Assembly: GCA_016839805.1 (NCBI GenBank)
Contig: JAEOTO010000034.1
Coordinates: 1-26,215, forward strand
Length of the DNA: 26,215 nucleotides
Source of the DNA: Candidatus Hermodarchaeota archaeon
GTDB taxonomy: Archaea > Asgardarchaeota > Hermodarchaeia > Hermodarchaeales > Hermodarchaeaceae
Reading direction: 5' to 3'
This document shows, in pieces, positions 1 through 26,215 of this stretch (its first letter is position 1; every line of letters starts with the position of its first letter). The notes under the pieces are model-generated. The model ran no database searches and was not told where the DNA came from. It was given only the letters and a program-made list of their open reading frames with translations. A program made the translations under genes and the position numbers.

Positions 1-287
1 ACTTTCAGCTCGATGAATTGCCCTTCTGTGTGAACCGTGCATTGCCTAGTTTTCCCACATGTTAACCGTGCATCACAAGTGAGAATTTTGAAAACCTTCA
101 GAATCATTTTTTCCTATGCAGGGGGGGTGTTTTTTTTTGTGAAGTGGGCATTTTACCGTGTATTTTCAGGGCAATCTTACCATGTGCTTCTGTCAAGTGC
201 ACTCTTGTTTGACCCTTATTCGGTGAAAGTGTGAAAGAAGGGGGGCATGTCTTAGCCATTTTCAGAAGATTATTAGCCAGTACATAA

Positions 288-1367
288 TCAAGGAATCTTT
301 TTCATTTTTGCCATCTGTTGCTGGAATCTTTCTATATTCCTATTGGTCTCCTCTCCGAAAATCATTACAAGTCCTTGGTATTTCTTCTCCAATGCCTCTA
401 AGCGTTCCATCACAGTCTCGCCTTGTTCAGCGAGATCAAGAAGGGGAAGGGTACACTTTGCACAAAACCGGCTTTCTGCGACATTTTCAAACTTACATCG
501 TGGACAGATCAGGGTTTCAGGTTCTGGGAGTTCGGGTAATGCTCTTGGTTTGGGAATGGGTTTCCCCTCAGCTTCCAGAAACGCGGCGACGGTATCCCGT
601 TCTGTTAGATGGGTATACTTGTCGATGATGTTACTGGAGGGGGCATAGCCCATAATGCGTTTAGCTTTGTCTTTTCCTACTTTTCGAACTAACCGCGTAT
701 TGCGCATATGTCGAAACAGATGCGGATAAACCCTTTTCGTTATCCCTGCGCGTTTGGCAGCGCGGTTAAGAATACCATGGACAGTTCGGTAGGGTATATC
801 AAATAGTAGCTCATTGGTTTCATTGCCATGGAGGCTCTGTAAGTATTGGTTGAGCCAGGGAATGGTTGCATGGCTGACATAGTAGTAGTGTTCGCCTTCT
901 TTTCCTCGTACCCGAATGGCGGTTTGGCCGTGTTTATCAATGACATCGTTTATCTGGGCATTGAGCAGTTCGCTAATCCGGGCCCCCGTGCCATATAGCA
1001 TCATAACTAGCGGTTTATCTCGAAGTCTTGTGCAGCCATCGACGAGTCGTTGTACTTCGTCTGGTGTTAGTAGGTCTTCGTCTTGTAGTCGTTGGCGATG
1101 GCGGAGGGCGTCTCGTACTGTTAGGCGGTCAAATTCTCGGGGTAGGTCATCGTTGTAGAGCCAGCGCAAGAAGACCTTTAGTGTTCGGAGATAGACATCT
1201 TTGGTGACTGGATTCTCGTATTGATCGAGCCACTGCCCAAGATCCGCTGCTTTAACCTCCGTCCACGGTTTCTCATTTACAAACTGATGAAACCGCAAAA
1301 CGACTGCACGGTAATGTTTCTTGGTGGCGGGGCGGAGGTTGGGGTTGGCGAGGAACTGCTCTAACAT
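288..1367 (-). CDS. Tyrosine recombinase/integrase (XerA/XerD-like) with C-terminal zinc ribbon and coiled coil
   Basis: N-terminal core-binding (SAM-like) region (PATKKHY...). Catalytic R in TGARISE, K in RGKEG, HxxR in HLFRH, nucleophile Y in DKYTHL. C-terminal CPRC-x10-CAKC. Confidence 0.95.
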   Translation of the reverse strand: MLEQFLANPNLRPATKKHYRAVVLRFHQFVNEKPWTEVKAADLGQWLDQYENPVTKDVYLRTLKVFLRWLYNDDLPREFDRLTVRDALRHRQRLQDEDLLTPDEVQRLVDGCTRLRDKPLVMMLYGTGARISELLNAQINDVIDKHGQTAIRVRGKEGEHYYYVSHATIPWLNQYLQSLHGNETNELLFDIPYRTVHGILNRAAKRAGITKRVYPHLFRHMRNTRLVRKVGKDKAKRIMGYAPSSNIIDKYTHLTERDTVAAFLEAEGKPIPKPRALPELPEPETLICPRCKFENVAESRFCAKCTLPLLDLAEQGETVMERLEALEKKYQGLVMIFGEETNRNIERFQQQMAKMKKIP

Positions 1368-1575
1368 ACCCTGTATATGGTTTCCATAGTTAATATGTGT
1401 TATCTTTGAGTATTGGCAGATATGTCTTCGTTATATGCCATGACCTTTGGAGGAGATGATTATCCACACCCTATACTACACGAAACAATCAGATAAACCG
1501 TATCCGGAGTTATATCAGAATGTTTTTGGTTCAATCAGTATTATGGTTGACTACGGTGTTAGGGAATCTGACATT

Positions 1576-1605
1576 AGATTACACGGTTTTTTCGCACTAT
1601 AGTGC
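1576..1605 (+). repeat. 30-bp direct repeat, copy 1; overlaps the perfect 22-bp palindrome TTTTCGCACTATAGTGCGAAAA (1589-1610)
   Basis: AGATTACACGGTTTTTTCGCACTATAGTGC, 28/30 identical to 4695-4724. Confidence 0.9.
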
Positions 1606-1647
1606 GAAAAGTTTCTCAAAGACACTTATCTGCGTCTTTTAAAAAAG

Positions 1648-1687
1648 AGAAGAAGGGAGATGCGTAGGGTGCATCTCTCCATCTTCT
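1648..1687 (-). terminator. Hairpin followed by a T-tract downstream of the GYD gene
   Basis: GAGATGC-N7-GCATCTC stem with a flanking AGAAGA/TCTTCT extension; on the minus strand it is followed by TTTTTT (1646-1641). Confidence 0.6.
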
Positions 1688-1730
1688 GAATCTATTACAG
1701 GTTAGATACACTCGTTATCACACTTGGTTA

Positions 1731-2024
1731 TTAGGGAAGTTTCTCAACGATTTTTGCTAGTTCTTCCATTGTGAAGGCTTTCATTGTCGTTGTCCGAACA
1801 TTTCCACCGGCACCTAAAGTTAAGAGAAACTGCAAAGCTACCTCGTCAGAGGGTCCCTCTGCAATCGCTACATAGTCGTATTCACCCATCGTCGAATAAA
1901 ATGCAACTAATTTCGCACCAAGTTGCTTCAAGTACGCCGTAGAGGCCTCAAACCGTTTCTGAAAGTTCTTCATGTCTTTGATGCCTTGATCCGTTAATTT
2001 CATCAAGGATATATAGAGTGGTAT
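1731..2024 (-). CDS. GYD domain-containing protein; probable start is ATA at 2024
   Basis: T-DQGIK N-terminus, MGEYDYVAIAE motif and GNVRTTTMKAF C-terminus. The in-frame upstream extension reads xPLYISLMKLT, with GGAGGG 6 nt before the ATA. Confidence 0.9.
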   Translation of the reverse strand: MPLYISLMKLTDQGIKDMKNFQKRFEASTAYLKQLGAKLVAFYSTMGEYDYVAIAEGPSDEVALQFLLTLGAGGNVRTTTMKAFTMEELAKIVEKLP

Positions 2025-2281
2025 TATTTTCCCTCCAGCATGAACTAAGTTACCGTGCTACTTAATTCCCATCGGTTCAACCCTAATTGCAGTGCATCAT
2101 GAAACCATAGAGAGAACTCGCATCTCATTCACAATTCCAAAACGTTTAGAATTTTTTTCGAGGTGCTAAGCATGGATACGTTTACCTTCTTCCCTGAAAT
2201 GCCATGGAAGACCGGTCTTGGATAAAACAACATAACCCAACGCGGTCATTTGGTATTTATTATTGGTAATTTCTGTCTACT

Positions 2282-3874
2282 TTATCGCAGGCGGTTTGTT
2301 TCCATGAACATTGCCCAGTACCTTTCGTTTCTGAAGCCAATAGTAGGTGGTTCTACTTTGAGGATCTTGACGGCAGGCTGCTCTGCCCCAAATGTCTTCT
2401 TCACTTTCTTCAGGCATGATTCGCAATAGGGTACTCCTCGAAATGCGATTGCTCCCTTCGAATCCTTTGCCCCTATGTGCGTCTCTTTCTCCTTTGGACC
2501 ACAACACAAACTACAATAGCTTGGCCACATTACTTGATCTTCAAAAAGTACCGCCTTGAATTTGGGCTTGTTAGTAATCTCTCCAGCCACATATTCCAGA
2601 ATAGATGTGGCGCGGGGGTCTTTAGCGCCTCTAAAGGCGTGGATTTTCCCTTTGTCGCTGGTCACGAAGACCATTCCTCCGGCAAGCACTGGATGTGATT
2701 TGATTTTTTCAGCTAGTTTGAATTCCCACCGTTTCATAAATTTTGAGATGTTGAAACCATAGAGTCGCTTATCCTGCAGAACTGTCACAAATGCGAATTC
2801 ACCTCCCACCACTGGAAGGCTGGCACTTGGACCAAGGAAGTCGAAAGTCCCCTCTATTACGGCTGTCCAGTCAAATCCTGTGAATGCCATCCGACTTGTA
2901 GACAGGTCATAAGCCATCAATGCTCCGAAACCTAAGGGCGTGACGAAGAGGAACCTTTCGTTTTTAGTGAGCATTCCAAAAATATTGGGCTGCGAAGGTT
3001 CCTCCTTTCCACTCTCGAGGTCAAGCTTGAAAAGTCGGTCCTTTGGACCGTGGGTCAAGATCGCATTTCCTGAAACAAGACAAGGACTGCAATTTCGTGT
3101 GCCAAAAAAGCCACCATAGCCTTTTTGTTCCCATGCGAGTGTACCGTTAACGGCGTCGATAGCATAGAATTTTCCTCTGGACGTGGCGAACCCGTAACCG
3201 ATAATCAACAGTTTTCCTTCAGCTAGTGTCGGGGCGGAGTAACCCTTGTAGTCGCCTTTGAAGGTCCATCTTTTCTGTCCTGTTTGTGCGTCGATGGCGT
3301 AGATGTGCTTGTCCTTGCAGGCGAAAAAGACCAGATCATGGCCGACTGCGAGGGGAGAAGAGATATCGTTGCCTGGTGAAAATTGCCAGCGTTTTTGACC
3401 GGTTTGTGCGTCGATGGCGTAGAGGTGTTTGTCTTCGCTTGCAACATAGACGATTCCGTCAGCGACAACCGGGGTTCTTTTAATTGCTTTCCCTGTTTTG
3501 AAGGTCCATTTCTTTTGTCCCGTGGCGGCGTCCAAGGCGTAGAGGTGCTTGTCTTTGCTCCCAAAGAAAACCATGTTGTAAGCTAAGGCTGGCCAGGATT
3601 CGATGCTACCGCCTGCTTGAAATTCCCAAACCTTTTCTAGCGGGGCTTGAACAGGACTCCCGTCGCTGCCCGTATACGCGGCGTCTCGTCTAACCATTGG
3701 CCAACCTTCTGTGCTCAATGGCCTCTCTTGTGGGATTTCTGTTTTCTCTGGCTGCGTTACAGTAGGCAGCCTTTTTCCGCAATTATTACAATATTCGAGT
3801 GAGCTTGGCATGGTCTTTCCGCAACCGCTGCAGACCACACTACTCTCGGATTCTTCCTTATCACCTAAACCCAT
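2282..3874 (-). CDS. Zinc-ribbon + PQQ-like (BamB-type) beta-propeller repeat protein with a Cys-rich C-terminal domain
   Basis: N-terminal CSGC...CNNC. Repeated DKHLYAIDAQTGQKRW blades. C-terminal CSLCC...YCESC. AGGAG RBS upstream; no signal peptide. Confidence 0.9.
   Translation of the reverse strand: MGLGDKEESESSVVCSGCGKTMPSSLEYCNNCGKRLPTVTQPEKTEIPQERPLSTEGWPMVRRDAAYTGSDGSPVQAPLEKVWEFQAGGSIESWPALAYNMVFFGSKDKHLYALDAATGQKKWTFKTGKAIKRTPVVADGIVYVASEDKHLYAIDAQTGQKRWQFSPGNDISSPLAVGHDLVFFACKDKHIYAIDAQTGQKRWTFKGDYKGYSAPTLAEGKLLIIGYGFATSRGKFYAIDAVNGTLAWEQKGYGGFFGTRNCSPCLVSGNAILTHGPKDRLFKLDLESGKEEPSQPNIFGMLTKNERFLFVTPLGFGALMAYDLSTSRMAFTGFDWTAVIEGTFDFLGPSASLPVVGGEFAFVTVLQDKRLYGFNISKFMKRWEFKLAEKIKSHPVLAGGMVFVTSDKGKIHAFRGAKDPRATSILEYVAGEITNKPKFKAVLFEDQVMWPSYCSLCCGPKEKETHIGAKDSKGAIAFRGVPYCESCLKKVKKTFGAEQPAVKILKVEPPTIGFRNERYWAMFMETNRLR
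3255..3570 (-). repeat. Intragenic tandem 120-nt repeats (propeller blades)
   Basis: GTTTGTGCGTCGATGGCGTAGA at 3282 and 3402, with a related unit near 3522; period exactly 120 nt (40 aa). Confidence 0.85.
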
Positions 3875-3908
3875 GATTCTGTCTCCTATGTGTTGGTCAC
3901 ACGCTGAA

Positions 3909-4340
3909 CTACCGTTGTAACATGAGGAGCGTATTCAGAGTAACCGAGGATATTCTTACGATGGCGTGTTTGAATTCTGAGTAGTCAAGACCTGCAACAG
4001 GTCTTCTCATAACTAGTAAGACCACGTCGTTCTCGTCACTGATTGCAAAGTGCGTTACACCCGTCTGAAAGGCGTTCCAGACAAGCAGCTGCCGATAGAA
4101 GGGGAGGAGGTTCTCCGTTGGCAGGGGACATACGGCTGCACTGAAAATTAGATCTGAATGTGTTTCTCCCTTTGGTTTGGTAACAAAGACCTGTGTTGTT
4201 ACGTTTGCATATGAGACGAAAGTGCTCGCCATTGGTACCTCGCCCGTTACCTTCTCAGGTAACGGGGATATGCGTGAATCGAATTTTTTCAAGCAGCGGT
4301 TGACGCGTTTCACACTCGCCTTAAACTCGTGATCCGTCAC
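3909..4340 (-). CDS. CesT/YbjN-like (type III secretion chaperone fold) protein; likely GTG start at 4340
   Basis: LPFYRQLLVWN...HFAI...VVLLVMRRPVAGLDYSEFKHAI pattern is typical of CesT/YbjN. Lies 34 bp upstream of the propeller gene on the same strand. Confidence 0.7.
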   Translation of the reverse strand: MTDHEFKASVKRVNRCLKKFDSRISPLPEKVTGEVPMASTFVSYANVTTQVFVTKPKGETHSDLIFSAAVCPLPTENLLPFYRQLLVWNAFQTGVTHFAISDENDVVLLVMRRPVAGLDYSEFKHAIVRISSVTLNTLLMLQR

Positions 4341-4694
4341 TCTAAACACTTCTTGTAACCCGTTGAGTTTCTCGAAGCTAGGTAAGAAGCACAATAGCGT
4401 GAAATAATAGCACACAGCATTTGCCCGGGATTAAATAATAGGAAATTAACCCGCGCATGAATTGTCAATCTTCTATCCCAGCAAACAGACCATTCTCTAT
4501 ACGCATCATCGACGCTACCTGACTCACATACGACATGCAGTTCAGGCGTGCGAATCCTCGCACTACAGCATTATCGGAAACGGTAACTAATTAATGCTAA
4601 TGATTAAGCGGCACGAATTAATACAAATAAAAAATCAGTTTACAAAAAATGTCACATAAAACACATTTGATGCCACATTAGGACCATTTAACCA

Positions 4695-4724
4695 AGATTA
4701 CACGGGTCTTTCGCACTATAGTGC
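4695..4724 (+). repeat. 30-bp direct repeat, copy 2
   Basis: AGATTACACGGGTCTTTCGCACTATAGTGC; keeps the 12-bp palindromic core GCACTATAGTGC. Confidence 0.9.
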
Positions 4725-4844
4725 ATAATTATTCAGTGCGTGTTCATTGGCTTCGGGGCTCTGATTTCTGTTGTTACTTTGAAATTGCTTCAAGGTTACG
4801 GATTTTTAACGCCATTGGTGGTAGGGTGGTGCTGAGGGTTGTTA

Positions 4845-5609
4845 ATGGAATCGCGGTGGAAGAACGTGCTACTGGTTGGGGGGCTGATTGTGTGTTCCTT
4901 TCTTCCCTTGCTCACAGCAGTGCCCTCTCTGCCTTGGGAGCGGGGATTGGTGATGATCGAGCTCTTCACAATCACTAGTCTCAGTTATCCTGTTTGGCTG
5001 CGCATTGTTCTGCATATCCTTACTTTGGTCTTGGTGTTCCTGTTAGTTTTCTTTGGGGATCGGTTGGGGCGCTTGGTCGCGGTCTATTTTGGGTGTCTGT
5101 TCTTCTTTTTCGCGATCACCCAAAACATTGCGGTTCTCCCCACCTATGGACTCACGATTTTGCTGGGGAATCTGGTTCTTCTAGCCACTTTGGGCGGTTT
5201 CTGGGTATGGGAAGCTTATCATCCCCAAAATGAGTACTCTTTTAAGCGGCTTCCCTGGTGGCGATATTGGCCTTTGCCCTTTGTCTTTCTAGCCTATTGG
5301 TTTCCTTATGGTCATGATTTGCTTCCGGATTTCAATCCCCTGCTGTTCTTAACCTCAGATTTTGGAGTCACCTTCTGCGCCACCGCTCCGCTCATCATAG
5401 CGCTGCTCACTTGGATTTACCCACGGGTTGATTCGCGGCTGTATTTGGTGACGTGTTTTGTCGGAGCGCTGATTGGGGTCTTCAATATCTTGGCTCCGTT
5501 CACCATGCCGGGGTATACCCTCTGGATGCTCTTTTTGCATACGCCGCTGATTTTCATCTCCTTCTATGGGCTCCTGCTCCCACGGCTCGTTAAAGATTCG
5601 GCGTCGTAA
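4845..5609 (+). CDS. Multi-pass membrane protein of unknown function
   Basis: About 7-8 hydrophobic segments; ATG at 4845 is in the 4839 ORF frame. Confidence 0.8.
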   Translation: MESRWKNVLLVGGLIVCSFLPLLTAVPSLPWERGLVMIELFTITSLSYPVWLRIVLHILTLVLVFLLVFFGDRLGRLVAVYFGCLFFFFAITQNIAVLPTYGLTILLGNLVLLATLGGFWVWEAYHPQNEYSFKRLPWWRYWPLPFVFLAYWFPYGHDLLPDFNPLLFLTSDFGVTFCATAPLIIALLTWIYPRVDSRLYLVTCFVGALIGVFNILAPFTMPGYTLWMLFLHTPLIFISFYGLLLPRLVKDSAS

Positions 5610-5982
5610 CTGGAAGTTTACGGTGTTGGGTCTTCTTGCGGACCAGTTTGATCATCTCATCGAGGGTCTGGGTGGCATTCATCTCTTCTCGGGTAATGAG
5701 GAGGGTCAGTTTATCGTTGGTCTTCAAATAGGCGGCAGGATATGTGGCATCTGGGACCTGGTATTGGGCATTGAATTCATCGCGGTGGAGAAATTCTACT
5801 GAAATACCTAAACTCTGAACGAAATCTTTCCACTCTTGTTTCATCCCGAAATTTCCGTAGGTGACGGCACATAAACTGCAGGGATATGTGGATGGTTTGA
5901 CGATTTTGTGGACGTAATCTTTCAAGGCATTGATTTTTCCGCTATCGGCGTTGTAAACAAACAGTAACGTAGGTTGGGTCAT
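5590..5982 (-). CDS. Conserved hypothetical protein with a CxLC motif (probable thioredoxin-like fold)
   Basis: LLFVYNADSG...TYPCSLCAVTYG...EFLHRDEF, a recognisable uncharacterised family. Confidence 0.8.
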   Translation of the reverse strand: MTQPTLLFVYNADSGKINALKDYVHKIVKPSTYPCSLCAVTYGNFGMKQEWKDFVQSLGISVEFLHRDEFNAQYQVPDATYPAAYLKTNDKLTLLITREEMNATQTLDEMIKLVRKKTQHRKLPVTTPNL

Positions 5983-6034
5983 AACGGGCTAACAGGGACA
6001 ACGCTTTTTAAGACTATCAAATTCGCGAACGGAA

Positions 6035-6523
6035 TCATTCTTGGATGAACCGCCCATTATCGCGGGATTCTGAAAGCTGCTGGACTCGCTGTGCCAACCA
6101 CCCAATGCGCGTAGCGGTACGTGCGTCGAACGCCGGTACGTAGGGTTTGATGTCCAGGAGGGGTGTGCCATCGACAATATCCACCTCTTGAATGTGCAAT
6201 CGGATTCCTTCGACTTTCAGTAATCTAACAATGGACAGGCCAATGGGGTTTGGGCGGCTAGGTCCCCGCATCGCAAAGACTCCGCGTGTGGTGGTGTCCA
6301 TGTAGGGTTTGCGCTGCAGTGGACCCGGCTTGGCTAAATGAAAATGATACAACAAGATGAGATGGGAGAAGCCCTCCACGTCCTGTAATCCCTCACGAAA
6401 CTCGGGAAAGATTTCCACAACACCTTCCACGTCCTTTGCGGCGGTCGGCTGAATGGGGGTTCCCTTTGCCTCGGTGAAGGGTGAGTGGATTATTCCGATG
6501 ACCTGATAACAGATTGGTTGCAT
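6035..6523 (-). CDS. tsaA: tRNA m6t6A37 methyltransferase TrmO/TsaA (YaeB) family
   Basis: IGIIHSPF, GLQDVEGFSHLILLYHFH, GVFAMRGPSRPNPIGLS and DGTPLLDIKPY. Likely ATG at 6523 with GGTGG RBS. Confidence 0.93.
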   Translation of the reverse strand: MQPICYQVIGIIHSPFTEAKGTPIQPTAAKDVEGVVEIFPEFREGLQDVEGFSHLILLYHFHLAKPGPLQRKPYMDTTTRGVFAMRGPSRPNPIGLSIVRLLKVEGIRLHIQEVDIVDGTPLLDIKPYVPAFDARTATRIGWLAQRVQQLSESRDNGRFIQE

Positions 6524-6617
6524 GAAACCACCACTTGTTGGAACTAATATCTTTTTCAATTAAAAACAGGGGGTCAACCTTTTTATTCCCGTCATCCGAT
6601 GGTGCGCGGAGGATTTT

Positions 6618-7118
6618 ATGATGACTTCGATTATTGAAGTGTTATTGGATTCCTTCGAGCTTGAAGCTAAACAGGCTCGTTGCGTCCTCAACGTTGCCAA
6701 AGATGCCGACCTCAAGTATACGCCGAAAAAGGACCTGCGGACCCTTGGCGAACTGGCTAACCATCTTGCCCAGGTGCCCTTAATTGATCCGAGCATATTT
6801 GTCGGCGAACTCGCGGATGTGGAACAAGCCCGAGCGCGTGAGCAAGAATTGAACCGGACGACAATCGCTGACATGCTTGGGATCTTCGATGAGGGCGTGA
6901 AATCCATCAAAAAGCGGTTTAAGGGGATGGCGGAGAAGGAATTCTTTGCTAAGACGCTCAAGCCCTTTTATGAGACGGGAGCAGCACGTAGCTGGGCACA
7001 TTTCCTGCCTGATATCATTACCCATATCGCGATGCACAAAATGCAGTTGTGGATGTACCTGAGGCTCGCTGGCGTCAAAGTCGATATGATGACCTATTAT
7101 GGGCATCACCCTGAATGA
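6618..7118 (+). CDS. DinB/YfiT family protein
   Basis: RTLGELANHL and HIAMHKMQLWMYLR His triad; GGAGG RBS. Confidence 0.9.
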   Translation: MMTSIIEVLLDSFELEAKQARCVLNVAKDADLKYTPKKDLRTLGELANHLAQVPLIDPSIFVGELADVEQARAREQELNRTTIADMLGIFDEGVKSIKKRFKGMAEKEFFAKTLKPFYETGAARSWAHFLPDIITHIAMHKMQLWMYLRLAGVKVDMMTYYGHHPE

Positions 7119-7156
7119 CCTCCACCCCGCCTTTGTTACTAGGGTAATAAAGATAG

Positions 7157-7840
7157 TTAAGCTTCAGTTTTGTTGCGCATAATGAAATAGATGGATTGGT
7201 AACGTTCCGGATGTTTGCTGTATCCCTGAATCTCGCTTTCCGCCTGCTCTAGCGCTGTCGCCAGTTGCTTGTCGGTTGGATTCTGGCGACGAATTTGTTG
7301 GACCGCTTGGTTGAGGGGCTCATAATATTCGTTCCACCACACCTCTTGACCGAGGATGAAATATTTCTCTAGTTGATAGCCACACGCTGTAATGTGCTCC
7401 TTTTTTTGGTCTAGGTTTCCCACGGCATCATGAACCACTAAGTAGCCTCCCAGCTTGAGAAACCGTTTCCACGCTTTTAGCCCCTGTTTAAATCCGATGA
7501 CAAAGATTGAGCCCTCGACCCAGAGAATATCAAAGCTTGCAGCCGGAAAGTCCATGGTCTTTAATGAGCCCTTGACGACGTGGACCCGGTCACGGAGTTC
7601 CGCTGCTGTAATTTTTTCTTCCAACCGTTGTAACGCGTCAGGATCAATATCAATGCCGGTTACGTCGCCACCACTAAGCTGTGCCAATTCGAGGGTGGGT
7701 ACTCCCGAGCCGCAGCCGATATCCAAAATCAGTGGCTTGACCATGGATGGAATTTGTTGAAATGCCCGTCGCAGATGAGGGAGCAGGCGGTGTCGGAGTT
7801 GGTCTTGCAGGTCATTGAAGGCTCGTTTATCCGAGATCAT
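7157..7840 (-). CDS. Class I SAM-dependent methyltransferase (start uncertain, 7840 or 7855)
   Basis: ILDIGCGSG motif I, GIDID, FDILWVEGS and LKLGGYLVV. Confidence 0.92.
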   Translation of the reverse strand: MISDKRAFNDLQDQLRHRLLPHLRRAFQQIPSMVKPLILDIGCGSGVPTLELAQLSGGDVTGIDIDPDALQRLEEKITAAELRDRVHVVKGSLKTMDFPAASFDILWVEGSIFVIGFKQGLKAWKRFLKLGGYLVVHDAVGNLDQKKEHITACGYQLEKYFILGQEVWWNEYYEPLNQAVQQIRRQNPTDKQLATALEQAESEIQGYSKHPERYQSIYFIMRNKTEA

Positions 7841-7868
7841 GTCACTACAACCCATTTCCGTGGTGGTT

Positions 7869-9038
7869 TCAGGTATTTGTTTTGATGACAACTTTCCGTT
7901 CTTTGCCTGTTAGCATGTGGCTCATGGCATGCGCCTTAGCCATGAGGGTATTCTTATCACTTCGACTAACTCGCTGGAAAAGCTGGATAGTCAGTGTTTC
8001 TCCTGGTTTTTGAAAAACGCGGTTCCAGATGCCCACGATTTTCCCGTTGACAAGCACCGTGGGCTGTGCCTCGCCCCCGACATACACGTGCTTCTCGTGT
8101 TCGGCTTTCACTAATCGAGTTCGGAGCTGATAGCCCTTCGGATACGGGTCTTCGTAGGGCAGTAAGAGGGCTGGGAGTGATCGTGGAGCTTTGAACTTCT
8201 TCAAGACCTTATAATCGGATTCCAGCATAAGGTATTCGTCGGAGTGTTTCTTGATTTGGATGGGGAGCAGCTCGGATTCAAGGGCTGTTAATGCAGTTTG
8301 GATGGTTGTTTTCATTAGCCCGGTCCACCATGCAATATCTTGTTCGGTGACCGGGCCAAAGGTGCCAACGTAACGTTTCACTAGCTGAACCAACGCGTCT
8401 TCGGCGCTTAAGGATTCGAGGTTGAGGTGCGGATACACGGTGCGTAAAAGGGCATAACGGTTCGCATGTTGGGTCAAGATGGGATCTGCAAATTTCTCAC
8501 TGAAGATTTTGCCCTCTTGCATCAGCACAGTTAAGGTGATATTCACGTTTGTCATGCGAGAGACGTTTCTGCCAATCTGTCGTTCAATGGTGCGAACGAG
8601 TCCGGGAGTCATTGCCTGTTTAATTAGGCGTAGAGGTTTAGGACCATCTTTCAGCACAGTATATACCGAGTCTGCGATGCGCTGGTATTCAGAGTAGGGC
8701 ATCCTCCACCCTTCAAGCAGCTGCTTAATTTGGGCTTCTGGCATACGGGTGGCTTGAAATGCCATGGGAGCCAATGTTGTTGACATGATGAACAGGGTCC
8801 GGCGCATGGCTCCAAGTCGAATCAAGGTTCGGTTCACGTAGAGTTCTTGGTCTAATGCGCTACGCTGAAACTTGATCATCCGGGCAAACAAGGAGAGGTA
8901 GGGCGTCGTGGCACTGGTAGCATGCAAGCCGATAATGTCGTCGACGACCTCAAGCACACTAGCTGCGTGTGAGGCCTCTAACAGGTGCTGTTTATGGAGG
9001 AGGTACTTGTTCACCGCATCCTCTTTCACTTTCTGCAT
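7869..9038 (-). CDS. HTH_42 winged-helix protein, AlkZ-like DNA glycosylase family
   Basis: IGLHAT...PYLSLFAR, MRRTLF, YVGTFGPVTEQDIAWWTG, LLPYEDPY and PTVLVNGKIVGIW. Likely ATG at 9038. Confidence 0.88.
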   Translation of the reverse strand: MQKVKEDAVNKYLLHKQHLLEASHAASVLEVVDDIIGLHATSATTPYLSLFARMIKFQRSALDQELYVNRTLIRLGAMRRTLFIMSTTLAPMAFQATRMPEAQIKQLLEGWRMPYSEYQRIADSVYTVLKDGPKPLRLIKQAMTPGLVRTIERQIGRNVSRMTNVNITLTVLMQEGKIFSEKFADPILTQHANRYALLRTVYPHLNLESLSAEDALVQLVKRYVGTFGPVTEQDIAWWTGLMKTTIQTALTALESELLPIQIKKHSDEYLMLESDYKVLKKFKAPRSLPALLLPYEDPYPKGYQLRTRLVKAEHEKHVYVGGEAQPTVLVNGKIVGIWNRVFQKPGETLTIQLFQRVSRSDKNTLMAKAHAMSHMLTGKERKVVIKTNT

Positions 9039-9185
9039 AGTAAACCCTGATGTCGCTTGATGATTTACATCTTTTTGATTTGTCTTGAATATAAATCCGC
9101 AAGACACACGTTATTATCTTTTAAGTTGGGAGGAAAATCCCATATCAGTGAATAACGTCGGAAATACGAATTGAATCCATCGGTT

Positions 9186-9333
9186 TTTTATATCAACAGA
9201 CGGAATAGGGCGGATTGTTGCTTGGAAGGAAGGTTTCGCCATACTATCGAAGCGTAATAGCTAATCCAGTCTTACTAGGGACTGACACCTTCCACAATTC
9301 ATAGACATTAATTGGCTACAGGAGCAAAGGAAT
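9186..9333 (+). promoter_or_regulatory. TATA-like box and long structured 5' leader of the 829-aa surface protein
   Basis: TTTTATAT at 9186. Stems TGGAAGG/CCTTCCA (9223-9229/9288-9294), GTTTCG/CGAAGC and CAGTC/GACTG. Confidence 0.4.
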
Positions 9334-11823
9334 ATGATATATAAAATAAATTCAACCATTTCTCATCCAAAACTAGGTGCTTTATTTCTGATTTCAGTTC
9401 TCCTGATCTTCCCTCCACTTTTCTCTTCAACATTAATCAGCATAACTAGTGCTTCTGAATCTGCTGTATCTTTGTCTTTGAGTGCGGAGATACCAGAAAT
9501 TCACATTCAGCCCCGAGAACTGTATTCAGGGGGCTCTGTGGCATTAGCTACTCCTCCGCCACCGGCGGTCTCTGATATCCTATGGAATCGGACATATGGG
9601 GGTACATTAGATGATAATGGATTAGCACTCCTCGAATGTGCAGATAAGGGCTTCATAATTACTGGGGATGCCCGTAGTTTTGGTGCGGGTGGTCTGGACA
9701 TCTTTGTGGTCCGAACAGATCCCTTAGGATATCTCTTATGGAACCACACGTTCGGTGGAACCGGGGATGATGGCAGTCTTTCAATCGTTGCCTGTGACGA
9801 TGGCGGCTTCGCTATCGCAGGATTGACAAATAGCTTTGGTGCCGGTGGGAGTGATATGTGGGTTATCCGAATCGATGCTAATGGCAATCATCTCTGGAAC
9901 CAAACCTACGGAACTGTGGGAGGAGAAACTGGTCGATCAATCGTAAAATGTACTAGTGGTGGGTTTGCCATCACAGGTTGGACTAGTACGACAGGTGATA
10001 CCGATGCTTGGTTGGTCCGTATTGACGCGAATGGCAATGAACTTTGGAATCAAACATATGGTTATGATCCAGATGTTCATACTAGTAATGATCGAGGCTA
10101 CTCGTTGGTAGAATGTTCAGACGGAGGTTTTGGAATTGTTGGATATACTCTGGGTCCTACTCAAGAGACGGGTGATGAGGATATCTGGCTAATTCGAACC
10201 GATAACAGTGGAAATCATCTATGGAACTACACCTATGGTGGTGCTGACAGAGATTGGGGACAAGGACTAACCCTATGTCGGAATGGTGATTTTGCCATCA
10301 CCGGCTATACCCACTCTTGGGGCTCAGGTGGTACTGGTACGAACAATTTTCTTGTGCGCACTGACTCTAATGGAAATGAGTTGTGGCACCGCGCTTACTC
10401 AGGATCATATCCTGACTATGCTTATTCGGTCAAAGAATTACGCAGTGGAGGCTTTGCCCTTGCTGGCATTTGGAGTTGGTCGGGCATGTGGGTTGAATGT
10501 ACTAACAGCACTGGTTACACCCAATGGCGAGGTGCGTATGGTGGTCACGGTTACGATGTAATTGAGTGCAGTGGAGGTGGTCTCGCGCTCATCGGACGGA
10601 CTTCCGCCTTTGGAGCAGGAGGATTTGACATGCGTCTTGTACGGTTACAGCCAGTCCGTTGGATCGAAACGCCTACCGACCAGATATATGAATGGGGTGA
10701 AAGTTTCCGATATGATTTGAATGCTACTTCGGATGCAAGTATTGATTCTTGGTGGTTAAATGACACATCCGTCTTTACCATTGATACAATGGGAGTCATT
10801 ACTAATCAAACCGCTCTTGGAATCGGAGAATATCCAATAGAGGTGTGTGTAAATGATACCCTAGACAATTGGAGTTGGGCAACCTTCACAATTACTGTCC
10901 AAGATACCACACCCCCAACGTGGGATCAAACACCGACGAACCAGCTCAGGGAATTCGGGACTGATTTCCAATATGACGTAAACGCCTCCGATTTAGGGGG
11001 CATCGATTATTACGCAATCAATGATACAATCAATTTTGCCATCAATCCTTCTACGGGAATCATTACAAATGCTACGGCTTTAGCTGTAGGAGCCTACGGC
11101 TTAGACATTTGGGCGTTCGATATCCATGCCCTTAACTGCACAGCCACAATTCAAATTACCATCGAAGACACGATTCCTCCACAATGGGACCAGTTACCCG
11201 TGAATCAGCTAATAGAGTTTGGTAATCCGTTTCTTTACGCTTTATTCGCCTCTGATCCCTTCGGCATTGATCATTGGTGGATAAATGATACAGGAAACTT
11301 TGCCATTAGTGCTGAAGGAATTGTCACCAATGAAACAATGTTACTTGTGGGCTCATACGGGCTGCGGGTACGGGCCTATGATGGTCACAACCTCTATTGT
11401 TCCGCGGACTTTACCATTATAGTCGAAGATACTACGTGTCCTGTTTGGGTTTCTGAACCCACCGACCAGGTGTTGGATTATGGACAAAATCTGGATTATC
11501 AACTTACAGCTTGGGATCTGTCCGGGATTGACCAATGGGGCATCAATGATACTGTCCACTTTGCCATCACCAACACAGGACGGATTGTTAACATGGTCCC
11601 CCTTGGATCAGGAACGTACTATCTCCTAGTCACCGTCGATGATATCTACAACAATGAGTTATCAGTAACTATCGCCATTTTCGTTCGCACGACGACTCTT
11701 GATGGTACATCACCACTTCTCCTGTTATTACTTGGAGGAGGAATCGCTGGAGGCGTAATAATTACTCTCCTGATAGTAGGAATAGTATATTTCCTGATGC
11801 GTCGTAAGAAACCCAACACCTAA
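9334..11823 (+). CDS. Membrane-anchored surface glycoprotein: signal peptide, beta-propeller-like repeats, four Ig/cadherin-like repeats, C-terminal TM helix
   Basis: LWNxTYGG...GGFAIxG repeats. DTxPPxWxxxPxxQ repeats of about 87 aa. Many NxS/T sequons. C-terminal TM followed by RRKK. Confidence 0.9.
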   Translation: MIYKINSTISHPKLGALFLISVLLIFPPLFSSTLISITSASESAVSLSLSAEIPEIHIQPRELYSGGSVALATPPPPAVSDILWNRTYGGTLDDNGLALLECADKGFIITGDARSFGAGGLDIFVVRTDPLGYLLWNHTFGGTGDDGSLSIVACDDGGFAIAGLTNSFGAGGSDMWVIRIDANGNHLWNQTYGTVGGETGRSIVKCTSGGFAITGWTSTTGDTDAWLVRIDANGNELWNQTYGYDPDVHTSNDRGYSLVECSDGGFGIVGYTLGPTQETGDEDIWLIRTDNSGNHLWNYTYGGADRDWGQGLTLCRNGDFAITGYTHSWGSGGTGTNNFLVRTDSNGNELWHRAYSGSYPDYAYSVKELRSGGFALAGIWSWSGMWVECTNSTGYTQWRGAYGGHGYDVIECSGGGLALIGRTSAFGAGGFDMRLVRLQPVRWIETPTDQIYEWGESFRYDLNATSDASIDSWWLNDTSVFTIDTMGVITNQTALGIGEYPIEVCVNDTLDNWSWATFTITVQDTTPPTWDQTPTNQLREFGTDFQYDVNASDLGGIDYYAINDTINFAINPSTGIITNATALAVGAYGLDIWAFDIHALNCTATIQITIEDTIPPQWDQLPVNQLIEFGNPFLYALFASDPFGIDHWWINDTGNFAISAEGIVTNETMLLVGSYGLRVRAYDGHNLYCSADFTIIVEDTTCPVWVSEPTDQVLDYGQNLDYQLTAWDLSGIDQWGINDTVHFAITNTGRIVNMVPLGSGTYYLLVTVDDIYNNELSVTIAIFVRTTTLDGTSPLLLLLLGGGIAGGVIITLLIVGIVYFLMRRKKPNT

Positions 11824-11939
11824 AATCAAATATCAATCCACCTTTCGTCGTAGGGTACTCCCGAAGAAAACAGTCCATAGTGATACCCTGTAATCCAATT
11901 GGACAGAACATTTATGCACATCATAACGACAAGGGATGG

Positions 11940-12101
11940 GATACCTTCTAAGGGGTGTTCAGTTGATGGATGCATCATCGACGAATCGACTACAGGAAGG
12001 AACGGCCATTATCAGAGATGCCAGTCATGGTGCTGCTAGCCAGGGCTGAGCCGAGTGACCAAGGGTATCTGAACGAAGACCACACCCCTTGTGGGAGGGT
12101 G
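11940..12101 (+). promoter_or_regulatory. Candidate cis-regulatory structured RNA leader (riboswitch-like)
   Basis: Long-range stem AAGGGGTGT/ACACCCCTT, GTTCAG/CTGAAC, internal hairpins, and an alternative CACCC/GGGTG pairing over the RBS. Confidence 0.45.
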
Positions 12102-12106
12102 AAATA

Positions 12107-12211
12107 TTGAGTAAAAGACGGCTTGCGTTTTTAACGATACTTAGCTTACTACTCTTTGCTTACGTTCTGGGTGCTCCAGTGACGATGATTCCCTATCTGA
12201 TAAACGTGTGA
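12107..12211 (+). CDS. Small hydrophobic ORF (34 aa) or truncated signal-peptide remnant
   Basis: GGGAGGG RBS then TTG. Translates to MSKRRLAFLTILSLLLFAYVLGAPVTMIPYLINV. Overlaps the convergent gene by 19 nt. Confidence 0.55.
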   Translation: MSKRRLAFLTILSLLLFAYVLGAPVTMIPYLINV

Positions 12212-13191
12212 TATTTTTTCGGAATCTCAAAGCCAAACTTACAGTGCAACGCACCCGTCAATGCCGTTTCAATCAGTTCCATAGTGACTGGTTGATCAAA
12301 GATAACGTCCCAGTATTTTTTGGTAAATCCAGCACTGCAATGGCAGAAATTCGCTGATATTTCGTGTTCGATGCTGTTTTTAATCGCTCCACGGACCCAA
12401 GGACAATAACACACGTAGTATCGTTTCATCGCCTCGTTGTCAGCTGTGAGCATTGCTTTGATTTGATAGGGAATTTTTGTGTTGATAATTTGGGTCCCGT
12501 CGCGAATCCCAGGCGAGATGGTGGGAGTATTTTCTGCATAGGCGATGACATCGTCATCGACGTATTGGGCATATTCTAATGTGCCATCCTTTTGATGTTG
12601 GCGGAGGCGATCGACGAGTTCTTGGTGCTTGACTTTCAGGAATTTATCAATATCGCCTAATTGGAGCAGAAGCTCTCGATCTTTTTGTGCCGGTTCAATC
12701 GGACGGCCATGCAAGCACGGTGCGAGTAATGCAATTGTTTCCTCTTCACCCAGGTGCTGTTCAAGGCGTTGCATCACGACTTTAGTGACAGCGGGTTTGG
12801 TTTCGGGATCTACACCTAGAGGAGGGAGCTGAATACAGGCAAAAATCTCATCACGGACCTGTTCTCCGTATTGTTCCGCTACCCGGTCATACAGATTATC
12901 CATGGCATTATAGGCTTCTGCGATATCAAGGATTTCAGCGATGTAATCATACTTTTGTGCGAAATTACCATAATGGATTAAGGCGCGAAGCAATTCCAGC
13001 ACAGCATCATTATTGTTGGACACTAACGCTTCGGTATATTCCAAGATTTTTCCAACGGGAATAGAGTCCAGATCAATCTTATCTGCTTTCAGAAAATCTT
13101 GCAGCTCATGTAATCGCCCAATAAAGGCTCTAGCCTGTTTTTCATCGATGTTTTTATCCAATAGATACGCTTGAAATGCTGCTTTATCCAT
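12193..13191 (-). CDS. DUF6144-like Cys-motif protein (V4R-like metal-binding C-terminus)
   Basis: PCLH, CYCPW, FCHCSAGF and ALTGALHCKF motifs; GGTGG RBS. Confidence 0.65.
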   Translation of the reverse strand: MDKAAFQAYLLDKNIDEKQARAFIGRLHELQDFLKADKIDLDSIPVGKILEYTEALVSNNNDAVLELLRALIHYGNFAQKYDYIAEILDIAEAYNAMDNLYDRVAEQYGEQVRDEIFACIQLPPLGVDPETKPAVTKVVMQRLEQHLGEEETIALLAPCLHGRPIEPAQKDRELLLQLGDIDKFLKVKHQELVDRLRQHQKDGTLEYAQYVDDDVIAYAENTPTISPGIRDGTQIINTKIPYQIKAMLTADNEAMKRYYVCYCPWVRGAIKNSIEHEISANFCHCSAGFTKKYWDVIFDQPVTMELIETALTGALHCKFGFEIPKKYHTFIR

Positions 13192-13423
13192 AACGATCCA
13201 CCATCTCCTTCTTACTCGATTTACTGGAATATTATTTCATGGTTCCTAGTTGGTTCATAAAATCACAGAAAGTGCTCCATGAGGTGGGATTTCCGAATTA
13301 CATAGTTCATAATTTTAGATTGATTAGTTATCTTCTATTCTTTTCATCAAATTGAGTTCAACCACCTACCCCCCTAGTTTTTTAGGAGGTTGAAGGGTAA
13401 TAGGGTAGCTTGAGGCTGTTATT

Positions 13424-14089
13424 TTGTTCAAAGCTGCTAACATAAAGTTCTCAGAAATGAAGAACAAAGATATCCTTGATAATAAGGGGCAAAAAATTGG
13501 ACGCGTCATTGATTTTCACTTCCTGTATGAAGGCGGGAAAGTCAATCTCAAGAGCATCGTGATGGGTGGCGGTCGAATTGAAGAATTCCTGGAATCAGTC
13601 GGCCTTCGAGCCGATATTGATCCATTCTTCCCGCTGGAAGTAATTGACCGCTTTGAAAACAATCAATTGCATCTCAAAGTTGAGTACGAAAAACTCACCA
13701 AGCCTGTGGAGTTGGGTCCAAACGAGATGCGACTCTCCACCCTCTCCAAACGTAAAATCATTGATCTAGATAACAATAATATCGGAAATATCATCGATGT
13801 GGTGTTCGATGAGAAAGGGAGTCCCTGGTTTGTTGTTGGCGGAGGCTTTTTCGAAGAATTCTCCGAACGCATCGGCATTAGACCAGACATTGACCTCCTC
13901 GTTCCCCAAACATATGTGACCAACATTACCGAAGAAGCGATCAACATCAAATACTCTAAGATGCAGTTGTCCACGACAGCTGAAGCCGACTGGGAAGCAC
14001 ACAAACGAGAACTCACCAAAGAGCCGGTTCAGGTTGGCTCATCTCACCAGTTCTTATGGCTTAGCGAACCACCCGCACGCAGATACTAG
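13424..14089 (+). CDS. Tandem PRC-barrel domain protein
   Basis: Two homologous halves: ILDNKGQKIGRVIDF...GGGRIEEFLESVGLRADID and IIDLDNNNIGNIIDV...GGGFFEEFSERIGIRPDID. Confidence 0.85.
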   Translation: MFKAANIKFSEMKNKDILDNKGQKIGRVIDFHFLYEGGKVNLKSIVMGGGRIEEFLESVGLRADIDPFFPLEVIDRFENNQLHLKVEYEKLTKPVELGPNEMRLSTLSKRKIIDLDNNNIGNIIDVVFDEKGSPWFVVGGGFFEEFSERIGIRPDIDLLVPQTYVTNITEEAINIKYSKMQLSTTAEADWEAHKRELTKEPVQVGSSHQFLWLSEPPARRY

Positions 14090-14129
14090 CGTGCTACCCT
14101 TTCTGCACACATAACAGGATAACCCCGTC

Positions 14130-14576
14130 CTATTCGCCCTCATACTTCCCTTTCAGCTCTTGAACCCAACGCTCCAATCCATGTTGCTGGATTTGACGAT
14201 TAGCCTCAATAACTTGTAGCAATCGTTCCTTCAAGGGACCCGTCGTTAATTTTTCACAGGGAAAATCTTGACATAGATAACAAAAATCAAGCTGCTTTTC
14301 GGCACAACAGGTGCGAACTGGGCAATCCGGCCACCAGGACCAGCCTCCACCCTGCTTACAGCCCTTACAGGCTTTATCCTGAGATGCCAGCCACTCTAGC
14401 CCTTTGAGAAAGTCATCAAAGTCAAAAGTTTTGATATTTCCCGCAATTAATCGAAGCGATTGGTATCGCTGCGCCAACTCTACCAGACGCTTAGCTGGTT
14501 CCACGAATAACCCACGATGATATGCACACCGTGCACACAGATACTTTCCACAATAAGAAACAGCTTCACTCTCCAT
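14130..14576 (-). CDS. DUF3795 domain Cys-rich protein
   Basis: YCGxxxCxxC, CxGC, CPVRTCC and FCYLCQDFPC; GAGGTG RBS. Confidence 0.85.
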   Translation of the reverse strand: MESEAVSYCGKYLCARCAYHRGLFVEPAKRLVELAQRYQSLRLIAGNIKTFDFDDFLKGLEWLASQDKACKGCKQGGGWSWWPDCPVRTCCAEKQLDFCYLCQDFPCEKLTTGPLKERLLQVIEANRQIQQHGLERWVQELKGKYEGE

Positions 14577-14626
14577 TGATCACACCTCTAACTATTCCTC
14601 TAATATTCATGGGAATAAGTGGATTT

Positions 14627-15322
14627 CTAGTCGGCAAACCGTTCATAGGGCGTTAAATCTCCGACCCAATCCTGTTGGTTCACAGGCCAACTGTATGAGG
14701 GACTGCGGGGCTTACAAACAATTTCACGAATCTCGACCTTTCCCCGTTCAAACAAATGCACCGAGTTTGCCGCGGTTACTACAATGGCGGTATCCAAACC
14801 CACCCACGACCCTGCTACTGCCACCACTTCTTCCCCTTCTACTAAGACACCGTTATCAGTTGCCATAAGCACAACTCCCACGCAGACAGCCGTTCCTGGA
14901 CTAAATAGGCGTAAACACTGTCGGAATAGGGAACCCAGGGTGGGGATTTTCTGATGCTCGAATACTGCTCCCACATTGTACAAGGGATCTGTCGCTCGAA
15001 TCATGGTTGCACCACTCTCAACCAACTGCGCCCAAATCCCGGAATCGGGGATACCAATTTTCAGATCCCCAATAGTTGTGCCTTTAATTTTGGTCCCTGC
15101 CGCTGATGTAACCACGATAAGCTTAATCGGTGATCCCTTTAGCAGTTTTGTGGCTTTCAGTGCACTCAAACCTGTTTCTGATGCTACTACGAGTTTATTC
15201 AGTTCTAATTGCTGCACCCGTTCGATAGCTAATTCTAAGGTTTTTTCTGTGTTCACGCTACCACAGACATCAAAATAGAAAATCGATTGCAGTCGACCCA
15301 TTTGCTTTGTCAAATACAACAC
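14627..15322 (-). CDS. Stand-alone pyruvate kinase C-terminal alpha/beta domain protein (COG1751-like); start uncertain
   Basis: NTEKTLELA, LVVASETGLSA, MATDNG, EEVVAVAGS..GLDTAIV and REIVCKP. Confidence 0.85.
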   Translation of the reverse strand: MLYLTKQMGRLQSIFYFDVCGSVNTEKTLELAIERVQQLELNKLVVASETGLSALKATKLLKGSPIKLIVVTSAAGTKIKGTTIGDLKIGIPDSGIWAQLVESGATMIRATDPLYNVGAVFEHQKIPTLGSLFRQCLRLFSPGTAVCVGVVLMATDNGVLVEGEEVVAVAGSWVGLDTAIVVTAANSVHLFERGKVEIREIVCKPRSPSYSWPVNQQDWVGDLTPYERFAD

Positions 15323-15434
15323 TCCCTATAGCCCATTGGGCAGTTAAAGAGAACCTAAAAAGGCACTACATTAACCTCGTCGTAGCGGCAACGTAATCGA
15401 ATACGCCAAGCTCTAAATCAGTCTCCGGAGTGCT

Positions 15435-16901
15435 CTATTTCTCTTCGATTTTCGCTAAAGATTTGGCAAAATTCTTCTTTTCTTCCAAGTTTGCCATACG
15501 ACCAATCATTATCCGTTGAGCTTGAGGCGACCCTGCTCCATGCATAGATTCGGTTAAGTATCCCACCGCGGCACGTCCCAATGTAAGATTTTCAATTAAT
15601 CGGAGAATTTTCATCCGATCAACTGTGTTGATGCCTTCGGCACCCACCAGATATTTTTCAATGAGTCTTCGTGTTTCTGGGTCCTGTAATTCTTTTGCAC
15701 TAGGACAGGTCACGAACAGTCCTCCGGCGATGTCTTGGAGCAATCGTGCGATTTCGAATGGAAATCGTGTTACATTCTGTTTACACACATTCGCCAACAG
15801 GATATCCACCAGATAATTTCCTGCGCCCGTTACTGTCCCACATGATGAACATGCCATCCCACAGGCATACAGCGTTTCATTCAAATGAATCATCTCAGTA
15901 ATTTTGTCCCGAATGTGAGACGCATTTTGAACCCCATTATATTCTGCAATCGTGGCTGCTGCCCCAATCAAAACGTCTCCCACACCGACCTTGCATCCAC
16001 CGTAACTTTGGCGGTGATAGGCTGCAAAGCTTTCCACAAGGCGTCCACAAAATTCTGACTCGCCATCCATGAAGATTCGCTCATGGGGCACAAAGACATC
16101 CTCAAAAATCACAAGGCATTCTTGACCACCATACTCTGGATTTCCACAGTCAATATCCCCTTCGGCACTCTGATCCAATCGCCGTAAATCACTGGCTTGC
16201 CTTCCATAAAAATAGGTAATCCCTTTTGCATCTGCGGGAACCGCACAACAAATCGTGAACTTCTTCTCCGCATCGCGCATAGCCAGGGTTGGCATGAGCA
16301 AGTGTTCATGTGAATTGACTGCACCGGTTTGGTGTGCTTTCGCTCCCCGAATAGTTACCCCGTCGTCATGACGTTCGACCACGTGTACATATACATCCGG
16401 ATCCTTTTGCTCGGAAGGCCGTTTACTCCGATCCCCTTTAGGATCAGTCATACAGCCATCAATCACCCAATCATGAGCTTCGACTCGTTTCATGTAATCG
16501 ATGAACCGTTGGTGATATCCCGTCTTACACGCCTGGTCAATCTCGTAGGTTGTTAAATACACGGCGTTCAGGGCATCCATGCCCACACAACGTTGGAAGC
16601 ATGTGCCGCAGCGTTGTCCTAACAATCGCAGCATTTGGACCTTTTTCTCGAGGTCCTTAGTGCTTTGATGCAGGTGACAAAACCGGTTAATGGTATTTCC
16701 TGTTAATGAGGAGGTTGCTGTCATTATCTCTTGGTATTGGGCTTGATGGGCTAAAGCATAGGTAAGCGCGATGGAATTTATTGACGATTGAACAAGAGGA
16801 TGCGACAATGGATCCGTAAGCTGTTCACCTGCAAAGAACACCTTCAAAGGGCCACGCATTTGTAAACTCTTTCGATACTCGTCAGCTGTCATTAACACCA
16901 T
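15435..16901 (-). CDS. abfD: 4-hydroxybutyryl-CoA dehydratase / vinylacetyl-CoA isomerase
   Basis: [4Fe-4S] ligands in CFQRCVGMD and HRQSYGGCK, plus MTDPKGDRS, GAKAHQTG and TESMHGAGSPQAQR. Confidence 0.95.
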   Translation of the reverse strand: MVLMTADEYRKSLQMRGPLKVFFAGEQLTDPLSHPLVQSSINSIALTYALAHQAQYQEIMTATSSLTGNTINRFCHLHQSTKDLEKKVQMLRLLGQRCGTCFQRCVGMDALNAVYLTTYEIDQACKTGYHQRFIDYMKRVEAHDWVIDGCMTDPKGDRSKRPSEQKDPDVYVHVVERHDDGVTIRGAKAHQTGAVNSHEHLLMPTLAMRDAEKKFTICCAVPADAKGITYFYGRQASDLRRLDQSAEGDIDCGNPEYGGQECLVIFEDVFVPHERIFMDGESEFCGRLVESFAAYHRQSYGGCKVGVGDVLIGAAATIAEYNGVQNASHIRDKITEMIHLNETLYACGMACSSCGTVTGAGNYLVDILLANVCKQNVTRFPFEIARLLQDIAGGLFVTCPSAKELQDPETRRLIEKYLVGAEGINTVDRMKILRLIENLTLGRAAVGYLTESMHGAGSPQAQRIMIGRMANLEEKKNFAKSLAKIEEK

Positions 16902-17090
16902 GCAAATCCAACCTTACTTGAAGTGTCTACACAGCATATCACAGCTAGAAGACTACTTTTAGATTTCTAAAGAGAAAACAATTTACTGGAGAAAATGTGG
17001 TTACCCCCCTTCATCTAGTCTAGTACCTGTAAGTTTTGAAATGTGAACAGAATCTGTTTGTTTGTGCTGGTGTAATGTTGGCTTGATTCG

Positions 17091-17108
17091 ATTTCAATAC
17101 ATTGAAAT
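17091..17108. promoter_or_regulatory. Palindromic operator candidate in the divergent abfD/flavoprotein intergenic region
   Basis: ATTTCAAT-AC-ATTGAAAT, 39 bp upstream of the GTG at 17148. Confidence 0.45.
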
Positions 17109-17147
17109 GCCTGTATTTCTGACCAAACAATATGGTGTGGGAGCAGT

Positions 17148-18767
17148 GTGAAGCACGTTGATGTGTTGGTCATTGGATCCGGTGCCGCAGGATTAACCGC
17201 TGCGATTGAAGCCCGTCGAGCAAAGGTTTCGGTTCTTCTTATTACAAAAAGTCTGGTAGGGAGAGCTAATTGCTCGTCTGTAGCGATGGGAACCTTTCGC
17301 GTAGCACACGAGAGTGATGCGATTCAGCAACATTATCAGGCTACACTGGAAGCGGGGCGATTTCTTAACAATCCGCAGCTGGTTCAGATTCTTGTGACGA
17401 ATGCCCAGTCAGCCATTCAGACCATCAAAACTTTGGGTGTACCCCTCGCGATAGAACCCTTTAGAACAACGATTGCCAAAAAGCGACCCGCGGGTATCTA
17501 CCTTACCGAGGCCCTTGCCAACGAGGCACAGCGTTCAGGCGTGAAGCTCCTTGAGAGAACCATGGCAATTGACCTATGTATTCAAACCAATCGCTGTCTG
17601 GGAGCCATTGCTCTTAACGTGGATTCTGGGGAACTTCTTACCATCTCGGCTAAAGCCACCATCTTAGCCACTGGTGGATATGCGCAAATCTATTCACGAA
17701 ATGATAATCCACCCCGAATAGCTGGAGATGGTTTGATGTTAGCCTTTGAAGCGGGAGCCGAACTCCAAGACTTAGAATTTGTCCAGTTCGTCCCCATGTT
17801 TATTGATCCAGGCATCCCCCGGATTCCTCTCCTTGATTGGCTAATCGAATCTACAAAACACCTCAGCCCTCAAGGACCAGTACTGAACACCTATGGAACT
17901 CCATTTCTTGATACCTATGGCTTATTATTGAAACCAATTCTACGAGATAACCTAATTGTGGCCATCGAACGCGAACTTTTCAAAAATCAAACACACACGG
18001 ATTACGTACTACTAGATTTGACGACCCACTCACAAGCAGAAATCGAAGATTGCTTTGAGCTCGAATACCAAAAACAGGCTGTTCGTCCATTATTAGAAGT
18101 CCTTACAACAAAACAGCTCCGCATCGCTTCGGGAGCACACTACACGATGGGGGGCGTACGAATCGATATGTCCTGCTCCAGCACTATCAACGGCTTGTTT
18201 GCTGCAGGTGAAGTAACAGCTGGTATTCATGGCGCGAATCGATTAGGAGGAAACGCACTCACCGAAATTCTGGTCTTTGGTAAACTCGCCGGACAAAGTG
18301 CCGCCAACTACGCCCGACAACAAAAACCGGTTAAACTTGATAAGGGACCCGCAAGAGCAGCGAAAGAGCTCATTCAAGAATTCAGCGAATGCAAATCAAC
18401 GCCTATTGACACATCACAGATGAAGACATCGATTCAAGCAATCGTATCCAAATACTGTCGACCGGTTCGAAACCAACAGGGACTGCGACGAGGGATTAAA
18501 CAGTTAGACCAAATCACAGAAGAGCAGTTCTCTCAAGTGTATGCACCAAATTATCATGAGCTAGCATCCGCATTTGAAGCCCGATCAATGCTACACCTGG
18601 CACATTTAGTGTTCAAAGCAGCCTTAGCGCGGCGTGAGAGTCGCGGGTCCCATTTCAGAATGGATTACCCCACCCGTGATGAGACCAATTGGCGGAAAAC
18701 CGTTGTAATACGGAAAGAGCGTGAACAACCAAAAGTACGATTTGTAAAAATTAACGAAGCCATTTGA
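17148..18767 (+). CDS. FAD-dependent oxidoreductase of the SdhA/FrdA/TfrA/NadB family
   Basis: DVLVIGSGAAG, ILATGG, HYTMGG, LFAAGE, HGANRLGGNAL and RRESRGSHFRMDYP. Confidence 0.92.
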   Translation: MKHVDVLVIGSGAAGLTAAIEARRAKVSVLLITKSLVGRANCSSVAMGTFRVAHESDAIQQHYQATLEAGRFLNNPQLVQILVTNAQSAIQTIKTLGVPLAIEPFRTTIAKKRPAGIYLTEALANEAQRSGVKLLERTMAIDLCIQTNRCLGAIALNVDSGELLTISAKATILATGGYAQIYSRNDNPPRIAGDGLMLAFEAGAELQDLEFVQFVPMFIDPGIPRIPLLDWLIESTKHLSPQGPVLNTYGTPFLDTYGLLLKPILRDNLIVAIERELFKNQTHTDYVLLDLTTHSQAEIEDCFELEYQKQAVRPLLEVLTTKQLRIASGAHYTMGGVRIDMSCSSTINGLFAAGEVTAGIHGANRLGGNALTEILVFGKLAGQSAANYARQQKPVKLDKGPARAAKELIQEFSECKSTPIDTSQMKTSIQAIVSKYCRPVRNQQGLRRGIKQLDQITEEQFSQVYAPNYHELASAFEARSMLHLAHLVFKAALARRESRGSHFRMDYPTRDETNWRKTVVIRKEREQPKVRFVKINEAI

Positions 18768-18779
18768 TAGTGGCGCTCA

Positions 18780-18827
18780 GAGAGAAAAGCAACTGAAGGC
18801 GATGTTTCATCGTCATCGTTTTCTCTC
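18780..18827. terminator. Inverted repeat between convergent genes
   Basis: GAGAGAAAA...TTTTCTCTC with an inner CGATG/CATCG stem. Confidence 0.4.
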
Positions 18828-18846
18828 AAATATTTGTAATATGGGT

Positions 18847-19158
18847 CTAGTCCTCAAGTCGTTCAAGTTTGAAGCAGACGGGACGGACACCATCAGAACA
18901 GGCTGTATACATGATGCCGTCTTCCATCCAGTTGCGGAAGTTGCCGCCCCAGTTGAGCACGGAGAGATCTTTGTAGATGTCGTACCAGGCCCAATTACAG
19001 AATCCGTCAGGTTTCTGTCCTTTTTCAACAATGAACTCTTGGCCATCCTTGAAGCTTTGGCATTCAGTAGCGGTTTTTCCCGTCGGAGTCACGTAGTCTT
19101 TACCAAACACGTCTTTTGGATGAAACCGTTTAATGATTGTGATTTTAACCTTAGGCAT
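18847..19158 (-). CDS. TIGR04076 family protein
   Basis: KVKITII, CQSFKDGQEF, PDGFCNWAW and CSDGVRPVCFKLER. Confidence 0.9.
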   Translation of the reverse strand: MPKVKITIIKRFHPKDVFGKDYVTPTGKTATECQSFKDGQEFIVEKGQKPDGFCNWAWYDIYKDLSVLNWGGNFRNWMEDGIMYTACSDGVRPVCFKLERLED

Positions 19159-19257
19159 ATATTCTCACTAGAAGGGAATATCGTCTCAATCTATGAGATA
19201 TTTAAGTTTATGGTAACCGGCGGGATTAATTTTCCACTTTTAATACTAGAGTTCCTT

Positions 19258-19458
19258 TTACCGTTCATCCTTGAATGAAAAAACCCCTTCTATGGGTCTT
19301 TCAAAGGCCTGTGAAATCCGGTGTGCTAAACGTAGAGAAGGGTTATATTTTCCCTTCTCAAGAAACAAAATTGTCTGACGCGTAACTCCTACCATCTTTG
19401 CCAACTGTTCTTGGGTCCATCCACGCTGTTCGCGGAATTCTCGAATTCGCGTCTTCAA
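19258..19458 (-). CDS. XRE-family HTH transcriptional regulator
   Basis: [32 protein letters not shown] start 2 nt after the upstream stop codon. Confidence 0.95.
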
Positions 19459-19460
19459 TC

Positions 19461-19826
19461 TTAATCTCCACGTCTATCATAGATAATCATCGACAAGCCC
19501 CACACCGAATAACCCACGATCATCAGACTCGCTAGCGCCGCGAAGAACGGTAGGGATACCGGTGGAGTACCTACCAGCAACCAGGTCAGTGCAATACCAA
19601 CACAGATTATAGTTGTCATAAGCATCGCAACAAAGAAGCCATTCCGTGAAGCGCGATTGAAATTGCTTCCAAGGCGTTCATCTTCACGTGCCCCTATACG
19701 GAGGAACCCAAACCAACCGAAGAACCCCAAAAAGCCTAACCAAGCAGGAGAACCTGTAATAGGATAAAGGAGTCCCAGAAGTCCGAGGAAGCCAACCAAT
19801 CCTAGGTAGTAGTACTTCATGAGCAT
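19461..19826 (-). CDS. DUF3796-like membrane protein
   Basis: [11 protein letters not shown]...[11 protein letters not shown]...[11 protein letters not shown] followed by two TM helices; GAGGTGG RBS. Confidence 0.75.
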
Positions 19827-19838
19827 CCACCTCGTGAT

Positions 19839-19870
19839 GTTAACTATTTCTAACGTTAAAAATATTTAAC
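19839..19870. promoter_or_regulatory. Tandem 16-bp palindromic operators, probably bound by the XRE regulator
   Basis: GTTAAC-TATT-TCTAAC directly abutting GTTAAA-AATA-TTTAAC, immediately upstream of the DUF3796-XRE operon. Confidence 0.65.
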
Positions 19871-19959
19871 ATTTACGGTATACTACAATAAGAATAGGGC
19901 GTTCAAGGCGAGAAATAAATACAACAAACGGCACCGTACCTTTTTCGGGTGTAACTTCA

Positions 19960-20058
19960 ATGCTTTTCATTATTCTCTCAATTCTGTTGATTTTAACGGC
20001 GATTTTCACCATATATTTTTGGGTGGATTTCTTCGTCCGAAGGTTCATTAGTAAATGA
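19960..20058 (+). CDS. Small single-TM protein (32 aa)
   Basis: MLFIILSILLILTAIFTIYFWVDFFVRRFISK. GGGTG RBS at 19947, AT-rich box at about 19913, downstream T-tract. Confidence 0.55.
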   Translation: MLFIILSILLILTAIFTIYFWVDFFVRRFISK

Positions 20059-20272
20059 AAAGTTTGGCGAAGTCAAGTCGAAGACCAAAACAACAACCCC
20101 CAAAATGGAAGATACTTCTTTTTTGTTTTCTTAAGAAGTACCACCTAGCTTCACAGAAGAATTAGGGCGACCGTCCAGACGAACCTTGCTTGAATTCTGT
20201 GGTTGGGTATGAAAGCATTAATTAATTCGCTTATGCAACCCTCAGGCAACGAAATAGGAGGGATATCAGAGT

Positions 20273-22840
20273 TTGCAAAAAGCAGTCTGGATTAGGCTAG
20301 TCCTAATCGGGATTCTTCTACTTCAAATACCCATAATCAGTATACCTCTCACTAAGACACCCCTTCATGAGAAGGCAGTTGCAACACCAAAACTCCCCTT
20401 ACCCGATGTTAACCTCGACACGCAGGTCACCTGTGTTCTCAACACCACGCATTCTAATCCATTATTCAGGGTACCCATATCTGACCCTGGTCTCTACAAC
20501 TTCACTCTGACTTTTGCCGTCAACTATAGTGATCCCTGGGCTGGAGTTAATTTCTATCTTACCCTCTATGATAGCGCTGATGAATACCAGCCTCAATTAG
20601 ATCAGTATTTTCCAATAGATCGTCAATTTGAATACAACTCCTGGTGGATGATATTCACCGGGTTTTCAAGCCAACATGTCACCGAGTTCATGGTGGTCCA
20701 AACCGGATTCGCCTTTGTTGAGTTGGAACTTGGATGGAATACTCCGTGGGATCAGGTCATCGCGAATTTCACGGTGAGCCAACAATATTCCTTTACTGAT
20801 GCGACGTCTACGCCTCTTGCACAACCCACGAACATCCAGTGGACCGAGGACAACGCATGGAACGTAACGAAATTCACTATTCCCTCAAATGACTTGTACA
20901 ATATCACGTTGGTAAGTCACGTTCCTTATAGTACTACAGCCGGCTCGTCGGGTGTTTCAGATTTCTATGTTTTTGAAACCCTGGCATTATTTGATCTAGT
21001 TTATGGCGCGTACCTAGGCTATTCTCAATGGACCCCAACATGTAATATTCCCGCCGGTCCGGCGGTTGGTATTGCCACCTGGATTGAAAGGAAAACGATT
21101 CCATTACCTGCTGGGGATTACCATCTAGTTGGTAAAAGTAATCCATTCTTGTTCCTTAACGGCACCTACGTCGAGCTAACTGTCTACGTTGAGCAAGTAT
21201 CGACACTCGCTCTGGGTGCTAACGAATCCCTAACATTAGCCTTTGATGCCTCGGCACCTGTTAATGATGTCTATGTGGCAGTAACGGTTCCCGGTAGTTC
21301 TCTTATCGATTTCTACCTCAATAATCCTGAGGGAGGGAACTGGTCAATTGCTTCCTATGATGCCTTGAACGCATTTCTCACGCCTCCCACATACGATTAC
21401 TATGTGGATCCAACATTCAACGTTACCGTGGAAACCCACTACCAGTATGCCGTTTCCCTGAATCAACCGGTTTCAACCTTCAATCCTTGTTCAGGACTCT
21501 TGGGTGAACGGTACTTTGAGCCATACATGTTCCAGGGAACTGAAGTGCTCTACCTAGATGGAGTTCCCCAATGGGCTACCTTTCCGGTAATGGGAGGCCC
21601 AATGAATTTCTGGAATACGTTCTTTCTTGTCGTACAAGGCACTCCCGGGTTTATCGGACCACCAAGCGCGACCTTCAACATCAGCTTGAATCTGGATAGT
21701 ACACCCCTTACCCAACTCACACCTGCCACGGATCTCGTTGTACCAATTAATCAGACCATCGGTCCATTTTATCATGGGTTCCTTTTGCCTGTGGAAAGTG
21801 GTGTGACGTATGACATCCGGCTCACGCCAAATTATACTGCTAATGGTGCAGTCATGTTACAACTCCTGTCAGCGTCCGGTCAATTCTACCATGATTGGGG
21901 CTTCGGTTCAGGGTGGCCGCTATACAAAGCAGTCGGTATTTCAGGCATAATGGCGCCAGGTGTGATCGCGGCATTCAACGTGAACGACACTGCAGCACTT
22001 CGCTTCATAGCTGTACGAAATGCAACCCTGCTCGTGGTGGCGATGGGTACACATCCCATGTTAGGTCCAAGTGATACAAACGAGCTTAAAGTCAGTATAT
22101 CGGCGACGGAACCTACAGATTACACGATCGGCTCAGACTATGACGTAACCACTACCACAACAGAATACGATTTTACCGGGTTCAACGTGCCAGTCATTGC
22201 AGGGTATCGCTATCAGATTAGCCTCACAATTGACTACGGAAGCATGTTCGCTGCGGGAATCTTCTTCGATGATGACGGACACACCCCATTTGACATCGGA
22301 ATGCACGGTCTATGGGCAATCGTGGACCATAGAACAGTAATGACCTTCACAGGCACTTATATGGCCAGCCAAACCGGCATCGTAACCTTCGCCCTCATCC
22401 ACGAAGGAACCGCCCGCTTCTCCATCACCCTTATCGATGACCAACCACCAGTCGTCGAAATACTTGCACCCGAATGGGCAGCATCGTTCGAATCGGGTGA
22501 CATCATCATCAACTTCACCGCCAGCGACGAAATCGGCCTCGCTTCCCTTGTTATTGGAACTGATGGAACAGAAGAGAGCATACCTGTCGACAGCACCAGC
22601 TACACTTACACCGCCCTCAACCCAGGTGTACACCTCATTTACATCAGAGCTGAGGATACCCAGGGGAACACTGCTACCGATAGTGTCGCCATCCTCATCC
22701 TCCCCGATCCGGCTTCGTGGACCCTCGGACGAGACGCAGCCTACATCTTTATGACGTTAATACTCATCGGAGCTGTCGCGGGTACCGGGGTAATCTGCTT
22801 TCTTCTCGGTTGGTTCATCAAAGGACGTCGAAAATCCTAG
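20273..22840 (+). CDS. Large membrane-anchored surface protein with a C-terminal Ig-like domain
   Basis: AGGAGG RBS and signal peptide. Beta-rich with many sequons. DDQPPVVEILAP...IRAEDTQGN Ig-like unit. C-terminal TM followed by KGRRKS. Confidence 0.85.
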   Translation: MQKAVWIRLVLIGILLLQIPIISIPLTKTPLHEKAVATPKLPLPDVNLDTQVTCVLNTTHSNPLFRVPISDPGLYNFTLTFAVNYSDPWAGVNFYLTLYDSADEYQPQLDQYFPIDRQFEYNSWWMIFTGFSSQHVTEFMVVQTGFAFVELELGWNTPWDQVIANFTVSQQYSFTDATSTPLAQPTNIQWTEDNAWNVTKFTIPSNDLYNITLVSHVPYSTTAGSSGVSDFYVFETLALFDLVYGAYLGYSQWTPTCNIPAGPAVGIATWIERKTIPLPAGDYHLVGKSNPFLFLNGTYVELTVYVEQVSTLALGANESLTLAFDASAPVNDVYVAVTVPGSSLIDFYLNNPEGGNWSIASYDALNAFLTPPTYDYYVDPTFNVTVETHYQYAVSLNQPVSTFNPCSGLLGERYFEPYMFQGTEVLYLDGVPQWATFPVMGGPMNFWNTFFLVVQGTPGFIGPPSATFNISLNLDSTPLTQLTPATDLVVPINQTIGPFYHGFLLPVESGVTYDIRLTPNYTANGAVMLQLLSASGQFYHDWGFGSGWPLYKAVGISGIMAPGVIAAFNVNDTAALRFIAVRNATLLVVAMGTHPMLGPSDTNELKVSISATEPTDYTIGSDYDVTTTTTEYDFTGFNVPVIAGYRYQISLTIDYGSMFAAGIFFDDDGHTPFDIGMHGLWAIVDHRTVMTFTGTYMASQTGIVTFALIHEGTARFSITLIDDQPPVVEILAPEWAASFESGDIIINFTASDEIGLASLVIGTDGTEESIPVDSTSYTYTALNPGVHLIYIRAEDTQGNTATDSVAILILPDPASWTLGRDAAYIFMTLILIGAVAGTGVICFLLGWFIKGRRKS

Positions 22841-22866
22841 CTGATAACAAATCTAATGAACTCTAC

Positions 22867-22903
22867 GCTGAACAGACTTCTGTTCAGCATCCTCCCTTTT
22901 TTT
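22867..22903 (+). terminator. Hairpin plus T-tract terminator
   Basis: GCTGAACAG-ACTT-CTGTTCAGC followed by T7. Confidence 0.7.
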
Positions 22904-22916
22904 CTTCGCCAAGCAT

Positions 22917-23834
22917 TTACCTGACATGCTGTGAAATTGCTTCAAGGATCTGTGGAGCTACTTTTGTTGGAATATCATGCCCCATACCTTTGATAATGAA
23001 TAACTTCGCGCCCGGAATGGATGCTGCTGTATCCTTGCCCCCTTCGATGGGGACCAGTGGATCCGCATCCCCGTGAATGACTAAAGTAGGAATTTGCACG
23101 TTTTGTAACGCTTCTTTTCGGCTCCCCGATGCTAGAATTGCTGCCAGTTGCCGAGAGGTGCCCTGCGGATAGAAGCTGCGGTCAAAGGTCCGCCCCGCCA
23201 GGTCACGCACATAGTCTTCATCGATAGGATAATGCGATCCAGATAAAATCCGCTGGCGTTGCACTGAATACTCAATGTACTCGACACGATTGTCCGGAGG
23301 CGTCTGCTGTAATAGAGCTAGTGCTTCGGGCTTCGGTCGGGGCAAATCTGGGTTTCCTGTTGATGACATAATCGAGGTTAATGTACGCACTCGTTCCGGA
23401 TAATGGATGGCAACGCTTTGCGCTATCATCCCGCCCATGGAAACTCCCACTATGTGGGCGGAATCAATGTTCAACACGTCAAGGAGGCCCACTGCATCCT
23501 GCGCCATATCGACCACTTTATACGGGACTGAAACCGTGTCACCTTCTTGCACACCTAGCAATAGTGACATCACGTTTGGCACCCCCGCGGCCTCAAACTT
23601 GGTCGATTTACCCACATCACGATTATCATACCGAATGACCCAAAATCCCATGCCCGCCAATTGTTGACAAAACACTTCTGGCCATCGAATCATCTGCGAA
23701 CCTAACCCCATAATCAGCAACATCGGTGAATCCGATGGCTCACCAAACGTATCATAGGCTAGCTCCACGCCATTAACCTTCACAATCAATTCTTTGCTTT
23801 GTTTTACCTTACCCAAGATAATCCCACCATCCAC
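22917..23834 (-). CDS. Alpha/beta hydrolase (esterase-like); start uncertain
   Basis: LLIMGLG, YDNRDVGKS, GVSMGG nucleophile elbow, HGDADP and GMGHD. Confidence 0.93.
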   Translation of the reverse strand: MDGGIILGKVKQSKELIVKVNGVELAYDTFGEPSDSPMLLIMGLGSQMIRWPEVFCQQLAGMGFWVIRYDNRDVGKSTKFEAAGVPNVMSLLLGVQEGDTVSVPYKVVDMAQDAVGLLDVLNIDSAHIVGVSMGGMIAQSVAIHYPERVRTLTSIMSSTGNPDLPRPKPEALALLQQTPPDNRVEYIEYSVQRQRILSGSHYPIDEDYVRDLAGRTFDRSFYPQGTSRQLAAILASGSRKEALQNVQIPTLVIHGDADPLVPIEGGKDTAASIPGAKLFIIKGMGHDIPTKVAPQILEAISQHVR

Positions 23835-23974
23835 CTATACCGTCACTTAATGTTTTAATCCTTACTTCCCAAATTTCCTAATTACTTAATTATCTTCACA
23901 GTGAAGACGTTAAAAGTAAGTGGTCGTCGACTCGTTACATTGGTAATGGGTTACTGTTTTCTTTTTGGTGGAGA

Positions 23975-24457
23975 TTATTTTTTCATTTGGCGTCGGACGT
24001 GGTAAGCGAGACCAAACATCACCAAAGTTATGAGGGTTCCAATCACTGCCGCGATAACGAAGTAGAGCAGGAGAATTTCACCGGTTAACAGGAAATAGCG
24101 CGTAATGAAGTACATGAGAATCCAATAGATTGTACTCGTTATCAGCCCAGGCGAAAACTCGCGGAGTACAATAGTTTGCAGTAGATGCCAGAATCCATTC
24201 GTCACGAACATAAAGGCAAAACTCAACGGCCATATAACCCACACCCCACCAAACACCTCAAACAGGACAATACCGACCATAAACACCAGAAAAATCATGA
24301 GATTGAACCCAAAGAACATCCGCCCCGAATACTCCAGATAAAAGGTCTTGCGCATCATCTCGACGAAGCCCTCACCCACGGTCAATTCTTCAATCACATG
24401 TACACAGTAGGCAATCACATACCCCCAAAACAACACGCTCAACGTTATTTCCATCAT
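23975..24457 (-). CDS. HXXEE domain membrane protein
   Basis: HVIEE in TM1 and NGFWH...FSPGLITS; five hydrophobic segments. Confidence 0.88.
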   Translation of the reverse strand: MMEITLSVLFWGYVIAYCVHVIEELTVGEGFVEMMRKTFYLEYSGRMFFGFNLMIFLVFMVGIVLFEVFGGVWVIWPLSFAFMFVTNGFWHLLQTIVLREFSPGLITSTIYWILMYFITRYFLLTGEILLLYFVIAAVIGTLITLVMFGLAYHVRRQMKK

Positions 24458-24724
24458 CCAATCACCACTAACTAATTCTCACTGAGTTACACCTCAACCA
24501 CCATAAAAGACTAGCAGCACAGATTAAATCTCGATTTCTTTCGACGCAATATTCTGACTTATTCTGTTAGAAGAAGTAAATGTTCATCAAACGGTTCATT
24601 TGTAAAAATGGATGCACCAGGAGTCAAACAACAGCTCTCCTGGTGCTTAACAAGCTGCTGGTGCCATTTCGTTTATGTACCCTCCAAACCTATTGTCGTA
24701 CACAGCGATTACAGGCGAGCTGAT

Positions 24725-25453
24725 ATGATAGATACATACGAAAAGGTGTATTACACCGAGCTTCTTCCACATGAATTCCAAAAACGTTTGAAAGAAAAGC
24801 CTGTGGCTTATTTGCCCTTAGGTACACTCGAATGGCATGGTGCTCATCTTCCCTTAGGCTCAGATAGCATCCAAAGTGAGGGATTAATGGTGGCATGTGC
24901 CCGTCAGCTGGGGGGAATTGTAATGCCCCCCATATATCTTGGACCTGACCAGGCAATCCAAGCTCAGGACGGGCAGACATTCTATGGGATGGACTCAATA
25001 CCTGATACACTGCCACCACGGCAACTCAAAGGAAGCTGTTACTGGGTTTCTGACGGATTCTTTAAATTACTAATTGACATGATTTTAATCCAAATAAAAC
25101 GCGCAGGATTCCAAGCGGTGTTCGCAGATGGACACGGACCCTCTCGTTGGTCATGGGTGAAAGATCTCCCAGAGCGTGAAGCACGATTCGGATTGAAGCT
25201 GTTCGGAGTTACCTCCGATATCAAACGTAAATGGAAATATCAGATCGATCACGCAGGGCAGAATGAAACATCGATAATGCTGGCTCTCAGGCCCGAACTA
25301 GTTGACATATCAAAGCTACCACAGGACCCATCAATTTCACCAGAAAGAATCTTGGGCAAAGACCCACGTCAAGCCACCGACAAGTTAGGGAAAAAATATT
25401 TGGACGCGGCTGTGAATATTATCAAAGAAAAGTTCGTCAAATCCGGTTTATGA
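24725..25453 (+). CDS. Creatininase/amidohydrolase family protein; likely start 24725
   Basis: LPLGTLEWHGAHLPLGSD, DGHG and DHAGQNETS. Confidence 0.9.
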   Translation: MIDTYEKVYYTELLPHEFQKRLKEKPVAYLPLGTLEWHGAHLPLGSDSIQSEGLMVACARQLGGIVMPPIYLGPDQAIQAQDGQTFYGMDSIPDTLPPRQLKGSCYWVSDGFFKLLIDMILIQIKRAGFQAVFADGHGPSRWSWVKDLPEREARFGLKLFGVTSDIKRKWKYQIDHAGQNETSIMLALRPELVDISKLPQDPSISPERILGKDPRQATDKLGKKYLDAAVNIIKEKFVKSGL

Positions 25454-25493
25454 GGAAAATGTTCACCGGAAAGAAGCTAACAGAAATGAATGT

Positions 25494-26072
25494 TTAGATG
25501 GTTTCGTCTCTCTGTTTTCGAGGTTTCTTGGCACGTCGCCAAGGTCGAGGAATAATCAGCGGCGTCGTCTCTTTATAGACTCGATACGGTTCTCCAAACC
25601 GTTGCTCCAGTTGCGGCTCTTCCCGTCGTTTCAGCCAAACCCAGAGGAGAATAAACACAATCAATGGGATAATGATAATCGCGGTAATAGACTGCGCCAA
25701 CCAGCCAATCCCACTAAGCAAGATCAAAAATCCCAAAATCATGGGATTCCGCGTATACCCATACAATCCTGTGGTCACCAATTCCGTCGACTGTGCCCCA
25801 TCATCCACATCTCCCCACGGCAGACCCTGTCCCGCGCGATACAACTGATAAACCGATCCCCAACACACCAACCCCCCACTAATAATCACAACTGTTCCGA
25901 CAAGGAGATTGAACGGAAACGGTGGAAACAGCGGCACCCCCAATAATCCATCCGTTAATTTCCCCACCCAAAACGTCACCAACGGAATAATAACCACAAA
26001 TAACAACACGACAACCGGTATCACTCGCCACGATAATCTCCGGTCCTTTCCCTCAGTTACAGGCTTATCCAT
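25494..26072 (-). CDS. Isoprenylcysteine carboxyl methyltransferase (ICMT/PEMT) family membrane protein
   Basis: LVTTGLYGYTRNPM and EEPQLEQRFGEPYRVY...TP; GGAG RBS before the ATG at 26072. Confidence 0.9.
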   Translation of the reverse strand: MDKPVTEGKDRRLSWRVIPVVVLLFVVIIPLVTFWVGKLTDGLLGVPLFPPFPFNLLVGTVVIISGGLVCWGSVYQLYRAGQGLPWGDVDDGAQSTELVTTGLYGYTRNPMILGFLILLSGIGWLAQSITAIIIIPLIVFILLWVWLKRREEPQLEQRFGEPYRVYKETTPLIIPRPWRRAKKPRKQRDETI

Positions 26073-26215
26073 CAACACACATCTCCATACGTTTCCCATC
26101 CCCACTATACACCCAAAATCAAAATTAATGATTTCCATTCACTTCTCTAAACTCTGTGGATAAGGAAAAAAGGGGTCCACCCTAAACCAAAGACATGAAT
26201 GATTTGTTTCACATC

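Follow-up and report, generated by a model that had tools for sequence, protein, structure and literature searches.

Site X and a separate chromosomal palindrome beside a tyrosine recombinase in a Hermodarchaeota contig

In the stretch of Candidatus Hermodarchaeota DNA analysed here (the window, 26,215 nucleotides), a pair of 30-bp direct repeats lies beside a tyrosine recombinase gene, and a preliminary description took these repeats for the sites at which the enzyme inserts gene modules. Our comparisons suggest, with a probability of about 0.55, that two different sites were conflated, one being a palindrome of the host chromosome and the other a site directly upstream of the recombinase, here called X (Table 1). 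The distribution of the motifs, the linkage of X with the recombinase, the shared core, the position of the crossover and one hybrid of a cassette repeat and X were seen by comparing sequences, and from these we infer every enzymatic step of this reading.

Table 1. Features of the left part of the window
Feature	Position	Strand	Remarks
Tyrosine recombinase gene	288..1367	-	359 aa; SAM-like N-terminus, C-terminal Zn ribbon
Conserved upstream block	1389..1412	-	TATA-like element and box GTGTTAT (1397-1403); putative promoter
Site X, candidate attachment site	1413..1441	+	Left arm TTGGCAGATAT, core GTCTTCG (1424-1430), right arm TTATATGCCAT; 11-7-11
Direct repeat copy 1	1576..1605	+	10-bp shared extension and most of the 28-bp candidate host palindrome (1586-1613)
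Resident GYD gene with downstream hairpin	1637..2091	-	Gene 1731-2006, hairpin 1657-1677; 82-86% identical to congeners
Relic of deleted B12-binding radical-SAM gene	2105..2257	-	Upstream region and about 9 codons
Accessory Zn-ribbon/PQQ beta-propeller gene	2282..3874	-	41-49% identical homologues in sister genus
Accessory YbjN/CesT-like gene	3909..4415	-	Not found in 18 family genomes
Direct repeat copy 2	4695..4724	+	Complete palindrome at 4705-4732, 24.3 bits
Resident membrane-protein gene	4839..5609	+	Directly after the single palindrome in the G006/L107 allele

The repeat pair itself is real and beyond chance. The two copies have the same orientation and are identical at 28 of 30 positions, as first described; within 6 mismatches the 30-mer occurs at these two places only in the 2.3-Mb assembly, and for its 16-mer the window has 4 strand matches where shuffles predict 0.02. 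The perfect 22-bp palindrome at 1589-1610 was confirmed (folding z -4.5), and the start of copy 1 lies 209 bp upstream of the ATG of the recombinase gene (1367), where about 210 bp had been proposed. No tRNA was found in the window and it has no credible Rfam match, in agreement with the statement that the palindrome is not a tRNA. Copy 2 had been said to lose its symmetry after the core, but its right arm TGCATAATT is an allele of the host motif, also found at the origin site of G011 and in G006, and an interpretation of this copy as an attR hybrid was dropped, the arm being a normal one. A role as operator of the integrase was dropped too, because the distance between palindrome and ATG is not fixed. 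Two further resemblances were rejected: a dif-like string at 4649-4676 matches the arms of X at 15 of 22 positions, which is equalled at hundreds of places in the genome, with a 9-mer at chance frequency, and AGATTACACGG has only 7 bases in common with the C50 repeat family.

The repeats contain a 28-bp motif with the consensus AAAGTTTCGCA-CTATAG-TGCGAAACTTT (11-6-11 architecture), which is present in 12 of 14 congeners and, elsewhere in the phylum, at chance level among 301 genomes. Its copies lie beside ORB boxes at oriC (about 100 bp from an ORB in four genomes), after moxR-vWA, inside the rimI coding sequence with fixed synonymous codons in five genomes, and at the border of a shuffled gene neighbourhood in six. 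The preliminary description tied the motif to recombinases and named scattering without such a link as the observation against it, which is in part what was found, the copies at oriC, after moxR-vWA and in coding sequence being far from any recombinase, and most copies having none nearby. From this distribution, the palindrome is very probably a host chromosomal site independent of the window recombinase. It would occupy a few fixed positions in each genome, the border of this neighbourhood among them, and a replication or chromosome-organising protein is its most likely putative binder; a 151-aa protein encoded next to the origin falls in hypothetical clusters only in an Atlas look-up, some of them weakly Penicillinase_R. 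Chromosome-organisation sites of the parS/matS type are lineage-specific palindromes with few copies per genome, which lie at or near oriC and inside genes, irrespective of gene position. The palindrome resembles them in all these respects, a likeness by distribution alone, but no ParB, SegB or MatP partner was identified for it.

Bacterial pdif modules and IMEX are examples in which a duplicated site encloses cargo, and the palindrome could likewise be a dif-like recombination site of XerA, the 3.1 kb between the repeats being a module put in by the host enzyme. The length of 28 bp with 11-6-11 architecture, the border position in six genomes, the single copy in G006 against two in the window, and cassette repeats whose polarity appears to face the neighbourhood from both sides, as at a terminus, are consistent with this. 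However, the symmetric spacer is the same in the copies at oriC, 8 kb from oriC and in rimI; if these recombined freely, the chromosome would be inverted or split, and the oriC region is colinear among relatives. Moreover, the 47-kb contig of G008 that holds the neighbourhood gave no palindrome, the 10 bp outside the arms that are common to both window copies are not explained by one insertion, and no pair of relatives maps a crossover to the palindrome. We consider this explanation quite unlikely.

The window recombinase has SAM and Phage_integrase domains with the R-H-R-Y tetrad, and R130, K156, H216, R219 and Y251 are invariant in the alignment, which predicts a catalytically intact enzyme. 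It belongs to a small, rare clade apart from the host XerA, whose own gene is on C28 and which falls in another clade, and at 118 bits against a cut-off of 220 for the XerA model NF040815 it is not an XerA orthologue. With the IntI model TIGR02249 it reaches 51 bits (cut-off 265); it is colinear with XerA of T. acidophilum and has no insertion between K156 and H216, hence no IntI additional domain. Relatives are few, with three clusters at ≥84% identity among 5.8 billion. In a metagenome pattern scan L107 was the sole true relative, L105, L106 and L108 being likely chance matches in unrelated DNA, and scans of genome contigs gave nothing or only archaeal integrases of 27-36% identity. In viral contigs, no palindrome, X, cassette repeat or relative of the integrase was found.

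Site X accompanies this gene. Its core starts 57 bp from the recombinase ATG, and the window, L107/G006 and an ENA contig all have X in front of the gene with 50-52 of 53 positions identical. Two runs also contain reads that align across it, so that X adjoins the recombinase in four other sequences (L107/G006, the ENA contig and the two runs). In G010, X is decayed and has other genes on its left side. The two-armed form is intact in only 3 of 15 genus genomes, and the window assembly has no second one, with about 33 one-armed core sites there; exact matches to GTCTTCGTTATAT in G002, G008 and G011 have no arms and look like chance. Among 98 sites, a complementary right arm is found in X only (8 of 11 positions; next best 6). 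From its linkage and arms, X is probably the site of the window recombinase, which would act there on a two-armed site with the 7-bp overlap GTCTTCG. The best interpretation of X is that of the right attachment site (attR) of a recombinase-bearing unit that would run off the left end of the contig, which stops 287 bp beyond the gene. To the right of X, each relative has different DNA, so that an empty attB could not be reconstructed. A related, truncated integrase on contig C34 of G006 has a 4.4-kb insertion bounded by an 11-bp direct repeat that starts 57 bp from the ATG, placing the island on the integrase side. A contig of run X1 that starts exactly at 1412, with the integrase almost uncovered, was not used, since the analysis covered only 75% of this run and contigs are also interrupted by strain bubbles in other places.

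The 3.1 kb had been described as a module of three co-oriented genes (GYD, propeller and YbjN/CesT-like), and all three do lie on the minus strand; the GYD product is PF08734, and the propeller is of PQQ type with an N-terminal Zn ribbon. Compared with relatives, this DNA reads as a mosaic of the resident GYD gene, the relic of a deleted radical-SAM gene and two accessory genes. In congeners the GYD gene lies between dinB and the radical-SAM gene, and the left 620 bp of the supposed module are DNA of this resident neighbourhood, while the propeller gene was not found in 14 congeners nor the YbjN/CesT-like gene in 18 family genomes. Insertion of a non-autonomous module was partly upheld: in G006/L107 the recombinase occurs with a single palindrome and the downstream gene known from the window, and of the three enclosed genes two were not found in the 14 congeners searched. 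Its insertion by the recombinase at the palindrome did not stand, since the left part is resident, X is the better supported site, and the family geometry would put the module on the chromosomal side of X. In contigs of four runs covering positions 1-6000, neither the predicted circular junction of 4724 with 1606 nor an empty-site joint was seen, and the empty-site allele finds its support in the single-palindrome allele of G006. That allele, and the short distance from X to a palindrome on its right in the window, G006, G010 and run X3, are what speaks for modules inserted at the palindrome by the adjacent recombinase. Nevertheless, the spacing between X and palindrome varies (0, 8, 9 and 144 bp), the ENA contig has none up to 94 bp from X and G005 none near it, recombinases are missing from the vicinity of most copies, part of the cargo is resident DNA and the contigs of the four runs hold no joint, all of which makes that model highly improbable. 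Under the two-site reading, the palindrome duplication would be a local rearrangement that joined resident GYD DNA with the two accessory genes.

An integron-like cassette system had also been proposed, and one does exist in the genus, but with its junctions at GTCTTCG and not at the palindrome. The cassette repeats of the genus carry the left box and core of X and exchange flanks there; pairs of cassettes with one flank in common switch at GTCTTCG plus 0-3 nt, and cassettes are near letter-for-letter common between species. The box GTGTTAT is the inverted ATAACAC box, 20 bp left of the core at X and 19-20 bp right of it in the repeats. On a model built from cassette repeats only, the left box and core of X score 23.8 bits, compared with a median of 22.6 for the repeats and a control maximum of 20.8 over 4.6 million positions. 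Decayed cassette cores between the neighbourhood genes were rejected as not above background. In G005, where the integrase is not assembled, the full left half of a cassette repeat is joined at the core to the right arm of X; the opposite junction (left X, core, right cassette flank) was not found. By its sequence this hybrid indicates that X and the repeats recombine, and it does not identify the acting enzyme.

The recombinase may also act in trans on non-autonomous cassettes, moving them and assembling them into arrays. That the window enzyme serves the arrays is suggested by the shared core at somewhat less than even odds, and we equally tentatively regard it as the autonomous member, and X as the primary site, of an undescribed archaeal cassette system with arrays of at least 50 kb, a non-IntI enzyme and a 7-bp core in place of attC hairpins. 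Alternatively, the host XerA runs the GTCTTCG arrays, and the window recombinase comes from an island at, or converged on, the same core. In G008, G011 and G012 (88-91% complete), which carry arrays, the window integrase was not found and no tyrosine recombinase other than XerA was seen, and cassettes so alike between species imply a widely available enzyme. On the other hand, archaeal dif is 11-6-11 and single-copy (PMC8371274, PMC2958812) compared with 11-7-11 for X, the two-armed X is rare in the genus, and its decay in G010, where the integrase is lost, argues against an essential dif; we consider this alternative unlikely. X could also be an attI-like platform, with cassettes placed between its arms and away from the integrase as in integrons, since its place just upstream of the recombinase is that of attI (PMC9668308) and the G005 hybrid would be the last junction of an array. 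This is very unlikely, because the five integrase-linked copies of X (window included) are intact and two-armed with no cassette inserted, and the paralogue geometry places the island on the integrase side.

Integrons have been reported, archaeal In0 elements and CALINs among them (Ghaly et al. 2022, PMC9668308), and the present system resembles them in having a tyrosine recombinase whose primary site, just upstream, is conserved with the gene, and in polar arrays of swappable single-gene cassettes, often without a nearby recombinase. Judged from sequence, the window recombinase system is not an integron, because the enzyme has no additional domain around patch III and the crossover core GTCTTCG is unlike the attC-type GTTRRRY; the palindromes, perfect or near-perfect, have no GTTRRRY either, and the five integrase-linked two-armed sites (11-7-11) have no cassette after them. 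Classical archaeal integrases fall into the XerA/XerC/pNOB8/SNJ2 superfamily (Badel et al. 2021, PMC8371274; Wang et al. 2018, PMC5861418), and share with the window enzyme the domains, the tetrad, an att site at fixed distance from the gene and short direct repeats bounding islands. In contrast, X is not a tRNA gene, its core is common to dozens of chromosomal cassette junctions, and it lies upstream of the start codon, while SNJ2-type sites are measured from the 3' end and SNJ2 proper is confined to Halobacteria (PMC8371274, PMC5861418). From the archaeal XerA/dif system (Cortez et al. 2010, PMC2958812) the palindrome differs in its several copies per genome, including those at oriC and in coding sequence, and its symmetric spacer, despite the 11-6-11 likeness, and X in its 11-7-11 form and in not being found in most congeners; the conserved chromosomal XerA orthologue is a gene other than the window recombinase. 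Searches of the open-access literature gave no account of this system.

In summary, what is new here is a candidate enzyme and a candidate primary site for the cassette arrays of the genus. The locus gives one 359-aa protein and two short DNA sites, so that the question can be put to a standard recombination assay on plasmids. The palindrome, specific to the genus and lying at a constant distance from an ORB, may lead to an Asgard factor that binds the origin or the chromosome. Integrons are the textbook system of gene-cassette capture; if the reading of the recombinase and X is true, Asgard archaea would have a second solution, derived from an ordinary island integrase, and cassette arrays could evolve from an integrative element and its non-autonomous satellites.

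The window recombinase most likely acts at X, a site upstream of its own gene, with a probability of about three in four. The 53-bp stretch containing X is 50–52/53 identical upstream of the integrase in congener G006 with its JGI counterpart (L107/G006) and in an ENA contig, where the surrounding non-coding DNA diverges, and the alignment also continues through it in sequencing runs X2 and X3. The recombinase has the full set of catalytic residues, lacks the additional domain of IntI, and is placed in a small, well-supported clade separate from host XerA (gene on contig C28); the gene calls made earlier held on recheck. A remnant of another integrase of this clade is also found in the host.

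The 4.4-kb island of G006:C34, for which the host contig G000:C11 has the empty site, carries a truncated relative of the window integrase at its inner end, and its bounds are marked by an 11-bp direct repeat that starts 57 bp from the truncated integrase ATG. The core of X likewise starts 57 bp from the recombinase ATG. This common geometry argues that X is a right attachment site and that the element extends leftward off the contig, so the module between the two 30-bp repeats would fall outside it. In G010, X is decayed, with different genes on its left, and most congeners searched gave no match to it, indicating that X tracks the integrase; an essential dif was thereby ruled out.

Coordinates of the features in the window, the host genome (G000) and fetched loci (L numbers)
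Feature	Location	Description
X	within window 1389–1441	TTGGCAGATAT, GTCTTCG, TTATATGCCAT (left arm, core, right arm)
GYD and its hairpin	window 1637–2091	82–86% identical to G010 and G014
Radical-SAM gene remnant	window 2105–2257	upstream region and first nine codons; rest of gene deleted in window
Half match to palindrome	window 4558–4571	TCGCACTACAG; 140 bp left of copy 2
Creatininase-like gene	window 24656–25453	read from translation
Internally deleted cassette repeat	window 26188–26215, minus strand	contig right end; polarity opposite to X; half of inverted-repeat module fused to GTCTTTG core
Replication origin	L137 8600–9900 (G000:C22 202660–203850)	three ORB boxes
AAA ATPase gene, then small basic protein	L137 3408–5121 (G000:C22 197407–199120)	4 kb from oriC
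Weaker palindrome copy	G000:C22 241450	19.8 bits; within coding sequence, 38 kb from oriC
GC-rich non-coding stretch	L080, L085, L100, about 1650–1960	after moxR-vWA palindrome
Integrase remnant	L030 1550–1730 (G000:C21 141546–141728)	C-terminal; near P0007
Island with truncated integrase	L065 4525–8947 (G006:C34)	absent from G000:C11
Empty site of the island	G000:C11 4169–4179	
Three further repeat families	G000:C33 40261–43460; C21 209624–212920; C50 104780–107290	unrelated; each delimiting single genes

The preliminary description had placed the recombinase at the palindrome that overlaps each 30-bp repeat. The two 30-mers are as it described, in the same orientation and 28/30 identical, with no third place within six mismatches in the 2.3-Mb, 87%-complete assembly, and the 16-bp core has four matches versus 0.02 in shuffles. 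However, the palindrome is very probably independent of this enzyme, since copies at oriC, moxR-vWA and rimI have no recombinase in the fetched DNA around them. The 14-mer WTTHGCACTATAGT is present in 12 of 14 congeners (at most five copies per genome) and occurs at chance level in the remainder of the 301 phylum genomes; the palindrome consensus is AAAGTTTCGCA-CTATAG-TGCGAAACTTT. At the cdc6 origin of G000, G009, G010 and G014 a conserved copy is located some 100 bp away from an ORB (origin) box, an orthologous one is found at the G011 origin, and in most genomes copies follow moxR-vWA, 7.8 kb from the origin copy. Inside rimI the same synonymous codons are kept in five genomes and the flanking codons vary, and in G000, G006, G007, G009, G010 and G014 the gene neighbourhood of the window is bordered on its left by a copy. 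The right arm of copy 2 is an allele seen also at the G011 origin, so copy 2 is a whole site, and a recombinant scar was ruled out. The palindrome, being independent of gene position and present at oriC, may be bound by a protein of replication or chromosome organisation, as its distribution suggests; it may instead have a dif-like role, with which its 11-6-11 layout agrees.

At the host origin, about 100 bp separate the palindrome from ORB-2, and the genes on either side of the palindrome encode a TrmB-like HTH protein and a 151-aa protein with a possible winged helix. The nearby small basic protein reads ribbon-helix-helix-like, without a Pfam match, and possibly forms a partition-like pair with the AAA ATPase. 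A weaker palindrome copy is found on the same contig, and the half match in the window probably arose by chance or through decay of a third copy. The GC-rich stretch, conserved in several congeners, is possibly a structured RNA, for which Rfam gives nothing at gathering score. The host is an Asgard archaeon, the evidence being an actin-like protein encoded in a genome from the same phylum.

Sequence comparison indicates that the DNA between copies 1 and 2 is a mosaic. In G010 and G014 the GYD stretch, with no adjoining palindrome, has dinB on one side and on the other the radical-SAM gene of which the window retains a remnant; the propeller and YbjN are the only accessory genes of the enclosed DNA, and the neighbourhood genes differ in order among species with orientation mostly kept. 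A single-copy allele, which the preliminary description proposed to look for, does exist in G006 and L107 (recombinase start, X, one palindrome, 4839 gene); no excision joint was seen in contigs of four sequencing runs over window 1–6000. Run X3 holds a relative about 94% identical, with propeller, YbjN and copy 2, in which a palindrome variant stands 9 bp after X. Copies 1 and 2 are related by descent because 10 bp outside the arms are common to both, and the pair may have arisen either through a local duplication or through an insertion at this site.

X itself appears to belong to the cassette system of the genus. Cassette repeats (about 33 sites in G000; 98 across 11 genomes) are polar and all built alike, with GCA-nn-TAY as left box, GTCTTCG as core and then a right module whose ATAACAC box stands at +19 or +20, often with an inverted-repeat module ahead. 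Where cassettes of different species have one flank in common, the switch to the differing flank falls at the core, as in G013:C204 versus G000:C1 and G009:C51 versus G000:C38. On a model built from repeats only, the left box and core of X score 23.8 bits, exceeding all 4.6 million control positions. X has the ATAACAC box inverted at -20, its left flank otherwise does not mirror the cassette right module, and it alone among the 98 sites has a complementary right arm. In G005, one site has the entire left half of a cassette repeat and, from the core on, the right arm of X, which reads as the product expected from repeat-by-X exchange, and one G009 contig carries both a broken integrase copy and a cassette repeat. 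In G008:C66 a cassette repeat stands on either side of the creatininase-like gene, and the right part of the window thus overlaps the cassette gene pool. Together with the deleted repeat at the contig right end, cassette repeats seem to point to the window neighbourhood from both sides. Three further repeat families are found in G000, which may hold several site-specific systems.

Strand exchange across a core is a habit of tyrosine recombinases (PMC8371274). Most likely, the window recombinase would bind GCA-nn-TAY boxes and exchange strands over the 7-bp core, chemistry that we infer; its own unit would be inserted at the two-armed site, and cassettes bearing one box plus accessory modules would be moved as well, every insertion regenerating a usable junction. 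That it serves the cassette arrays is a tentative reading, held at slightly under even odds, and its main difficulty is the rarity of the integrase, with only three clusters at ≥84% identity on record. Host XerA is a real rival as the mover of the arrays, being the sole such recombinase found in three array-bearing genomes (88–91% complete) in which the window-type integrase was not found; however, arrays without an integrase are the rule in archaeal integrons (PMC9668308), and the window-type gene tends to end up at contig ends.

From the above, the interpretation in the preliminary description is supported in part: a non-integron cassette system exists, acting most probably at X rather than at the palindrome. 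In its workings the candidate system resembles an integron platform, or an island accompanied by satellites, and it falls outside the integron, XerA/dif and SNJ2 families; what is added here is a candidate enzyme and primary site for the cassette arrays.
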